Positions 1 through 64,000 of a stretch of 64,000 nucleotides of DNA are shown piece after piece. Below the pieces are notes generated by a model that had not been told where the DNA came from, made no database searches, and was given only the letters and a program-made list of their open reading frames with translations. A program made the translations under genes and the position numbers. The stretch covers positions 3,304 to 67,303 of the forward strand of contig JALGUR010000003.1 in the NCBI GenBank assembly GCA_029820565.1, read 5' to 3'. Each line of letters begins with the position of its first letter. The stretch's first letter is position 1. This DNA comes from Candidatus Zipacnadia bacterium (GTDB taxonomy: Bacteria; Armatimonadota; Zipacnadia; Zipacnadales; Zipacnadaceae).

Positions 1-111
1 GTCCTCTTCCTTCAGGATTAGTACGCGTGGTGACAGAGCTACAGCCTCCGCCAGAATATCAGGCGGTATAGGAGTGGTTACCAGTATTCTTATGGGCTGC
101 TGGGGCGCCAT
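1..111 (-). CDS. Partial CDS running off the left edge; N-terminus resembles a D-isomer 2-hydroxyacid dehydrogenase
   Basis: ATG at 111 is preceded by the purine-rich GGAAGAAGGGGG. Translation is MAPQQPIRILVTTPIPPDILAEAVALSPRVLILKEED. The ORF continues past position 1 and was too short for the ORF track. The family call is weak. Confidence 0.3.
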   Translation of the reverse strand, partial: MAPQQPIRILVTTPIPPDILAEAVALSPRVLILKEED

Positions 112-202
112 CTTGGCCCGGGCCCCCTTCTTCCTGAGATAACCTCACGACCTTCCAGTAGAATTCGCCACTGAATCTGCCCAAAGCGACCGGATCCCGC
201 TT

Positions 203-1315
203 CTACCAATCTGCGACCGAGCCATCGTCCTCGTGGAACCACCTGGGCACTTCCCAGGATTCGCGGGGCCGGGCGCAAACTGCCTCATCGTCAAGATCCA
301 CGCCCAGCCCCGGCCGGTCGGGAATGTCAGCATAGCCGTCAGTCACAGTCAGTGGCTCCTTCAGATAGCCCTCCCCCAGGCTGACGAATTCCTGAATAAG
401 GAAGTTGGGCAGGCAAGCGTCTACCTGAAGCGCCGCCGCCGTGGCGACCGGGCCGTAGGGATTGTGAGGTGCGATGGCGACATAGTATGCCTCAGCCATC
501 GCTGCGATCTTTTTCAGTTCCATGATCCCGCCGCATATCACCACGTCGGGCTGCAGGATGGCGGCCGCCTGCTTCTCCAGTACTTCCCGAAAGCCAAACT
601 TAGTGAATAATCGCTCCCCAGTAGCAATAGGTGTCTTCAGAGTATGCGCAACGCGAGCCATGGCGTCAACGTTCTCCGGCAGGCAAGGCTCCTCCAGGAA
701 CATAGGTTGGTACTCCGCAAATGCTTCGCCCAGCAGAATCGCCATAGCAGGAGAAAGTCGTCCGTGCATGTCAATCAGGATATCAATCTGGTCGCCTACG
801 ATCTCTCGGACCACCCGCAGTTGCTCTGTAGCCTGCTTGCGCATCTGGGCAGTATCCACCGCTCTGGTGGCAGGCACAGGGCACCACTTCACGGCCGTGA
901 ACCCTCCCGCCACCGCCGAGGCAGCACTTTCGGCCAGCTTCTCCAGTGTATCGCCCCCGATGTGCTGATACATGCGAATTCGCTCGCGACACTTGCCCCC
1001 TAACAATTGATAAATGGGCACCCCCAGCGCTTTGCCCAGAATGTCCCACAGGGCAATTTCCACACCACTGATCGCGGCATTGAGAATCGGGCCGCCTCGC
1101 CAGAAGGCCCCCCGGTACATGGCCTGCCAATGATGTTCGATGCGAAAAGGATCTTGGCCCACCAAGTACGCAGCCAGTTCGTCCACGGCTGCGGCCACGG
1201 CTTTTGCCTTATCGCCCAAGCACTCTCCTAAACCAACCAGACCCTCGTCAGTGTGGACTCTCACAAACAGCCAGCGCGGGGCAACGTACAGGGTTTCCAA
1301 ATGGGTTATCTTCAA
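203..1315 (-). CDS. dgoD: D-galactonate dehydratase (enolase superfamily)
   Basis: 370-aa ORF. The N-terminus MKITHLETLYVAPRWLFVRVHTDEGLVGLGE and C-terminus WFHEDDGSVADW run parallel to E. coli DgoD ([31 protein letters not shown] ... HEDGSVAEW). The FLEEP metal-ligand region is present. Confidence 0.9.
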   Translation of the reverse strand: MKITHLETLYVAPRWLFVRVHTDEGLVGLGECLGDKAKAVAAAVDELAAYLVGQDPFRIEHHWQAMYRGAFWRGGPILNAAISGVEIALWDILGKALGVPIYQLLGGKCRERIRMYQHIGGDTLEKLAESAASAVAGGFTAVKWCPVPATRAVDTAQMRKQATEQLRVVREIVGDQIDILIDMHGRLSPAMAILLGEAFAEYQPMFLEEPCLPENVDAMARVAHTLKTPIATGERLFTKFGFREVLEKQAAAILQPDVVICGGIMELKKIAAMAEAYYVAIAPHNPYGPVATAAALQVDACLPNFLIQEFVSLGEGYLKEPLTVTDGYADIPDRPGLGVDLDDEAVCARPRESWEVPRWFHEDDGSVADW

Positions 1316-1445
1316 GGTAATTCAACTCCCTTCGGACGGGATATCCGACTGCGCTCCCCCCGAAGTGACTCAGACCGATATTTCCATGTAGGTTCTTACA
1401 CGGTCGGGCCCGCTGGCCTCACTCCTAACCGTTGCCGCTGCCGGT

Positions 1446-2327
1446 TCACGCCTCCGCACGGGCGACCCGGGCTATCTCGCGGATATGGGCCGGCGTGCTC
1501 CCACAGCAACCGCCTATCAGCCGTACCCCGGCACTGATAAATTCAGCCGCCAGTTGGCCCGACTGGCGCGGCGTGCCCTGGTAGACGGCCTGCCCGTTCA
1601 CTAACTCTGGCTGCCCGGCATTAGCCTGAGCCATCAGCGGCAAATCCACTGTGGCGCTCATCTGGCGGATGGCCGTGAGCAGGCCGTCAATGTGCCCACA
1701 GTTTGCCCCGATTATGTCCACTCCCTGGCTGGCCAGCTCCCGGCCCGCTGTTGCACCATCGGTGCCCATAGACGTGCGCCCATTAGCCATAGAAAACGAC
1801 ATAGTGACCGCGAGGGGAATGTCCACGCCGGTGGCCCGCACCCCCTCTATTGCGGCGGCCACTTCTTCCAGCGACTCAAAGGTCTCTAAGAGCACAAAAT
1901 CAACCGGCCCGGCCAGCATCACTTCAAACTGCTGGCGATAGATAGCCACAGCCTCCTCATAGGACATATCACCCAATGGCTCCAGCAGCCCACCAGTGGG
2001 GCCTGCGCCCGCGGCCACATACGCCTCCGGCCCTACCGCCTCGCGCAGTATTTCGATGGCGGCTACTTGTATCTGCGCCGCTCGCTCGGCCAATCCCGCC
2101 CGCCGCAGCATCCCCAGGTTAGCCGCAAAGGTATTGGTCTGAAAGACCTCGGCCCCCGCCTCTTGATAGCCACGGTGAATCTCAGCCACCACTTCCGGAT
2201 GCGTCAAGTTGACTTCACCGGTGTTGCGGTATTTGACGCCCTTGGCCGTGAGCATCGAGCCCATCGCCCCTTCACATACCACCACCCGCTCACCAAGTTC
2301 GGCCAGTAGTTGTTTTCCTCGCGTCAC
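1446..2327 (-). CDS. Homocysteine S-methyltransferase-domain protein (MetH N-terminal-module type)
   Basis: 293-aa ORF with the Hcy-binding-domain hallmarks GANCG and the C-terminal GGCCGSTPAHI zinc-ligand cysteines. Confidence 0.8.
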   Translation of the reverse strand: MTRGKQLLAELGERVVVCEGAMGSMLTAKGVKYRNTGEVNLTHPEVVAEIHRGYQEAGAEVFQTNTFAANLGMLRRAGLAERAAQIQVAAIEILREAVGPEAYVAAGAGPTGGLLEPLGDMSYEEAVAIYRQQFEVMLAGPVDFVLLETFESLEEVAAAIEGVRATGVDIPLAVTMSFSMANGRTSMGTDGATAGRELASQGVDIIGANCGHIDGLLTAIRQMSATVDLPLMAQANAGQPELVNGQAVYQGTPRQSGQLAAEFISAGVRLIGGCCGSTPAHIREIARVARAEA

Positions 2328-2331
2328 AATG

Positions 2332-2562
2332 TCAGGTCCTTTCGTCTCGCTGTCTTATTCTACCTTCGCCGCTGGCCTCCGTAAGCAGATCGTTAGACTC
2401 TGCTGGGCGCTCTTGCATTCGCCGGTAGGCCCGGCACGCCGGGCACCTTCCTTCCACTTTAGCCATCTGCCGCGCAAACCACGACTGCGGCCAGCGGCGT
2501 CGGGCTATACACAGCGGACAGATACGGCAAATAAAGGCCAATACCTTGGTGCTAATATCCAT
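2332..2562 (-). CDS. Small Cys-rich hypothetical protein
   Basis: 76-aa ORF that ends 4 nt upstream of the Hcy-methyltransferase start. It has CRICPLC and CPAC motifs. No family recognised. Confidence 0.35.
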   Translation of the reverse strand: MDISTKVLAFICRICPLCIARRRWPQSWFARQMAKVEGRCPACRAYRRMQERPAESNDLLTEASGEGRIRQRDERT

Positions 2563-2775
2563 GTAGTGTCACTTCCTGGTCAGTTCAATTGGCCAATTGC
2601 TCAACTGCCTCTCTGCTATTTCTCCGGATCCAAGCCGATTCCTTTGTGTGCCGTACCCCAATGCCACAGACTACTTGACTTTTTCGCCAGAAGTTGTTAC
2701 CGTACTACACAATTGTCGATTTTATCAGTACTAACCACTAAAGGTCATCCTCATAAAGGTGGTCAGTGAAGGTCT

Positions 2776-4926
2776 GTGGCAGCACCAGCCCGGCGACTTG
2801 AAGCCCGCGACTATGTACGCATAATCCACAAGCGTAAATGGTTCATCGTGGCCATTGCAGCTGTGGCTATGCTGATCGGCGGAATATACGCGGCCTCCTA
2901 TCCTACCAGGTATAGCGCCGCGGCCACAGTCTGGGTCCGCCGCCAGAGCCCTCAATTCTTCTGGACAACTGGCCAACAGACTCCCAGCCGCGAACAAGCA
3001 TCATTAGAGACCCAGGCCGCCCTGGCCGCAAGTACCGAAAATGCCAGGAAAACCGCCGACCGGCTGGCCGCGCGAACTGCCGGAGGGTCCATTATTGTCC
3101 AGCCCACCGAGATTGTGGATAGCATCTCCGTTAAGGTTCAGCCCCCGGACCGTATACGTATTGAGGCACTAAATGCCCGCGAACACCATGCTGTTGCCTT
3201 TGCTAATGAAACCGCCCAGACTTTCGTAGAGACCAGCGCTGACCTGCGGCGAGCCGAGGACCGCGCCGCAGTAGAATTCCTCGAGGATCAACTGGAGATA
3301 GCCCGCAAAGACCTCGGTGACGCCCTGGACGAAAAGCAGCAACTCCAAAAGAAGTGGGGTGTTACTACTTCTGACGCCAGTGCGCACTTAGTAGCATCTG
3401 TCGATCAGTATAAGGCGGCCCTGTCTACTACTAAGGCTGACTTAGCCGCCACTAACGCCCGGATCGCCGCATTGAACAAGGAGTACGCGGATAGGGAAAA
3501 TCCCGAAACCCAGCAACTGCCCACCATCAATCCAGTGCGCGTCGGCCTCCAGCAGGAATTAGTGACCACCCGCCTGGCTCTGGTAAAATTGCAGGCCCGC
3601 TATACCGCTGACCATCCAGCAGTTCAGCAGTTGCAGACTCAAGTTGACGAATTGAACGCCCAAATCCAGCAGGAGCCGGCGACCATCTCAGCCCCAACGG
3701 GTGTGGCGAGGCTTGGTCAGATTAGAGCCGAGTTAGCTAACACCCAGGTTCAGGCGGCTGATTTGCGCGGACGCATCTCGGTACTACAAGATCTTATTGA
3801 TACTACCCAGGATGAGTCACTGGATCTTATTGGCAAAGAGAGTGAACTGGCCCAACTGGAGGATAAGGCTGCTTTGACCCGTTCCACGTTTGAAGGCCTC
3901 CTGCAAGAGTTGCGCGATAACAAACTCAAAGAGGCCGCCAAAGGAGGCACGGCCCAGATTCTCGATCAGGCCATTAGGGCCCGCGCCATGAAGCCCAGTG
4001 TTCCTCGGGCCCTGATATTCTCTGCGCTGTTGGGCTTGTTTGCGGGAATAATGTTGGCGTTGCTTCTGGAGGCACTGGACGACACTCTGCGCACTCCCGA
4101 GGACATCCAGCGCGACACTCAGGTAGCCTTCCTGGGGATGGTGCCCTGGACTGACTCGGATACTAACGGATTGGTCACCCTTACCACCCCAAAAAGTCCG
4201 CCCGCCGAGGCCTTTCGCACCCTGCGTTCTAATATCAACTTTGCCCTGGTTGACCAGCCCGCTAAGAGTTTCCTGATTACCAGCGCCGGCGCCGGCGAAG
4301 GTAAATCCCTGACTGCCGCCAACCTCGCTGTGGTGTTTGCCCAGGCCGGCCAATCCGTAATTCTGGTGGATAGTGACCTGCGCCGACCCCTCTTGCACCG
4401 CCTGTTTGACTGTGACTCTTCCCGGGGCCTGACCAGTATTCTGGTGGGCGAGTTGGCCCTCCCCGACGCCTTACAACAAACTCGTGTGGACAACCTCAGG
4501 CTGCTCACCAGCGGGCCCCTGCCTCCTAACCCCGCCGAACTACTGGATTCGGCGGCCATGGCGACCTTTATTGATGAAGTCACCCACCACGCTGATATCG
4601 TCTTATACGACTCCCCACCTGCCGTTATGCTAACTGATGCCATCCTTCTTTCCTCTAAGCTCGAGCGCGCCATACTCATCGCCGAGTCTGGTCAAGTCAC
4701 CCAGCGGGCTTTCAACGAGATGGTGCGCCTCATTACCCACGCCCGGGGTAACATCTTGGGCGCGATACTTAATAAGGTCAAAGTGACGGCGGGCGACTAT
4801 TATTACTACTACTATTATTACTATTATTATGGCTACGGCCGCGATAAAGGCGAAGAGCAGCGCCCGTCGGTACAGTCACCGATACGCTCCTTACCAACCG
4901 ACGATTCCGATAGCCAGAATCCTTAG
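2776..4926 (+). CDS. Polysaccharide co-polymerase / bacterial tyrosine autokinase (Wzc/EpsB-like)
   Basis: 716-aa ORF with a GTG start. It has an N-terminal TM segment, a long coiled-coil periplasmic region and a second TM segment. The CpsD/CapB-type P-loop is ITSAGAGEGKS followed by VILVDSDLRRP. The C-terminal tyrosine cluster is GDYYYYYYYYYYYGYG. Confidence 0.85.
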   Translation: MAAPARRLEARDYVRIIHKRKWFIVAIAAVAMLIGGIYAASYPTRYSAAATVWVRRQSPQFFWTTGQQTPSREQASLETQAALAASTENARKTADRLAARTAGGSIIVQPTEIVDSISVKVQPPDRIRIEALNAREHHAVAFANETAQTFVETSADLRRAEDRAAVEFLEDQLEIARKDLGDALDEKQQLQKKWGVTTSDASAHLVASVDQYKAALSTTKADLAATNARIAALNKEYADRENPETQQLPTINPVRVGLQQELVTTRLALVKLQARYTADHPAVQQLQTQVDELNAQIQQEPATISAPTGVARLGQIRAELANTQVQAADLRGRISVLQDLIDTTQDESLDLIGKESELAQLEDKAALTRSTFEGLLQELRDNKLKEAAKGGTAQILDQAIRARAMKPSVPRALIFSALLGLFAGIMLALLLEALDDTLRTPEDIQRDTQVAFLGMVPWTDSDTNGLVTLTTPKSPPAEAFRTLRSNINFALVDQPAKSFLITSAGAGEGKSLTAANLAVVFAQAGQSVILVDSDLRRPLLHRLFDCDSSRGLTSILVGELALPDALQQTRVDNLRLLTSGPLPPNPAELLDSAAMATFIDEVTHHADIVLYDSPPAVMLTDAILLSSKLERAILIAESGQVTQRAFNEMVRLITHARGNILGAILNKVKVTAGDYYYYYYYYYYYGYGRDKGEEQRPSVQSPIRSLPTDDSDSQNP

Positions 4927-5010
4927 CCTAACTGGCCGCATCAACCCCAACTCGCGGCACCAATTATTCTTTGCCACGCAAGCCTGTGCCTATTGGGAGG
5001 TAGCCTTGCT

Positions 5011-7251
5011 ATGCATAGTAGATGGTTGTACCTATTCCTCTCCTTGCTAATCTCCGCTGTAGTCATCGGCTGCAAAGACAGGCCCAAGACTACCACCCGG
5101 CCACTCGCGCCTATCTCGGCGCCACAGCCCGACGGGCCGCAGCAGCCGGAGGTGGAAATACCTGAGCCGTACCAGGTCAACATCAGCGCCGCCGTAGAGC
5201 CCTACGAGATCCCCCGCGATCTCTCCTCAGTCACTAACCTCTACAGCATTGAGGACCTCGCCAACCGCCACAAGCGTCAACTCGCAAAAAATGGCTTTGT
5301 AGTCATCCCTGATACTAAAGAGCAAATCTTTATGCTCTATGAAGAGTATGCCTGGGACGAGGATACCCCGGCTACTCCCAATTTTGTAACCGTGGATTCG
5401 GTGCTGCATCTGTACCATGTCTTCTTTGATTATAGTCTGCGCACAGTAGAGCAAACCCAACTCAACCCGGCGGCTATCCAACTAACCGACTTATGTCTGG
5501 CCGCGGCCCACGACCAGTATCAGGCGGCTCCCCAAGGTCTTAAAGATGCCGCCCTGCGCAATCTGGCTTACTTTGGCGTAGCCCAGAGCCTCCTGGCTGG
5601 CTCCTGGAAGCCTCCCCCCGACCTGCCCACGGAGGCTGCCTCGCTCGTGGCCGAGGAACTGCCCAAGATACAGGCTCATGCCCAGCGCTTGCCCTCCCCG
5701 GTTATGGAGCGCACCATTCATTACACCCAGTTCAATCCCCGCGGCCACTACACCCGCACCGAAGCCCTGCAAACGTACTTCCGCGGCCTTATGTGGTACG
5801 GCCTGGTCGGCTTTGAACTGGACAAGCCCCCGGACAAACCTGACCTCATCCGCCGCCATCAGCAGCAGGCCCTGCTAATAACTAAACTCATTGCTGACAG
5901 CCCCGAAATCCAAGACCTATGGGCTACTATGTATGAGCCGACCAAGTTCTTCGTCGGCGGTGCCGATGACCTGACCTATGATCAGTATCTGCCCCTGGCC
6001 AACCAGGTCTTCGGTCAGGGCTTTGCCCTCGAAAATCTTGCCGACGTCTCACAGGTTGACGAATTCATCACTCAGGCCCGGGCCACTCTACCTGAGCCCC
6101 AGATAGCCCCCGCTTTTCTGGAGGCAGATGCCAGTGGCAATCTCCCCCCTATAGCCGCTACACCCCAGGGTCGCCAGTTCCGCTTTATGGGCCAGCGATT
6201 CATTCCCGACTCCTATGCCCTCCAGCAATTGGTTTATCCGCTGGTGGGCCCCAGAGAGGGAATGAGCCCCAATGAGACCGCCGCCTGGCGTCATATGCCC
6301 AAAGGGCTGGACGTGATGGCCGCCCTGGGTTCGGAGCGTGCCCGCACCATTATGCTGGATGTCTATAACGCAGGCCAATATGCCCATTACGAAAGCCAGT
6401 TGGACGAACTTGTTGAGGAGTTTGCCGGCACGCCGCTTAGCCAGTGGATTTCCAATATGTATTGGGGCTGGCTCCACAGTTTCCGGCCACTGTTAGAAGA
6501 GAGGGGCGAAGGCTATCCAACTTTTATGCGCAACCAGGCCTGGGTGGACAAGGAACTCAACACTGCCCTGGGCAGTTGGGCCGAATTGCGCCACGATACC
6601 ATCCTGTACGGCAAGCAATCCGGGGCCGAGATGGGCGGCGCGCCGTGGATAGCAGTCAAGGGCTACGTGGAGCCGTATCCCGAAGTCTACGCCCGCCTGG
6701 CCTATCTAACCTACCTCTCCCGCACCGGCCTGCAGCAGCGAGGCATTCTTCCTGAGAAACTGGCCGACAAATACGAAGACCTGGAGGACTTGCTGTTGTT
6801 CCTCAAGAGCTGCTCGGAGAAGTTACTGACCAACCAGGCACTCAGCGATGAAGAATACGAACGCATTCAGGCCTACGGCGGCGAACTGGAGCGGTTGATG
6901 CTATCGGTGGTGGAAAGCACCGGCGAGTATGGCGCCACGAGGTGGTTCGAAATCACCAACGAAGCCGATCGGTATATGGCCTGCATTGCTGATATCCACA
7001 CCAGTTTTCATGAAGTCCTGGAAGAAGCGGTCGGCTATGCCTATCCGATATATGTGGTAGTCCCGAATCCGCAGGTAGCGCGGGGTGGAGTGTTCTCTTA
7101 CTACGAATTTGAGTGGCCGGCCGCCGACCGCCTCACCGACGAGAAATGGATTGAGATGCTCAACACTGGCGAGGAACCTGACCGCCCTGAGTGGACCAGC
7201 AGTTTCATTCTCCCTGGCCCGCCCGGCTGGTCGCTGCCGGATACCTGGTAG
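5011..7251 (+). CDS. DUF3160-family lipoprotein
   Basis: The ORF track starts at a TTG at 4993, but the ATG at 5011 follows GGGAGG at the correct spacing. The signal peptide ends with the lipobox VVIGC. FVVIPDTKEQIFMLYEEY and NFVTVDSVLHLYHVFFDYSLR match my recollection of DUF3160 proteins. Confidence 0.65.
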   Translation: MHSRWLYLFLSLLISAVVIGCKDRPKTTTRPLAPISAPQPDGPQQPEVEIPEPYQVNISAAVEPYEIPRDLSSVTNLYSIEDLANRHKRQLAKNGFVVIPDTKEQIFMLYEEYAWDEDTPATPNFVTVDSVLHLYHVFFDYSLRTVEQTQLNPAAIQLTDLCLAAAHDQYQAAPQGLKDAALRNLAYFGVAQSLLAGSWKPPPDLPTEAASLVAEELPKIQAHAQRLPSPVMERTIHYTQFNPRGHYTRTEALQTYFRGLMWYGLVGFELDKPPDKPDLIRRHQQQALLITKLIADSPEIQDLWATMYEPTKFFVGGADDLTYDQYLPLANQVFGQGFALENLADVSQVDEFITQARATLPEPQIAPAFLEADASGNLPPIAATPQGRQFRFMGQRFIPDSYALQQLVYPLVGPREGMSPNETAAWRHMPKGLDVMAALGSERARTIMLDVYNAGQYAHYESQLDELVEEFAGTPLSQWISNMYWGWLHSFRPLLEERGEGYPTFMRNQAWVDKELNTALGSWAELRHDTILYGKQSGAEMGGAPWIAVKGYVEPYPEVYARLAYLTYLSRTGLQQRGILPEKLADKYEDLEDLLLFLKSCSEKLLTNQALSDEEYERIQAYGGELERLMLSVVESTGEYGATRWFEITNEADRYMACIADIHTSFHEVLEEAVGYAYPIYVVVPNPQVARGGVFSYYEFEWPAADRLTDEKWIEMLNTGEEPDRPEWTSSFILPGPPGWSLPDTW

Positions 7252-7336
7252 AATTGAGGCCCCGGGACGCTAATTGCCTTCGTAGGGTAGGACCTGCTTG
7301 TGCACATTCGCCCCGACATTGGGGCCGGCTGCGACC

Positions 7337-8593
7337 TTAGGGGACCTGCTGTACCCGCAGTTGGCCCTGTGCCGTCAGACAGACAATATATCCGGGCCTC
7401 TGGCCATCGCCCAATACCACCACCCAAGCCATACCAACCTCCTCCAGCACACGCTCTCTGGGAACCAGTTGGTCCTCACCATGCCCGGTTCCCGACCAGA
7501 CCAAACTATATACACTGAGCGAGTTATCCGATTTGATCAGCAGCACTTCCCGGTCGCCTCTCAACTTAGTAGTACCGATTTCTGGCGGCGCTCTATAGCA
7601 CGCTGGGGTGGCCGCCCATCCTTCAACCCCCGAGCCGCGCCACTTATACAATTGCACTAAGAATTCACCAGACACTGCCAACTCCACTGCCGCTAACTCA
7701 CTTTCACCGTCGCCGTCACAATCCACAAATGTCGCATCAACAAAGGGCCGCGAAAGACTGGTGCCCAGCCATATCGGCCGCAGTCGCGGCGGACCATTGC
7801 CAATAACCTCAAATACCTGGGGGCGCCGGTGGCATTGTGGATCAAAATAGGTGGGCATAGCCGCACCTATGAACACCACCGGGCAATTGCGCAGCCGACC
7901 CGGCCTTATCACCCACGGATTCCATGCAGCCTGATATGCGGTTTTGTAGAACCGGATGCGGTCCGCCGTTAGCCGGCCCAGGAAGATGCTCGCGCCCTGC
8001 AGTTGTCCATTCTCATAGTAACCCCCCGCCAGCAGACCCACTATCGGCCCTGAATTGGTCTCCGGCGCCGCCACTACTATCGCCTGCCGCACCTGTGCTG
8101 GGCAAGTACCAATCTTCTCGCCGCCTAACTCGCCATCAGCAACAACCACCCGCCAGACTTCTTCGCCCCTAAACACTACTAAGTAGTCTGCAACAGACAG
8201 GATGGCATCGGGCGGCCCGGGCAACGAATCATTTAGCCAGCAGGGAAGATAATGCGGGGAAACAGCGCCATCAGCAGACCGCTCTAATATTGCTGCCACC
8301 CAGCCACTATGGTAGCCGAGTGCGAACTTGGGAATAGTAGGGGCGGTCGTTACTGCCAAGAGGACCTGGGGAGTAGCAGTATTATGTCCTCGGCAACCAC
8401 CAAAGGCCACCACAGCCACCATTACTACGCCACTCAGTCCCCACCATACTAACCCGGTGATGAATCTTCTTGCTTCGTCGCAGAACCTGCCTTCGCCTGG
8501 ACCGGCTTTCCGCCTACCCCTATCCATAGTTGCACTGCTGCTATTGCGTGCTCTACTGATCGGTTCGCGTCTGCCCATCTTTGTCCCAGCCAC
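7337..8593 (-). CDS. Hypothetical membrane-anchored or lipoprotein with an FG-GAP/VCBS-like DxDGDG motif
   Basis: 418-aa ORF with a hydrophobic segment FITGLVWWGLSGVVMVAVVAFGGC and the motif VDCDGDGESELAAVE. The 5' 145 nt overlap the upstream ftsB-like ORF, so the true start may be as far downstream as the ATG at 8422. Confidence 0.5.
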   Translation of the reverse strand: MAGTKMGRREPISRARNSSSATMDRGRRKAGPGEGRFCDEARRFITGLVWWGLSGVVMVAVVAFGGCRGHNTATPQVLLAVTTAPTIPKFALGYHSGWVAAILERSADGAVSPHYLPCWLNDSLPGPPDAILSVADYLVVFRGEEVWRVVVADGELGGEKIGTCPAQVRQAIVVAAPETNSGPIVGLLAGGYYENGQLQGASIFLGRLTADRIRFYKTAYQAAWNPWVIRPGRLRNCPVVFIGAAMPTYFDPQCHRRPQVFEVIGNGPPRLRPIWLGTSLSRPFVDATFVDCDGDGESELAAVELAVSGEFLVQLYKWRGSGVEGWAATPACYRAPPEIGTTKLRGDREVLLIKSDNSLSVYSLVWSGTGHGEDQLVPRERVLEEVGMAWVVVLGDGQRPGYIVCLTAQGQLRVQQVP

Positions 8594-8967
8594 CTGTGCA
8601 GCCGCTGGGGTAGACTTGGGGGGGGTGGTTGGGGCCGGTCCTGCTGACTCCGGATCACTAACACCCGCTCCCCGGGCTGCAAAGCGCCCAACTCACTGCG
8701 GGCGGCCAACTCGCGACCTTCGTCAGTCTTCAGGTACGCGGCACTACCGGCCAAACTTGCATTGTCTGCGCCAAGTTGGTTATGCGCATCGCGCAGATAC
8801 AACAACTCATTGGCCAGATACAACCCGCGTATCACGGGCATAAATATCTGCCCGTGCGTCGCCAGCGCTAAGGCGACCACGGCCACCAGCACCATTAACT
8901 TGCCCGTAGGGCGCCACCCCTTCGCCTCCGACTCCCCCCGATGCTGCTGCCCACGCTCTGGGCGCAT
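8449..8967 (-). CDS. Septum formation initiator (FtsB/DivIC family)
   Basis: 172-aa ORF with a single N-terminal TM segment (LMVLVAVVALALA). A coiled-coil follows (LYLANELLYLRDAHNQLGADNASL), then AARSELGALQPGERVLVI, which is typical of DivIC/FtsB. The C-terminal tail is low-complexity. Confidence 0.6.
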   Translation of the reverse strand: MRPERGQQHRGESEAKGWRPTGKLMVLVAVVALALATHGQIFMPVIRGLYLANELLYLRDAHNQLGADNASLAGSAAYLKTDEGRELAARSELGALQPGERVLVIRSQQDRPQPPPPSLPQRLHRWLGQRWADANRSVEHAIAAVQLWIGVGGKPVQAKAGSATKQEDSSPG

Positions 8968-9055
8968 AACTGTCCTCCCTTGCTGCGATGTCTGCTATAA
9001 CACTTGCTGCGGCCAACCACTCTCATCACTATACTACCGCTTCCGCACCGATATG

Positions 9056-10495
9056 TCAATATGTAGCGCCCGAAGTTGCCCCTAATTCCCCACACTCTAC
9101 CTCAAAAAAGCGGCCCAAGTCTTCCTGGACCTGTTCAGGCACAGGAGAGTCAAAATCCACTACCATCTCTTCTAATCTTGCGTGGGCTCGCTCGAGCAGG
9201 GAAGGCTCTTCACCAGCGCCCCCGGAATAGTCCAGAAACTCGCTGGCGAAGAACTGCCCAGCGCGAAGCAACTCCATCGTTAGATCGTCGGCAAGGAAGT
9301 GGCTACCCGCACCAACTCGCTTGATGCTTTCCGCTCCGAGCCGAACGTCCTCAGTATTGATCCCTCCACTCAGAAACGCCACGACCTCTTGCCAGATGGT
9401 GTGGATTATCATTAACTCTCCTGACATTCCGATAGCATTATACCCAGAACCAATTCCCGTAAAGAAGTCCGGTGCCAACGAATGGGCGACCAACATGTGA
9501 AGGATTCCCTCGGCCCCGGTCTGCAGATCATAGCGATAGGTCATGGCACCACCACATCCCACGCCCACCGGCATGCCGTAGGAGCGTCCTAATTGAACCG
9601 AGGTGATGCTCCACGGTATTGTGTTCAGACTATAGTACAGCGCCTCCACAGACCGCATATCTGCTACCGAGGCCCCAAAACCGTAAATGCAGGGGGCGCC
9701 CGGTTTGATAATCTGCGCAAGTGCAGCCAGGAAGACGACCTCAACGTTGCCCAGAAGCATCGTGGCAGCTAAACTATATGGCGATGTGCTGCCCGCCACT
9801 GGACAAACTGTTGGAAACACAGCTAAGTTATGATTACACGCGCCCATCAGAAGTTCGCTATTGAGTTCGGAGAGAACCAGCGGCGAAATCACGGCAACCG
9901 CCACGCTCATCAGTCTACTATTCCCCAATTCTCTGCCTTGCGCCCGTATCTCGTCAATCCGTAACCATCGCTGAAAACTGGCGCTCGAACTAGGCATAGC
10001 GAGAACGTGCTTATTGTGGTGCAGGAGGTGCTCTTGCATTGCCCGCAGGTTAGACGTGGGCCCCTCAACATCGGTGACAGGAAAATCCATCAGGCTTATG
10101 AAGGCTACCTGACTTAACTTCTGTGCGACAATGGTGTGCCGCCGTATGTCGCTTAACGTTGGCCGTCGTGGCTTCTGTGTCTCGTAGTCTATGATCCACG
10201 GATCGGTTACAATGGCGTGGTAATGGTTGTTGTCTGGGCCGCCTATGACTCGCTCATTGCCATCCAAGTCAGCCATGGTGAAGGCGGACGGCACTTGCGA
10301 TAGGAGTTCTCCCAGCAACTCCGCTGGCAAGCGCACGGTTTCTGTAGCCTCGTCAACTTTCGCCCCCGCCTTACGGCACCGACGCCGCAGCCCCTCGTGC
10401 CCGACCTTGAAGCCGACGTTTTCCACAATGTCCTCGGTGGCCTGGCGAATCTGGTCAATCTGGCTTTCTGACAGTTCTCGGATGATGGTGTCCAT
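9056..10495 (-). CDS. Trimethylamine methyltransferase (MttB) superfamily protein, non-pyrrolysine type
   Basis: 479-aa uninterrupted ORF with no in-frame amber codon. The N-terminus LSESQIDQIRQATEDIVENVGFKV, the length and the overall pattern are typical of the MttB/MtgB family. Confidence 0.75.
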   Translation of the reverse strand: MDTIIRELSESQIDQIRQATEDIVENVGFKVGHEGLRRRCRKAGAKVDEATETVRLPAELLGELLSQVPSAFTMADLDGNERVIGGPDNNHYHAIVTDPWIIDYETQKPRRPTLSDIRRHTIVAQKLSQVAFISLMDFPVTDVEGPTSNLRAMQEHLLHHNKHVLAMPSSSASFQRWLRIDEIRAQGRELGNSRLMSVAVAVISPLVLSELNSELLMGACNHNLAVFPTVCPVAGSTSPYSLAATMLLGNVEVVFLAALAQIIKPGAPCIYGFGASVADMRSVEALYYSLNTIPWSITSVQLGRSYGMPVGVGCGGAMTYRYDLQTGAEGILHMLVAHSLAPDFFTGIGSGYNAIGMSGELMIIHTIWQEVVAFLSGGINTEDVRLGAESIKRVGAGSHFLADDLTMELLRAGQFFASEFLDYSGGAGEEPSLLERAHARLEEMVVDFDSPVPEQVQEDLGRFFEVECGELGATSGATY

Positions 10496-10538
10496 TCTGT
10501 TCTAACCAACTTCCATCTTTGCCAACACGCCGCCAGTC

Positions 10539-13306
<2,768 letters not shown>

Positions 13307-13440
13307 CTAGTTTCTGCGGCAGGGAAAAACCGGAGGCACGTACCACTCAAGGCTCGCGCCGCCCGAGTGACGCTACCATGTGTCGAATGGACAGATCAAT
13401 TCTCGTGGCCACCGAATGGCGAAAGCAGAGGAACTGCCCC

Positions 13441-13872
13441 TCACAATTTCGCGACTTCCGGGGTGAACCCTTCCGCCGGCGTGAGCACCTCGACCCGGCG
13501 GCCCTCGAACTCAATGACGCCGAAGTCGGGATCTTGCGGCCCCGAGACGTGTTCGGCCAACTCAGGCATGGCTTCCCACAGACGGCGCTTGTACTCTAGG
13601 GCTTCCACGATTTGGCAAGTCCCGCTCACTGTGGCGACTCGACTATAGTCCTCGTTGTGAAACATGAGTTGAGCCTGAGGATGAGCGGCGATCTGAGCCA
13701 GCTTGCGGGAGTTAGCGCTAGTGGCCATTGACACGGTCAGTGACTCGCCCAGCACGCAGCCGATCATCCAGCGGACCTGCGGCACGCCCGCCTGGTCCAC
13801 GGTCGCCAGCACGAACGGTCGCCCCGCCGTCGCCATCTCCTGTGCAGTGCGGATAATCTCTTCCTGAGTCAT
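13441..13872 (-). CDS. Pyridoxamine 5'-phosphate oxidase-family (FMN-binding split-barrel, general stress protein 26-like) protein
   Basis: 143-aa ORF. The pattern FVLATVDQAGVPQVRWM ... MATSANSRKLAQIAAHPQAQLMF ... VSGTCQIV is typical of this family. Confidence 0.6.
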   Translation of the reverse strand: MTQEEIIRTAQEMATAGRPFVLATVDQAGVPQVRWMIGCVLGESLTVSMATSANSRKLAQIAAHPQAQLMFHNEDYSRVATVSGTCQIVEALEYKRRLWEAMPELAEHVSGPQDPDFGVIEFEGRRVEVLTPAEGFTPEVAKL

Positions 13873-13937
13873 TTGGCGTCACTCCTAGCGGTATTAGTTG
13901 TCTCAACGCAGGCACGACAAGGTGATCAGTTGCCCCG

Positions 13938-16655
13938 CTACCGCGGGTGCTCTATCTGCGCCTGGGCGGCGGCCAGGCGGGCGATGGGCACCCGCAGCGG
14001 CGCACAACTCACATAGTCCAGGCCGATCCGGTGACAGAACTCCACCGAGGCCGGTTCGCCGCCATGTTCACCACAAATGCCTATTTCTAACGCAGCATTA
14101 GCCTGGCGGCCCAACTTTACCCCCATCTCCATCAACTTGCCCACACCATCCTGGTCAATGGACTCAAACGGGCTGACCGCGATGATGTGCTGGGTAACAT
14201 AGGCCGGAATGAATTTGCCCTCCACATCGTCGCGGCTGAAGCCGAAGGTCATCTGGGTGAGGTCATTGGTGCCGAAGGAGAAGAAGTCAGTCACCTGCGC
14301 AATCTCGTCAGCTACTAAACAGGCCCGTGGGATTTCAATCATAGTCCCAATCTTATACTCCAGTTCCACCCCGGTTTGCGTGATGACTTCCTCGGCTATC
14401 TGCTCGCTGTATTCTCTGATAATCTCCAACTCACCGACAATCCCCACTACCGGAATCATAACCTCGGGGATGGGGTTGTATCCTTCCTGCTTCAGTTGGC
14501 AAGCCGCCTGGAAGATAGCCCGTACCTGCATCCTATAAATCGTCGGGAAAGTCACTCCCAGTCGGCAGCCACGATGACCCAACATTGGATTGGCCTCATC
14601 CAGGCCTTCTACAATATCCTCAATCTCTGCGGCGCTCTTACCAGTCAATTCAGCCAGGACCTGTTGGTCCTCGGGATCATCGGGCAGGAATTCATGCAGC
14701 GGCGGATCCAGTAGCCGGATGATCACCGGCTTGTTATCCATCGCCTTCAGAATTCCGTAGAAATCCTCACGCTGATAGGGCAGCAACTCAGCCGCCGCCG
14801 CTTCCCGCTCCTCGGCGTTCTCGGCAATAACCATCCGCTGGAATGCGGGCAGGCGCTCTTCGCCAAAGAACATGTGCTCGGTGCGCGCCAGACCAATGCC
14901 CCCCGCCCCCAGCAGCACGGCCAGTTCTGCGTCACCGGGAGTGTCGGCATTGGTTTGCACGCCCAGACTGCGGCTCTCATCAGCCCAGGGCATAAACCGA
15001 GTGTAGTATTGGTAGACTTCGGTCTGCTGAGCCGCTTCATCGCCTTTCAGACCCAGGATGATGTCCGACTCAGTCGTGGGCACATCCCCCAACATCACTT
15101 CGCCGCTGGCCCCGTCTATGGAAACAAATTCCCCTTCTGCTACGACCTGGTCAGCCGCTACGAACTGTCCCTTGTCATAGTCAATCACCATCGCCGAACA
15201 CCCCACTACACACGGCTTGCCCATCATCCGTCCCACGATCGCTGCGTGCGACGTTTTCCCCCCCGTGGAGGTCAAAATGCCCTCGGCGGCGGCCATCCCC
15301 CGAATGTCCTCCGGCGAGGTCTCGTGGCGCACTAAAACCACTCGCTCCCCCTCCTCGGCAGCCGCCACTGCTTCCTCAGCGGTGAAAACCACCTTACCCG
15401 CCGCCGCTCCCGGCGAGGCATTCACCCCTACGGTCAGGTGCGGATATGTTGCACTGTCCTCCCGCGCTGCGGGATCGAACTGCGGGTGCAGCAGTTGGTC
15501 AAGCTGCTGCGGGGGCACCAACATCAGCGCCTCCTCCTGGGTAATGAGCCCCTCATCAAACAGGTCCACCGCGATCTTTACCGCCGCCAGTGCCGTGCGC
15601 TTTCCGTTGCGCGTCTGCAGCATCCACAGTTTGCCATTCTCAACGGTAAATTCCATATCTTGTACGTCGTGATAGAACTTCTCCAGCCGCTCGCAAATCC
15701 CCGAGAACTCCTGGTAAATCTCAGGCATCTTCTTGTCCAGTTCACTAATTGCCATTGGTGTACGAATCCCCGCTACTACGTCCTCACCCTGGGCGTTGAC
15801 CAGATAGTCACCGTATATCTCCTTCTTACCCGTCGCCGGATTGCGCGTGAAGGCAACCCCGGTGCCACTGTCCTCGCCCATATTCCCAAAGACCATAGTC
15901 TGAATATTCACCGCCGTGCCCAGGTCATGAGCAATCCGATTCAGTTCCCGATAAGCGATAGCCCGGTCGTTATTCCACGAACCAAATACCGCCCGGATGG
16001 TGGCAAACAACTGCTCTTGGGGGTCCACCGGGAATTCCTCGCCCAGTTGCTCCTCATATACCTGCTTCTCCAGCTCCACGACTGCCCGCAGGCCCGCCGC
16101 CGAGACTTCAATATCTTCTGTGACGCCTTCAAGCCTCTTAACTTCAGTCAGGCAGTCCTCAAATACTTCGCGGTCAATGCCCTTGACTACATCCCCGAAC
16201 ATCATCACAAATCGGCGGTAGGCATCCCACACAAACCGCTCGTCGCCGGTGACTCGTGCCATCTCTTCAGCCACCTCTTCACGCATCCCCAGATTCAGCA
16301 CGGTGTCCATCATCCCCGGCATGCTGAATTTGGCCCCGGAGCGCACCGAAACCAACAGCGGATTATCCGCATCCCCTAACCGCTTGCCCGTTTGCTCTTC
16401 CAGTTTATGCAGACTGTCCAATACCTCGTCTTCCAAGCCATCGGGGAATTGCCCGCCTGCTTCAACAAAGTCAATGCAGGTATCCGTAGTAATGGTAAAG
16501 CCCGGGGGTACGGGGATCCCCGCGTTGGTCATCAAGCACAGGTTAGCCCCCTTCCCACCGAGCAAGTCTCTCAACTCTCGGCCCTGGGCCTCAAGTTTCT
16601 TTTGTAGCGCCGCCATATCCTCATTGAACAGATAACATCGCTTCAGTTGTGCCAT
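13938..16655 (-). CDS. ppdK: Pyruvate, phosphate dikinase
   Basis: 905-aa ORF with GGKGANLCLM, the catalytic-His region TSTGGKTSHAAIVGR, and the PEP-utilizer C-terminal motifs FFSFGTNDLTQ and YVSCAP. Confidence 0.97.
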   Translation of the reverse strand: MAQLKRCYLFNEDMAALQKKLEAQGRELRDLLGGKGANLCLMTNAGIPVPPGFTITTDTCIDFVEAGGQFPDGLEDEVLDSLHKLEEQTGKRLGDADNPLLVSVRSGAKFSMPGMMDTVLNLGMREEVAEEMARVTGDERFVWDAYRRFVMMFGDVVKGIDREVFEDCLTEVKRLEGVTEDIEVSAAGLRAVVELEKQVYEEQLGEEFPVDPQEQLFATIRAVFGSWNNDRAIAYRELNRIAHDLGTAVNIQTMVFGNMGEDSGTGVAFTRNPATGKKEIYGDYLVNAQGEDVVAGIRTPMAISELDKKMPEIYQEFSGICERLEKFYHDVQDMEFTVENGKLWMLQTRNGKRTALAAVKIAVDLFDEGLITQEEALMLVPPQQLDQLLHPQFDPAAREDSATYPHLTVGVNASPGAAAGKVVFTAEEAVAAAEEGERVVLVRHETSPEDIRGMAAAEGILTSTGGKTSHAAIVGRMMGKPCVVGCSAMVIDYDKGQFVAADQVVAEGEFVSIDGASGEVMLGDVPTTESDIILGLKGDEAAQQTEVYQYYTRFMPWADESRSLGVQTNADTPGDAELAVLLGAGGIGLARTEHMFFGEERLPAFQRMVIAENAEEREAAAAELLPYQREDFYGILKAMDNKPVIIRLLDPPLHEFLPDDPEDQQVLAELTGKSAAEIEDIVEGLDEANPMLGHRGCRLGVTFPTIYRMQVRAIFQAACQLKQEGYNPIPEVMIPVVGIVGELEIIREYSEQIAEEVITQTGVELEYKIGTMIEIPRACLVADEIAQVTDFFSFGTNDLTQMTFGFSRDDVEGKFIPAYVTQHIIAVSPFESIDQDGVGKLMEMGVKLGRQANAALEIGICGEHGGEPASVEFCHRIGLDYVSCAPLRVPIARLAAAQAQIEHPR

Positions 16656-16831
16656 CAGTAGACCTCCTTGGTCATTCTAACTCCGATTATTCATCAACGG
16701 AAGTACGAACACGTCTTGTGGCCGCAAAACCGATTGCCAGGAGCCTCTTAATGGAGATTATTTGCCCCCTGTGAGGAATAACACTGTGCTATCTACCGTA
16801 CTATTCTACTTTGAAAGGTTTTGCCGGAAAG

Positions 16832-16872
16832 GTGCGGAAAAACCGGCTTTTTTCAAAAAGCGGGTTTTCCGC
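16832..16872. promoter_or_regulatory. Inverted repeat TGCGGAAAA-N23-TTTTCCGCA between the S4-domain gene and ppdK (candidate operator or terminator stem)
   Basis: The arms lie at 16832-16840 and 16864-16872. Related half-sites (TTGCCGGAAA at 16820-16829) are nearby. The repeat sits in the 256-nt ppdK upstream region. Confidence 0.3.
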
Positions 16873-16911
16873 AAAATCCGTTCATCAATTTTGGACACTA
16901 ACAATGCTCCT

Positions 16912-17187
16912 TCACCAATCTAAATCGGGTTCAATTTGCTCTGAATTCAGTAGTTCTGTGTAGCAGTCCCGTTCCTTCTTAGGCACCGGCCGCCGTGGCA
17001 ACTGCAGTATCCGGTAGCGCCGCACGCTCATACCCAGCCGCACAGTTATTTCCTGGCCTACTGCCACTTCAGTGCTGGGTTTAGCCGGCTGCCCCTCCAC
17101 CTCCACCAAACCTTCGTCACAGGCCCGCTTAGCCTGGGTACGCCGGGGAATGCAGCCCGAGTTGCGCAGAAAAACGTCAACCCGCAT
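16912..17187 (-). CDS. S4-domain RNA-binding protein (YabO/Hsp15-like)
   Basis: 91-aa ORF beginning MRVDVFLRNSGCIPRRTQAKRACDEGLVEV. It overlaps the mazG 3' end by 11 nt, mirroring the Bacillus yabN-yabO arrangement. Confidence 0.7.
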   Translation of the reverse strand: MRVDVFLRNSGCIPRRTQAKRACDEGLVEVEGQPAKPSTEVAVGQEITVRLGMSVRRYRILQLPRRPVPKKERDCYTELLNSEQIEPDLDW

Positions 17188-17962
17188 CGCCTTCAGAACT
17201 CTTCACCTGCTCCCACAACTCATCCATCTCGGCCAACGTCATCTCCTCCACACTACGCCCCTGCGCGGTAGCACGTTGTTCCACCGCCCGGAACCGCCCC
17301 TGAAACCGGTCGTTAGCCGCCCGTAGCGCCCTTTCTGCACTAACTTGCAAAAGTCGTGCCACATTCACTACTGCGATGAGCACATCGCCTATCTCCTCGC
17401 TGATGCGCTCCTGATTCTCGCTATCAACCGCTTCTTGTAACTCTTCTAATTCTTCGGTTATCTTCGCCCACGCCCCGCTGCTATCCTCCCAGTCAAAGCC
17501 CACCCGCGCGGCCTTCTCTTGCAGCCGATTAGCCCGCTGCAGCGCCGGCAGCCTCTTGGGCACACCATCCAGCACTGACTGCCGCCCCGCTCCCTCGCCC
17601 TTGCTTCGCTTCAACTGCTCCCACCGGCGCAGCACTTCCTCGGCACCAGAAACTGATGCCTCCCCAAATACATGAGGGTGACGATACACCAGTTTATCAT
17701 TTATCGCCCCCAGCACATCGCTAATATCAAATTCCCCATCCTCGCCGGCTATTTGAGCGTGCATCACTATATGCAGCAGCACATCACCCAACTCGGCGCA
17801 TAGTTGCTTCCAATCCCCCGTCTCAATCGCCTCCAGGGCCTCGTACACCTCCTCAACGAAGTACTGCTGCAAACTCTCGTGAGTCTGCTGGCGATCCCAG
17901 GGGCAGCCCTGCTCGCTTCGCAAGCGTCTTACTATTTCTACCAACCGGTCAAACTGCTGCAT
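17177..17962 (-). CDS. mazG: Nucleoside triphosphate pyrophosphohydrolase MazG
   Basis: 261-aa ORF with LRSEQGCPWDRQQTHESL, the EEVYEALEAI EExxE motif, and a second MazG repeat containing EELEELQEAV. Confidence 0.9.
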   Translation of the reverse strand: MQQFDRLVEIVRRLRSEQGCPWDRQQTHESLQQYFVEEVYEALEAIETGDWKQLCAELGDVLLHIVMHAQIAGEDGEFDISDVLGAINDKLVYRHPHVFGEASVSGAEEVLRRWEQLKRSKGEGAGRQSVLDGVPKRLPALQRANRLQEKAARVGFDWEDSSGAWAKITEELEELQEAVDSENQERISEEIGDVLIAVVNVARLLQVSAERALRAANDRFQGRFRAVEQRATAQGRSVEEMTLAEMDELWEQVKSSEGDAG

Positions 17963-18047
17963 TTAGCCCACCCTGTAGCGCTACGCAGCGACCGCCTCCT
18001 GCACGGTCGCTGACACTGCTACCTTATCCTACGCAGTCGCCTCACAC

Positions 18048-19058
18048 TTATTCGTCGGTATTCTCACTCTCCGTTGGACTCTCTTCCTCCGGGCCGAACG
18101 CTGGTATATCCTCCGGCGCCTGGTACAGTTCATTCAATCCCTGGAACTCCGGCGCCACAATACTGACTACCGCCTTCTGCCTCAGTCGGTTCACCAACTG
18201 ATCCACCGGCTCAGCCTGCGCCCGCTTGTAGTCTTCGGTCACCTGCTCCTTAACCTTCTCAAAAGTGCCCTTCTCCGCGGCCTTGCGCTCCTCAACTTTG
18301 ATGACATACCACTGCTCGTCGGCGTTTATCGGTTCGGATACTTCCCCTACCTTCACATCCTGTGCCGCCCACCGCAACTCCTCCGGGTACAGTTGTCCAA
18401 TGGGCGTCTCAGGCCGCTTGCCCCCATATTGGCGGGTGCCCGGACTAAGCGAATACTGCGTGGCCAGAGCCGCAAAATCCGCCTCTGCTCCCTTAGCCTC
18501 TTTGGCTACCTTCTCTGCCTCTTCCTTGCTGGACAGCACTATCTCCCGTATCACCACCCGTAGTGGCTTGTCATACCTGTCACTGTACTGCTCGTAAAAC
18601 TCCCTAATTCCCTTCTCGCTAACCGCCACATCTTTGCTTGCCAACATCTCCAACTTCATATTAAACTCCAGTTCCTCCTCCAGTTCCTCCACCGTAGTCC
18701 CCCGCGAATCCAGAAACTCAGCAAAGGCCTCCGGCGTCGGGAACCTGCCTTGCAACTCCGCTAACCGTTTGCTTGTCTCCCCCTCGGCCACCTGCAAACC
18801 CGACGCAGCAAATTCCTGCTCAACTAGCTCCCGGTCAACCATAGTGCGTAGGATCTGCTCACCCGCCGCCTTTTTCAGACGCGCCATGAACTCAGCCTCA
18901 CTAATCCGCTCGCCATTAACCACCCCCACCGGCTTCTGCCCACACCCACCCACCACCACCGCTAATATCATTCCTATTACGACCATATACGAAATTTTCT
19001 TATTCAACTTGCTGTAACTCCCTTCTACAATTACACCATCCCCGCCCCCCCCGCTCAT
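18048..19058 (-). CDS. Peptidyl-prolyl isomerase, PrsA/SurA-like (parvulin-type) lipoprotein
   Basis: 336-aa ORF with the lipobox AVVVGGC, a SurA-N-like chaperone region, and a PpiC-type segment (RVVIREIVLSSKEEAE ... QYSLSPGTRQYGG). The start is uncertain (19058 or 18986). Confidence 0.7.
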   Translation of the reverse strand: MSGGGGDGVIVEGSYSKLNKKISYMVVIGMILAVVVGGCGQKPVGVVNGERISEAEFMARLKKAAGEQILRTMVDRELVEQEFAASGLQVAEGETSKRLAELQGRFPTPEAFAEFLDSRGTTVEELEEELEFNMKLEMLASKDVAVSEKGIREFYEQYSDRYDKPLRVVIREIVLSSKEEAEKVAKEAKGAEADFAALATQYSLSPGTRQYGGKRPETPIGQLYPEELRWAAQDVKVGEVSEPINADEQWYVIKVEERKAAEKGTFEKVKEQVTEDYKRAQAEPVDQLVNRLRQKAVVSIVAPEFQGLNELYQAPEDIPAFGPEEESPTESENTDE

Positions 19059-19252
19059 ATATACCCTGATTATACCACAACCCCGCGCGAAAACAAAACA
19101 CCCGGCCCACTTTCTTTCTCTCGCCCTTTCCTTCTCCCACTCATGTACCTCTCCAGCGACGTATCGTAGGCTATCTAATGATAACGTCTCCCCACCTCCA
19201 CCACCAGCCCCGCATCAGACAATATGCTGAGTATACTCAGTATATTGTATAC

Positions 19253-20128
19253 CTATATAATATCCTCCGGAGTGATAGTGCTAACTAACCGCTCCAATTC
19301 TTCTTCGCTATGGTACTCTATCAGTATAGTCCCCCCATCATCACCCTTCACCTTAATCCTCACTCGAGTCGCCAACGTCTCCTGCAGCCGCTCCACCATA
19401 TCCGCCAAATAAGCATCAGTCTTCACTACAGGCGGCTCACCCTTTTCGCCCCGTCTTCTCCCCCCTTTTTCCCGCACCTCACGCACCAACGCCTCTGTCT
19501 CTCGCACAGTCATCTCTTTCTCCTCTACCTCTCGCCAGATATCATCCACCAGATCCAACGCCTCACCCAACCCAAGCAACGCCCGCCCATGCCCCTCGCT
19601 CAGTCGCCCTTCACCTAACGCAATCTGCACCTCTACCGGCAGTTGCAGCAAGCGCAAGGCATTCGCTACCGCGCTGCGGCTCTTCCCGACTCGCCCGGCC
19701 ACTTCCTCTTGTGTAAGACCGAATTCTTCAACCAACTGCCTATACCCGCGCGCCGCTTCAACGCACGACAGGTCCTCCCGCTGTATGTTCTCAACTAACG
19801 CCAACTCTAACGCCTCCTCATCCCCGATCTCCTGCACAATGCACGGCACCGTCTCCAACCCCACCTCTTGCGCCGCTCGCCAGCGTCGCTCCCCAATCAC
19901 TACCTGGTAGTCCTCTCCAAGCCGCCGCACTACCAACGGCTGCAGAATCCCCTGGGTGCGCACTGACTCACTCAGTTCTCGTAGCCCCTCCTGCGAAATC
20001 GGCCCCCGAGGCTGAAAGGGATTCGGCCGCAGCCGCTCTACGGACACCTCGATAACCGCCCGGCTTTGCGCTAATCCGTCCCCTGATATAAGTTGCCGTA
20101 AGCCTTTGCCCAAACTCGCTTTACGCAT
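19253..20128 (-). CDS. parB: Chromosome partitioning protein ParB/Spo0J
   Basis: MRKASLGKGLRQLI, PNPFQPR, GILQPLVVR, VIGERRWRAA and an HTH region. The ORF track extends to 20236, but the ATG at 20128 gives the canonical N-terminus and an 8-nt overlap with parA. Confidence 0.9.
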   Translation of the reverse strand: MRKASLGKGLRQLISGDGLAQSRAVIEVSVERLRPNPFQPRGPISQEGLRELSESVRTQGILQPLVVRRLGEDYQVVIGERRWRAAQEVGLETVPCIVQEIGDEEALELALVENIQREDLSCVEAARGYRQLVEEFGLTQEEVAGRVGKSRSAVANALRLLQLPVEVQIALGEGRLSEGHGRALLGLGEALDLVDDIWREVEEKEMTVRETEALVREVREKGGRRRGEKGEPPVVKTDAYLADMVERLQETLATRVRIKVKGDDGGTILIEYHSEEELERLVSTITPEDII

Positions 20129-20903
20129 CTGCAAACACCTCCTGATATAGCCGCCAGTATGCCCGACTGCCCGCGCAATTTCCATCATACATAACTGCCG
20201 GCACGCCATACGATGGCGCCTCCGCCAGTCGCACATTCCGCGGAATTACTGTTCGGAACACCCGTCCACTGAAATTCTCGCGCACCTCCGCCTCCACCTC
20301 ACCCGACAGATTCGTCCGCCTGTCGTACATAGTCAAAACCACCCCGGCGATCTCCAGGCCCGGATTGATCTGCGCCTGCACCAGATGCACGACCTCCAGA
20401 AGTTGACTTAGCCCCTCCAAGGCGTAGTACTCACACTGGATTGGGATTAACACCCGTTGCGCCGCCGCCAGACTGTTTATAGTGAGCAGTCCCAGTGACG
20501 GCGCAGTATCAATGAGAATCAAATCGTAACGTTCCTGGGCTCCCCGCAAAGCCTGGCGCAGTTTCGTCTCCCGGCCTATGGCGCTGGCCAGCGCCATATC
20601 CAGACCCGCCACGTTAATCGTCGCTGGCACCAGCCATAGATTGTCCACCGGCGTCGGAACCACTACATCCCCAAATTCGGCCGCCCCCGGGCTTCTGTCC
20701 GCCTGAGTCGTGAGCAAGTCGTACAGGCACTGGTCCAATATGCTCCGGTCTACACCCAATCCACTGGTAGCATTCCCTTGCGCGTCGCCGTCAACAACCA
20801 AAACTTTTTTCCCTCGCAACGCAGCACAAGCGGCCATATTCAGCGCAGTGGTGGTCTTTCCCACCCCCCCCTTCTGATTCACTATCGCATACGTCTCCGG
20901 CAT
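20121..20903 (-). CDS. parA: Chromosome partitioning ATPase ParA/Soj
   Basis: 260-aa ORF with the deviant Walker A NQKGGVGKTTT, followed by LVVDGDAQGNAT and ILIDTAPS. Confidence 0.92.
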   Translation of the reverse strand: MPETYAIVNQKGGVGKTTTALNMAACAALRGKKVLVVDGDAQGNATSGLGVDRSILDQCLYDLLTTQADRSPGAAEFGDVVVPTPVDNLWLVPATINVAGLDMALASAIGRETKLRQALRGAQERYDLILIDTAPSLGLLTINSLAAAQRVLIPIQCEYYALEGLSQLLEVVHLVQAQINPGLEIAGVVLTMYDRRTNLSGEVEAEVRENFSGRVFRTVIPRNVRLAEAPSYGVPAVMYDGNCAGSRAYWRLYQEVFADA

Positions 20904-20956
20904 TGCTCACCTCCTAACAACTTCAACTGGTGCCAATCACCGATACTTTTCACCCG

Positions 20957-21619
20957 CTATCCGACTCTTCTATATACTGATACTTGCAGGCCCGGCACCG
21001 CGGTGCCCCTTGTCCCTACCACCTCCACCTCAGACCCGGGCTTCCCATAACCCGTATCCCCGCATTGATGCCACGCCGCTATATAACCACCTTTCTGCAC
21101 GACGACGAGGCCCAGGCTCAATGCCGTCTCCGCGCTAGCCAGAGCCCGCATCACCACCATCTCGTAGCCATTTGCACGCTGTTCTCGTAGTTCGTGGATC
21201 TGCGCGCATATCACCTTGACATTACTTAGATCCAGCCGCCCAGATAGCAGTTGCACAAAATCCGCCGCTCGCTGGCGCCTATCAACCAAGTCTATTGGCA
21301 AGTCGGGCTGCAAAATGGCCAGGGCCAACCCTAACGCACCTGCCCCAGTGCCCAGATCAGCGCAGGTGGAGACAGTGCTCATATCAATTATGTCATAAAC
21401 AGTGAGTACTGGGGCTATCGCCTGTTGCCAGACCAGGGCAGGCGTATTGTACTTAGACAATCCAACTCGTGGTGCCTTAGTTGCTAACCACTGCACCAAC
21501 AGTTCCAGTGCCTGTTGCTGGCTACTGTGTAGTGACAGACCGCGGTGCATTGCTGCCGTCACAAAGTCAGTTAGAGTTGCCATGCTTGGCTTACGGTCCA
21601 AATGTTTCACGTGAAACAT
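20957..21619 (-). CDS. rsmG: 16S rRNA (guanine527-N7)-methyltransferase RsmG/GidB
   Basis: 220-aa ORF with the characteristic MFHVKHL start and the SAM motif DLGTGAGALGLALA. It lies upstream of parA-parB. Confidence 0.88.
   Translation of the reverse strand: MFHVKHLDRKPSMATLTDFVTAAMHRGLSLHSSQQQALELLVQWLATKAPRVGLSKYNTPALVWQQAIAPVLTVYDIIDMSTVSTCADLGTGAGALGLALAILQPDLPIDLVDRRQRAADFVQLLSGRLDLSNVKVICAQIHELREQRANGYEMVVMRALASAETALSLGLVVVQKGGYIAAWHQCGDTGYGKPGSEVEVVGTRGTAVPGLQVSVYRRVG
21603..21618. promoter_or_regulatory. parS centromere site
   Basis: TGTTTCACGTGAAACA is a perfect 16-bp palindrome identical to the canonical ParB-binding parS consensus. It forms codons 1-6 of rsmG (M-F-H-V-K-H). Confidence 0.85.
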
Positions 21620-22312
21620 TGCCCCTATCCCCCCACTCCACTATCCTTTCGCCATCTGTCCCTCGCCCACCTCCTACCCACACCTCACCACCCCCCCCTC
21701 CTACTATAACCCAAATCCCATAATAAAGCAACCCCTCTCCCTCATAATATCCTCGTCCAGTCTCGCACCACCACCACTAACCCAGGCAATTCATCACTCA
21801 ATCTTGCGAAAAGCCCACTTAAACCCGCTTCTCCCTACCTTTCCGCCTTCGCGCACACCTACACCCCACAAGTCCGCCAAGAACCTCCAAAGTAGAACAA
21901 TCCAGCAAACAACGTCTCGTGATTCCTGGTAGGCCGCTGATAATTGTCGCTAATCGCTTCTGACGACCAGTTTTGAGTCTACCCCCTATCCTCCTTGTTT
22001 GCCTTATCACTAATTCTGCTTAAACCTTTTTACCCCTGGCTCTCAATCTTCACCCCCCATCACCGCCCGCCACCCAAGGCCACCACCCAATTTCCACACG
22101 CGACCGCTCATCTTCCCTCCTGACAAATGTGCCCTATCCTATTTCAATTTTCCCTGTGCACAACCCTACCACCTCCGTCAGTCTACACTCTGCCCATACA
22201 CCTCCCACAGCGTACCCGTCTCGCCATCCTGGTTACGATAGAGTTGAAGGAGGATTCTTTTCCCCCACGACTAATAGAGACACCACTGCTGTCCCTAAAG
22301 GATATCGTCCCT

Positions 22313-23689
22313 ATGTTCCCTGGCTATCCGATCAACAATATGGCCCAGGCCCGCGATTACCTGCGCTCATTTGTAGACTTCGAGCGCCGTGGGCTCCGCC
22401 GGCACTTTGCTAACGTCGTCACCCTGGACACGATCCGATCTCTGCTCGATTCATTAGGCAATCCCCAAGCGCATCTTTGTTGCGTTCACATTGCCGGAAC
22501 CAAGGGCAAGGGCTCAGTCGCGGCAGCCTTGGAGGCTGCCTTGCGGCGCGCTCGCTACCGCACCGGGCTGTATACCTCACCCCATCTGGTCACTCCGACG
22601 GAGCGTATCCGAGTCGCAGGTGCGAAGATATCAGATGAGCACTTTGTTGAGGTGGTTCGCGCGGTGCAGCCGGCCGTGGAGCAGGTGCGGAAGCGTTCAG
22701 AACTTCCCGCAGTCACTTTCTTCGAGATATACACGGCCATGGCGCTACTATCATTTCGGCGGGCAGGCGTCGACGTGGCCGTGATAGAAGCGGGCCTCGG
22801 CGGGCGTCTGGATGCCACCAACCTTGTCATCCCTGATGTCAGTATTATTACAGTCATTAGTTATGACCATACAGAGATTTTGGGCACGACTGTCGCCCAA
22901 ATTGCTGCCGAGAAGGCCGGAATCATCAAGCCGCACACTCCCGTAGTGCTTGCCCCTCAGGTGCCTGAAGCCCGGCGCGTGCTATTGGCCGAGGCGAAGC
23001 AGAGACAGGCGCCGGTCATTGTGCCTCCATCGGTGCACGAATACGGCCAAGTTACCCCGCTAACGGTCCCAGCGTCGGACGAAGCACTGGCTCGGCCGAC
23101 TCAGAAGTTTGCTTTATCAGTGGAGAAAGGCGACCTGTGGGTAACGACGCCGCTGATAGGCGAGCACCAGGCGGGTAATGCGGCGCTGGCGTACGCTGCC
23201 CTGGGGGTATTGCGCGAGACTGGGTTTGACATAGAGGATCGGGACTTTGTGGTCGCCATGCGCGAATTGAACTGGCCGGGGCGAATCCAGTTGGTGGCGG
23301 CGCGGCCCTGGATCGTGGTAGACTGTGCGCATAACCCGGCCTCCGCGGCGGCCTTGGCTGCCACCTTGCCTCGCCACTTCTGCTATGATAGGCTGATTAT
23401 GGTGGTGGGCATCTCGGCCGATAAAGACGTTGGTGGCATTATCCAGGCGTTGGCGGAAGTGGCCGACGAGTTCATAGTTACGCAGGCGAATATTCCGCGC
23501 GGCATGCCTGTCACTGAACTATTACAAGTGGTGCGCAGTCAATGGAAGGGACCGACAGACGCCAGACACACTGTGGCCGAAGCGCTGAGCACAGCCCGCC
23601 AAGTAGCAGGGCCCGCAGATGCTATTTGTGTGACTGGTTCATTTTTCGTCGCCGGCGAGGCTATGGTTGAACTGGGAATAGAGCCCTAA
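22313..23689 (+). CDS. folC: Bifunctional folylpolyglutamate synthase / dihydrofolate synthase
   Basis: Mur-ligase P-loop HIAGTKGKGS, LYTSPHL, EAGLGGRLDATN and DCAHNP. The ORF track starts at 22127, but the conserved region begins near NMAQARDYL, so the start is taken as the ATG at 22313 (or 22340). Confidence 0.85.
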   Translation: MFPGYPINNMAQARDYLRSFVDFERRGLRRHFANVVTLDTIRSLLDSLGNPQAHLCCVHIAGTKGKGSVAAALEAALRRARYRTGLYTSPHLVTPTERIRVAGAKISDEHFVEVVRAVQPAVEQVRKRSELPAVTFFEIYTAMALLSFRRAGVDVAVIEAGLGGRLDATNLVIPDVSIITVISYDHTEILGTTVAQIAAEKAGIIKPHTPVVLAPQVPEARRVLLAEAKQRQAPVIVPPSVHEYGQVTPLTVPASDEALARPTQKFALSVEKGDLWVTTPLIGEHQAGNAALAYAALGVLRETGFDIEDRDFVVAMRELNWPGRIQLVAARPWIVVDCAHNPASAAALAATLPRHFCYDRLIMVVGISADKDVGGIIQALAEVADEFIVTQANIPRGMPVTELLQVVRSQWKGPTDARHTVAEALSTARQVAGPADAICVTGSFFVAGEAMVELGIEP

Positions 23690-23804
23690 GCGGGGGGATT
23701 TTCGCTTTTATGGTGCGGTGGCGGGCAGGACAATAGCGTTATATGGCGAAAATGAAAATATCACACTATGCCCGGCTGACAGCCGGGAGGAGGGGTACTG
23801 ACCG

Positions 23805-25505
23805 ATGGTTTCAAGAGTGCGAGTATTGCTGATGCTGGGCTTGTTTATGGTGGCGGGTGCCGCTAATAGCCAGGAGGCTACTAACCAGGAAAAGCCTTCG
23901 CCCGAACAGATCTACCAGCAGGTGGACATTCTATGGATAGTGCGTCGGGGGCAGCTTGATAGTGAGCAAGTCACCCAGATTATTCCCTTAGTGGAGAGTG
24001 TCAGTGCAGCCCGCCACAAACTCTTAACTGAGGCTGATGATTTGTGGCAGGAGCATCAGGACACAATTGAACAGGTACTGCAGCGATGGATTGGCGGCGG
24101 GCCAGGTCCAGTGGCGGGCCTCTCGTCGGTCCAACCGGTGGTAGCACATTTCCGTCGCCAGGAGGCTGACGTTCAGACGTCAATAGTGCGGGCCATTGAA
24201 CAGATTTTGGCCCTGTTGTCTGCTGACCAGGCGAGGCTGGTAGAGACCCGCCAGGAACATCAGCAACGCCAACAGTTACGCGCTGAACTGGGGCAGGTGG
24301 ACAACTTACCTGAGTACGTTGTGCAGCAATTGGCCGCTCAGCGCGAACTTATGCCCGACGAATACGAACTGGTGCGGGCGATAGAGGCGCGGCGGTTGGC
24401 CGCTGTTCTAATTGACCCTCGCGCGCCCGCCTACGACCGGGCGGCGGGGGCAGTTCTGCGGCTCACCGATACTGTCTACAACTGGCCACAGCAGCAGTAT
24501 AATGCGCAGTATCCGGCCTTGGCTGAGCAAGTGGCCCGGTTTCTTAATCTGCCAACTCCCACTGAAGCCCCACCTATATCGTATGACGAATTGGTCAGTT
24601 TTGTTAGTAGCGGCTACGCCGCAGATTTATTACGGCAAATGTCGGCCGAGGCGCAGACCGGTGTGGAGCGTGTAGAGTCTCCGGCGCGCGGCCTGGCCGA
24701 CCACCCGCTGTCGGTAGCAGTTGCCAAGTCAGACCTGCTATCTGTCCTCAACGACCTGCAATTAGTACCGCAGCAGATACAGGCCTTGTTGCCTTTGGCC
24801 AACCGTGCGGGCCAGGCCACTGCAAAGAGTGAGCAGTTGATGGCGGCAAAGTATGCTGAACTGGAGGCCACGTTCCAGCAGGCCTATCAGACGCTAATAG
24901 TAAGTAGCGAGGTGCCCCCTGAAGTGGAGAGTGGCCTGGCTGACGTGCGAGAGACTCGGAAAGAGGCGCGCCACCAGCAGCGGGTGGAAATTGCCGCCAT
25001 CTTGCGCCAGGTGCAAACCATTCTGGCGCCCCAGCAAAATGCCCTCATTGACTGGCTGCCGCCGGCTGAGGTCATCCAGGCCGATCCGCAGGAGAAGATT
25101 GCCCGGCAGCGCCGGATCGCCGCCGAGATGGCTCGGGCGGTTGGATTTCTGGAGCGGTTGCGCTATCGGGACCCGCTCGCCTATATTCAGACGCGCATCG
25201 GCGACGTCGAGGAGTACTTGAGTAATTACGTGGCGCGGCAATCGCCGCAGTTCCCTGAGTTGCGCAGTTTCATCATTGACTTGTTAGATAGGATGAAGAT
25301 GGTGGAGGAGCCGGATTGGCGAGGGGCCGCACCCCAGTTGGCGGCTCAACTTCTGGACGGACTCGGTGTCCTGGCGGACATAAGCGGACGCGGAGCAACG
25401 GGCAGACCGCTGAGTTGGGAGGATCTGTACCAGGTCTTCACCAGTCCATATACCCCAGAACTATTGCAGAAGATGCTGAAGGCTCGCAGCCAGCAGACTT
25501 ATTGA
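23805..25505 (+). CDS. Hypothetical secreted Gln/Leu/Ala-rich helical protein
   Basis: 566-aa ORF with the strong RBS GAGGAGG and a signal peptide (MVSRVRVLLMLGLFMVAGAANSQ). No recognisable domain. Confidence 0.5.
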   Translation: MVSRVRVLLMLGLFMVAGAANSQEATNQEKPSPEQIYQQVDILWIVRRGQLDSEQVTQIIPLVESVSAARHKLLTEADDLWQEHQDTIEQVLQRWIGGGPGPVAGLSSVQPVVAHFRRQEADVQTSIVRAIEQILALLSADQARLVETRQEHQQRQQLRAELGQVDNLPEYVVQQLAAQRELMPDEYELVRAIEARRLAAVLIDPRAPAYDRAAGAVLRLTDTVYNWPQQQYNAQYPALAEQVARFLNLPTPTEAPPISYDELVSFVSSGYAADLLRQMSAEAQTGVERVESPARGLADHPLSVAVAKSDLLSVLNDLQLVPQQIQALLPLANRAGQATAKSEQLMAAKYAELEATFQQAYQTLIVSSEVPPEVESGLADVRETRKEARHQQRVEIAAILRQVQTILAPQQNALIDWLPPAEVIQADPQEKIARQRRIAAEMARAVGFLERLRYRDPLAYIQTRIGDVEEYLSNYVARQSPQFPELRSFIIDLLDRMKMVEEPDWRGAAPQLAAQLLDGLGVLADISGRGATGRPLSWEDLYQVFTSPYTPELLQKMLKARSQQTY

Positions 25506-25559
25506 TCTCCCCACCGAAATGTTCAGATCGTGGAAGCAATGTGACCAAAGGAGGAGGGA

Positions 25560-26150
25560 TTGCTGTTGAGCGAATCCAGCCGCCAACAACTGCGCGGCCG
25601 CCTGGCCGAACTTATTAAAGAGCGGGCTTTGCGCTTCGGCGAGTTCAGCCTGGCCTCGGGCCAGAAGAGTACCTACTACATTGATGGCAAGCAGATTTCG
25701 CTCAGTGGCGAAGGTCTGCATCTGCTGGCTACGCTAATACTGGGCGAGTTGCCGCCCGAAGTGGCGGCGGTAGGGGGGATGAGCATTGGCGCTGATCCCA
25801 TCGCCGGAGCAGTGGTAGCTCTGGCGGCAGGTGAGGGGCGGGCGCTGGATGCCTTTATCGTCCGCAAGGAGCGCAAAGGGCGGGGCACCCAGCAGCAGGT
25901 GGAGGGGCCGCTGGCGGAGGGAGCGGCGGTGGTAGTGATAGAAGATGTCATCACTACCGGCGGCTCTACCCTGCGGGCTATTGAGGCGGTGGAGCGCGAA
26001 TGGGGTGCGAAGATAGTGAAGGTCATTGCGATGGTAGACCGCCTCCAGGGTGGGCGCGAGAATCTGGCCGCCGCCGGCTACGAATTAACCGCCCTCTTTG
26101 ACATTACCGAGTTAGGCGTCAAGCCGGAGTCGCGTCCGAATTGTCAATAG
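25560..26150 (+). CDS. pyrE: Orotate phosphoribosyltransferase
   Basis: 196-aa ORF with a TTG start after AGGAGGAGGG. It has LRFGEFSLASGQKSTYYIDGK and the PRPP loop VVVIEDVITTGGS. Confidence 0.9.
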   Translation: MLLSESSRQQLRGRLAELIKERALRFGEFSLASGQKSTYYIDGKQISLSGEGLHLLATLILGELPPEVAAVGGMSIGADPIAGAVVALAAGEGRALDAFIVRKERKGRGTQQQVEGPLAEGAAVVVIEDVITTGGSTLRAIEAVEREWGAKIVKVIAMVDRLQGGRENLAAAGYELTALFDITELGVKPESRPNCQ

Positions 26151-26177
26151 ACTCCTCCCAATTTGTGAGGGCCACTA

Positions 26178-27167
26178 ATGACCGCACCGCCTACTTCGCC
26201 CCCCAGTGTTCCCCAACTGTTGCTGGTCAGCGCCTCCGGGCAGTTGGCTCCAGCACTGGTTGAGGCGCTGGAGGATAACTTCGCGGTCAGCCGGATGGGC
26301 AGTGGCCAGCAAGCATTAACTTGGCTCGGCGGGAGCGCGGCGGAGGTTATCATCGCCACCGACCGGGTTTCCGATATGTCAGGCACGGAGTTTTGCCATA
26401 GGCTTGAACAACTACCCGCGGCGCGACCGGCCGCCTGTATAGTGCTCACTGACGATAGCAGCGGCGACCTGATGGCACGTATGTTGGAGGCCGGCGCCGA
26501 CGATTGTCTGCCCCTTGCCATCCATCCCCAGCAGTTAGTAGCCCGGATTAAGGCGCTGGTGCGCTGCTGCCAGCGGCAGCGGGAATTGAATCCGCTCACC
26601 GGCTTGCCGGGCAACGCTTATTTGCAGCGGGAGATTACCCGCCGGCTGCCGGATCGAGGGCATCTGGCTGTCATTGGCTTTGACTTGGACAGCTTCAAGG
26701 CTTATAATGATGTCTATGGCTATTACCGTGGCGATAAGGTCATCTGCCTGGTGGCCCAAATATTGCAGGATAGTGTCAGAAGTCACGGAAGAGCTGACGA
26801 CTGCCTGGCACACATTGGCGGCGATGACTTCTTTGTGCTCACTGCCCCGGAAAGAATGCGCGATCTCGCCCAGGCGGCGATGCGCGAGTTTCAGCAGGCC
26901 ATACCTGAGTTCTATGACGAGACTGACCGGCGGCGCGGCGGCATTACCGGATTCACGCGCCAGGGCCAGGAAGTCTTCTTTCCCATTATGCGGCTCATAG
27001 CCACCGCCGCTACCAATAAGGCCGCCGATATCCAGCACATCGGCCAGATCGCCGCTATTTTGAGTCAGTTAAAGGAATATGCCAAGCAGACAGAGAATAG
27101 GGGCTTAGTTGTGGACCGGCGCCAAACTCATGGTACCCGTCAGGCCGGGCAGCAACAGCCCAACTGA
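26178..27167 (+). CDS. Degenerate receiver domain fused to a GGDEF-family (GGDDF variant) nucleotide cyclase domain
   Basis: 329-aa ORF. The REC-like N-terminus lacks the acidic pair (LLVSASG) and the conserved Lys-Pro. The C-terminal domain has LTGLPGN, FDLDSFKAYNDVYGYYRGD and HIGGDDFFVL. Confidence 0.75.
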   Translation: MTAPPTSPPSVPQLLLVSASGQLAPALVEALEDNFAVSRMGSGQQALTWLGGSAAEVIIATDRVSDMSGTEFCHRLEQLPAARPAACIVLTDDSSGDLMARMLEAGADDCLPLAIHPQQLVARIKALVRCCQRQRELNPLTGLPGNAYLQREITRRLPDRGHLAVIGFDLDSFKAYNDVYGYYRGDKVICLVAQILQDSVRSHGRADDCLAHIGGDDFFVLTAPERMRDLAQAAMREFQQAIPEFYDETDRRRGGITGFTRQGQEVFFPIMRLIATAATNKAADIQHIGQIAAILSQLKEYAKQTENRGLVVDRRQTHGTRQAGQQQPN

Positions 27168-27211
27168 TAACTGCAAGCCGGCAACCAGGAAGTTCGCGGG
27201 AGGCAATTACT

Positions 27212-27595
27212 ATGGCTAAGCACATCTTGCTGGTAGACGACAGCCGCGATTTCATCGTAGCCACCAGGGCCTTTCTGGAAGAAGAAGGCTATGAAGTTAC
27301 CGAGGCCCATGACGGAGTCCAAGGCTTGGAGCGGGTCAAAGAACGCCAACCCGACTTGATCATTTTGGATGTAATGATGCCGCGACTGAACGGCTGGGAA
27401 ACCCTGAGAGCCTTGCAGAACGAAGAAGATACCGCCCGCATCCCCGTGTTAATGCTCACCGCCCTGAAAGAGCCTGAAGATGTCAAAGAAGGCTTTGACC
27501 TGGGCTGCACCTGGTTCTATACCAAACCCATCACCGACTACGAAGACCTCCTCTTGGTCGTGCGCCGTATCCTGGACACGACCGCAGGGGGGTGA
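27212..27595 (+). CDS. Single-domain CheY-like response regulator
   Basis: 127-aa ORF with ILLVDDS, the phospho-acceptor region LIILDVMMP, VLMLTA and KP. It is a paralog (about 65% aa identity by eye) of the ORF at 62223-62681. Confidence 0.85.
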   Translation: MAKHILLVDDSRDFIVATRAFLEEEGYEVTEAHDGVQGLERVKERQPDLIILDVMMPRLNGWETLRALQNEEDTARIPVLMLTALKEPEDVKEGFDLGCTWFYTKPITDYEDLLLVVRRILDTTAGG

Positions 27596-27928
27596 AAGGG
27601 CATGGCCCGTTACCGAGACGCGTGGCCCTGCTCGGCGGGCGGAGTCGTTAATCATGGCTCAGGTCCGCGCGGCGAGCTCAAGGTGCTACACACTCAGGCC
27701 GAAGATACGTGTAGTGGTCGTTAGATCAGTATCTAGCCAGAAGGATTTCGGCTAAGGGCGAACCGAACTGTCGGATGGTCAGTGCAGTCTAATCATGTGA
27801 GAAAACCTTTGTGCCATGACGCGCTTTGGGGCCGGAAAAGGGAGAATGATGTACAGAGAGCACTCAAAGCGCTCAACTGGGATCGCCACACAAAGGTCAT
27901 ATTGTTATACTAATTATACTATACCCCC

Positions 27929-27957
27929 TTGACTTTTCTGATAGTTATTGATATAAT
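27929..27957 (+). promoter_or_regulatory. Consensus sigma70-type promoter
   Basis: TTGACT (27929-27934), exactly 17 nt of spacer, then TATAAT (27952-27957). It lies in a stretch of about 39% GC (27841-27960) and about 200 nt upstream of the next good RBS/ATG at 28162. Confidence 0.55.
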
Positions 27958-28161
27958 GCGGCCCAGACGGCGAGAAAAACCTGAACGCCAGTGGTCGTAG
28001 TCGTTTAGACTCGCAGTTCCCGTAGCAGTTGAGGTCGAAGGATATGCCACCCACGACAGGTAGGCGTCACTCTCCATCTCGTCCTGTACTTCAGAAGCGC
28101 GTTTCCGGGATCAGCTACGCCCGTGACTAGACATCTATCTCGAAAAGGAGGCCAACCTGAC

Positions 28162-28371
28162 ATGCCATCACCACGCGTGAAGCGTTCCGAGGACTCAGAA
28201 GGAATCGGCGCGACCATCAGGATCGACCGCAGTGAGTTGCTCGAATCTCCGCGGGAGCGCGAGGCCTGTACCAAAGCGTATAAACGCTTGATGGCCGCCA
28301 AGACCAGAAACCACAAGGCGGTTCACGACCTATTTCACAGTCAGGGCACACGTGAACTAGAGGTGGTCTAG
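28162..28371 (+). CDS. Small hypothetical protein (69 aa)
   Basis: ATG at 28162 lies 7 nt after AAGGAGG. The product is MPSPRVKRSEDSEGIGATIRIDRSELLESPREREACTKAYKRLMAAK.... The ORF-track start at 28123 lacks an RBS. No family recognised; a ribbon-helix-helix-like start is only a guess. Confidence 0.4.
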   Translation: MPSPRVKRSEDSEGIGATIRIDRSELLESPREREACTKAYKRLMAAKTRNHKAVHDLFHSQGTRELEVV

Positions 28372-28528
28372 GGGTTGTGTGACCAAAGGGAGCGGTGCCG
28401 ATGTAACGTGGCACGTCCAATGCTAGTAGGCCATTGACGGGAACGAGGGAGGAGTCTGACACATGAACGCTCCTTCCTCTTTCTACGAGTGCCAGGAGCA
28501 ATCAACTGCGACAGAGTAGGTGTAGACC

Positions 28529-30418
28529 ATGGGAGCAGGTACATTTACCTTCGATGAACAGCATATCTTCGAAGGCAAAGCGGTGTACACAAAGCTTGAG
28601 GAATTGGATGGGCAAAGAAGGCTGGACTTCCATTGGAAGTGTGAGAACTGCGGCCAGGTGTTCTTCTCTAGTGAGTTCGCGCCGGAGGCGGACTGCCCTG
28701 AATGCAACAGTGCCGACTCCCTAGTGCAGTCGGACGTGTACGTCCGGCCGGGAGTTCTGATGAGCATTGGGCATTATCTTCGGGGGTGGGACAATGTGAC
28801 TATGCTCGTTGAGGATGACGTGGTTGACGAGGAGTATTTCCGGGAGTTTCTTTATTTCTACTCCGCCACCTATTGGGAGTACCCGGTGAGGACACACCGT
28901 TTGCACTTCTTTTCGAAGCCGTGGAGCGAGATAGAAAAAATGTTTCGCCCGGAGGACTACCCCCCTAACAAGATAGACGACCATCTCTACCTCGGGTATG
29001 TCATGCTTCGTCCTACGGTGCCGCAGACGGTGGGCGAAACGCTACTGGCTCATCCACAAGAGACCGATAAGGAAACGTGTCACGTCACGTGTAGTACCGG
29101 GTTTGGACAGACAGTCGCTGGCCATAGGCTCCGGATCGACTGTGCTCCCATGATCGGCCAGGATCAGACCGGTGTATGCGCGCACAGTACACTGTGGGGA
29201 GCTCTAAAGTACTTACACAAGTACAGGTATTACCCCAAAATGTCGATGCCAGAACTTGCTATAAGAGCCGGAGAACTGGATCCAACCACCAAATTCAGAA
29301 GGCCAACAGGGGGTCTGCTGCCCGAGGTGATATATGCATTGCTCCAAGACTTGGGGTTTAACGTGCACTACGAGGCCGGCCGAGGAGACGAAGAGGGGAG
29401 GTTCCCAATTCTTCGGACCATTTACTCGGGCGTCGAGAGTGGGCTGCCGGTCCTGCTGCATCTAGATTGCGGGCCAGGGGGTGTTAGTCCACCGCACGCT
29501 GCATGGATAGTTGGGCATACCCTTGGGCATTGGGCAGACGAAGGATCAGAAAGAGAAACATACAAGGGACACTTCGTGACATTGCGAAACCCAGTTCACC
29601 GGTGGTTAGTGAATGACGACAACGTGGGCCCGTACATGCCCGCGACAATTGAGCGTGTGACAGCAAAGGATCCCAAGGCGGACCCACAAGTGTTTCTTAA
29701 CTTGCGCTATGACGGATATCGACCCAAGGCGAATACGGATCCGTTGTGTTCCCCCAGACGCATCCGTCAAATTGTGGGCGCTTTTGTTCCCCTCCCTGAG
29801 GAAGTCTTCATTGGTCCATCGGAAGTGGAGGCGATGACCAAGGGCGTCTTCACAGATGATTACCTGCTCGGTCTCATGGATTATATCCCTGATGACGTAC
29901 AGCAGAAGTCGTCGCTTGTTAAGCGGTTACAGAATTTCGCTCACAAGATAGAAAACGATAACACAGAACTGCGGTACCGCACCTATCTGGTCATGTCCGA
30001 TAGGTATCGCGAGTATGTGGCGCGCAGCGGGATGCACACTGCTTTGAAGAAGCTGTACACGGCCTCTTTTGCCTTCCCTGAGTACATTTGGGTCTCGGAG
30101 ATCATCGACGCAAAGTACTCAACTGTCAGTGAGAGTGGCGAAGCTTCGGTCATAGGTGAAGTGGTGCTTGACTCAACTGACTCTCTGGCCTTCACCGCAG
30201 GTGGCGGAATTCGTTGGTTGGCACTGCACATCCCAGGCCTTTTGTTGTATGCCCACGGGATCGCGATACCGGTGGACCTGAGCCCCCACGAAAAGCGTAA
30301 GCGTGCATTCCATGCGTTGTTGTTGCCCGAAGATGAAGAACCCTATGGATGCTTCACGAGCAAGAGAGAGCCGCCGGATCCGCCACGCTCCTATCGAAAG
30401 CTAGGTCCAATGTGGTGA
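28529..30418 (+). CDS. Zinc-ribbon plus papain-fold cysteine peptidase domain protein with an unassigned roughly 250-aa C-terminal domain
   Basis: 629-aa ORF. It has a CxxC-x14-CxxC ribbon (CENCG...CPECN, nt 28640-28705). It also has Q211-x5-C217 (QDQTGVCAHSTLWG), H323 in PHAAWIVGH, and N362/D363 in RWLVNDDNVG. These match the papain Q-C...HAxxxVG...WxVxN order. Spot GC counts are about 47%, against about 63% in the flanks. Confidence 0.6.
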   Translation: MGAGTFTFDEQHIFEGKAVYTKLEELDGQRRLDFHWKCENCGQVFFSSEFAPEADCPECNSADSLVQSDVYVRPGVLMSIGHYLRGWDNVTMLVEDDVVDEEYFREFLYFYSATYWEYPVRTHRLHFFSKPWSEIEKMFRPEDYPPNKIDDHLYLGYVMLRPTVPQTVGETLLAHPQETDKETCHVTCSTGFGQTVAGHRLRIDCAPMIGQDQTGVCAHSTLWGALKYLHKYRYYPKMSMPELAIRAGELDPTTKFRRPTGGLLPEVIYALLQDLGFNVHYEAGRGDEEGRFPILRTIYSGVESGLPVLLHLDCGPGGVSPPHAAWIVGHTLGHWADEGSERETYKGHFVTLRNPVHRWLVNDDNVGPYMPATIERVTAKDPKADPQVFLNLRYDGYRPKANTDPLCSPRRIRQIVGAFVPLPEEVFIGPSEVEAMTKGVFTDDYLLGLMDYIPDDVQQKSSLVKRLQNFAHKIENDNTELRYRTYLVMSDRYREYVARSGMHTALKKLYTASFAFPEYIWVSEIIDAKYSTVSESGEASVIGEVVLDSTDSLAFTAGGGIRWLALHIPGLLLYAHGIAIPVDLSPHEKRKRAFHALLLPEDEEPYGCFTSKREPPDPPRSYRKLGPMW

Positions 30419-30524
30419 TAGCCTTGAATTCCCCCAGGTACTTGGGTCACAGGCAGCTTGGGGTGCATTGCACCGGGGCGCCACTCTGCACCAGTTTTAG
30501 TCCTCAGCAGCGCCATGTCCCCTG

Positions 30525-30827
30525 TTATCCGTACTTATACGCCACTCCGAAGCCGCCACGGGGGTAGGACCAGTCAATGTTGTCGTAGGGGCACACTATC
30601 TGGCAAGCGCCGCACTCCAGGCAGTTCTCGTAGGCTACTTCCAGTATCTCTTCGTCTTCCACCCAGCGGTAGACCTCGGCCGGACAGCGGTCAATGCACG
30701 GCTTCTCCTCACACCGCCGGCAGGTTTCCTCGTCTTTGATAATTAGGTGGCAGTTCTCTTCATCAATCTCGTACTTGACCAGGTACAGTTTGTCGGCCAG
30801 GCCCTGGTTGGCATCTTCTGCTATCAT
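30525..30827 (-). CDS. fixX: Ferredoxin-like protein FixX
   Basis: 100-aa ORF with CxxCxxxxCxxxCP (CRRCEEKPCIDRCP) and CLECGACQIVCP. It overlaps fixC by 4 nt. Confidence 0.85.
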   Translation of the reverse strand: MIAEDANQGLADKLYLVKYEIDEENCHLIIKDEETCRRCEEKPCIDRCPAEVYRWVEDEEILEVAYENCLECGACQIVCPYDNIDWSYPRGGFGVAYKYG

Positions 30828-32143
30828 ATAAGTGACCTCCCGCCGTCAATGGCATCCCAGACCATCCGGGGAATCCAGCCTCGGCGGATAACGTCTTTGA
30901 CTATGTTCCATTGCTTGGTGCGCTTGGTCTCCGGGTCTACGGTCATCATATCGGCGATGGAATCAGCCGCCAGTTGGGGGTACAGGCTCAGCATCCAGGG
31001 ATGGCGCTCCATAAACCCGGTGGCACGGCGGTACTTGCGCAAATCGTTCATCGTCGGGGCTTCTTTCTCCAGGCGCTGGCGGTATTTGTGCAGAGTTTTG
31101 GCCGAGAAATCGCCCTTCTCGTGAGCCTCAATAGCAGTCTCGGCGGCCATCTTACCTGAGAGAATGGCGTGATTGCTGCCTTCGCGGTGGAGGCCATTGA
31201 CCAGTTGGGCGGCATCGCCGACTACCATCACCCCGTGGCCAAACAGCGCGGGCAGGCGGTTATAGCCGCCTTCGGGGATAAGGTGGGACATATACTCGCC
31301 GCTCTCCCCGCCAGCGATCAGCGGCGCGACTACCGGGTGCTGCTTGAGTTGCTTGAGCATATCAAACGGGGTGGTATGGTCTTTGACGGCGTCGGCGAGC
31401 AGTACCCCCACGCCCAATGAGATGCTCTCCTGGTTGGTGTACAGAAAGGCAGTGCCCAGCATCCCCTGGGTGGAGGCCCCGTACATTTCAATGGTAGCGC
31501 CCTCTTCGGGGCCCAAACTGAAGCGATCCTCAATGACCTCACGGTCCAGGCGGATGATCTCTTTGACGGTGCTGGCCGCGTCCTCCAGGCGCAAGTCGCT
31601 CTGCATGTCCAATGCTTTGGTCAACTCACAGTTGACGCCTTCAGCGATAATTACTATCGGCGCGTAGACCTCGCCCTCGGGCCGCCCGGTGCGCACGCCA
31701 GCGGCGCGGCCATCTTCTTGAAGCACCTCGTCTACTTTGGTCTCGTTGATAATCAGCGCGCCGGCTGCCTCTGCCTGCTGGGCGAAATACTCATCAATCC
31801 TCACCCGCAAGACGGTGAAGGAATTAGGGATATCTTCGGCAAACTGGCGGCTGCGGTAGCCAAGTTTAATGGCCGAATCCTCGGTTAGTATCCAGGCATT
31901 CTGTTCAATGACACAGCGCTCCAGGGGCGCGTCTTTCCAGAATTCGCCAAAGACCTCAGCCGTAGGCCGCGTGTATAGGACCCCGCCCATAACATTTTTG
32001 ACCCCGGGCTTGCGGCCTCGCTCAAAGACGATGGTTTCCAAGCCGGCGCGGGCGCAAACTGTAGCCGCGGCCACTCCGGCCGGCCCAGCGCCGACTACAA
32101 TGACATCGAACTTCGGAGCAATAGCACCTTCAGATTCACTCAT
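30824..32143 (-). CDS. fixC: Electron-transfer-flavoprotein:quinone oxidoreductase FixC (FAD-dependent)
   Basis: 439-aa ORF with the FAD motif DVIVVGAGPAGVAAA. Length and pattern are FixC/EtfQO-like, and fixX is immediately downstream. Confidence 0.85.
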   Translation of the reverse strand: MSESEGAIAPKFDVIVVGAGPAGVAAATVCARAGLETIVFERGRKPGVKNVMGGVLYTRPTAEVFGEFWKDAPLERCVIEQNAWILTEDSAIKLGYRSRQFAEDIPNSFTVLRVRIDEYFAQQAEAAGALIINETKVDEVLQEDGRAAGVRTGRPEGEVYAPIVIIAEGVNCELTKALDMQSDLRLEDAASTVKEIIRLDREVIEDRFSLGPEEGATIEMYGASTQGMLGTAFLYTNQESISLGVGVLLADAVKDHTTPFDMLKQLKQHPVVAPLIAGGESGEYMSHLIPEGGYNRLPALFGHGVMVVGDAAQLVNGLHREGSNHAILSGKMAAETAIEAHEKGDFSAKTLHKYRQRLEKEAPTMNDLRKYRRATGFMERHPWMLSLYPQLAADSIADMMTVDPETKRTKQWNIVKDVIRRGWIPRMVWDAIDGGRSLI

Positions 32144-33314
32144 TATTGACTATCCCCTCTACAGCCTTAGCCGTCTTCATTGGTAACGCCGCCGCCACGG
32201 TAGAATGATGTGCGTCAAGGATCGGTTCGCCGCGCTGACTCAAGTCGTCGGCTGCCTCCTCAATAGCATCCATCACGGCTCTGGTGCCGGCCTTGAAGAC
32301 TTCTTCAGTCTGGTCATCTACAATCCCTGAGGTGCCCATCTCAGTAAAGCCAATCACCAATGAGGCGGGGTAAGGATCACTTCTCAATAGATTAAGAGTA
32401 TACAGGTGAGTCTGTTCAGGGCCTGCGTAGAAAATGGTCTCGGGAAAGTTCATCCAAATCACTACCTGCGGTCCCCAGGCCTCCCGGGCCTCGGCCAGGG
32501 AAAGGTCACCTACCGGCGGTGGGGTGAATGCCTCTACCACATCTATACCTGTCTGGCGGATCAGGTCCTTGAAGGCTTTCAAATTCGAATTATGAGCGTG
32601 CACGCCACAAATCTTGCCCGCCGCGTGCAGGCGGGGTATGTATTCCTGGTAGAACGGCAACAAATATTTTTCAAATTGCGCCGGGCCGTAGTTTCCGGAT
32701 AGCGAGCCTACGGCTACAAACTCAGCAGGAGAGGCAGCGACCAGCGGGAATTTTCTTTCCATCATTCTGGCTAAGGCAGATAGTAGTTCATCAAATTCGT
32801 CGGGGTGATCAATCTGCTCATAGGCCCACTGCTCAAGCCCAAAATACCCCTCGGTTGTCACATAGGGAGGGTCCAGGCCGTCGCGGTCATAGGGAATACC
32901 ATCGGTGCCTAAATCGCGCACCAGGCAATGGTAATCATCATAGGCAGGATAGAAGATGGTATCGTCAATCATAAAGATGACTGGGGCGTAGTCATCGCTA
33001 TCTTCAATCAGCCAACTTTTCTGCCACGAGCCGATAGTGCCCACCATCCGGCTCAAATGGGCTTTCCTGCTGGTAGACACACTTCCTACCGGGGTATGAT
33101 AAACAGTTGTCAGCGGATCCCCCGGAATGGTTTCAACCCTCACATTAGGCTGCTCGGCCCGGACCGTGCCGCACCCCACGCACAGGCCGACCCCGCGGTT
33201 CCTCATCTCCCGTTCAAAGTCCCCGCGGTGAAGATGGTGGGCAAAGGGAGCAAAGGGGACCTGGTCAGGCCGCTGGTGGTGCAGGACAGCATTTATCCGC
33301 TCCAAGAAGTTCAC
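32136..33314 (-). CDS. Uroporphyrinogen decarboxylase (URO-D) superfamily protein, MtaA/MtbA-like
   Basis: 392-aa ORF with an N-terminus ERINAVLHHQRPDQVPF and the region HAHNSNLKAFKDLIRQTGIDVVEAFTPPPVGDLSLAEA, both typical of URO-D-fold proteins. It overlaps fixC by 8 nt. The family call is from memory only. Confidence 0.5.
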   Translation of the reverse strand: MNFLERINAVLHHQRPDQVPFAPFAHHLHRGDFEREMRNRGVGLCVGCGTVRAEQPNVRVETIPGDPLTTVYHTPVGSVSTSRKAHLSRMVGTIGSWQKSWLIEDSDDYAPVIFMIDDTIFYPAYDDYHCLVRDLGTDGIPYDRDGLDPPYVTTEGYFGLEQWAYEQIDHPDEFDELLSALARMMERKFPLVAASPAEFVAVGSLSGNYGPAQFEKYLLPFYQEYIPRLHAAGKICGVHAHNSNLKAFKDLIRQTGIDVVEAFTPPPVGDLSLAEAREAWGPQVVIWMNFPETIFYAGPEQTHLYTLNLLRSDPYPASLVIGFTEMGTSGIVDDQTEEVFKAGTRAVMDAIEEAADDLSQRGEPILDAHHSTVAAALPMKTAKAVEGIVNNE

Positions 33315-33356
33315 TATGGCACACTTTTTGTCAGCAAAGGATCAGTGATTAGGTTC

Positions 33357-34634
33357 TCAACCGCTCGTTGTCTGGCCCAGCAGGGCCTCTTTAAGATTGC
33401 GCTCTTTGGCCAGGCGGATAAGCTCGGGCACTACCTGGTACAGGTCGCCGACGATGCCGTAGTCTGCAACGTTGAATATGGAGGCATTGGGATCGGAGTT
33501 GATGGCTACGATGATATCCGAAGTTTGCATACCCACCAGGTGCTGGATAGCGCCGGAGATGCCACAAGCAATATACAGGCGGGGGCGGACAGTACTCCCG
33601 GTCTGGCCGACCTGGTGGTCGTGAGAGATCCAGCCGGCGTCCACGGTGGCGCGGGAGGCACCCATTACCCCGCCGAAGGCATCGGCCAACTCCTGGATCA
33701 GTTTGAACCCGGCGGGGTTGCCCAGGCCGCGGCCCCCCGAGCAGATAACCTCGGCATACTGCAGATTGGGCGCGTCCAGGTCAGTATCGGGCTGGAAGCC
33801 AGTTATTTTTGTGGCAATCTGATCTTCCGTTATGCCCAGTGGCTCGGCGACTGTGGCCACGCTCCGGCTCTCGTCGCGGGGCAGCGCCTCCATCACCCGA
33901 GGCCGAACTGTCGCCATCTGCGGCCGGTCCTCTCGGGTCAGGATGGTAGCCATAATATTTCCGCCAAAGGCGGGTCGGGTCTGCCGGAGCAAATTGGTCT
34001 CTTGGTCAATGTCCAGGCCCGTGCAATCGGCGGTCAGGCCGGTCTGTAACTCAGTAGCAATAGCGCCGGCGAGGTCGCGGCCCAGGGTAGTGGCTCCGAC
34101 TAAGACTATTTCCGGCTTGTACTTACGGATTAGCGTAATGCACCCACTCGCACAAGGAGCGGTACGATAGCGCTGTAGTACCGGATCATCTATTACGTAG
34201 GCTCTGTCGGCCCCATAGTATCCAGATTCCGTCGCCGCCGCTTGTACATTATGACCCAACACCATCGCGGCCAACTCGCAGGTCAGAGTGTCAGCCAACG
34301 CTCGGCCCCGCCCTAACAGTTCCCAACTGACGGGGTGAACCTGGTCGTCTTCCTGCTCGACGAAGACCCATACGCCGGAATATTCACCGGCCTCCGTGCT
34401 TACGGCTATTTCGGGCTGCTTTTCTTCCTCGCCTTCCTCAACGCCCTCCAGATACAAACAATCGGTGGGGCAGACGGTGATGCACTTGCGGCAGACTTTG
34501 CATTTCTCATAGTCAATAACAGCGACGCCGTCCACTACATGAATAGCATCAAAGGGACATTCGGCCTCACACAGCTCGCAGCCGATGCACTTTTCGGCCT
34601 CAATTTGCAATGTGGGTTTGTTCTTTTTTGCCAT
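33357..34634 (-). CDS. fixB: Electron transfer flavoprotein alpha subunit (FixB/EtfA) with an N-terminal 2x[4Fe-4S] ferredoxin domain
   Basis: 425-aa ORF. The N-terminus has CIGCELCEAECP and CKVCRKCITVCP. The C-terminal Etf-alpha FAD region has IACGISGAIQH and VAINSDPNASIF. Confidence 0.9.
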   Translation of the reverse strand: MAKKNKPTLQIEAEKCIGCELCEAECPFDAIHVVDGVAVIDYEKCKVCRKCITVCPTDCLYLEGVEEGEEEKQPEIAVSTEAGEYSGVWVFVEQEDDQVHPVSWELLGRGRALADTLTCELAAMVLGHNVQAAATESGYYGADRAYVIDDPVLQRYRTAPCASGCITLIRKYKPEIVLVGATTLGRDLAGAIATELQTGLTADCTGLDIDQETNLLRQTRPAFGGNIMATILTREDRPQMATVRPRVMEALPRDESRSVATVAEPLGITEDQIATKITGFQPDTDLDAPNLQYAEVICSGGRGLGNPAGFKLIQELADAFGGVMGASRATVDAGWISHDHQVGQTGSTVRPRLYIACGISGAIQHLVGMQTSDIIVAINSDPNASIFNVADYGIVGDLYQVVPELIRLAKERNLKEALLGQTTSG

Positions 34635-34640
34635 CGGTAA

Positions 34641-35465
34641 TCACTCCCCCGCTCCCGCCGCGAGGTGCTCCAGGAGCTTGTCCAGCAGACTCGCCGCTGC
34701 ACCGGCAGGGTCGTCGGCACCACCGGGGATCATCTCGCCGGGCTCTCGCTCGGGCGGGGCAAAGATGCGGGCTACTACAGTGGGCGAGCCATGCAACCCT
34801 AACGATTCTTCATCTACGTCCAAATCAGCAGCCGTCCAGACCTCGGGCTTATATCGGGCGGCTCGGATCATATTGGGCAAGGAGGCATAGCGCAACTCGT
34901 TCATCTCCTCTACACAGGTCACCAGCGCCGGCAACGGAGCCTGGACCGTCTCGATTCCCCGCTCCAAGCGTCGGTGCACTTTGATAGTTCTCTGGTCCAA
35001 TTCAATCTTGTCAATGCCAATCGCATAGGTAATCTGAGGGAAGCCTAAGCGCGAGGCAATGCCCGGGCCAACCTGGGCGGTATCGCCATCAATGGCTTGC
35101 TTACCGCACAACACCAAGTCCAAGCCGTCTTCCTGGGCAATCTTGCGCAACCCGGCCGTCACCGCGCAACTGGTGGCCAGGGTGTCGGAGCCGGCGAAGG
35201 CGCGGTCACTGAGCAGCACCGCCTGGTCTACCCCGAAGGTGATACATTTCTTCAGCGCTTCGGCGGCCTGAGGCGGGCCCATAGACAGAGCGGTAATATG
35301 CCCACCGTATTTTTCCTTCAGTTGCACCGCCGCCTCGGTAGCGTGGGCGTCAAAAGGATTTAGGATTGAAGGCACGCCTTCCCGGATAAGGGTATTAGTC
35401 TCGGGGTCTATGCGCACCTCGGTTGTATCGGGAACCTGCTTAACACAGACTACCATCCGCAACAT
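34641..35465 (-). CDS. fixA: Electron transfer flavoprotein beta subunit (FixA/EtfB)
   Basis: 274-aa ORF with MVVCVKQVPDT, NPFDAHATEAA and LVLCGKQAIDGDTAQVG. Confidence 0.9.
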   Translation of the reverse strand: MLRMVVCVKQVPDTTEVRIDPETNTLIREGVPSILNPFDAHATEAAVQLKEKYGGHITALSMGPPQAAEALKKCITFGVDQAVLLSDRAFAGSDTLATSCAVTAGLRKIAQEDGLDLVLCGKQAIDGDTAQVGPGIASRLGFPQITYAIGIDKIELDQRTIKVHRRLERGIETVQAPLPALVTCVEEMNELRYASLPNMIRAARYKPEVWTAADLDVDEESLGLHGSPTVVARIFAPPEREPGEMIPGGADDPAGAAASLLDKLLEHLAAGAGE

Positions 35466-35750
35466 TGGCTTGTTTCACGCTCCCCATTCACTACGACGCG
35501 GCCTTGGCCAGGCCGCATCGGAAACTTTATGAGACTGTTGCAAAAGGCGATTGAGTGCTGGTTGGCAGAACAGACCGGGTAAGATCTGGTTGAAAAAATT
35601 AGCCATAAATCGGGGCACCCTGCGGCAGGCTCAGGACAGAGACGATGCCCCTCCTACGAATTGTGCAACAGTCTCCCATGACGAAACCGACGATATTGTA
35701 CCTCTTTTTCTTCTTTATTTCAACACATACCTCCCGCCGCTCGGCCAGGC

Positions 35751-36293
35751 TCATTGTTTCTGCACGCGGCGACTGGCCAGCCACAGGTGATGGCAGACTT
35801 GCGGCCAGTGGGGCAGGGCGCGGACGTCCTGTTCGCCGGCAATTTCGCCGGGGGCGGACAGGCCCTGGTCGTCGTTGGCGGGGCGCATCTCCCAGTAGCA
35901 CTGGCCGGCATGATTGTGCTCGTGGTGAATCACAAAACCGGCCTCTTCCATCACTGGCTCTATCCAGCCCATGCAATGGTCGCAATAGTCATGATAGGCC
36001 TGCCGACCCCTGTCCAATAACAGTCCCAGCGAGGGACAGGCAAACATATCAATGCGGAAGAAATCCTCACCTTTCTGCATATGATAGCCGGCTTCTTCCT
36101 CCTCAAGGGTCTGCGCCCAATACTCCTCCATCCCCGCAATGCCCTGGCCCACAATCAACTCGCGGGCATGGCGCTGAGAGTCCTCGGAGATGGCCGTGCG
36201 CCAGTAGTCGCTGACCGCCTCCTCACCGAAACGCCGGCGCAGATATTCAAAAGTCCAGTCGTAGTACCCGCAGAACTCGGCGCAGCCAATCAT
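35751..36293 (-). CDS. Hypothetical Cys/His-rich protein (tandem paralog B)
   Basis: The ORF is trimmed to MIGCAEFCGYYDW. It shares YWR...EYW...CPxL-x10-12-YCxHC with the upstream gene. It may be ATC-hydrolase-like, but this is not verified. Confidence 0.5.
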   Translation of the reverse strand: MIGCAEFCGYYDWTFEYLRRRFGEEAVSDYWRTAISEDSQRHARELIVGQGIAGMEEYWAQTLEEEEAGYHMQKGEDFFRIDMFACPSLGLLLDRGRQAYHDYCDHCMGWIEPVMEEAGFVIHHEHNHAGQCYWEMRPANDDQGLSAPGEIAGEQDVRALPHWPQVCHHLWLASRRVQKQ

Positions 36294-36295
36294 AA

Positions 36296-36715
36296 CTATT
36301 CTCCCTCCCGGCAAAACCACTGGCAGCAATTACCGTTCCCGCCCGCCACCCGCACCATGATGCTGGCAGGCTCGCATATCGCCCGCGAGATCTCAGTGCA
36401 GTGCTGACAGTACAGGGGCATAATGTCCCGCTCATGCTCGCGGAGGTGCTTTAGTGCCGGGCAGACCTTCACCTCTACCCGGACACAATCGGTCTCTTCG
36501 GTGATTTCCACCTCGCTGCCTGGCTCCTCGGCGAAAAACTCCCGCCAGTATTGGGCCACTGACGGCAGGCCCCCTCCCTTGAATCGCTCAGTCACCGGCG
36601 CAAAATACTCTTCTCCCATCGCCCGCCAGTAGTTGATTAACTCCGCTTCACCATACTCCTCATAGATATGGCGGAACGTCGCATTGATACCAAAATAAAA
36701 GTCAGCAGCAGCCAT
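36296..36715 (-). CDS. Hypothetical Cys-rich protein (tandem paralog A)
   Basis: 139-aa ORF with NYWRAM, QYWREFF, VCPALKHLREHERDIMPLYCQHC and a C-terminal NCCQWFC. Confidence 0.5.
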   Translation of the reverse strand: MAAADFYFGINATFRHIYEEYGEAELINYWRAMGEEYFAPVTERFKGGGLPSVAQYWREFFAEEPGSEVEITEETDCVRVEVKVCPALKHLREHERDIMPLYCQHCTEISRAICEPASIMVRVAGGNGNCCQWFCREGE

Positions 36716-37077
36716 TATCTGTCCCTTCTTCAGCTTCAGTCATTAGCACCCGCGCAGCAGGCGGGCCGGCCTCGCTGCGCTCGAGCCTCCTGCGCCATAG
36801 TAGCCTATGGCTACGGCGGCTGGACACGGCCCCTCCAACGGCGTAACACAATCGTACAGTGAGGTCTTCGGAGGGGCCTGTCGCGGGAAGCTTCGCGCAG
36901 CGAAGCTTTCAAGGCTGGCCCTAAAAGTTGTAAGCAATCTTCGGCTGATTTATGCAACTAAGTGCTAATGTGGTGCTTACTTGCTCTGCATATTCTACTG
37001 CACTTGTCTACTTGTGGCAACCACGCCTGGCCCGCCATAGGCGTTGTCTCTCCGAGGTTATTTCACTGAGCCGGTGG

Positions 37078-37530
37078 TCACTTTTTGCCTTCCAGCCAGC
37101 CTCGGTTGGCCTGCGGAGGGGCGTCACTGTCGGGAATGTGCGGCTTGATGTCTACTACGGGAGTGCCCTCAATGGCATCTAATCCCCGCACCACTAAGGT
37201 CAGGCCCTTTCGTTCCACCAACTCCACTACGTCGAACCCCAGGGGATTAGGGCGATTGGGGGAACGAGTAGCGAACACACCATGCCTGGGCGTGTCAAAC
37301 GGCGGCTGGACCACCAGGTTGTATCCTTCGGATTTGTGCAGCCAATAGAACACATTGATATGCGAGAAACCCTCAATGTCCTGGAGGCCCTCGGCATATT
37401 CGGGGAAAATCTGGATGCGGGCGATTTCGTCTTTACCCGGCGCCGCCCGATGCACGACGCCGATCGGGGTTATCGTGTAGGGCTGATTTTCGCGTTCCAC
37501 TTGGTTTGAACCTTCGGTCTGGTCCGCCAT
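37078..37530 (-). CDS. trmO: tRNA (m6t6A37) methyltransferase TrmO/TsaA family
   Basis: 150-aa ORF with PIGVVH, IFPEYAEGLQDIEGFSHI, RSPNRPNPLG and GLDAIEGTPVVDIKP. Confidence 0.85.
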   Translation of the reverse strand: MADQTEGSNQVERENQPYTITPIGVVHRAAPGKDEIARIQIFPEYAEGLQDIEGFSHINVFYWLHKSEGYNLVVQPPFDTPRHGVFATRSPNRPNPLGFDVVELVERKGLTLVVRGLDAIEGTPVVDIKPHIPDSDAPPQANRGWLEGKK

Positions 37531-37545
37531 TGTAAATCTCGGTGA

Positions 37546-38487
37546 TTATGGTTGGTGCCCTTCCGCCTCAGCCGGGTGGGTGGCGGGGAAGACCAGGGGC
37601 TCGGTGGATTCGGGGCGGACCTCCATCTCAATGGTGGTCTCGGAGAAGCCGAAGCGCCGCTTGAGGATGTCTTCCACGGTCAGGTGCACTTGTCGCTGCT
37701 GCTGGGGGTCGCTGACGGTCGCGGTGACGTGGGCGCTGATGGCCGTGTAAGTGGAGCACAGGCTCCAGGCATGGATATGGTGGACTCCGGTAACCTCATC
37801 CAGCGCCGTGAGGGCCTGGGCGATTTCGTTCAGGTCAACGCCGCGCGGTACACTCTCCAGCAGGATGTAGACAGATTCGCGGCTGATGCGCACTGCACTC
37901 ATCAGTATCAGCAGGCCAATGGCCGCGCTGATTATCGGGTCAATTATGTGCTGGCCGGTGAGGGCAATTAGCACGGCGGCTACCACTACCCCGACCGACG
38001 CCAACAGATCGCCCATAACGTGCAGGTACGCGCCGCGCAGATTGATATCGTCGCCGTGGCCCCGCAGCCGTAACAGGACAACAGCGTTCACGGCCAGACC
38101 AATGACCGCGATGATCAACATCGCGGTGCTTTTGACCTCCGCAGGTTGTAGCAGCCGGTGGTAGGACCTGTGGAAGATGATCCCGGCAATGGCCAGTAGC
38201 GACAGGCCATTGATAAGCGCTGCGAAGACCTCGGCGCGGTGCAGCCCAAAGGTATGATGCTCGTCCGGTGCCCGCAGCGACAGGCGAAACGCCACCAGGG
38301 CCAGCACCAGGGCAAAGACATCGCCGAATACGTGCCCGGCATCACTGAGCAGGGCCAGACTGCCGGTCCACCAGCCGCCGATAACCTCAACAAGGAATAT
38401 CACCGAGGTTAGGGCGATCGCGAACCGCAGTTTCGGCTCTTTGACTTCATCGGATGAACTGAGTCCTGCAGTATGGTCGTTGCTCAT
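37546..38487 (-). CDS. Cation diffusion facilitator family transporter (CzcD/ZitB-like)
   Basis: 313-aa ORF with six TM segments, LLSDAGHVFGD, HVMGDLLASVGV and a C-terminal cytoplasmic domain. Confidence 0.9.
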   Translation of the reverse strand: MSNDHTAGLSSSDEVKEPKLRFAIALTSVIFLVEVIGGWWTGSLALLSDAGHVFGDVFALVLALVAFRLSLRAPDEHHTFGLHRAEVFAALINGLSLLAIAGIIFHRSYHRLLQPAEVKSTAMLIIAVIGLAVNAVVLLRLRGHGDDINLRGAYLHVMGDLLASVGVVVAAVLIALTGQHIIDPIISAAIGLLILMSAVRISRESVYILLESVPRGVDLNEIAQALTALDEVTGVHHIHAWSLCSTYTAISAHVTATVSDPQQQRQVHLTVEDILKRRFGFSETTIEMEVRPESTEPLVFPATHPAEAEGHQP

Positions 38488-38574
38488 AGCGATGCGCTGC
38501 GGGCCGGGTTGAGTGCGCTCGACACGGCCCCTCCAAACGACGGTCGCGACAAGAATGTCGCTCCTACCCGGATG

Positions 38575-40323
38575 TTACACCCTCACATAGACCTGGTAGG
38601 TGTAGGTCAAGGTCCTCTCCTCGCCCGCAGATAGTTTTACGTCCCACTTTATCTGGCTGGTGGGGTTGAGGCCGAAGCTCTCCTCAGCTAGTTTGGTGAA
38701 TTCGCCCTCATCACTGGCCCCGGTCACCTCACCTTCCATCTGGCGGGTGGCGATGAGCCGAATCTCCTCCTGTTTGTGGTTAGTCACCTTTATTTCCCCG
38801 GCGCCGGTTATCAAGTCGTAGTCATAACCCGAGACGCGCCGCGCCTTGGGCTGCCGCTCGGTCTCAGTGTCGGCCTTGCGGACGAGGATGTCAGGGGCGA
38901 CGGTGGTGCGCACGTCCACCTGGGCCCCGATGGCCGTGTAGGTCAGCATGCTCTGGGCAATGGGCCGCCAGCCCTTTACCGTTAGGACGGCGCCGGTAGT
39001 CCAGGGCTGCTCGGTTTCATTCTTAATCCGCAGGGCGTGCCAGGGCTTGGGCCGCGCCAGCTCCCGGGCCACTCGCTCGGCTTCTTCGTCGCGGCTGCCG
39101 CTGCGCTCGGCAGTGTAGCGCAGAGAGTAGCGCCGATAGGCCGTCCCCGGCTCGTCAATGATGCCCAGCAAGTAGACATCTTCGTACTTGATGGGCGCGT
39201 CAAATATGCCCACCGCGGCGCGGCCGCCCTTAGCCAGCGTCATCTCGGCCACATGGTAGAAGAACAATTCCTCGGCACCCAGTCCCGTGATCGCCGGCAC
39301 CGCCATCGGCTCCTCAGGCTGATAGGCAGCATAGCCAGGCGACGCAGGCGGTGGCGGGCTAGGCATTGCCACCTGGGACATCCGGGCGCGCTGATAGACC
39401 TCTCTCTCCCGCCCTTGCAGCGGAGCAAAGTACCCCGAAAGCCGCGTCCAGGCCATCTGCAGCGAAAGCGGCGAGACCTCGCTCTGCTGGATGAAATGGG
39501 GCACGCCGACGACCAGATGCAGGTTGCTGTTGTCCAGGTCTACGACATCATTGATGACCGTCGCTTGCAGGCGCAGGCGGCCGGTGCCTTTCTCCTCGCC
39601 CAATTCCAGCCGATACGAAGGGGTCCATTGCAAGCCTCGCGCCATATAGGCCGTTCCTACATTGGTCTCGCCCACCACGGTCCGGCCGCCTTTGACCAGG
39701 CGCGCCGAAAGCATTTGCTGGGGGCGCGTCACAGTGACCGTGCGAGCAGGATTCTCGTCAAAGGTGACCGTCTTAATCATATTCTTGGGTATCACCACGC
39801 GCCGGCCTGAATTCTCCTGCAGGACCGCGTGGGAGACCTGCTTGCGGCCGGGGTGCTCGCGTGGGGGCACCGCATCCCAGATGGTCCGCTCCTCGGCGTC
39901 GGGCTTTTCCTGGCTGTCGGAAGCCAAGGGAGCCAGCAGCTTGCCCATCCACTTCTGCTCGTCAGGCCCGGTGATGGTGACTTGCCGGCCCACATTAGCC
40001 AGCAGCAGGTCATCAAGATTCTGCACATCATCGGCTTCGCTGAGGTCTTTGACCTCGGCCACGGCGCGGTCCACGCTGACGCCCTCATCGGGACTATAGA
40101 GCCACAGCGTCCCCAGGCTGGCCTGAGGCACCTTATCAAACGTTACCCAGCCGCCGTTAGGCTGGGCCTGGCCCTCAGCCATCACAAAGCCATATCCGTG
40201 CTTGAAGACGGCCACATCTACGACCCGTACTGCGGTCGGCTTCGCCTCGGCGGCCTGAGCGCCAGCCACTGCGACCAGCACCAAGGCCAATCCTACGGCA
40301 TACGTTCCGTACTGTCTTTTCAT
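38575..40323 (-). CDS. Secreted hypothetical protein, possibly DUF4139/DUF4140 (MuiA-like) family
   Basis: 582-aa ORF with a signal peptide ([13 protein letters not shown]). The N-terminal pattern [16 protein letters not shown]...[16 protein letters not shown] and the C-terminal [14 protein letters not shown] fit my recollection of that family. Confidence 0.45.
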
Positions 40324-40354
40324 CTCTCTCGCCTCCTTATGTCAGTATTTTCCT

Positions 40355-40479
40355 GTAGGGGCGAATGTTGCGCAGCAACATCCGCCCGCTGTGCCTGGAT
40401 CACTGAATGACCCTTCGGCAAGCTCATGACAGCGCGGGCGGAAGATGCAGCGTCTGCGGCGCCGCACTTTCGCCCCTAC
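40355..40479. repeat. Nested-inverted-repeat (MITE/REP-like) element
   Basis: The terminal inverted repeats are GTAGGGGCGAA (40355-40365) and TTCGCCCCTAC (40469-40479). The inner stems are TGTTGC-GCA-GCAACA (40366-40380) and CCGCCCGC...GCGGGCGG (about 40382 and 40433). The internal segment CCCTTCGGCAAGCTCATGACAG recurs at 35618-35639 as CCCTGCGGCAGGCTCAGGACAG. Confidence 0.5.
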
Positions 40480-40556
40480 GAACGGGTTGCAAGGTAAAGC
40501 GGCCCTCCAACAGTAACAAGACTGCAACCACCTCTACAAATGGACTCTGGCCCCGA

Positions 40557-42011
40557 TCAGCCCTTGACCACCGCCAGGGGCACGAGGCGGGCGACTTTGT
40601 GGGACAGGCCGGCGCGATGGCAGACTTCCACTACACGGTCCACATCTTTGTATGCCTCGGGCATCTCCTCGGCTACGGTTTTCTTGCCCGCCGCCCGGAC
40701 CAGAATGCCCTGGTCTGCCAGTTCCTGGATAACTTGGTTGCCATGCTTACGCTTGCGAGCGGCAGTTCGGCTCATCTGCCGGCCAGCGCCGTGGCAAGTA
40801 GAGCCCCAGGTTTGCTCCAAAGCGGTTTGCGTGCCCAGCAGCAGGTATGAGGCGGTGCCCATATCCCCGGGGATGAGAACCGGCTGGCCGAGGTCTTTGT
40901 ATTTCTCCTGGACCAGCGGATGGCCCGGCCCGAACGAACGTGTAGCACCCTTGCGGTGTACGCACAATCGCTTGGTTTGACCGTTGACGGGGTGCTCCTC
41001 AAACTTGGCGATATTATGGGCCACATCGCCGACCAACTCCAGGCCCAGTTTTTCCGTGCCTTGCCGCAAGACCCGCTCAAAGGCCTCGCGGATCCAGTGA
41101 GTAATCATCTGGCGGTTAACCCAGGCATAGTTGGCGGCGCAGGCCATGTGGGCGAAGTAGCGCTGGCCTTCGCGAGAGTTAACCGGAGCGCAGGCCAATT
41201 GCCTATCCGGCAGGTCAATATCATACTTCCTGACCGCCTGCTGCATCACGTCCAGGGCATCATCACAGACCTGGTGACCGAAGCCGCGGGAGCCGGTGTG
41301 GATCATCACCGTAACCTGACCGGTCTGCGTAATTCCCAGAGCCTCAGCCGCCGGCGGGTCATAGATGGCATCTACGGCCTGAATCTCAATGAAGTGATTG
41401 CCACTGCCCAAGGTGCCGAGTTGGGGGCGCGCCCGCTGGCGCGCCCGGTCGCTCAGCCCGGCAGGATCGGCGCCAATCAGACAGCCGTGGTCCTCAGTGC
41501 CCTCCCAGTCGTCAGGGACACCGTAGCCGTTGCTCACTGCCCAGCCCACTCCCTGCACCACAACCTGGTCCAGCTGCGCGTCGCTCATTCTTAACTTGCC
41601 CTTTTTCCCTACGCCGCAGGGCACATTGGAGAATATGCGGTCAATCAGGCCGGCGAGGCGAGGCTTGACCTCGTCCTGCATCAGATTAGTACGCAGCAGG
41701 CGCACCCCGCAGTTGATGTCATAGCCGACGCCGCCGGGAGAAATTACACCGTCCTCGGCGTCAAACGCCGCCACTCCGCCGATGGGAAATCCGTAGCCAT
41801 AGTGGCAATCAGGCATCGCCAGCGAACAGCCCATAATACCGGGCATACAGGCTACATTGGCTATCTGCCAGAGGGCAGGGTCGTCTTTGAGGTCGGCGAA
41901 CAGCGTCTCATCAGCGTACACGATGCCATCGCTGCGCATGCACCCGCTTTGAAGCAAGCGCCATCGGTAATCATCAATCTTTTTGATTTTTCCCTCGTAT
42001 TTTTTAGCCAT
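40557..42011 (-). CDS. rtcB: RNA-splicing ligase RtcB
   Basis: 484-aa ORF with MPDCHYGYG, GYDINCGVR, GSGNHFIE, HTGSRGFGHQ and STCHGAGR. Confidence 0.95.
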   Translation of the reverse strand: MAKKYEGKIKKIDDYRWRLLQSGCMRSDGIVYADETLFADLKDDPALWQIANVACMPGIMGCSLAMPDCHYGYGFPIGGVAAFDAEDGVISPGGVGYDINCGVRLLRTNLMQDEVKPRLAGLIDRIFSNVPCGVGKKGKLRMSDAQLDQVVVQGVGWAVSNGYGVPDDWEGTEDHGCLIGADPAGLSDRARQRARPQLGTLGSGNHFIEIQAVDAIYDPPAAEALGITQTGQVTVMIHTGSRGFGHQVCDDALDVMQQAVRKYDIDLPDRQLACAPVNSREGQRYFAHMACAANYAWVNRQMITHWIREAFERVLRQGTEKLGLELVGDVAHNIAKFEEHPVNGQTKRLCVHRKGATRSFGPGHPLVQEKYKDLGQPVLIPGDMGTASYLLLGTQTALEQTWGSTCHGAGRQMSRTAARKRKHGNQVIQELADQGILVRAAGKKTVAEEMPEAYKDVDRVVEVCHRAGLSHKVARLVPLAVVKG

Positions 42012-42052
42012 TATCTATCTCTCCTCCACGCTTCTTCTCAATGTATTGGCGG

Positions 42053-42670
42053 TTACTCGCTAAGTGGCTCACCTTGTTGCGGCGCTCGGCCCGGATGGCA
42101 CACCAGACACTGCCCGCCGGGCTCAATCAGCCAGCCACACTGCGGACAAGGCGTGTAACCGTGGGCTTCTTGCCACCGCTGGAGGCGACCAAAGTTGCGC
42201 ATAGCCTTGACAAATTTCTCGCGCACCTGCGGCTGGCGAATTTCGTCGGCCAGGGCCTGAATAGCCTGCTCCTGACCCGGAGCCAACGGCTCTGAGGCCA
42301 GTTTCGGAGGAGCTGGCGCAGGGCTATCTTCGGCGATAGAAGGGCGCGGCATACTCCGCCCGACTCGTCCGCTGCTCGCCCGTATCTCTTTAATGAAATT
42401 GCCGCCCAGACGTTTATTGAGTTTTTCACGTATCCAGTCAGAGTCAAGTTGCAACTGCTGGGCGCGCGAGGCCGAGTCACATTCCACCGTCAAAATCCCG
42501 TCGTGGGCCCGGGTGACGGTGGTGTGTTGGCGATACCACAGGCCGACCTCCTCCGCCCATACCAGCGCAGCCATCATCTGGCGACTTTTGCCCATCAGAC
42601 CCTGGCGGGATAGATATTTATCCAGAATCCGATTGAGACCAGTAATTTTTCCGTCGCGTTTATCAGGCAT
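42053..42670 (-). CDS. DUF721 (DciA-type) protein with a C-terminal zinc ribbon
   Basis: 205-aa ORF. ALVWAEEVGLWYRQHTTVTRAHDGILTVECDSASRAQQLQL is typical of DUF721. It also has CPQCG...CLVC. It sits in the classic position downstream of recF. Confidence 0.7.
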   Translation of the reverse strand: MPDKRDGKITGLNRILDKYLSRQGLMGKSRQMMAALVWAEEVGLWYRQHTTVTRAHDGILTVECDSASRAQQLQLDSDWIREKLNKRLGGNFIKEIRASSGRVGRSMPRPSIAEDSPAPAPPKLASEPLAPGQEQAIQALADEIRQPQVREKFVKAMRNFGRLQRWQEAHGYTPCPQCGWLIEPGGQCLVCHPGRAPQQGEPLSE

Positions 42671-42674
42671 GATA

Positions 42675-42758
42675 CGACAGGTCTAACGGCAGGTACAACG
42701 ACAGGTGCAACAACAGGTGTAACGGCACGTGCAACGGCAGGTACAACGGCAAGCAACA
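42675..42758. repeat. 12-bp tandem repeat, 7 units (consensus CGGCAGGTACAA)
   Basis: The units are CGACAGGTCTAA, CGGCAGGTACAA, CGACAGGTGCAA, CAACAGGTGTAA, CGGCACGTGCAA, CGGCAGGTACAA and CGGCAAGCAACA. The array is intergenic and ends 5 nt from the ATG of the DUF721 gene. Confidence 0.85.
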
Positions 42759-42826
42759 TTACGGCTACGCCAACGCCTCCGGCAACCCGGTTCCCTATTC
42801 CCAGTTCCCCGTACCCTGTATTGAGG

Positions 42827-43984
42827 CTATTGCTGGCCAATGTGGCCGTCGGCGATCTCGAACCAGGCGCTATGGTCACTTTCGCGAAGCACCTGATCAA
42901 TTCCTGCGCTGGTAATCAGCGCTTGCTCGAACTGCTCAGCCACCGCCAGCACGTGCCGGGCACGCTGTGGGTCCAGTTCAGAGAGGCAATCATCTAACAG
43001 CAGCACCGGCGACTCACCGCGACGCTGCTGCATTACCAGGGCCTCAGCCAATTTTAGACTCAGGGCGGCGGTGCGCTGCTGGCCCTGCGAGGCGAACTGG
43101 CGCGCGTCATACCCATCAACTTCTATGACCATCTCGTCGCGGTGCGGACCTACTACAGTTACGCCCCGGTGTGCCTCTTGTTCATGGTGGCGCTCCAGGG
43201 CTTCGCGAAACATTGCGGCTCTCTGTTCGGGATCTTCACCGCCCGCTAAGACACTCTCGTACCGCAGGCTCAACCGCTCACTTTGCCCACTGAGAGTAGC
43301 GTGCAGACCAGTGGCTTGTTGCTTCACAGCAGCAATGAATTGCTCGCGGTCAGTGCTAATGCGCGCCCCGACCTGGACCAGTTGGCTGGTCCACGGAGCC
43401 AGGTCCTGACCGGTAGCCTGAGCGGCTTGCATCTGCTTGAGCAGTTCATTGCGCTGGCGTAGAGCCTGCCGATATCGGAGCAAGTCATCCAGATAGCGCG
43501 GCATCAGTTGCGATATGGCGGTATTCAGGAATCGGCGCCGGACCTTCGGGCCGCCTTTGATTAACTGCAGGTCATCCGGCGAGAATAGCACTGCCGGGGC
43601 TTGCCCGACTACGTCCAGCACTGAATCGCACACTGACCCATTCAGTTCAATGCGTTTGGGGGTGGTAAGGACCGAGGGCAGCGCGGCATCGGAAGCCTGG
43701 GCCTGTTCGGCAGGGCCTTGCACCATTACCGAGATTGATGCTAAAGCGTCGCCATCACAGTAAAACTCACCTGAACTTGCCCCCCAGGTCGCTCCCCATC
43801 GCACTAATTCTCGGTCGTGGTGAGTGCGCGGCGACTTAGTAGTAGCCAAGACCAAAACTGCCTCTACGAGGCTGGTCTTGCCCGACGCATTAGGCCCGAC
43901 AAAGACATTTACTCCCGGCGGTAGGTCGAAATCTACCTGCTGGTAGCAGCGGAAGTTGCGCATTGTCAGGTGGCCTAATTGCAA
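42827..43984 (-). CDS. recF: DNA replication and repair protein RecF
   Basis: 385-aa ORF with a TTG start. It has LTMRNFRCY, the Walker A GPNASGKTSLVEA, the signature SQGQQRTAALSLKLA and the Walker B VLLLDD. Confidence 0.92.
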   Translation of the reverse strand: MQLGHLTMRNFRCYQQVDFDLPPGVNVFVGPNASGKTSLVEAVLVLATTKSPRTHHDRELVRWGATWGASSGEFYCDGDALASISVMVQGPAEQAQASDAALPSVLTTPKRIELNGSVCDSVLDVVGQAPAVLFSPDDLQLIKGGPKVRRRFLNTAISQLMPRYLDDLLRYRQALRQRNELLKQMQAAQATGQDLAPWTSQLVQVGARISTDREQFIAAVKQQATGLHATLSGQSERLSLRYESVLAGGEDPEQRAAMFREALERHHEQEAHRGVTVVGPHRDEMVIEVDGYDARQFASQGQQRTAALSLKLAEALVMQQRRGESPVLLLDDCLSELDPQRARHVLAVAEQFEQALITSAGIDQVLRESDHSAWFEIADGHIGQQ

Positions 43985-44052
43985 GGTATTGCACCTGTGT
44001 TCCCGTCAATGATAACTCACTACCAAAGGTGAGGCCAGCGATGACCAGGCGG

Positions 44053-44904
44053 CTAATCACCGCATTGCTCCCGCCACAAGAACTGAGGCTGATAGCCCAA
44101 AACTTGATAGGCCCGACGAGTGTCAAAGGGCGTGATATGCGGATTTGAGGCAAAATAGTCCGGCTCGCGAATTTCACAGTCGCTGGGTAGATACCGCCGA
44201 ATTAACTCTAAGGTGGGAATGGCGCAGAAGGTTTCTCCCGAGGTAATCAGGAGGACCTCGTGTTGGAGGTCTTCAGCAGTCAAGGCCAGTTCAACGGCCT
44301 GGGCTATGTCTCTACCGTCCACATAACTCCACAGGGCCCGGGTGAGGTCCTCGGACTGGTCTTGGTAAAGGGCAATGTCCACATAGTGCTGCGGATTCCA
44401 GACCCAGCAGTAGCGCAGACAGACTGTTTTCAGGCCGACATCGCGACTGTAGCGGGCGCAGATTTGCTCGCCAATAACTTTACTGAGGCCATAGGCATCA
44501 GTGGGGCAAGTAGGATGATCTTCATCTACCGGTAGATACTGAGGCAGAATCCGCCCGGGACTGAACACAAAGCCAAAGGTTGCATCACTGCTGGCCATAA
44601 CCACGCGGCGCGGGTCGCCACAGGCCGCCGCTTCTACTACTCGCTGGGTCCCCATCACATTGACCTGCATCACATCATCATCCGACCACCGCCGTGGCGT
44701 GGGTCGCGCAGCCAGATGGACTACCGCGTCCTGGGTGCGCATCGCATAGAGTAGGTCAGCCGAGTTGAGAATGCTCCCTACGATATAAGGATAGTTGTCC
44801 GCAGGTGGCTGGACATCAAATACCGTTATCTCGTGGTTCTCGGCCAGCCTCTGGCAGACAGCACGGCCCACATATCCGGCGCCACCGGTAATCAATATCT
44901 TCAT
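44053..44904 (-). CDS. NAD-dependent epimerase/dehydratase family protein
   Basis: 283-aa ORF with MKILITGGAGYVG and a YxxxK region (YGLSKVIGE). Confidence 0.8.
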   Translation of the reverse strand: MKILITGGAGYVGRAVCQRLAENHEITVFDVQPPADNYPYIVGSILNSADLLYAMRTQDAVVHLAARPTPRRWSDDDVMQVNVMGTQRVVEAAACGDPRRVVMASSDATFGFVFSPGRILPQYLPVDEDHPTCPTDAYGLSKVIGEQICARYSRDVGLKTVCLRYCWVWNPQHYVDIALYQDQSEDLTRALWSYVDGRDIAQAVELALTAEDLQHEVLLITSGETFCAIPTLELIRRYLPSDCEIREPDYFASNPHITPFDTRRAYQVLGYQPQFLWREQCGD

Positions 44905-45111
44905 CTCAGTGTGGCCCTCCTGGGCAACCTATTGACTACTCAACCCAACTGCTCGGGAGCAACTCCGCCATCGCACAGGCATTATCGCAGGAATATCCCG
45001 GATGCTCTAAATAGAGGTCCGTCACCCTTCTGCCATCGGGGGAGGCAAGAGGCTCTATGGTGGCCGCGATTGCTCAGAAAGTTGGCGTAGTGGCAGGCAG
45101 TATTGCTGAGG

Positions 45112-46227
45112 CTACATTATCTGCATCGGCATCAGCACGTAGGTGTAGTCGTCGCGGCCGGCCGGTTTCATCAGGCCCGGATTCAGCGGCCCAGACAGTT
45201 GCATTACGACCTCGGCAGTATCCACGGCTTCCAGCATATCCAGAAGATACCGCGCATTAAAAGCAATCTCCGCCTGGTCACCCTCCAGAGTGGCAGCGAC
45301 TAATTCCTCGGCCTCACCGACGTCCGGACTACTTGCGGTAATTTGGAGGCCCTCTTCAGTGGTGCGCAGAACCACCCGATTAGCGTCGTCCCGAGCTACA
45401 ATCAGAGCCCGGCGCAACACTTGCTCAAATCCTTCAGCACCTATAGTAACTGTCTTATCAAACTCTTCGGGAATTACCTTCTGATAGTTAGGGAACTCGC
45501 CCTCAATCAGGCGCGAAGAAACCGTAATTCCGCCTACAACGAAACGAATGAGATTCTCAGAAATCGCCACTTCTACCGGCTCGTCTGATTCACTATCTAA
45601 TATCCGCAGAACTTCACTTAGCACTCGCGCCGACACAATAGCCTGCTGGGCGCCTGCAGCGGGACAGTCACTGGACCGTAACGCCAGCCGGTAGGTATCA
45701 GTCGCTACGACTTCAATAGCGCCATCGGAAATATTGAATAGCGCACCGGTGAGTATCGGGCGGGTCTCATCAGCGGAAGCGGCGAAGATAGTCTGGTCCA
45801 GAATGGAAGCCAGTTGGCTCTGGGGCAGCGCAAACTCTACTGCTTCACTGATCTCGGGCAGCATCTGGAAGTCGCCGGCTGATAGTCCGCGAATATCATA
45901 GTGTGCCGTCTCACAGACAATGGACAGAGTGTTGTCCTCATCAGCCTCCAGACTTACTTGTCCTTCAGGCAGGCTTCCGGCGATCTCATTGAGGGTACGT
46001 GCCGGAGCAGTTACTGCGCCCTGGTCAACGACTGTCGCCGGAATGGTAGCGTCCAGGCTGATATACTCCAGGTCAGTAGCCACTAATCGAAGTGCTTCGC
46101 CCTGTGCCTCCAGGTATATATTGTTTTGTACCCGCTGAGTACTACGACCTGAGACACCCCGGGCCACTATCTGTACGACATTATATAAATCGCTTTGGGG
46201 GCATTGTAAACTGAGCATTCGGTCCAC
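45112..46227 (-). CDS. dnaN: DNA polymerase III beta sliding clamp
   Basis: 371-aa ORF of the three-domain clamp length, downstream of dnaA. It has LATDLEYISL, ATDTYRLA and YVLMPMQI. Confidence 0.95.
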   Translation of the reverse strand: MDRMLSLQCPQSDLYNVVQIVARGVSGRSTQRVQNNIYLEAQGEALRLVATDLEYISLDATIPATVVDQGAVTAPARTLNEIAGSLPEGQVSLEADEDNTLSIVCETAHYDIRGLSAGDFQMLPEISEAVEFALPQSQLASILDQTIFAASADETRPILTGALFNISDGAIEVVATDTYRLALRSSDCPAAGAQQAIVSARVLSEVLRILDSESDEPVEVAISENLIRFVVGGITVSSRLIEGEFPNYQKVIPEEFDKTVTIGAEGFEQVLRRALIVARDDANRVVLRTTEEGLQITASSPDVGEAEELVAATLEGDQAEIAFNARYLLDMLEAVDTAEVVMQLSGPLNPGLMKPAGRDDYTYVLMPMQIM

Positions 46228-46280
46228 CTTCCTTGGATTGGCAGCTGATATTTGTAATGACGAGCATGACTATGAAGTGG

Positions 46281-46505
46281 TTATCCACGGGATACTACTA
46301 AGGCTGTATTGTATAGTACACTTAGTAGTAGTAGTAGTAGTATAGTGGATACTGTGGAAAACCGCACTATGCCGTGTCTGGGCCGGTGATAATACTGGGG
46401 ATATTATAGTGCAAAACCTGCTGGAATTATCCACCATATCCCCAACTACATTATTATGCCTTATTATTCCCATATTGTCAACAGGCTGCCATGATTGTTT
46501 CCACA
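46281..46505. other. oriC segment (dnaA-dnaN intergenic DnaA-box cluster)
   Basis: The DnaA-box-like 9-mers are TTATCCACG (46281-46289), TGTGGAAAA (46353-46361), TTATCCACC (46427-46435) and GTTTCCACA (46497-46505). There is also a (TAG)6 microsatellite at 46323-46340 and an AT-rich tract at 46441-46475. Confidence 0.6.
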
Positions 46506-46535
46506 TCAACCTACCAACTGGCGGCTACGGGGTGG

Positions 46536-47918
46536 TTAGTCGGCCTGCAGTACGTTCTTCATATCATTGATTAACCACAATACGGACTCGTCGGTGGTCA
46601 ATAACTCACTAACTTTGTTATATGCGTGTAGTACTGTACTGTGGTCACGGCCACTGAAAGATTTGCCAACACTGGCCAAGGTCTCATCTGTCAGTTCACG
46701 AGCCAGGTAAATGGCTATCTGGCGCGGCCAGACAATCTCCTGGGTGCGCTTGGGGCCGCGCATATCCGCGGTATCGCAATCCATCTGGGCGGCCACGTGC
46801 TCAATGATTTGATCGACAGTCACGCGGTGCTGAGTAGTTGCCGTGGAGTAATCGGCCACTATATCCTGAACTGCCGGCATGGTCAGTTCCTCGTCGGTGA
46901 GCGAGGCATAGGCACAAATCTTGAGCAAGGCCCCTTCCAACACTCTGATATTGGACTCTATGCGCTGAGCGACGTACTCCAGTATCTCGCGGGAGAGGTC
47001 AACGCCCTCGGCCTCGGCCTTCTTTTCCAGGATGGCCACGCGAGTCTCGACATCAGGGCAGCGCAGGTCAGCGACAATGCCCATCTCCAGTCGGCTGCGC
47101 AGGCGGTCATTCATAATCTGCAGATGGCGCGGGGGAGCATCGCTGGCGATGACTACTTGCTTGTTGGTTTCACAGAGGGTATTGAAAGTGTGGAAGAACT
47201 CCTCCTCCGAAGCCGGCCCCTCAATAGCGGCAATAAACTGTATATCATCGACTAACCACACATCTACATGGCGGTATTTACGGCGGAAAGCAGCAGTGCG
47301 ATTGTCACGGATTGCGGTGATGAGTCGATTGACGAAGTCCTCGGCTGATATGTAGACCACTCGGGAGGCAGGATGCTGGTCAATGACCATATGCCCAATC
47401 GCTTGCAACAGGTGCGTTTTGCCCAGGCCGACCTTGCTGTGAATGAACAAGGGGTTGTAACTCTTCCCGGGAGATTTGGCCACCTGCTGGGCAGCGGCAT
47501 GAGCAAAACGGTTGCAGTCGGCCACGACGAAGTTCTCAAAGGCGTATTTGGGGTTCAAGGGGGTCGAGGAAAAGTCGCCTTCGTCGCTCGGCGCGGCAGC
47601 AGCCGTTGATCCAGCCAGTGCGGGCGGATGCGGGGATTGGTCGGTAGACTCGACGACCTGCATCTGGACCTGCACCGGTTCCTCCAGCAATTCGGTCAGA
47701 CAAGTACCAATTGCCGGCAGATGACGTTGCTCGAGCCAGTTCTTAGCAAACTGGCTGGCAACTCCCAGTACAAAGACCTGTCCGTCATACTGTAGCGGTA
47801 CAGCGCGACGCAAGAAACTGTCGCAAGTGGCTTGGCCCACCCGTTCGGCTAAGGCGGACAGTGCGGCGTGCCATAGGTCCTGTAAACCGACTGTAGAGGC
47901 CTGAGACATCCGGGACAC
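46536..47918 (-). CDS. dnaA: Chromosomal replication initiator DnaA
   Basis: 460-aa ORF with FENFVVADCNRFAHAAA, the Walker A GLGKTHLLQAIG, VDDIQF and the C-terminal DNA-binding motif GRDHSTVLHAYNKV. Confidence 0.97.
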   Translation of the reverse strand: MSRMSQASTVGLQDLWHAALSALAERVGQATCDSFLRRAVPLQYDGQVFVLGVASQFAKNWLEQRHLPAIGTCLTELLEEPVQVQMQVVESTDQSPHPPALAGSTAAAAPSDEGDFSSTPLNPKYAFENFVVADCNRFAHAAAQQVAKSPGKSYNPLFIHSKVGLGKTHLLQAIGHMVIDQHPASRVVYISAEDFVNRLITAIRDNRTAAFRRKYRHVDVWLVDDIQFIAAIEGPASEEEFFHTFNTLCETNKQVVIASDAPPRHLQIMNDRLRSRLEMGIVADLRCPDVETRVAILEKKAEAEGVDLSREILEYVAQRIESNIRVLEGALLKICAYASLTDEELTMPAVQDIVADYSTATTQHRVTVDQIIEHVAAQMDCDTADMRGPKRTQEIVWPRQIAIYLARELTDETLASVGKSFSGRDHSTVLHAYNKVSELLTTDESVLWLINDMKNVLQAD

Positions 47919-48163
47919 CCTTCTATTAGTGTAATGAGAGACTACGGTTGCTTAGTAGTCAGCAGGTACCAAACCATGCCCGTGTGTCGCAATGGTGATT
48001 GCCAACGAGGAGATGTGCTGCCGCCGGGCGCAGCGATGCGTTCTACGAGGTCCCGGTGGTTGCCTCAGCAGACCCGGGGGTGAAGGATGTCTCAGAGTGA
48101 ACTATGATTAGTAGAGCAACTTAGTGTCTGGTGGCGTGCGGTCCTCTTGGTTGGCACATATTG

Positions 48164-48556
48164 TTTTCCACACCAGTTTTCCACAATTGTGGAAAACACT
48201 CCCTACTGCCTTCTCCATAAGTATACCACATTCCCGGCAATAAACAAAGGGATAAATTATGTATTTTATTAAAAAAGCCTAATATTTTTGTTGCGAAACT
48301 CTGAATACCCGAATGGTTTCGTGCAATAGTAGGTTGCTCAGATTAGTTAACTGTCCACTCGTGCTACGTAAATGAATCCCAGCCTACGCCGCACTGAAAC
48401 TTGGCAAGAAGCGTACAACCACATAAATAGGATAGTTGCCGGGGATCATAGTAGGAAGTGCCGTGGTGGCCGAAAGCAGTGAGGATTGCTTGTAGGCGCA
48501 ATATATCCACAGTTTCCACAAAATCTTCCCCACAAGTTATCCACAATTGTGGATAA
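48164..48556. other. oriC segment upstream of dnaA: two palindromic DnaA-box pairs flanking an AT-rich unwinding candidate
   Basis: The left side has TTTTCCACA (48164-48172) and the palindrome TTTTCCACA-AT-TGTGGAAAA (48177-48196). An AT-rich tract lies at 48238-48292. The right side has ATATCCACA (48503-48511), GTTTCCACA (48512-48520) and the perfect consensus palindrome TTATCCACA-AT-TGTGGATAA (48537-48556). Confidence 0.7.
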
Positions 48557-48588
48557 GTTCCCAGCCTGCTCGGGGGTCAAATCTGAGA

Positions 48589-49917
48589 TTAGGTCAAGCG
48601 GCGCAGCCAGCGGCGCGGCGGCCAGCGCAGTACCCGACGCCCGGGACGGCGGGGATCATCTACCAGGGCCAACAGGGTTACGAAAGCCGCCAGTTGCATA
48701 CCTATGGCGGCGATGAGCACGACGCCAAGGCCCAATCTGTCCCCGAGGTATCCGGCCAGAATAGGCGCGCCAATCTGAGTAGGAATTGCGGCCGTGTTAA
48801 ACAAGGCTACATAAGTGCTTTTATCCTCGTGGGGGCACATTTCGACTAACATGTTTATCAAGCCGACGCCAAAGGCACTGTTGGCCAAGCCGAGGAAGAT
48901 AAAGACCGCATAGAACAGTGTTATAGTAGGGCTCACTAAAGCCGTCAGGGTGGCGCCAATCATCGCTACTATACCCCATGCGAGCACCCGGCGATAACCG
49001 CGCCGGTCGCCCAGGCGGCCCAGGACGAGGCCCCCTACTGCCGCGGCGGCCATAAGCAGTAGGGTGAATGTTCCAGCTATTTCAGCGGGTTGGGCAAACT
49101 GCTCTATGGCATATACGGGGAAGAAAATGGCTACCATTGCGCCCATCTGGTAGATATAACAGGAGAAAATGAAGCGACGCAAGCGCTGGTCGGTCTTGAT
49201 AGCGGCGAGCAAAACGGACCGATAAGAGAGTTGCCGGCTTGAGGTATCCGCTTCGGACGGTACTACTTCACGGGCCATGCGGTACAGGCCAGCGGCGATG
49301 GTCATAAAGATTCCGGCTATGATAAACAAGTGACTGAAGTTAGTAGGAAACTGGAAGCGACTCAGGATATATCGGGCGTACGCTGCTCCGAGAACGCCGA
49401 AGACGCTAGACGTGCCGATAATTATGCCCATCGCCTGGCCGCGGCGGTTATCGGGAAACAGGCGACGCAACAAGTCTCCCCACAGAGGCACTACTATTCC
49501 CAAAGCGGCTAAGCGTATGGCCATTACCGTCAGGAACGTCCACGTCATCCGGTCAGGATGGGTGAGCGACCAACGGCCGACCATGACCCCAACCGCAATA
49601 AGCAACAGGGCCACCGGGAAATGCAGGCCGGCAAATACCCCTACTTTGCGCCGCAGGCGGCGGGTCCAGCGCACTGAGGGCAATTGGAGGAAGGCAAAGG
49701 CAGCTATTTGCAGGCCGGGCAGTGCTCCGATGATCGTCTTGGTGGCCCCGAGTCTTTGCAGGTAGACCGGTTGAATGGTGCCTAACGCCATACAAGCGTA
49801 GGCCGCCAGCCAGAGGCTGTCGGCCAGGCTGCAGGCTACCACGTTGCGCCGGTAGTAGATTTCCCGGCGGTCGTCGGGTTCAGTTGGCAAGTTGCCGCCG
49901 CCCTTGGCCGTAGACAT
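48589..49917 (-). CDS. MFS transporter
   Basis: 442-aa ORF with about 12 predicted TM segments and MFS-like loop motifs (GRLGDRRGYRR). Confidence 0.8.
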   Translation of the reverse strand: MSTAKGGGNLPTEPDDRREIYYRRNVVACSLADSLWLAAYACMALGTIQPVYLQRLGATKTIIGALPGLQIAAFAFLQLPSVRWTRRLRRKVGVFAGLHFPVALLLIAVGVMVGRWSLTHPDRMTWTFLTVMAIRLAALGIVVPLWGDLLRRLFPDNRRGQAMGIIIGTSSVFGVLGAAYARYILSRFQFPTNFSHLFIIAGIFMTIAAGLYRMAREVVPSEADTSSRQLSYRSVLLAAIKTDQRLRRFIFSCYIYQMGAMVAIFFPVYAIEQFAQPAEIAGTFTLLLMAAAAVGGLVLGRLGDRRGYRRVLAWGIVAMIGATLTALVSPTITLFYAVFIFLGLANSAFGVGLINMLVEMCPHEDKSTYVALFNTAAIPTQIGAPILAGYLGDRLGLGVVLIAAIGMQLAAFVTLLALVDDPRRPGRRVLRWPPRRWLRRLT

Positions 49918-50137
49918 AGCACAACATATTCTGCCTTGCTTGTCTTTGTCCTTCTCTATGCCACTGTCTTGAATACTTCAAGATTGACTATCTCGCTGCC
50001 GATGTATTCAGTGAGGGCGAAAAGGCATATAGGTATCAGATATTGGGGGATTGCGGTGCCGAGGAGGTAAATATCGCCCGGCGGCGAATGCCGTACCAGT
50101 GCATAGAGATTTGTAGCACATCATAGGACTCACGCCA

Positions 50138-50902
50138 ATGGGCACCTCTTCGGCCCAGCGGTCTCCCTCCACTCCGGAGTGGGATCGCGTGAAAGAACTT
50201 TATCGGCAGCCCCAACCTCCCCCTGGGGAGGTCGTGAGCCGCATAATCCAGGCCTTAGATCCTGACACTCGTCAGGATATGCATGACCGGGCGGTAACCG
50301 CAGCCCTGGATACGCTGCTGTGGGGCAGCAGTTCGGTGGCCGAGCAGGGCCTGGAGCAGTTCCTGGAAGAGTTTCAGCCGATCTCAGGGCCGCCAGTGGT
50401 GGCGCTGGCCGCCGCCCTGCGGGATACCACCGTAGATTATATCACGACCGCCGCCGTCGCCTCGCGCTTTGGCGAACTGGCCATTGATGCCCTGAGCAAT
50501 ACGGTCCTCACCGTCGCCGCCGGTGAGCAGGGCCTGCTTCAGGTAAGCGCCGACCAGGCCGACGCTAACTACGGACGCTATGTTCGCGAAAGCAACCTGT
50601 CCGGGCTCAGTGTCCAATTCTTCTCCCACGATTTTGACCGCGCGCTGCGCTACTTCGTCTCCCGAGACCTCAGTGATTTCATCGGCAGCGAGGCCCTTCC
50701 TACTGTCAGTAACGGGTCGCGGCTGCTGGACGATGTGGCCCACTACTGCCGGCAAACTGCCCAACAGATGGACCTGCGGGAGTACGAAGACCAACTTCAA
50801 CAAGCCATACGATTGCCTATTGATGAACGCGTCCAAGCCCTGCGACCCATCACTGCCGTAGGGATAACCGCAGGACTGGCGATATTGGCGGGGGGCATAT
50901 AA
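50138..50902 (+). CDS. Hypothetical protein, partner of the QueC-like enzyme (QatB-like position)
   Basis: 254-aa ORF. The N-terminus MGTSSAQRSPSTPEW has Gly directly after the initiator Met. The body is mostly helical and the C-terminal tail is hydrophobic (AVGITAGLAILAGGI). Its stop lies 3 nt before the GTG start of the next gene. Confidence 0.45.
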   Translation: MGTSSAQRSPSTPEWDRVKELYRQPQPPPGEVVSRIIQALDPDTRQDMHDRAVTAALDTLLWGSSSVAEQGLEQFLEEFQPISGPPVVALAAALRDTTVDYITTAAVASRFGELAIDALSNTVLTVAAGEQGLLQVSADQADANYGRYVRESNLSGLSVQFFSHDFDRALRYFVSRDLSDFIGSEALPTVSNGSRLLDDVAHYCRQTAQQMDLREYEDQLQQAIRLPIDERVQALRPITAVGITAGLAILAGGI

Positions 50903-50905
50903 TCT

Positions 50906-52267
50906 GTGGCCGCTACTGTGGCACAAATTGAGGGCCTGCCGCCGAGCGTGGTGGCCAGCGATCCAAAGGTGGCCAAGGCTGACTGGCAATTAGATTGGCG
51001 TTCGCCCTGCCATAACGCGGTCTGTACGCTCACCGAACTACAGCAGCATCTGCCGGCCCCCCTTAGTCCTCTGGCCGAAGACTTTATTGATGTCGCCACT
51101 GCGGTCTACCTCACTGATATCGCAGTGCCTCGCGGGCGCAACGAACGGTGGGTGCGGGACATAGAAGTGCTCCTTGCGGTGCGTCGTGTGGACTTCTGGG
51201 AGTCGGTCGGCGGACAGTTGCTCCGACTGGTGCAAACCCTGACCGGAGACAATTTCCGCTTTACCTTCTACCCGCGTGCTCAACGCGCTGACAGCAATAA
51301 ATCCCCACAGGACGAAAGTTGTACCGACGACAGCCCTGATTGTGTCTGCTTGCTATCTGGGGGCTTGGACTCGCTGGCGGGCGCGGTAATGCTGCTGCGG
51401 GCTGGGCGCCGGCCTCATCTGGTGATGCATTATTCGGGCAATCCCACCGTCCGGGCCGCTCAGGATTATGTGCAGCAGTTGCTGGCCGGCAACTGGTCGG
51501 AGCGCAGCCGCTTCAGCGGTGTGCATATCGCTCCTGACCTGCGCCGTCCTGAGGCGCTGCCTTATCCTGAACCTGACCAGCGCGAGGCTTCGCGCCGCGT
51601 GCGGTCCTTGCTGTATATGACGCTGGCGGCAGTGGCGGCGACTGCAGCCGGCCTGGCAGAGGTATATCTGGGCGAGAACGGCGTGCTGACTGCGGCCCTG
51701 CCGTTGACGGTGGCCCGCAGCGGCAGCCTGTCCACCCGTAGTACCCATCCGGCCGTCATAAACCTATTCAATGGTCTGTGCGAGCAGGCCGGCTGGGACT
51801 GCCGAGTGCAGAACCCCTTCCTCTACCAGACTAAAGCTGAAGTGATACGTGACATCCTGCGCCCGGCGCTCAGTCCCCTGGACATCCAGAAGACCGCCTC
51901 CTGCTGGATGACCGGCCGCGGCAACCGTCAGTGCGGCGGGTGTATTCCGTGCCTGCTGCGGCGGATTGCGATGCTGGCCGCCGGGCTGCCTGATGAAGCC
52001 TATATGATGGACCTGCTGGGCGACCCGCTGCCCCACTCCGGCACCGATGCTTTCACCAACTTAGTTGATCTGCTCAACCACACGGCTACGGTGCTGGGCA
52101 AAAGTGACGAGGAATTACTGGAGGAGTATCCGCGGTTGCTGGACCTGGCGGCGGCCGGGGTCTCCGTCACCGAGGTAATCGCCACCCTCCGCCGCCACGC
52201 CACCGAAGTCCACGACGTCATCACTACCCACTTCCCCGCCCCCGCCGCCCTGCTGGAAGTGCTCTAA
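50906..52267 (+). CDS. QueC-like PP-loop ATPase with an N-terminal extension of about 150 aa (QatC/Cap9-like)
   Basis: 453-aa ORF with a GTG start. The PP-loop CLLSGGLDS is at nt 51347-51373. The four-Cys zinc cluster is C333-x9-C343-x2-C346-x2-C349 (SCWMTGRGNRQCGGCIPCLLRR, nt 51902-51952), with QueC-like spacing. No queD, queE or queF genes are nearby. Confidence 0.75.
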   Translation: MAATVAQIEGLPPSVVASDPKVAKADWQLDWRSPCHNAVCTLTELQQHLPAPLSPLAEDFIDVATAVYLTDIAVPRGRNERWVRDIEVLLAVRRVDFWESVGGQLLRLVQTLTGDNFRFTFYPRAQRADSNKSPQDESCTDDSPDCVCLLSGGLDSLAGAVMLLRAGRRPHLVMHYSGNPTVRAAQDYVQQLLAGNWSERSRFSGVHIAPDLRRPEALPYPEPDQREASRRVRSLLYMTLAAVAATAAGLAEVYLGENGVLTAALPLTVARSGSLSTRSTHPAVINLFNGLCEQAGWDCRVQNPFLYQTKAEVIRDILRPALSPLDIQKTASCWMTGRGNRQCGGCIPCLLRRIAMLAAGLPDEAYMMDLLGDPLPHSGTDAFTNLVDLLNHTATVLGKSDEELLEEYPRLLDLAAAGVSVTEVIATLRRHATEVHDVITTHFPAPAALLEVL

Positions 52268-53535
52268 TCCGCAGGCACGGCTGCCTCTGTAGCCACCACT
52301 GTTTGCTCACCCTCGCGGAGCTTGGTGTATAGTACGACGATGGTCACCAGTACCACCAGTTCGATTGTTGAGCGTGTTAGCGAAAGCAACGTCTGAAGAG
52401 CAGCGTTATGAATTGTTGGCCATGCGGCAGCGCTGAGTAGCGCATATACCGGTACGATTACTACCAACCAACGCAGTAACAAGACCAGCAAGTCGCACCA
52501 CCGGCCGCGGATTAACTGGAAGTTTCTTACCACTGCCGGCCAGAAATTGGTTCGTTCCGCCAGAACTATCCAGGGCACGAATAGGAGGACGATGCGGATG
52601 ACGGGAGCCAACTGGAAAACAAAACCTTGCATTGGGAGATACATCCATATCGGGAAGGCGGCAGCTCCAGTATAAGGCAGAGCGACGGTGAACGTGAGCC
52701 AGGCGATAGGCAGCCAGCTCTTGAGGGCTCCCTGTATCGCGGCACACAGATTCCAGTACGCACCAGCGCCAACCTGTAGGACTACGTGCCATAGGAGTGC
52801 GGTCAGTACGACTTCGGCGAAGGCCAAGAAGAGGGGCAGTAGACATGAAAGAAACAAATATGCGTCAGAGACTATCCCTGGCTGCCTTAAAAGAAGGGCG
52901 GACGCGACGCTGAATCCAGAGTGTGCGCCTATGACTAGAAAGCCGCCCAGAGTGAGATAGATTGGCCAAACCAGCCGCTGGTGGGTGTCCAGCGGCAGCC
53001 AGTTGGGCCGCCTGAACCACAGCGTGATTAGGACTGCAGCCAAAGCTCCGAGGGCCGGTATTAATACCGCCCAAGCAGAATATCCTACGTTCAGATCAAC
53101 AAAGCGAAATTGAGGCAGCGCGCGCCACACCCAGGATACCGGGCCCGTTCCAGCTATGCCGTCCGAATCTATAACCACTGCTCTACCATGAAAGGTGGGG
53201 GCGTCCGTCCGCTCGTCGCCAGGCGGGGAGAGACCTACAGACGCGGCCCACTGCTCCCGATAAGGCGCGAAGATCAAGGGGTCTATAATGAATCTGCAGA
53301 TGCCTGCTGAAATCAGCCAGCAGGCCAGGAGAATAAAGAAGAAACTACGGTTGTGCCACAGTCGCTGCACAGCCAGGCTAAACAGGACAAGCGGATCGCG
53401 GAGGGGGTTCATGGGCCGCTGCTGTTCGGCGCATCGCTGCCATTCAGCCCAATACCACACAACGATGGCAGCTACCACAAGTCCAACTATCGCTGTGTTT
53501 GTTTGCGGCACTCCAGCCACCTCCCACCCTGGCAA
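52264..53535 (-). CDS. Polytopic membrane protein, hypothetical
   Basis: 423-aa ORF with about 9-10 hydrophobic segments. It is convergent with the QueC-like gene, with a 4-nt 3'-end overlap. No family recognised. Confidence 0.55.
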   Translation of the reverse strand: MPGWEVAGVPQTNTAIVGLVVAAIVVWYWAEWQRCAEQQRPMNPLRDPLVLFSLAVQRLWHNRSFFFILLACWLISAGICRFIIDPLIFAPYREQWAASVGLSPPGDERTDAPTFHGRAVVIDSDGIAGTGPVSWVWRALPQFRFVDLNVGYSAWAVLIPALGALAAVLITLWFRRPNWLPLDTHQRLVWPIYLTLGGFLVIGAHSGFSVASALLLRQPGIVSDAYLFLSCLLPLFLAFAEVVLTALLWHVVLQVGAGAYWNLCAAIQGALKSWLPIAWLTFTVALPYTGAAAFPIWMYLPMQGFVFQLAPVIRIVLLFVPWIVLAERTNFWPAVVRNFQLIRGRWCDLLVLLLRWLVVIVPVYALLSAAAWPTIHNAALQTLLSLTRSTIELVVLVTIVVLYTKLREGEQTVVATEAAVPAD

Positions 53536-53590
53536 ATACTTCGCTGACCGAAGCGATTCACCTACACGAACATCTCAAATCTTACACCTA

Positions 53591-54619
53591 TCACAGCACC
53601 TTAGTCAACTCGTCCTGGTCGTAGCGGGGGAGGGGGGACCAGCGGCCGGCGCGGTGGATTTGGAGGCCGTCGGACTCGGGGACGGCGGTGGCGATGGTGG
53701 CGGCGGGGATGCCTTGAGTGGCCGCTTGCTCGACCAGCGCCTGGGCCTGGTCGGCGGAGACGGCGGCCAGCAGACAGCCGGAGGCAATCAAGCCTAAGGG
53801 GTCAATGCCCAGTTTCTCGCAGAAATCCTGGGTCGCGGGCAGGAGCGGAATATGCTCACTTCTCACCCGTAAGCCTACTTCTGAGGCCAGGGCCAATTCC
53901 CACAGGCCGGTAGCCAGACCACCCTCAGTGGGATCGTGAAAAGCGTGAACCTCTGTACAGGTTTCTATGGCTAATCTTGCATAATCTATGACACAAATCC
54001 CGGGGTCAAACAGCAGGTCAGCGGCTGCTTGAATCGTCGGTTGGGAAAAACCCAAGGCCGCCAGTTTCCGGGGAATTTCGCGGGCCAGGAGCGCGGTGCC
54101 CTCCACTGCGACCGGCCCCAGAAGCACTATTTCATCGCCCACCTGAGCGCCAGCGGCGGTGATATATCGGTCGCGGGGCACGGTGCCCAGCATGTGGCCT
54201 GAGATGACGGGGGCATTGACCGTGGGCGTTACCTCGGTGTGGCCGCCGACCACAGCCACTCCCGCATCAGCCGCCGCCGCGTGCAGTTGCTCCCAGATAT
54301 CACGCACCATCTCTTCATCAGTTTGGCCCGCGGGTAGCAGCAGCGTCACCACCAACCAGCGGGGCGTCCCGCCGCTGGTGGCGATATCATTGACATTAAC
54401 GCTGACCGCGTAGTAGCCCAGCGCATCGGTAGCGAAGGTGATGGGGTCAGCAGTCACGACGAGATACTCGGGGCCGCCGCAGTCCAGGATGGCGACATCC
54501 CGGCCCACACCCGGGCCTACCACTACGCTGGCCTCCTCTATTTCTAATCCGGCGATGAGGTCAGCCAGCAGTTCCAGGGGGAGTTTGCCGGTAGGCAGAG
54601 GTCCCTGCGAGTGGTTCAT
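53591..54619 (-). CDS. AIR synthase-related (PurM/ThiL/HypE-fold) protein
   Basis: 342-aa ORF with DVAILD, VVTADPITF, VNVNDIATSGGTP and VVGGHTEVT. Confidence 0.8.
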   Translation of the reverse strand: MNHSQGPLPTGKLPLELLADLIAGLEIEEASVVVGPGVGRDVAILDCGGPEYLVVTADPITFATDALGYYAVSVNVNDIATSGGTPRWLVVTLLLPAGQTDEEMVRDIWEQLHAAAADAGVAVVGGHTEVTPTVNAPVISGHMLGTVPRDRYITAAGAQVGDEIVLLGPVAVEGTALLAREIPRKLAALGFSQPTIQAAADLLFDPGICVIDYARLAIETCTEVHAFHDPTEGGLATGLWELALASEVGLRVRSEHIPLLPATQDFCEKLGIDPLGLIASGCLLAAVSADQAQALVEQAATQGIPAATIATAVPESDGLQIHRAGRWSPLPRYDQDELTKVL

Positions 54620-55290
54620 AGTCGGCGCTCCAAAATGAAGTCGACCAGGCTGGGCACATCAGCAAAGGCCCAATCGGCACCCAGCCGGTGGAATTCGGGT
54701 AGGGTTGTCTTGGATGTCAGCACGCCGCAGGTGCGCACCCCGGCGGCCTGGCCGCACTGGATGTCGGTGGCGTGGTCGCCGACCATCAACGCCCGGCGCG
54801 GCGAGGCAGTTAGAGCCTGCAGGGCGCGGCGCAGGTGCTCAGCGTGGGGCTTGACCTCGGCCAGGTCGTCGCGGGTCAGCAGCACCTCATAAAAGAGCGG
54901 ATGGCGGGCGAGGACAGCATTGACCCCTTCGCGGGAATTGCGCGTAATGATACCCACCCCGATTCCCGCTTCGCGCAACCGGGCCAGCGCCTCGGGCACT
55001 CCCGCGAACGGCTGGGCCTGCTGGCAGCAGGGCAGTTCCACTTCGCGTAGGATATCTTGGGTCTCCCGGCGGTAGTCGTGAAGGCGCTGGGGCCGGTCAG
55101 CGAGGCGTTGCTGGGCCCAGGCGATAAGTTCCAGCACGTATTTGCCGTCCTCCACGCCGGGCTGATAAAGCCCCCAGTGCCGTATATGCTCCAGGATGCG
55201 ATGGCGCATGAGGGCGAAGTCTATGTTCGTGGGCACTAAGGTGCCGTCAAAGTCAAATACAATGGCGTCCACTGTCATTTCCTCAGGCAT
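54616..55290 (-). CDS. HAD-superfamily hydrolase (phosphoglycolate phosphatase-like)
   Basis: 224-aa ORF with motif I (IVFDFDGTLV), motif II (GIITRNS) and motif III/IV (MVGDHATDIQ). It overlaps the downstream gene by 4 nt. Confidence 0.85.
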   Translation of the reverse strand: MPEEMTVDAIVFDFDGTLVPTNIDFALMRHRILEHIRHWGLYQPGVEDGKYVLELIAWAQQRLADRPQRLHDYRRETQDILREVELPCCQQAQPFAGVPEALARLREAGIGVGIITRNSREGVNAVLARHPLFYEVLLTRDDLAEVKPHAEHLRRALQALTASPRRALMVGDHATDIQCGQAAGVRTCGVLTSKTTLPEFHRLGADWAFADVPSLVDFILERRL

Positions 55291-55365
55291 TATTAGATAG
55301 TCAGCCTCCGGCCCGATGGGCCCGCAATTGACTGTCAGTGGATAGTTGCCGCCACGACCATTAGT

Positions 55366-56673
55366 TCAAAACTGGGGCAGCCACTGCCGGTTAGCCGCAA
55401 AGAGTTCGTCGAACATCTGGCGAATCTCCCCCGGCGAGAGGACTGCCGCGGTCAGCGGGTCAACCAGCACGGCGTGGAAGGCTTTCTCGCGGTCTCCTTC
55501 CAGGGCTGCCTGGACGGCCAGGGTCTGGACGTTGATATTGGTGATGTCAATGGCCGCGCACTGGGGGGGCAGTTCGCCCACCGTGCACGGGTGGATACCG
55601 AGACTGTCTACCATGCAGGGCACTTCCACGCAGCAGCCCTGGGGCAGGTTGGTAATGAGGCCGTTGTTCATCACGTTGCCGTTGAGCCGGAAGAACTCGT
55701 TGGTCTCCAGAGAGTGAATGATGTTGGAAGCATATTCCACGCTGCGCTCACCAAAGGGGATAGGCTCCTCGCCGCGGATTTGGCGAAGAGTGCGCTCGGC
55801 GTGGGGCCTCCAGTGGGTGTGGTACTGGCGCAGAATGTAGCCATGTTCGCCGCCGAAGCCCGGGCCACCCAGTTGGTCCATAATGTCCTGACGCTTGCGA
55901 TAGTAGGGGATGTACTCGGAGAAGTGTCCGCTGCTCTCGGTCATAAAGTAGCCGATGTGCTGGGCGAAGTCCCAGCGGATTTTGTCGCCCTCGGGCGGGC
56001 CGTCACGTTGTAGTTTCTCCCAGATACGGGGATACAGGTCCTGGCCGTCGGCACTCTCAAAGCGCAGAAACCAGGCCAAGTGGTTGATGCCGGCGGCCCA
56101 GTAGCGGGTCTGCTCGGGTGGAAAGTCTATGAACCGGGCCATCTCCCCGGCCGTGCCCTGAACGCCGTGGCACAAGCCGATGAACTTAATGTTAGTGGCC
56201 ACATTGCAGGCCCAGGTGACCATCGGCATCGGGTTGGTGTAGTTAAGCATCCAGGCGTCGGGGCACCACTGCTCCATATCGCGGCAGATGTCCACTAATA
56301 TGGGGATAGTGCGCAGCGCTCGGAATACGCCCCCTACACATAGAGTATCGCCCACATTCTGGGTGATACCGTACTTGTAGGGGATATTAATCTCGTTCTC
56401 GAAAGGCTCGAGGCCATTGGCCAGAATCACACAGATGACATAGTCCGCCCCGTCCAGGGCCTCGGCGCGGTCCAGGGTCTTGCTGGCCGTAGCCGGTAGA
56501 TTTTCCTGCTGGAACAGCGTCAGAGCGGCCTGGTAGGTCACATCCAGGCGTTCAGGGTCAATGTCCATGAGGCTGAAGTGGGTATCGCGCAGCGCCTCGA
56601 AGCTGAGAATGTCGCCAATCAACTTCTGGGGAAATCCCACTGAGCCGGCACCAATCATTGCTACCTTAGGCAT
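55366..56673 (-). CDS. Glycoside hydrolase family 4 (alpha-glucosidase/alpha-galactosidase, NAD/Mn-dependent)
   Basis: MPKVAMIGAGSVGF Rossmann start, taken as the ATG 6 nt after AGGAGG (the ORF track begins at 56745). It has YTNPMPMVTWA, GLCHGV and GINHLAWF. Confidence 0.85.
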   Translation of the reverse strand: MPKVAMIGAGSVGFPQKLIGDILSFEALRDTHFSLMDIDPERLDVTYQAALTLFQQENLPATASKTLDRAEALDGADYVICVILANGLEPFENEINIPYKYGITQNVGDTLCVGGVFRALRTIPILVDICRDMEQWCPDAWMLNYTNPMPMVTWACNVATNIKFIGLCHGVQGTAGEMARFIDFPPEQTRYWAAGINHLAWFLRFESADGQDLYPRIWEKLQRDGPPEGDKIRWDFAQHIGYFMTESSGHFSEYIPYYRKRQDIMDQLGGPGFGGEHGYILRQYHTHWRPHAERTLRQIRGEEPIPFGERSVEYASNIIHSLETNEFFRLNGNVMNNGLITNLPQGCCVEVPCMVDSLGIHPCTVGELPPQCAAIDITNINVQTLAVQAALEGDREKAFHAVLVDPLTAAVLSPGEIRQMFDELFAANRQWLPQF

Positions 56674-56889
56674 AGTCATCCTCCTGATGTGGCATAATAG
56701 ACTGTGTAATCTTGGCTTGGGAAATATAAGCACATATCGGGGCAAGGATGCCCCTCCTACCAGTTTGGCAACGCTCTGCCAGAGTTGATTTAGTCATCGG
56801 GCCCCATTTCACCTTCACATACTGTCATGCAAAAGCCCCCCGGCCTAAACCGGGAGGCCCCCGTTCTGGTCTGCTGATAACCGGTGTTG

Positions 56890-59811
56890 CTACTCCACGG
56901 TGGCGTCAAGTTGCTCCAGTATCTTCTTCTGTTGCTGCTGCTTGGCCTGGTAGCCGGCCAGGTCGCTCTGGCGCAGCAAGCGGTCGGCTTCGACTTCCAG
57001 TTGCAGAACCTGTTTAATCATGTCGCGGATTTGTTGCAGATCTTCAGGCGCGCCTTCCGTGGGCGGTCGCTCGGCCACCCCGGGCCGCGCTTCTATTTCT
57101 ACTTCAGGAGCCGCCGTGGCCGCCACGCCGAACAGTTCAGCCAGGGCCTGGTCCAGAGTAGGTTCCATTACTATGCGATCGCCGACGACTACGATAACCC
57201 GATGGAGAGTGGGGTAGGGGCTTTCGGTGGATTCCAAGTAAATCGGCTCGACATATAGCAGCGATTGCTCAATGGGAATGACCAGGGTATTACCGCGGAT
57301 CACCCGCGAGCCGCCCGTGTCCCACAGGCTGAGTTGCGGGGAGATGGTGGCGTCCTGATCTATCAATGATTCCACCATCATTGGGCCCAAGAACAGCTGG
57401 CCGGCAGCGAAATCATACACCAGCAATTCGCCGTAATGGGGATCGTCGCAGCGCGCCGCCATCCATGCCACCATGTTCTTCTCTTCGCGGCCTCTGAGGA
57501 CCATGGGCAGCATCTGGATAAACTCGGCGTGCTCGGCGCCCGGCAACTTGAGTATGATATAATACGCCTCCATCGGTCGCCGGTAGCCGGCATACAGTTC
57601 GGGCGGAATGGCCCAGGCATCTTCGTTGTGGAAGAAAGTGGGCACATCCTTCATATGGTAGCGGCCGTAGATTTCGGCCTGGATACGGAACAGCAGTTGG
57701 GGATAGCGCAAGTGGCGGCGCACTTGATTAGGCATTTGGGAAAAAGATGTAAATAGCGTGGGAAATATGCTCTGGTAGCAGTGCAGTATTGGGTCGTCCG
57801 GGTCAACGGCGTAGAAGATTGGTTTTCCCTCGTAGGCATCTACGACTACTTTGACTGAATTGCGCATATAGTTGAGATTGCCCACTTCGGGTTTACGCGT
57901 AGAGTACGGATACATACGCGAGGCAGTATAAGAGTCACAGATCCATTTCAACTGCCCGTCTATGATCACCAGATAGGGGTCCGGATCGTACGTCAGGAAG
58001 GGGGCAATGGCATAGATACGCTCGGGCACATAACGATTAATTTGTATTTTGCTGTCGGGTGTGATGTACTCGGTGAGCAAGATTTGTACATCCATAAACC
58101 GGGCGGCAAAGGCCAGGCGGTTGAACCAACCGCTTATGGAGACTCCGCCGCTGCCGCTGTAGTGGGTAGTCACATTGGCCCCAACCCCGGCCTGGCCAGT
58201 CTTGGGGTAGTGGAGTTCGGGATTGCGGGAGTTGACAATTACGAACTTGGTTTGCTGCACGGTGGCGCTGCCCGCCGCCGCCGAGGGCGAGGGTTGGACC
58301 GAAGGCGAGGCCGGTGGTGGCATGCCGCCCGGACCCTCGGGTCCGGTGGCCTGAGGCGGAGGGGGCCGCTGCTCGGGGGGAGAGATTAGTTCGATTAAGC
58401 GCGGGCGCGTACTGGTCATATAATACAGGCCAGGCCGCTGTACTTCCAATTCCTCAAAAGTGGAAACTGTGGGCAGGTCCTTTACCCAGAGTTCGGGCAA
58501 GCCACCGTTGGCCGATTTGTTCACTGGCGACATAGCCAGGCCATAGCCGTGGGTGTAAGACAAGTAGGTATTAACCCAGGTGCGCGAGGGCAATTCGCCG
58601 TAATCCAGTTGGCGGGCCGATAGCATTATCTGCCGGTACTCACCCCCCACATGGTAACGATCCACATCCACATCGGCGAACTTGTAATAAGCCCGCAGGC
58701 CCTGTTTCATATCGTAAGTGGTCTCCAGAGGCCGATGGTCCCACAGGCGAATGCTGTTGAGTGTTTCGGCGTTAGCCCGAATCTCCTGTGCTGTCAGGGC
58801 TTTGGCCGCCGGGAAGGTGCGGGTCTTGACCTTCTCCAAGTCGTAGGCTTTATTAGTGGCGGTGATATTGTGCTTGGCGTAAGGCGTCTCTTTCTCCAAT
58901 TGAGTGGGTTTGACCACCAGGCGCTGAACCAGACCCGGGTAGGCCGACCCGCCCAGGAAGGAGATGGCCACCAGGATGCCCAAAGCCCAGCCGGCCAACC
59001 TAAAACCTCGGCGGCGAATGCTAACCAAGAGGATAACGCCCACTGCCGCGGCAACTACCATCATCAAGTATAGCACTGGCAGGCGGGCATGGATATCCAC
59101 ATAAGAGGCGCCGGAGAAGAACTCCCCGCGCTGGGAATACAATAAATCATACTGCGCCAGCCGGTAGCCATAGATCTTGAGGAACAAAGCCACGGCCAGC
59201 AGGCCCAGGCAATGCCGCCGGGCGCGAGGCAGGGCGTGGACCGTATTGCCCACAAGCCGAATCGCTTCCTGGTATAGATGGACAAGGGTGCTGACTACGA
59301 AGGCGATGACTACCGCATAGAAGCACGAGCGCCACACATACTGCAAGAAACCCAACTTAAACACATAAAAGCCGGCATCTTTGCCCAAGACGGGTTCAGT
59401 GTAACCGAAGTCCACGGGATGGGTAAACTGCAGATAACCCAGCCACCGGCTGCTGCCGTACAGACCAGCCAGCAGGCCGGCGCCCAGGGCAAAGATCAGC
59501 AACGCCCGATCGGCATACTGCTCAATCTGCTCGCGTTCCTCCTCGGGCAGTAATCGGCGACCGATGAAGGTTACATCGGTCGGTAAGGGACGGCGGGCGA
59601 TGCGGATGTTAAGCCACAGCCAGACAAAGAACAGACCACCTACGATGACACCCAGTAGCACTCGCGTGCCCAATATGGTCTTGAACACAGCCGCCTGGCC
59701 CACCGAAGCCATCCACAGATAATCGGTGTACAGGGTTAGCAGCTTTATTAGGACAGTGCCCGCCAGGATAAGCACAAAGAAATACGTCAACCATTTGCTG
59801 GATTTAGTCAC
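56890..59811 (-). CDS. UPF0182-family large membrane protein
   Basis: 973-aa ORF with N-terminal multi-TM segments and a large extracytoplasmic domain. YTDYLWMASVGQAAVFKT and the length fit UPF0182. Confidence 0.8.
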   Translation of the reverse strand: MTKSSKWLTYFFVLILAGTVLIKLLTLYTDYLWMASVGQAAVFKTILGTRVLLGVIVGGLFFVWLWLNIRIARRPLPTDVTFIGRRLLPEEEREQIEQYADRALLIFALGAGLLAGLYGSSRWLGYLQFTHPVDFGYTEPVLGKDAGFYVFKLGFLQYVWRSCFYAVVIAFVVSTLVHLYQEAIRLVGNTVHALPRARRHCLGLLAVALFLKIYGYRLAQYDLLYSQRGEFFSGASYVDIHARLPVLYLMMVVAAAVGVILLVSIRRRGFRLAGWALGILVAISFLGGSAYPGLVQRLVVKPTQLEKETPYAKHNITATNKAYDLEKVKTRTFPAAKALTAQEIRANAETLNSIRLWDHRPLETTYDMKQGLRAYYKFADVDVDRYHVGGEYRQIMLSARQLDYGELPSRTWVNTYLSYTHGYGLAMSPVNKSANGGLPELWVKDLPTVSTFEELEVQRPGLYYMTSTRPRLIELISPPEQRPPPPQATGPEGPGGMPPPASPSVQPSPSAAAGSATVQQTKFVIVNSRNPELHYPKTGQAGVGANVTTHYSGSGGVSISGWFNRLAFAARFMDVQILLTEYITPDSKIQINRYVPERIYAIAPFLTYDPDPYLVIIDGQLKWICDSYTASRMYPYSTRKPEVGNLNYMRNSVKVVVDAYEGKPIFYAVDPDDPILHCYQSIFPTLFTSFSQMPNQVRRHLRYPQLLFRIQAEIYGRYHMKDVPTFFHNEDAWAIPPELYAGYRRPMEAYYIILKLPGAEHAEFIQMLPMVLRGREEKNMVAWMAARCDDPHYGELLVYDFAAGQLFLGPMMVESLIDQDATISPQLSLWDTGGSRVIRGNTLVIPIEQSLLYVEPIYLESTESPYPTLHRVIVVVGDRIVMEPTLDQALAELFGVAATAAPEVEIEARPGVAERPPTEGAPEDLQQIRDMIKQVLQLEVEADRLLRQSDLAGYQAKQQQQKKILEQLDATVE

Positions 59812-60323
59812 GACTCGTTCTCCGTTTCTGTCTCAGAATCTTCGGTTCGAAATGTATCAGGGCTTATGTCAGCTTCGGCCAATAGTTCTCTGAATTTCTC
59901 AATCTCCTCGGCCTCGTCGCCACCTTCCTCCGGACGCACTGCGGCCTGAGCCAGAACTTCTTCTGACACTTCAATGTCGGCCCCGGTCTTCAGGGCCAAA
60001 GCAATTGCGTCGCTGGGCCGCGAGTCGACGTGTACCGGCTCCCCGTCTTTGTTCAGAGTCACCAGTCCATAGAAGGTCTTGTCTTCCAACTTGGTGACAG
60101 AAACCTTCTCCACGTGGCACTCCAGAGCGGCGATAATTGAGGAAAGCAAGTCATGGGTCAGGGGCCGCTCAAACTGTTTTTCATCCAACTCAGCAGCTAT
60201 GGCATAGGCCTCATACTGACCGATCCATATCGGCAGCACCCGCTCCATCGGCTCATCAGCCAATAGTACGAATGTGTGACCCATTAAATCAATGCCTACG
60301 CGATATACAAACATCGGAACCAT
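59808..60323 (-). CDS. Bifunctional nuclease (BFN/DUF151) family protein
   Basis: 171-aa ORF with VLPIWIGQYEAYAIAAEL and RPLTHDLL. It overlaps the UPF0182 gene by 4 nt. Confidence 0.8.
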   Translation of the reverse strand: MVPMFVYRVGIDLMGHTFVLLADEPMERVLPIWIGQYEAYAIAAELDEKQFERPLTHDLLSSIIAALECHVEKVSVTKLEDKTFYGLVTLNKDGEPVHVDSRPSDAIALALKTGADIEVSEEVLAQAAVRPEEGGDEAEEIEKFRELLAEADISPDTFRTEDSETETENES

Positions 60324-60709
60324 AATGATTCACCGCTTCAAATAATTAGGTTTATCAGTTCAACCTGATTGGTTTAGATACTGTTCCCCAGACCGTGCCG
60401 TTGACCTCCTTGCTTGCTCGGGAATTCAGGCGGCGGGTATGCGGCGACATCGGCGGAGAAAGCCGCTGCAGGGGCTGGGTTGGGCAATTGGGCCTGACTC
60501 AGATTTCGGGCAGGCCGTCGCTTCCGCATCCATCAACCAATTTTAGTATACCACAGCCCAATCGGTCTGTCAATGCCCCTGTGCCTTCCCGATTGGTGCT
60601 GGTTGGCGTTATAATGGGGTTGTGGAGCGGCCCGTGAGGCCGGGCATATTGGTAGAAACCCTGTGCCGGCGGTGATAACGGGTACGATAGGCGTCTGCGA
60701 CGAGAATTC

Positions 60710-61471
60710 ATGGCGGCGGCAAGAGAGGAGACAATGATGACTGAATGGCAGCGCAAACTCTACTTCGGAGATAATTTGGATATTCTGCGCGAGTATGTGG
60801 CCGAGGAGAGGAGGGAGACCCCCCTGTATCCCCCCGCAAGCGGGGGGAAGGGAATTGCTGCGGGTCGGTCGGTAGACGGGGGGAGGAGTGGGCCCCCCCT
60901 GTGTGCCCCCGCAAGCGGGGGGAAGGGAATTTCGGCGGGTCGGTCGGTAGACGGGGGGAGGAGTGAGACCCCCCTGTGTCCCCCCGCAAGCGGGGGGAAG
61001 GGGCAGGGCAGCGTTCGCTCCCTCCCCGCTTGCGGGGAGGGTAGGGTGGGGTCCCGCCCCGTCGGCGGTAAGAAGAAAGGGGCCGACAAGGGCGTAGACG
61101 GCTATATCTACTTCTTTGATGATGACTCCGGCCAGGCTAAGAAGATCGTCGTGCAGGTCAAAGGCGGGGGTGTGGGGTCTCCGCAGGTATCGCAACTTAG
61201 AGGTATGATGGAACGTGAGAAGGCCGAAATCGGGGCGTTTATCACCCTGCGAGAGCCGACCGACCCGATGAAGAAAGAAGCGGCGGCGGGATTCTATGAC
61301 CCGACCGGCCTGCTGCCGCCGGTGCCGCGCCTCCAGATATTGACCATTGAGGGATTGCTATCCGGCCAGAAACTACAATACCCGAAGGTGGAGGTCGCCA
61401 CCTTCAAAAAAGCCCCGCGGCAGAGGAAAGGCCAAGCGGCAAAGCAGCAGTCCAGAATAGCCGCAAAATGA
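60710..61471 (+). pseudogene. Remnant of an N6/N4 DNA-methyltransferase with an Mrr-like nuclease domain; the catalytic core is replaced by tandem repeats and the ORF remains open
   Basis: The N-terminal WQRKLYFGDNLDILREYV is the usual leader of beta-class N6_N4 methylases, but no DPPF/Y or FxGxG motif follows. Aa 36-100 are encoded by the repeats. The C-terminal GADKGVDGYIYFFDD...KIVVQVKGG is a PD-(D/E)xK (Mrr-cat-like) motif. Confidence 0.6.
60816..61003. repeat. 75-bp tandem repeat, about 2.5 copies, each with a CCCCCCGCAAGCGGGGGG hairpin
   Basis: The units lie at 60816-60890 and 60891-60965, with a partial unit at 60966-61003. A related hairpin CTCCCCGCTTGCGGGGAG follows at 61020-61037. 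A 75-nt unit is 25 codons (TPLYPPASGGKGIAAGRSVDGGRSG). Confidence 0.85.
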
Positions 61472-61528
61472 CACAGGAGGCCCGTAGACGGTCATAACAC
61501 GCGCCGAGAGCGCAAAGGAGACGATCAC

Positions 61529-61948
61529 ATGACAGGTAACGAGGAGCTGCAGACCTCAGAGCAGACCGAGATGCCAACTTGGAGCAAGAAAGCAAGCTGG
61601 CTGATTGCTGGCTACTTGGGGGTGTGGGTGTATTTGGTTGTAGGCGTGACGATTGGCCTATATTTGGACGAGGAGACTCTTGCCCACATGTCGAGCGGCG
61701 AGGGAGTCGGCCTTGCAGCTGTGATCTCGTTCGTTGGCGCACTATTCGGGCTGATCATCGGCGATTACACACATAGGGAAGTACAGTTTAACGACGAGCC
61801 CCCTTCGGCGTCGCGTGTAGCCGTTATTGGGGCCATGTCGTTAGGTCGGCTCTTCCCAATCGCAGGCCATGCAATGGGGTACATAGGTGGCCTTGCCACC
61901 TATGGCTGGTGGCGGCTGCTCTTCGGCGGTAAGGTTGCGACGAAGTAA
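61529..61948 (+). CDS. Small membrane protein, hypothetical
   Basis: 139-aa ORF with the RBS AAAGGAGA and three to four hydrophobic segments. No family recognised. Confidence 0.55.
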   Translation: MTGNEELQTSEQTEMPTWSKKASWLIAGYLGVWVYLVVGVTIGLYLDEETLAHMSSGEGVGLAAVISFVGALFGLIIGDYTHREVQFNDEPPSASRVAVIGAMSLGRLFPIAGHAMGYIGGLATYGWWRLLFGGKVATK

Positions 61949-62222
61949 AGCCCCTATGTGAGCGTCCCAGTGAAAGCAGGCCCCAGCACACAGCAGGCCG
62001 TAGACGGCCTGCAGCAGGAGTTTCTCGGTTACTAGAAGCAGGTCTTTCCGACTAATATGGCAAACATTACAGGAGTCCCAGACCTTGAGGTGACCGGCAA
62101 GTGGGCGGTCAGGCAAGCGGCAGACGAGCAGTAGCGGGAGAATAGAATGATGAATTGGCACCGGCTCGGCAGGTTGGCAATAGGCAGTAGGCATCAGTGC
62201 CTACGAGGAGGCGGCGAATACT

Positions 62223-62681
62223 GTGGCTAATCGCATCTTGCTGGTAGATGACAGCCGGGAATTTGTGGCGACGCTCAAGCTCTTCCTGGAGCACAAGGGT
62301 TTCGAAGTGGCCGGCGCCTACGACGGGGCCCAAGGCTTGCAGCGAGTGAAAGAACAGATACCTGACCTTATTATACTCGATGTAATGATGCCGAAACTGG
62401 ACGGCTGGTCCACTCTCACGCGCCTACAGAGTGACGAGGCAACTGCGCAAATCCCGGTATTGATGCTTACGGTTCTTGGTGAGTCGCGTTCCGTCAAAAT
62501 AAGCTATGACCTGGGTTGCACCTGGTTCTACAGCAAGCCGATAGCCGACCTCGAGGACCTGTTTCTCGTTGTCCGCCGTATCTTGGAAACTACCCACGCT
62601 GGCCAAGATGAAGATGATAGGCCGCGGGCTAACGGGCAAGCCGGGGGGCTAATAAACAACAAGGAGGATAGCAATGAATAG
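62223..62681 (+). CDS. Single-domain CheY-like response regulator (paralog of 27212-27595)
   Basis: 152-aa ORF with a GTG start. It has ILLVDDS, LIILDVMMPKLDG, VLMLTV and DLGCTWFYSKPI, plus an acidic/basic C-terminal tail. Confidence 0.85.
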   Translation: MANRILLVDDSREFVATLKLFLEHKGFEVAGAYDGAQGLQRVKEQIPDLIILDVMMPKLDGWSTLTRLQSDEATAQIPVLMLTVLGESRSVKISYDLGCTWFYSKPIADLEDLFLVVRRILETTHAGQDEDDRPRANGQAGGLINNKEDSNE

Positions 62682-63204
62682 GAAACAGTTTGCCACTATG
62701 TTGGCGGTCGTAGCCGTGGCCGGTCTGATGGGAGGGGCTTTGTCGGACCTGCTGAGAGGGGAAGCGGTGTTCGCGCAAACGGAAGTTGCGAAAGTGGTTA
62801 AGGCGGAGGAGTTTTGCGTGGTGGACGCCGAGGGTGAGGCTCGGGCAACTCTCCGCGTGTTCTCGAACGGGACAGTGGGACTGGCCCTGATGCACGATGA
62901 CCTGCTGCCCCGGATACTGATGGCGGTCCTACCGGACGGCAGGCCGATGCTGAAACTGGTGGACGAAGAGCAGAACTCTCGAGTGCTCATCGTGGCCATG
63001 CCCGATGGCAGTTATGGCCTAACGCTGTTGGACCACAACGGCAAATACCGCGCCCTGCTGGGGGTGGGGTCCGATGGGAATCCCGGGCTGCAAATGAAAG
63101 ACGATGAGGAGCGCGATCGGATCCTCAGCGGAATTATGCTCAGCGGAAGCCCGACGCTCAGGCTATTGGACGAGAATGGTGAACTTGTCTGGTCGGCCCC
63201 GTAG
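62674..63204 (+). CDS. Secreted protein with about four short beta-strand repeats, hypothetical
   Basis: 176-aa ORF with AGGAGG 6 nt upstream and an 8-nt overlap with the response-regulator gene. It has a signal peptide or anchor (MLAVVAVAGLMGGAL). The repeats have the form x-L-x-L-x-D-x-x-G-x-x-R-a-x-L. Confidence 0.6.
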   Translation: MNRKQFATMLAVVAVAGLMGGALSDLLRGEAVFAQTEVAKVVKAEEFCVVDAEGEARATLRVFSNGTVGLALMHDDLLPRILMAVLPDGRPMLKLVDEEQNSRVLIVAMPDGSYGLTLLDHNGKYRALLGVGSDGNPGLQMKDDEERDRILSGIMLSGSPTLRLLDENGELVWSAP

Positions 63205-63417
63205 TCGTCTTTGCACTAACACAGCAAAGGCTACAGCACAATGGCGCGCCTTGAGATGAGCGGCAAGCCGGCGGGGGAGAAGGAAGCGGCAGACGAGCAG
63301 CCCGGAATAGCTATGAACGCCAGGCGGCCCGTAGACGGCCTGTTTTGAGGAGGGGAAGGATTATTGGTAGGGGTAGATAGCCGCGGCTGATAGGAAACGA
63401 TTGGCGGGTCTTTCCAG

Positions 63418-63843
63418 TTAGACCCGCCTTGACCGACGGCCTTTTCGTGGGGAAGTATAGATCTGATAACAGCGGGTTGGGGCACAGTCCGTCAGCATTA
63501 CGCGGTGGAGGTCTTTGCCGGCCCACCGGCCAGCGAGGAAATACGCAACTACTAGTTGAGTAGGAGTATCACGATATGCTTCGGCGCCCTCTTTATCCTT
63601 GCCTTTGCCCTTACCCTTACCTTTGCCTTTGCCCTTACCTTTGCCGCCGCCTGGGGGAGATTCGCGGGTATCGATAGCCGTATCAAAGGCCTCAGCGGAG
63701 TCTGACACCGACCTCTGGGCGTGTGCACTCAACTGAGCCCAGATCACAGCCGCTGTTACCACGATCACAACGATAATTATCGCGTACTCTACCGTGGTCA
63801 TACCGGCTTTGTCGCGCTGGAGGATGTTGTTCTGTTTCCGCAA
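63418..63843 (-). CDS. Flp/Fap-family type IVb pilin-like protein with a (GK)n-containing C-terminal extension
   Basis: It has the prepilin motif KAG/MTTVEYAIIIVVIVV (G-xxxxEY plus a hydrophobic helix). A (GK)7 run is encoded by hexanucleotide repeats at about 63595-63650. At 141 aa it is much longer than typical Flp pilins. Confidence 0.6.
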   Translation of the reverse strand: MRKQNNILQRDKAGMTTVEYAIIIVVIVVTAAVIWAQLSAHAQRSVSDSAEAFDTAIDTRESPPGGGKGKGKGKGKGKGKGKDKEGAEAYRDTPTQLVVAYFLAGRWAGKDLHRVMLTDCAPTRCYQIYTSPRKGRRSRRV

Positions 63844-64000
63844 TGTGCTTTGCCTGTTAGTCTGCGAGGTATATTCAGTCCGGATTTCTTATGCCAAAAC
63901 CTCTGATGAGTCTACCCAGGAAAGAGTGGCATGAAACCTCACCCCAAAAGGAACTGACCAGCTGGGCGCGCTCTGGGATGCGCCTGTGAACCTACCATAG

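Follow-up and report, generated by a model that had tools for sequence, protein, structure and literature searches.

The staphopains (MEROPS C47) are secreted papain-like pro-enzymes with signal peptides, and a staphopain gene is co-transcribed with the gene of a small dedicated protein, staphostatin, which neutralizes the protease inside the cell; staphostatins are β-barrels of about 110 aa and are encoded downstream of the protease. The C39 and C39-like peptidases (ComA, PCAT1; PF03412, PF13529) display the residue order Gln-x5-Cys ... His ... Asp and are associated with ABC exporters and double-glycine leaders. C39 domains cut leader peptides, while deubiquitinase-type enzymes mature ubiquitin-like or Pup-like tags. 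AvrRpt2 (MEROPS C70) is a type III-secreted effector that is activated in the host. In type II toxin-antitoxin systems, adjacent and co-directional genes encode a conserved enzyme and a small, fast-evolving partner, and flips of gene order combined with a diverging small partner and a conserved enzyme are typical of both toxin-antitoxin and effector-immunity pairs. No papain-fold toxin is known to us, and a literature search that included accession numbers returned neither such a toxin nor any mention of the peptidase family described below.

The analyzed window, i.e., the whole stretch of 64,000 nucleotides from a Candidatus Zipacnadia bacterium (Armatimonadota), contains a gene for a charged 69-aa protein followed by a gene for a 629-aa protein with a papain-like core (Table 1). 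The two genes are genuine and co-inherited, the fold and catalytic residues of the peptidase are conserved, and its family is widespread and has no name in databases. As the preliminary description had it, the pair is flanked by genes for a response regulator and a FixX-like ferredoxin, and is preceded by a TTGACT-17-TATAAT promoter. The promoter matches the consensus at 11 of 12 positions in our scan, which makes it near-consensus, and a TG precedes its -10 element. Promoters scoring at least 11/12 are also located 5' of the partner ORF in L002, L004, L007, L011, and L013, with a full 12/12 in L011; altogether, 6 of 9 loci from the Armatimonadota clade of the window have a promoter of this quality. 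The leader of about 200 nt upstream of the small ORF was read as described, up to the ATG at position 28162; the suggestion that it is structured was not borne out. The minimum free energy of positions 27964-28165 is -49.8 kcal/mol vs. -58.0 ± 4.7 kcal/mol for shuffled sequences (z = +1.75), Rfam has no match to the leader or anywhere else in the window, and the leaders of six related loci allow no alignment. Since the fold is less stable than that of the shuffled sequences and the leaders are unalignable, we dropped the idea of a structured leader.

Table 1. Features of the two-gene locus and its flanks (positions within the window)
Feature	Position	Strand	Details
Response regulator gene	27212-27595		Flank; Pfam E 1.4e-26
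Sigma-70-type promoter	27929-27957	+	TTGACT 27929-27934, 17-nt spacer, TATAAT 27952-27957
5' leader, ~200 nt	27958-28161	+	Contains RBS AAAGGAGG at 28145-28152
Small partner gene, 69 aa	28162-28371	+	Charged; lacks a hydrophobic segment and matches no family
Intercistronic hairpin	28445-28484	+	GAGGGAGGAGT, 13-nt loop, GCTCCTTCCTC, then TTTCT; terminator- or attenuator-like
629-aa three-domain protein	28529-30418	+	N-terminal extension, N domain, papain-like core, C domain, tail
Zinc-ribbon insert	28640-28708	+	C38-x2-C41 ... C57-x2-C60; sub-threshold Pfam rubredoxin and Zn-ribbon matches
N domain, ~aa 75-205	28751-29143	+	Conserved E95, D100, R124, F127, F128, Y154, G156, P162
Papain-like (clan CA) core, ~aa 206-380	29144-29668	+	Foldseek matches, residue conservation
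Catalytic codons Q211 CAG; C217 TGC; H323 CAC	29159-61; 29177-79; 29495-97	+	
N362/D363/D364	29612-29620	+	D363/D364 at 29615-20
C domain, ~aa 405-600	29741-30328	+	Conserved R484, P517, W521, E524, D548, T550
C-terminal tail motif DPPRSYRKLGP	30377-30409	+	Clade consensus D-x-PRSHRKLGP; predicted disordered
FixX-like ferredoxin gene	30525-30827	-	Flank

The 629-aa ORF, confirmed at the position first reported, encodes a protein that belongs to no family in Pfam, NCBIfam, PADLOC, or the sequences of PDB beyond weak Zn-ribbon matches; a profile built from 150 relatives likewise returned nothing from the PDB sequences. The CxxC...CxxC ribbon initially recognized in this protein is present at C38/C41/C57/C60; however, it is a lineage-specific insert found in 2 of 157 relatives (P0001 and P0002) and not a feature of the family. 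The catalytic residues had been proposed as Q211-x5-C217, H323, and N362/D363. Cys217 and His323 are invariant among 150 relatives, and the distant relatives retain Q211 in 73, D363 in 70, and D364 in all 76 cases. The Gln, Cys, His, and Asp positions of the proposal are thus conserved, whereas position 362 is variable (His in 46 and Asn in 20 of the 76 relatives) and the acidic residue is D364 or D363.

In the AF2 model of the 629-aa protein (pLDDT 77.5, pTM 0.82), C217 opens the helix 217-233, H323 opens the strand 323-332, and D363/D364 close the strand 359-363. By this predicted secondary structure, the cysteine begins a helix, with the His and Asp residues on following strands, as in clan CA, and Q211 occupies the position of the oxyanion-hole glutamine six residues before the cysteine. 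Foldseek comparison with solved members of the clan gave probabilities up to 1.0 and TMt values of 0.45-0.68. The best PDB matches are staphopains, including prostaphopain B (1x9y, E 1.6e-4) and staphopains A and C (probability 1.0, TMt 0.55-0.57), the entries 1cv8, 8oig, and 1y4h each have probability 1.0, and the C39 PEP domain of ComA reaches a TMt of 0.68. Other PDB matches are PCAT1, IdeS, the ZUFSP deubiquitinase, and phytochelatin synthase (probability 0.72-0.94), and the best match among the predicted viral structures of BFVD is an AvrRpt2-like protein (E 9.8e-5, probability 1.0). The structure search proposed at the outset as a check of the papain fold therefore recovered it, and the modeled structure supports the assignment of the 629-aa protein, at the level of fold, to papain-type (clan CA) cysteine peptidases with a predicted hydrolytic activity.

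The C-terminal region, which had matched nothing recognizable at first reading, indeed has no known relatives of its fold: modeled separately (pLDDT 77, pTM 0.75), the C domain gave a best Foldseek match in PDB with E 0.15 and probability 0.11. A profile search with the N and C domains, aimed at other architectures, retrieved only hypothetical proteins with the same architecture. The tail past G570 comprises 60-75 aa in the clade of the window vs. a median of 35 aa, and has a pLDDT below 50 in the AF2 model. Its motif is kept in most of the 13 sequences of alignment A1 and is absent from the most distant one, P0012.

The composition of the locus had been taken as a sign of a low-GC islet and of horizontal acquisition. 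The patch 27841-27960 indeed has a GC content of 39.2%; however, it is merely an AT-rich promoter patch, and the region 27600-30418 as a whole has 53.9% GC, compared with a window value of 57.5%. The reference set of 44 long window ORFs averages 58.3 ± 3.0% GC and 66.5 ± 5.5% GC3. The 629-aa ORF, with 53.8% GC and 61.3% GC3, deviates from them by z = -1.5 and -0.95, respectively, while the 69-aa ORF is typical (57.1% GC, 67.1% GC3). Several other genes of the window are equally low or lower in GC, e.g., 11841-13091 (50.4%) and 59808-60323 (52.7%). Because several genes are as low and the large ORF lies at z = -1.5, the region is no compositional outlier, and the composition does not bear out horizontal acquisition. 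A GC content slightly under the window mean would be in line with a foreign islet that was acquired recently and codes for a secreted effector protease, as would the presence of staphopain, IdeS, and AvrRpt2, all of them virulence proteases that are secreted, among the closest structural relatives. We regard this origin as very improbable, given that the GC and GC3 values remain within 1.5 standard deviations of those of the window genes, that the flanking repeats are short chance matches, that there are no mobility genes at the locus and no tRNA in the window, and that the closest relatives bearing a lineage name are from Armatimonadota. In addition, the 629-aa protein has neither a signal peptide nor a transmembrane segment, which argues that the enzyme acts inside the cell.

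The co-occurrence of the small ORF with the large gene was confirmed across clades. Over about 50 loci, the peptidase gene has a single conserved neighbor, a short same-strand ORF for a charged product. This ORF precedes the peptidase gene at each of the 10 distinct loci from the Armatimonadota clade of the window. It is upstream on two conjugative plasmids as well, and there it carries a gene annotation. In 19 other loci, mainly from Planctomycetota, Verrucomicrobiota, Omnitrophota, Nitrospirae, and Thiosymbion, the small ORF is downstream, either with a 4-nt overlap (starting 3 nt before the end of the large gene) or within 15 nt. The downstream-type partners form four BLAST clusters that can be aligned as one family. 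We do not claim homology between the upstream- and downstream-type partners, since their hhalign probability is below 1%. No natural fusion of a partner with the enzyme was found.

For the 69-aa ORF of the window, the reading frame and the strong RBS AAAGGAGG were described correctly, whereas its ATG is at 28162 and not at 28163. The protein has no family in Pfam, NCBIfam, PADLOC, or the PDB sequences, and neither Pfam nor NCBIfam reveals an HTH, RHH, or AbrB-type domain. A leave-one-out HMM built from eight upstream ORFs of homologous loci finds the 69-aa ORF with E 8.9e-7, and the runner-up among the 679 ORFs of the window has E 1.1. A search of 5.8e9 proteins with the partner profile matched only partner ORFs beside the large gene. 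Pairwise BLASTP fails to align the partners from the window and from L056, yet the HMM detects both. Across clades the partners comprise 48-108 aa, mostly 55-70 aa, and are probably helical as well as charged. The partners of the window's clade have a helix, then a short hydrophobic stretch, often with T/S/A-G (FVTGQ, LLTGE, LSGQ, LLAGQ), and then a variable tail.

The recurring RNA hairpin of this system sits between the two ORFs rather than in the leader. GC-rich hairpins followed by a T-rich tail occur at the same position in L001, L002, L004, L008, L011, L013, and L056, and such an element is located between the two genes in 8 of 10 clade loci. The hairpin of the window is weak when taken alone, as 3 of 30 shuffled sequences fold equally well. 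A strict terminator rule lists none of the intercistronic hairpins, and our calls therefore rest on folding and the shuffle test. The succession of promoter, short ORF, hairpin with T-run, and main gene would also suit a cis-acting leader peptide, itself functionless, whose translation controls the hairpin and peptidase expression by attenuation. This is highly unlikely for the observed ORFs, which in the clade have 55-77 aa and are conserved as proteins at loci where the DNA is unalignable. Moreover, the hairpin starts about 10-70 nt past the stop codon of the small ORF, which is too variable for ribosome-coupled attenuation, and in other clades the small ORF is located downstream of the enzyme gene.

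The peptidase family comprises about 2,300 clusters at 50% identity and has a patchy distribution over many phyla, which include Armatimonadota, Planctomycetota, and Proteobacteria; one locus comes from a MAG that is labeled as an Asgard archaeon. Copies reside on the two conjugative plasmids, one is inserted inside a nuo operon, and the phage collection contains no member of the family. The flanking genes vary by locus. Among 144 neighbors, most are housekeeping genes, while components of BilC/BilD, MADS, DISARM, Hma, type IV restriction (REase), and PDC-S05 systems occur at single or few loci; defense genes lie within two genes of the pair at roughly a fifth of the loci, a raw count without background control. 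In PADLOC-DB v2, the small protein has no match and the large protein matches only a fragment of DruE (E 5e-4), which covers 52 residues over the Zn ribbon and was rejected as spurious.

In the clade of the window the neighbors are metabolic, encoding an oxidoreductase, phosphoglucomutase, methyltransferase, and FixXC. Together with the native-like composition and the fold match to phytochelatin synthase, a Cys-His-Asp transpeptidase, these neighbors would fit a housekeeping enzyme rather than a conflict system. The large protein could then be an amidase, transpeptidase, or acyltransferase of the cytoplasm whose substrate is a peptide or thiol metabolite, and the small protein could serve it as a chaperone or activator, or be a conserved neighbor without any relation to it. 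Such a role appears distinctly unlikely, since about 50 loci reveal no conserved metabolic neighbor or synteny, the distribution is patchy and includes plasmid copies and the insertion into the nuo operon, and nothing is constantly associated with the enzyme except a fast-evolving small partner, which changes sides from clade to clade.

Alternatively, the small protein may be a substrate or precursor that the peptidase trims, so that a peptide or modifier is released or activated. Two C39 leader peptidases, ComA and PCAT1, and the deubiquitinase ZUFSP are among the closest structural relatives, and 16 of 76 relatives have weak Peptidase_C39_2 matches spanning the Cys and His positions, which remain below the 24-bit gathering cut-off of Pfam (best E 8.7e-4; the window protein has no match). 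The variable tail of the clade partners, which follows the hydrophobic stretch with T/S/A-G, could be removed in this way, and three alphaproteobacterial loci adjoin ubiquitin-like conjugation systems. However, the partners have no conserved Gly-Gly or other cleavage motif, and the window's own partner carries HSQ where other clade partners have T/S/A-G. In 19 loci the partner ends directly at the hydrophobic stretch (...RKHFVY stop), which leaves no C-terminal part to be released. The surroundings contain no conserved gene for a transporter, a ligase, or another maturation factor, and the two partner families have no detectable mutual homology. We thus consider a substrate role unlikely, albeit deserving of some weight.

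Our preferred reading, held tentatively and at slightly less than even confidence, is that the peptidase is bound and held inactive by the small protein, which would act as an antitoxin or a dedicated inhibitor. The segment 27929-30418 would then be one expression unit with two products, the 69-aa protein and a soluble cytoplasmic peptidase with a papain-like Gln-Cys-His-Asp center. In the clade of the window, the strong promoter, followed by a leaky terminator-like hairpin downstream of the small gene, would result in an excess of small protein over peptidase. Once the small protein is lost or displaced, the peptidase would be free to cleave its targets among the cytoplasmic proteins, and the N and C domains, for which no relatives are known, would select the target or sense the trigger. 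Binding and inhibition, proteolysis itself, toxicity, and any role in plasmid maintenance or phage defense are putative; a toxin/antitoxin-like or defense role for the pair, as suggested in the preliminary description, is plausible.

The proposed restraint of the peptidase by its partner is suggested by the small same-strand ORF being the sole conserved neighbor, by the gene order that flips between clades while the partner diverges and the enzyme stays conserved, and by the occurrence of the small protein family only beside the large gene. It is further consistent with the intact and strongly constrained catalytic center in a papain-like fold, the intracellular location of the enzyme, the recurrent promoters and intergenic hairpins of the clade, and the differing flanking contexts, which range from a nuo operon to conjugative plasmids and defense neighbors. 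Weighing against it are the lack of a PADLOC match for either protein, a partner that, unlike most type II antitoxins, has no recognizable DNA-binding domain, a size of 500-630 aa that is large for a classical toxin, the mostly housekeeping neighbors, also in the window, the absence of the family from the phage collection, and the weak, unlisted hairpin of the window. Papain-like folds also include transferases and small-molecule amidases, as exemplified by the matched phytochelatin synthase.

A broader claim, which we put forward as possible but rather doubtful, is that this locus represents the first recognized case of a widespread class of two-gene conflict modules, either toxin-antitoxin or anti-phage. 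The cytoplasmic papain-fold effector of such modules would have two previously unseen domains and would be restrained by a hypervariable micro-protein, probably via a C-terminal strand in the active-site cleft. If the gene pair works as proposed, it would add a papain-fold protease effector to the known types of toxin-antitoxin and defense systems, give a name and a testable function to the roughly 2,300 unannotated protein clusters, and define two domains without structural relatives. Should the conflict reading prove wrong, the strictly conserved pairing with a micro-protein and the recurring layout of promoter, small gene, hairpin, and enzyme gene would still be a clear lead to a regulated intracellular protease. 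The gene pair is small, self-contained, and easily tested.

Compared with the described systems, the 629-aa protein has the papain-like Cys-His core in common with the staphopains; however, it has no signal peptide, and no sequence similarity connects the two families, the staphopains being devoid of the N and C domains. In contrast to the downstream-encoded β-barrels of staphostatins, the partners described here are charged, probably helical proteins encoded upstream or downstream depending on the clade, in the window by an upstream gene for 69 aa. The order of catalytic residues is shared with the C39 peptidases, and the small adjacent ORF could likewise encode a substrate. However, the 629-aa enzyme is neither fused to nor located beside an ABC transporter, no transporter is conserved near its relatives, the partners have no conserved GG, and the three-domain architecture is unique to the family. 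Similarity to the AvrRpt2-type peptidases is seen in the best BFVD match and in 3 of 76 relatives that match Peptidase_C70; none of the Peptidase_C70 matches is above the threshold, and the locus has neither secretion signals nor secretion-system genes. The classical type II toxins are 3-5 times smaller than the enzymes of this family, and the DNA-binding domain that is common, although not universal, in type II antitoxins was not found in the 69-aa protein. At the same time, the adjacent, co-directional, and co-inherited genes, the conserved enzyme with its small fast-evolving partner, the clade-variable gene order, the strong promoter, the patchy distribution, the plasmid copies, and the unrelated insertion contexts are all shared with type II toxin-antitoxin systems.

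We rate the 629-aa protein encoded in the window as an enzyme of papain fold that has its own small partner and belongs to a previously undescribed three-domain family. The promoter (11/12), leader length, ribosome-binding site and both open reading frames listed in the preliminary description were all found in the window sequence, and their coordinates are collected in the table together with those of related loci. Two genes directly upstream of the module and on its strand (26178-27595) encode a 329-aa receiver-GGDEF protein and a 127-aa stand-alone receiver protein; no connection of these genes to the module was found at related loci. Elsewhere in the window, GC skew is negative over a long run between about 17000 and 22500 and most extreme at 18501-19500, where it is very strongly negative (-0.45 to -0.53). 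Near 22500 it becomes positive, and the genes change orientation at that point too.

Coordinates of the module, its flanks and selected related loci (window positions unless a locus is named)
Feature	Position	Strand	Remarks
Response regulator, receiver domain	27212-27595	same as module	upstream flank
Promoter	TTGACT 27929-27934; TATAAT 27952-27957	+	17-nt spacer; TG preceding -10; scan score 11/12
RBS AAAGGAGG	28145-28152	+	about 200 nt past promoter, ahead of ATG 28162
Small ORF, 69 codons	28162-28371	+	ATG at 28162
Intercistronic hairpin	28445-28479, then TTTCT	+	folding and shuffle test
Large ORF, 629 codons	28529-30418	+	direct reading
FixX-like ferredoxin	30525-30827	convergent with module	downstream flank
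nuo-context loci	L010 141-7593; L018 1046-8816; L040 2255-8464		gammaproteobacterial
Ubiquitin-like-context loci	L016 2720-4548; L044 7521-9424; L054 6491-8663		alphaproteobacterial

The region 27600-30418 had been described as a low-GC islet whose composition suggests horizontal acquisition. The 39% GC value stands but is confined to a 120-nt promoter patch (27841-27960), whereas the region as a whole (53.9% GC, against 57.5% for the whole window) is not a compositional outlier. Compared with the window's 44 long ORFs (GC 58.3 +/- 3.0%, GC3 66.5 +/- 5.5%), the large ORF is 1.5 sd low in GC (53.8%) and 0.95 sd low in GC3 (61.3%), several further window genes have a lower GC content, and the composition of the small ORF is typical. 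Nor is the site marked by a tRNA, by repeats on its flanks or by genes for mobility, so composition makes no case for recent acquisition. The large protein has no signal peptide or membrane segment; that the region is a foreign islet with a secreted effector is highly improbable.

The large protein belongs to no curated family in Pfam, NCBIfam, PADLOC or among PDB sequences; its sole family-search matches are weak zinc-ribbon ones at residues 36-62. Family members encountered are named 'hypothetical protein' throughout, and literature searches turned up no account of this family. Among 5.8 billion proteins, a word-indexed search detected 13 relatives. Exhaustive phmmer comparison with 1.84 billion cluster representatives gave about 2,300 matches with E <= 1e-3, of which 709 reached E <= 1e-10 and just 16 reached E <= 1e-30, nearly all being 480-570 aa long. 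Residue conservation was judged over 76-150 diverse relatives. C217, H323, G156 and G329 are invariant, and D364, Q211 and D363 occur in 76, 73 and 70 of 76 relatives, respectively; thus Q211, C217, H323 and D363 of the catalytic set proposed earlier are kept, whereas N362 is variable (H in 46, N in 20 of 76). Further near-invariant residues lie on the N-terminal (E95, D100, R124, F127, F128, Y154, P162) and C-terminal sides (R484, P517, W521, E524, D548, T550). The zinc ribbon, previously paired with the papain core, does exist in the window protein, but as an insert in the N-terminal extension that only 2/157 relatives have. Most close relatives of the window protein share a C-terminal tail, predicted to be disordered, with the end D-x-PRSHRKLGP (alignment A1).

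In an Omnitrophota MAG, a second, divergent paralogue (L015 2125-3660) precedes the main copy by 2 kb and matches the family profile at E 1.3e-24. The homologue on Shewanella baltica pS19501 (L055 4995-7154) is annotated with 719 aa, about 200 aa over the family norm, and is flanked by a TrlF-type AAA ATPase and CoiA, with a Tn3 transposase nearby. At several loci (L040 5854-6782, L025 5857-7329, L026 5857-7320 and L043 5809-6549) the gene for the peptidase is split or truncated, and in L025, L026 and L040 an intact small ORF stands beside it, which could reflect either enzyme decay with the partner retained or MAG assembly errors.

In the AF2 model, built from a 13-sequence alignment (pLDDT 77.5, pTM 0.82), helix 217-233 has C217 at its N-terminus, strand 323-332 opens with H323, and D363/D364 close strand 359-363; as modeled, this placement is the papain arrangement. 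The anticipated papain-type fold was also supported by Foldseek, which matched PDB entries for prostaphopain B (E 1.6e-4), staphopains A and C (prob 1.0, TMt 0.55-0.57), the ComA C39 domain (TMt 0.68), PCAT1, IdeS/Mac-1, cyanobacterial phytochelatin synthase and a ZUFSP deubiquitinase, the top match among viral models being an AvrRpt2-type peptidase (E 9.8e-5). When 76 relatives were scanned singly, sub-threshold matches to Peptidase_C39_2 appeared in 16 and to Peptidase_C70 in 3, and the Peptidase_C39_2 match of the relative P0017 covers exactly the Gln, Cys and His of the family. Residue conservation, model and Foldseek matches together identify the middle region as a clan CA cysteine peptidase core outside the described families; all three defining features tested for fold-level membership in clan CA are present. 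The enzyme is a conserved, predicted cytoplasmic cysteine peptidase that is probably active. The C-terminal domain, modeled alone (pLDDT 77, pTM 0.75), has no structural neighbor (best match E 0.15, prob 0.11), in line with the earlier remark that this region resembles nothing recognized. A profile search with the N- and C-terminal domains retrieved nothing beyond proteins of identical three-domain layout.

When every ORF lying up to 3.5 kb from the family gene was clustered for about 50 loci, a single recurrent neighbor emerged, a small ORF on the same strand. In the window's clade, where the nearest lineage-named relatives are Armatimonadota/Armatimonadia MAGs (34-54% identity), the partner is upstream at all loci with upstream sequence (window, L001, L002/L012, L004, L007, L008, L009, L011, L013 and L056). 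A partner profile built without the window's ORF retrieves that ORF among 679 at E 8.9e-7 (runner-up 1.1), which confirms the suspected co-occurrence, and among 5.8 billion proteins a profile search matched these partner ORFs alone. At L056, the locus of the closest homologue, the public gene call (521-736, arginine-rich) is out of frame, and the true partner occupies 415/442-675 in another frame. That the small ORF is a leader peptide only is very unlikely. At 19 more distant loci, mainly from Planctomycetota, Verrucomicrobiota, Omnitrophota, Nitrospirae and Thiosymbion symbionts, the partner has 59-69 aa and is placed directly downstream, with a 4-nt overlap (start 3 nt before the enzyme end) or a start within 15 nt; these partners form four BLAST clusters, alignable as one family, and terminate in motifs such as ...ARRLSEEDSRKHFVY. 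In other lineages and on two conjugative plasmids (Mesorhizobium pMspAR07b and Shewanella pS19501, with partner genes annotated in RefSeq) the partner is upstream again. No homology among the three partner groups was detectable (hhalign probability < 1%); in our reading of their sequences, they appear to share size, charge and a short hydrophobic/aromatic stretch at or near the C-terminus. The data show an obligate linkage of the peptidase to a fast-evolving micro-protein with position flipping between clades. That the small protein is the substrate or precursor of the peptidase is an alternative we consider rather unlikely.

The 202-nt leader, previously thought to be structured, folds less stably than its own shuffles (z +1.75), has no Rfam match and could not be aligned with its counterparts at related loci; it is neither a structured nor a conserved RNA element. 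Six of nine loci of the window's clade have promoter matches of at least 11/12 at 60-300 nt 5' of the partner ORF, with a perfect 12/12 in L011; the genomes have 58-63% GC. At 8 of 10 clade loci, the spacer from the partner stop to the enzyme start contains a GC-rich hairpin with a T-rich run behind it, L007 and L009 being the loci without a hairpin. In shuffle tests, 0/30 shuffles were equally stable for L001, L004 and L008, and 3-4/30 for the window, L011 and L013; the L002 hairpin resembles a textbook terminator, but the spacer that contains it is long and 10/30 shuffles equalled its stability. Since a strict terminator rule listed none of these hairpins and the shuffle results are mixed, we name them only terminator-like, their function being inferred. 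The window's clade shows strong expression signals, and a partial stop after the small gene is likely.

Apart from the small ORF, no neighbor is conserved across the roughly 50 loci, and housekeeping genes predominate. That the peptidase itself is a housekeeping metabolic enzyme seems unlikely. Three loci from gammaproteobacteria, of which two are labelled Thiosymbion, have the pair between nuoM-like and nuoN-like genes (Proton_antipo_M), which looks like a position inside the NADH dehydrogenase operon. At three alphaproteobacterial loci, the pair converges on a ubiquitin-like conjugation system and abuts it or shares a 4-nt overlap with it. This system consists of BilD and BilC on Phenylobacterium and Sphingomonas chromosomes; on a Mesorhizobium plasmid it comprises a ThiF E1 together with a multiubiquitin protein, and transposases and an AbiEi antitoxin adjoin the pair. 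These ubiquitin-like conjugation neighbors could indicate a functional link or a mere shared defence island. MADS, DISARM, Hma, type IV restriction or PDC-S05 neighbors occur at single loci each, neither protein of the pair matched a PADLOC system, and a phage collection contained zero family members; the association of the pair with defence genes is only suggestive.

As the most economical reading we tentatively propose a self-restrained protease, in which the small protein, produced in excess over the peptidase, would bind and block it, and loss or displacement of the partner would let the peptidase act on cytoplasmic proteins. By the features tested, the large protein is not a member of the C39 or C39-like families, nor do it and its partner qualify as a staphopain-staphostatin system. 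The pair has the genetic features of toxin-antitoxin modules, and the logic of a self-restrained protease would match that of type II toxin-antitoxin pairs and, likewise, that of staphopain and staphostatin.

What the first reader, a model, noticed from the sequence alone, without database searches (positions are those of the whole stretch)
50138..52267. Stand-alone QueC-like enzyme and Met-Gly partner: a QatB/QatC-like core without an ATPase or TatD nuclease
Seen in the sequence: two + strand genes are separated by 3 nt (TAA-TCT-GTG) and lie between unrelated genes on the opposite strand. The 453-aa product has the PP-loop SGGLDS and a C-x9-C-x2-C-x2-C zinc cluster with QueC-like spacing. About 150 extra N-terminal residues precede the PP-loop. 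The window contains no queD, queE, queF or tgt genes. The 254-aa partner begins MGT... and ends in a hydrophobic tail. Established knowledge: QueC-like enzymes outside the queuosine pathway are signature components of the QatABCD defence system (QatC) and of type IV CBASS (Cap9). Inference: this is a reduced or differently wired relative in which the QueC-like enzyme acts on its upstream partner, possibly at the exposed N-terminal glycine. The usual QatA ATPase, QatD TatD nuclease, CD-NTase and TGT-like genes are all absent from the window, so the effector logic is unknown. A divergent 220-bp promoter region contains a 6-3-6 palindrome, CTTGAATACTTCAAG, at 49969-49983.
Basis: partly seen in the sequence, partly recalled or inferred. 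Interest (0 to 1): 0.8.

Follow-up and report, generated by a model that had tools for sequence, protein, structure and literature searches.

The report
Natural two-gene QatBC module, Armatimonadota
These two genes encode a QueC-like enzyme and the small protein it most likely tags on its first glycine, which is the core of the QatABCD anti-phage system; here they occur without the usual ATPase and nuclease, as a stably inherited pair found across the phylum Armatimonadota.

Summary
The 453-aa protein belongs to the QatC family, not to housekeeping QueC. It matches QatC profiles at E 1e-60 to 1e-67 and solved QatC structures at E 1e-37, with TM 0.72 over the whole QatC chain, and it keeps all catalytic residues. 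The 254-aa partner matches no QatB sequence profile but is a divergent QatB. It has the published MGTS N-terminus and conserved Trp, its only structural match is the QatB chain (TM 0.47/0.54), and it sits directly upstream of the enzyme gene. It lacks the long disordered linker of canonical QatB.

No QatA or QatD is present in the window. In 55 Armatimonadota species genomes the pair is intact (52/52 testable) and never accompanied by QatA or QatD within 10 kb. All 25 relatives from other phyla are full qatABCD. The clade is separated from them with 100/100 bootstrap.

The pair sits about 1.6 kb from the likely oriC. It keeps that position across nine species and diverges at the rate of DnaN and RecF. 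That is unusual for a defence system and leaves a domesticated cellular role open.

Most likely mechanism: ATP-dependent conjugation to Gly2 of the partner. This is a new variant of a known kind.

The parts
50138..50902 (+). QatB-like partner gene (254 aa), the presumed protein substrate
   Evidence: ORF confirmed. 64 homologues, with a nearly invariant N-terminus. AF2 model has pLDDT 93.9 and is all-helical. The only real PDB fold match is QatB chain 9y02_A, prob 0.99, TM 0.47/0.54. No PADLOC, NCBIfam, Pfam or PDB sequence hit.
50138..50203 (+). Codons 1-22, the N-terminal anchor MGTSSAQRSPSTPEWDRVKELY (Gly2 acceptor, Trp15)
   Evidence: MGTS is present in 52/52 clade partners. It is in the same register as canonical QatB, MGTSGAYGGSxxxxW15xxAR. 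hhalign gives prob 70-86%, E 5e-6 to 4e-5. The published QatB MGTS and Pro16/Trp18 motif is essential for defence.
50906..52267 (+). QatC-family QueC-like enzyme gene (453 aa)
   Evidence: PADLOC QatC 4.4e-60. NCBIfam QatC 225.5 bits, cutoff 280. PDB QatC 9vlk_A and 9zee_B at E~1e-37. Foldseek 9y01_B and 9y02_B at E 1e-15, TM 0.72-0.73 of the target.
51356..51373 (+). PP-loop SGGLDS (residues 151-156), the ATP pyrophosphate-binding motif
   Evidence: Read from the sequence. Invariant in the clade. Aligned to S156-S161 of P. aeruginosa QatC.
51734..51751 (+). TRSTHP (residues 277-282), the QatC substrate-site motif that replaces the Tyr/Asp of QueC
   Evidence: The canonical form is TRTTHP. The Ser variant also occurs in the actinobacterial-type qatABCD loci.
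51902..51952 (+). Four-Cys zinc site C333/C343/C346/C349
   Evidence: All four Cys are invariant in the clade.
49918..50137 (.). 220-bp divergent intergenic region, presumed to hold the promoter of the pair. It contains the 6-3-6 palindrome at 49968-49982.
   Evidence: Palindrome found once. It is not conserved in L012-L015. No sigma-70-like site on the + strand. Function is unverified.

Best explanation
This is an autonomous two-gene QatBC-type module.

Shown by homology:
- The 453-aa protein is a QatC-family PP-loop ATPase built on the QueC fold. It has the QatC-specific N- and C-terminal extensions, a zinc site and an intact active site.
- The 254-aa protein is a divergent QatB.

Inferred from published work on canonical QatBC and Cap9:
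- Met1 of the partner is removed.
- The enzyme binds the conserved N-terminal anchor (G2-T-S ... W15).
- The enzyme activates a carboxylate with ATP, most likely 7-carboxy-7-deazaguanine supplied by host QueD/QueE.
- The modified helical partner is then the active species. No ATPase or nuclease is needed, as in the truncated QatBC operons that protect E. coli from lambda-vir.

In this lineage the disordered linker of canonical QatB is nearly absent, so the anchor is tethered close to the helical body.

Biological role: I put about 55% on a minimal anti-phage or stress-response module and about 30-35% on a domesticated cellular function. The downstream target is unknown here, as it is in the canonical system.
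For: Enzyme:
- Matches QatC profiles and structures.
- Catalytic residues are kept and invariant in the clade: D59 (= D63 of E. coli QatC), S151GGLDS156, H175, R233, Y237, T277, S279, H281-P282, K310 and 4 Cys.

Partner:
- MGTS in 52/52. W15 and the following helix are in register with canonical QatB.
- hhalign prob 70-86% over the N-terminal 41-60 columns.
- Fold match to QatB 9y02_A, TM 0.47/0.54; all other PDB hits have TM <=0.26.

Coupling:
- A 3-nt gap or 4-nt overlap between the genes, with the partner upstream in 52/52 testable loci.
- Co-divergence, r=0.86.
- A fused AF2 model has pTM 0.91 over 707 residues.

Autonomy:
- 0/55 clade loci have QatA or QatD within 10 kb, whereas the same HMMs hit QatA and/or QatD in 24 of the 25 loci from other phyla, both wherever the contig reaches. 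None in the window.

Precedent:
- QatBC alone defends against lambda-vir and against lambda and P1.
- QatB G2D and tail deletions abolish defence.
- An NDG-modified GTSKAY peptide of QatB was detected by LC-MS/MS.

Related variants lie in defence or mobile-element contexts.
Against: - No biochemical evidence exists for this pair.
- The partner is not recognised by any QatB sequence profile.
- Foldseek E-value is only 0.21 and TM about 0.5.
- The enzyme scores below NCBIfam's equivalog cutoff (225 against 280).
- In the fused AF2 model, residues 1-5 of the partner stay disordered (pLDDT <50), so docking of Gly2 into the active site is not shown.
- The free tail is only about 12 residues, against 30-90 in canonical QatB.
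- No queC/D/E lies near the pair in the window or in 55 loci. CDG supply is assumed, and the canonical QatC substrate is itself debated.
- Against a defence role: strict synteny next to recF-dnaN-dnaA across nine species, with divergence equal to that of the replication genes; housekeeping neighbours in other lineages; no occurrence on viral contigs; no compositional anomaly.
Confidence: 0.72

Rival explanations
1. The chemistry is the same but the role is not immune. In Armatimonadota the QatBC pair has been domesticated into a vertically inherited cellular function, for example a stress- or DNA-damage-linked regulator switched by N-terminal modification.
For: - The pair keeps the same origin-proximal position in nine species down to 64% DnaN identity. 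QatC-like identity (82 to 65%) tracks DnaN (85 to 64%), and QatB-like identity (78 to 54%) tracks RecF (81 to 55%).
- Other lineages show conserved housekeeping synteny: a convergent GNAT and relA in 23/55 loci, and RNase HII, rpsP and SMC.
- There are no defence-island or mobile-element neighbours.
- No relative occurs on viral contigs.
- Two species fuse the partner to a LexA/UmuD-type S24 peptidase domain.
Against: - The whole characterised QatC family is anti-phage.
- Related BC-like variants sit beside SIR2-TPR, HNH, AAA_15/21 and IS elements.
- Stable inheritance does not exclude immunity.
- Prevalence within the phylum could not be measured, and the dnaA-seeded presence/absence test was inconclusive.
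Confidence: 0.3
2. The system is not autonomous. QatA-like and QatD-like partners, or other effectors, are encoded elsewhere in the genome and act in trans.
For: - Only 64 kb of this genome, and +-10 kb of the relatives, could be inspected.
- TatD-family and KAP-type proteins are common in bacterial genomes.
Against: - 0/55 loci have either gene nearby, while QatA and/or QatD hits are found in 24 of the 25 canonical loci.
- The clade is cleanly separated from canonical QatC (100/100).
- Experimentally, QatBC needs neither gene for some phages.
Confidence: 0.1
3. The pair is a decaying remnant of a qatABCD operon that lost A and D and is no longer functional.
For: Truncated qat clusters exist in nature, including BCD, CD and D-only forms.
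Against: - Both ORFs are intact in 52 species.
- All catalytic residues and the MGTS anchor are invariant.
- Divergence is at housekeeping-like rates, with co-divergence of the two genes.
Confidence: 0.03
4. The 453-aa protein is a bona fide preQ0-pathway QueC, as NCBI and JGI annotate many clade members.
For: It has a weak Pfam QueC hit over the C-terminal third (36 bits), and sources name relatives '7-cyano-7-deazaguanine synthase'.
Against: - TIGR00364 scores 22 bits against a cutoff of 150.
- E. coli QueC does not detect it by phmmer.
- It carries QatC-specific motifs and extensions.
- Canonical QatC fails to complement a queC deletion.
Confidence: 0.01

Closest known systems
QatABCD anti-phage system, specifically its QatB-QatC core complex (PDB 9y01/9y02, 9vlk, 9zee)
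   Same: - The enzyme has the QatC fold including both extensions, the PP-loop, the zinc site and the QatC-specific motifs.
- The partner has MGTS, a conserved Trp and a QatB-like helical fold.
- Gene order is B then C, with translational coupling.
- The expected chemistry is modification of Gly2.
   Different: - There is no QatA (KAP NTPase) and no QatD (TatD nuclease), in this window and in all 55 clade genomes.
- The partner is undetectable with QatB sequence profiles and lacks the 30-90 aa disordered linker.
- The zinc loop is shorter (x9).
- The clade is restricted to Armatimonadota, vertically inherited in housekeeping neighbourhoods, and not on plasmids or defence islands.
Type IV CBASS Cap9 with its CD-NTase substrate (and Cap10)
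   Same: A QueC-family enzyme conjugates a 7-deazaguanine carboxylate to the N-terminal glycine of an adjacent partner protein that begins Met-Gly.
   Different: - Cap9 is minimal (~185 aa) and keeps the canonical QueC substrate motifs. The enzyme here is 453 aa with QatC motifs.
- The partner is a QatB-like helical protein, not a CD-NTase.
- No TGT-like Cap10 was found (E. coli Tgt finds nothing in the window), and no CBASS effector was looked for.
Housekeeping QueC (7-cyano-7-deazaguanine synthase, TIGR00364)
   Same: Rossmann-like PP-loop core and a C-terminal four-Cys zinc site, with ATP-dependent activation of a carboxylate.
   Different: - The QueC catalytic motifs are replaced.
- There are about 145 extra N-terminal and 85 extra C-terminal residues.
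- It scores far below the family cutoff.
- It is always paired with a Met-Gly partner rather than with que genes.

Membership tests
QatC (NCBIfam NF041925 / PADLOC QatC) | Significant profile match, better than to QueC | tested here: met
   PADLOC QatC 4.4e-60 against QueC 1.3e-4. NCBIfam QatC 9.9e-67 against TIGR00364 7.6e-5.
QatC (NCBIfam NF041925 / PADLOC QatC) | Reaches NCBIfam's curated equivalog cutoff (280 bits) | tested here: not met
   225.5 bits. My HMM built from 7 canonical QatCs scores the Armatimonadota enzymes 190-246 bits and the actinobacterial canonical QatCs 208-262 bits, so divergence is similar.
QatC (NCBIfam NF041925 / PADLOC QatC) | QueC-type core plus QatC-specific N- and C-terminal extensions | tested here: met
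   Foldseek to 9y01_B and 9y02_B: E 1e-15, TM 0.72-0.73 normalised to 428 residues. The PP-loop starts at residue 151, and 85 residues follow the last aligned position.
QatC (NCBIfam NF041925 / PADLOC QatC) | SGGxDS, four-Cys zinc site, D63-equivalent, RxRxxx[FY], ExG, HP and P(x)4TK motifs; QueC motifs absent | tested here: met
   D59, S151GGLDS, R231-x-R233-xxx-Y237, E257-N-G, H281-P282, P304-x4-T309-K310 and C333/343/346/349 are present. The D(x)4R...WxR spacing is x5 rather than x7. DxWxxxF is only partly kept (DFWESVG).
QatC (NCBIfam NF041925 / PADLOC QatC) | Two 'invariant' threonines replacing the Tyr/Asp of QueC (T278/T280 in P. aeruginosa) | tested here: inconclusive
   T277 is kept and the second position is Ser279 (TRSTHP). 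The same variant occurs in 24/25 canonical actinobacterial-type loci, although the scan pattern selected for it.
QatC (NCBIfam NF041925 / PADLOC QatC) | ATP-dependent modification of the QatB N-terminus; required for defence | not testable with these tools
   This needs biochemistry and phage assays.
QatB | Extreme N-terminal MGTS motif with a conserved downstream Pro/Trp | tested here: met
   The window partner begins MGTSSAQRSPSTPEW. MGTS is present in 52/52 clade partners. It is in register with canonical QatB N-termini. Published definition.
QatB | Globular all-alpha domain with the QatB fold | tested here: met
   AF2 pLDDT 93.9, 12 helices. 9y02_A is the only PDB match with a real TM-score (0.47/0.54, prob 0.99, rmsd 6.0). 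The E-value of 0.21 is weak.
QatB | Match to QatB sequence profiles | tested here: not met
   No PADLOC or NCBIfam hit at E<=1. No hit with my own QatB HMM. No PDB sequence hit. hhalign 25% against 6 plasmid QatBs, rising to 70-86% over the N-terminal 41-60 columns only against larger sets.
QatB | Long disordered N-terminal tail (30-90 aa) between anchor and helical domain | tested here: not met
   Only residues 1-12 are non-helical, and pLDDT is >90 from residue ~11. hhalign shows the canonical linker as an insertion absent here.
QatB | Encoded immediately upstream of qatC and forms a complex with it | tested here: met
   Adjacency in 52/52 loci and co-divergence r=0.86. The complex itself is only suggested by the fused AF2 pTM of 0.91.
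QatABCD system (four-gene definition) | QatA KAP-family NTPase and QatD TatD-family nuclease in the operon | tested here: not met
   None in the window in six frames. 0/55 clade loci within +-10 kb, while the same HMMs score 76-360 bits in the canonical loci.
Housekeeping QueC (TIGR00364) | Reaches the equivalog cutoff; que-gene context | tested here: not met
   22.3 bits against a cutoff of 150.3. E. coli QueC/D/E/F/QueA/Tgt find nothing in the window. E. coli QueC/D/E/F/QueA/Tgt also find nothing in the flanks of the 55 clade loci.
Type IV CBASS (Cap9) | Minimal ~185-aa QueC-like enzyme with a CD-NTase substrate and TGT-like Cap10 | tested here: not met
   The enzyme is 453 aa with QatC extensions. 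The partner has a QatB fold, not a CD-NTase fold. No Tgt-like ORF was found.

The most novel reading that the evidence does not exclude
Armatimonadota have turned the QatBC enzyme-substrate pair into a vertically inherited, origin-proximal cellular module. This would be the first non-immune use of N-terminal protein-nucleobase conjugation. It may act as a stress or DNA-damage switch, as hinted by the S24 (LexA-type) fusions of the partner and the relA/GNAT synteny.
Probability: 0.3. Interest if true: 0.8.

Novelty: new variant of a known kind. Interest (0 to 1): 0.6.

Why it matters
QatBC was shown in 2026 to be the minimal functional core of QatABCD, but only by truncating four-gene operons. 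What the modified QatB does is still unknown. A surveyed set of 631 qat clusters contained no natural BC-only form.

This clade shows that evolution has maintained the core on its own for a long time, with a stripped-down QatB. That argues the QatB-QatC pair is a self-sufficient functional unit, and it offers a simpler system in which to find the target of modified QatB.

The pair's housekeeping-like inheritance raises the possibility that protein deazaguanylation is not only an immune reaction.

Many clade members are annotated as 7-cyano-7-deazaguanine synthase, which would mislead metabolic reconstructions.

The sister variants seen in passing (a QatC-REase fusion with MGH-type partners, and partners fused to an S24 peptidase) suggest a broader modular family than the one now catalogued.

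Tried and rejected
- **Sequence profiles on the partner.** PADLOC, NCBIfam, Pfam and a PDB sequence search gave nothing meaningful. The 4j2o hit at E 0.0024 is a short local match and I disregard it.
- **hhalign against six plasmid QatBs.** Only 25% probability.
- **Fused partner+enzyme AF2 model.** The letter fusion ran, but the tool returns no coordinates or PAE, and residues 1-5 stayed disordered. Docking of the tail is therefore untested.
- **Rooted NJ tree with E. coli QueC.** Distances were saturated and support was weak (23/40 and 15/40; an earlier run timed out). Whether the clade is sister to canonical QatC or nested within it is unresolved. Only the unrooted split is solid.
- **dnaA-seeded metagenome scan for presence/absence at the syntenic site.** The closest DnaA relatives were only 57-60% identical, with different upstream genes. 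Inconclusive.
- **Palindrome as operator.** Not conserved.
- **Promoter and terminator scans.** Uninformative.
- **C-terminal tail as a membrane anchor.** Rejected.
- **Ser279 and the x9 zinc spacing as clade markers.** Rejected.
- **The look-up of encoding contigs on the identical NCBI protein.** Not on record. The source organism is therefore inferred only from relatives (Armatimonadota / Ca. Zipacnadia).
- **GNAT downstream gene as a third component.** Rejected. It is convergent, present in only 23/55 loci and absent from the window.
Full report
**Observation.** They are separated by TAA-TCT-GTG, and each starts at the first possible start codon after an in-frame stop. They lie between opposite-strand genes: an MFS transporter at 48589-49917, and a 423-aa membrane protein whose stop overlaps the end of the enzyme gene. 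The enzyme has SGGLDS at residues 151-156 and C333-x9-C343-x2-C346-x2-C349. The palindrome is real but lies at 49968-49982. It is not conserved in the closest syntenic relatives, and no sigma-70-like promoter was found on the + strand.

**The enzyme is a QatC, not a QueC.**
- It matches the PADLOC QatC model at 4.4e-60.
- It matches NCBIfam QatC at 9.9e-67 and 225.5 bits, below the equivalog cutoff of 280. The housekeeping QueC model gives 22 bits against a cutoff of 150.
- phmmer against the PDB finds only QatC chains (9vlk_A and 9zee_B, E~1e-37) over residues 57-368.
- A predicted structure superposes on the QatC chains of 9y01 and 9y02 at E 1e-15 with TM 0.72-0.73 normalised to their 428 residues. 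The QatC-specific N- and C-terminal extensions are therefore present. QueC and Cap9 match only the core.
- The residues shown or proposed to be catalytic in published QatC are kept and invariant across 30 clade members: D59, the PP-loop, H175, R233, Y237, T277, H281-P282, K310 and the four Cys.
- The second 'invariant threonine' is Ser279. The same TRSTHP variant occurs in canonical actinobacterial-type qatABCD loci, so it is not a distinguishing feature.
- E. coli QueC does not detect this gene.

**The partner is a divergent QatB.** No sequence profile recognises it. Four independent lines point to QatB.
1. Published QatBs carry a highly conserved MGTS at the extreme N-terminus, followed by conserved Pro16/Trp18. 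G2D or deletion of that stretch abolishes defence. The window protein begins MGTSSAQRSPSTPEW. All 52 clade partners begin MGTS and keep Trp15 and the following RVRELY helix. Canonical QatBs from actinobacterial and Chloroflexota-type qatABCD loci read MGTSGAYGGSxxxxW15xxARxxL in the same register.
2. Profile-profile comparison with a larger QatB set gives 70-86% probability (E 5e-6 to 4e-5) over the anchor and first helix. The canonical Gly/Ser/Pro-rich linker appears as an insertion.
3. A confident AF2 model (pLDDT 93.9, pTM 0.91, 12 helices) has a single real structural neighbour in the PDB, the QatB chain 9y02_A (prob 0.99, TM 0.47/0.54). Every other hit has TM <=0.26, although the E-value is only 0.21.
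4. The gene sits directly upstream of the enzyme gene, as qatB does.

Two differences stand out. The disordered tail is about 12 residues rather than 30-90.

**The missing components are really missing, and this is a lineage rather than an accident.**
- HMMs built from seven canonical plasmid loci find no QatA or QatD in any frame of the window.
- A scan of GTDB species representatives returned 55 Armatimonadota genomes (Armatimonadia, Ca. Zipacnadia, 'WS1') with an enzyme 42-79% identical. Identity then drops sharply to <=35% in other phyla.
- In the 55 clade loci the partner is immediately upstream in 52. The other three are cut off by a contig end. Neither QatA nor QatD occurs within 10 kb.
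- The 25 other loci are canonical qatABCD-type: 24 give QatA and/or QatD hits (both wherever the contig reaches), and none matches the partner profile.
- The unrooted split between the clade and canonical QatC has 100/100 bootstrap support. Rooting with QueC was unreliable.
- Partner and enzyme distances co-vary, r=0.86.
- Caveat: the scan used two peptide patterns and kept the best 80 of 121 loci, so prevalence is a lower bound and the canonical set is a biased sample.

**Context and inheritance.**
- The pair lies next to recF-dnaN-dnaA. DnaA boxes cluster at 46281-46579 and at 48164-48556, which includes the window's only two perfect boxes. The likely oriC is therefore about 1.6 kb away.
- Nine species representatives keep the same arrangement: recF-dnaN-dnaA | pair | membrane protein, AIRS, HAD, UPF0182.
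- The pair diverges at the rate of its neighbours. QatC-like identity falls from 82 to 65% against DnaN from 85 to 64%. QatB-like identity falls from 78 to 54% against RecF from 81 to 55%.
- Other sublineages place the pair beside a convergent GNAT and relA (23/55 loci), beside RNase HII, rpsP and SMC, or beside DHDPS, SDR and URO-D.
- No tRNA, integrase or defence gene is adjacent. GC content is unremarkable. No relative occurs on viral contigs.
- This is vertical inheritance under purifying selection, which is unusual for an anti-phage system.
- An attempt to find close relatives with the same dnaA synteny but lacking the pair was inconclusive.

**Mechanism.** What is shown is homology of both proteins to a solved enzyme-substrate complex, an intact active site and acceptor motif, and tight coupling of the two genes.

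The rest is inferred from published work. Met1 is removed, because Gly is a favourable second residue (established knowledge). The enzyme holds the G2-T-S...W15 anchor in its pocket. It adenylates a carboxylate, most likely CDG, and transfers it to the Gly2 amine. An NDG-modified GTSKAY peptide of E. coli QatB was detected by LC-MS/MS, although at low stoichiometry. Another group could not reconstitute the reaction and notes that the altered substrate site may imply a different adduct.

QatBC alone protects E. coli against lambda-vir and against lambda and P1. A natural BC-only system is therefore mechanistically plausible.

The fused AF2 model is confident overall (pTM 0.91), but residues 1-5 remain disordered, so tail docking is not demonstrated. 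No queC/D/E lies near the pair, so CDG supply is an assumption. The downstream action of the modified partner is unknown here, as it is in the canonical system.

**Comparison and novelty.**
- The closest known system is the QatBC core of QatABCD. The pair works like it and both proteins belong to its families in the broad sense. It fails the four-gene definition, the QatB sequence-profile test and the long-linker feature.
- A QatD-seeded survey of 631 clusters lists ABCD, D-only, BCD, ABBCD, CD, ABD and ABCCD, but no BC-only form.
- The QueC-superfamily network paper reports that only about 34% of QatC-cluster genes have qatA or qatD neighbours, and does not describe the rest.
- I found no paper in the held library mentioning Armatimonadota members or a natural BC-only clade.
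- I therefore rate this a new variant of a known kind.

**Wider family (seen in passing).** An exhaustive profile search with the partner family found 365 representatives.
- A large group of 257-265 aa proteins begins MGHxRLGRLPKTxxW. Gly2, Pro10, Thr12 and Trp15 are kept but the T-S is lost. One member overlaps by 4 nt a 625-aa QatC-family enzyme (PADLOC QatC 5.6e-56) fused to a DpnII/MboI-like REase domain (27.5 bits, cutoff 27), beside a SIR2-TPR gene. The same two-gene module, annotated hypothetical, sits between IS elements on a Leptospira noguchii plasmid.
- A shorter MGTS-type partner lies in a 357/222/433/210-aa block beside HNH, AAA_15/21, ArdC and AlpA genes.
- Two Armatimonadota species fuse the partner to a Peptidase_S24 (LexA/UmuD-type) domain.

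Together these suggest that the Met-Gly partner plus QatC-like enzyme pair is a reusable core with interchangeable accessories.

Noticed in passing
L027:4073-5383 and L049:4826-6115 (Armatimonadota MAG contigs JALGSS010000203.1 and JAGPGE010000230.1): In two species the QatB-like partner is 436 and 429 aa long. It carries a C-terminal Peptidase_S24 (LexA/UmuD-type self-cleaving) domain (Pfam E 5.7e-12 and 1.7e-13; motif GQSMEP...GKIVLAQ). This hints at a link to RecA or DNA-damage sensing.
   Followed up: partly
L097:6952-9611, L098:1563-4222, L102:5207-7851 (Leptospira noguchii plasmid NZ_CP091938.1): A sister two-gene module. The ~260-aa partner begins MGHxRLGxLPKTxxW, with Gly2 and Trp15 kept and no T-S. 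It overlaps by 4 nt a ~620-aa QatC-family enzyme fused to a C-terminal DpnII/MboI-like REase domain. The module lies next to SIR2-TPR or IS elements, and both genes are annotated hypothetical. About 65 of the 150 listed profile hits are of this MGH type.
   Followed up: partly
L100:6919-10611: A four-gene block of 357, 222 (MGTSTVHRSP-type partner), 433 (QatC-like, PADLOC 7.8e-45) and 210 aa. The flanking genes of the block match no profile. It lies beside HNH, AAA_15/21, ArdC, AlpA and HTH genes, so it may be a Qat-like system with non-homologous 'A' and 'D' components on a mobile element.
   Followed up: partly
window 46281-46579 and 48164-48556: DnaA-box clusters flank dnaA (46536-47918, - strand). 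The window's only two perfect TTATCCACA boxes are at 48537 and 48548. There are 27 boxes in the window against 9 expected. This is the likely oriC, about 1.6 kb from the pair.
   Followed up: partly
23 of the 55 clade loci, e.g. L024:2579-3043 (-), L036:11679-12224 (-): A convergent GNAT acetyltransferase (PF00583) lies immediately downstream of the QatC-like gene, often followed by relA/spoT. It is conserved synteny in one sublineage and is absent from the window.
   Followed up: partly
Relatives P0087, P0093, P0097, P0144 and others: NCBI and JGI name many clade members '7-cyano-7-deazaguanine synthase'. Profile scores and motifs show this to be a misannotation of a QatC-family enzyme.
   Followed up: yes
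window 52264-52267: The QatC-like gene and the convergent 423-aa membrane-protein gene (52264-53535, -) overlap at their stop codons. This leaves no room for an intrinsic terminator between them.
   Followed up: no
L060 and L062 (two contigs of MAG JAWODS01, BLK5-2.bin.37): The same MAG holds two QatC-like fragments that overlap in residues 142-361. It therefore contains either two paralogous copies or mixed strains.
   Followed up: no
L002, L004, L007 (Xenorhabdus, Vagococcus and Aliarcobacter plasmids): In canonical qatABCD loci, RefSeq often leaves qatB, and sometimes qatA or qatD, annotated as hypothetical or generic. QatB is poorly captured by current models even within the canonical family.
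   Followed up: no
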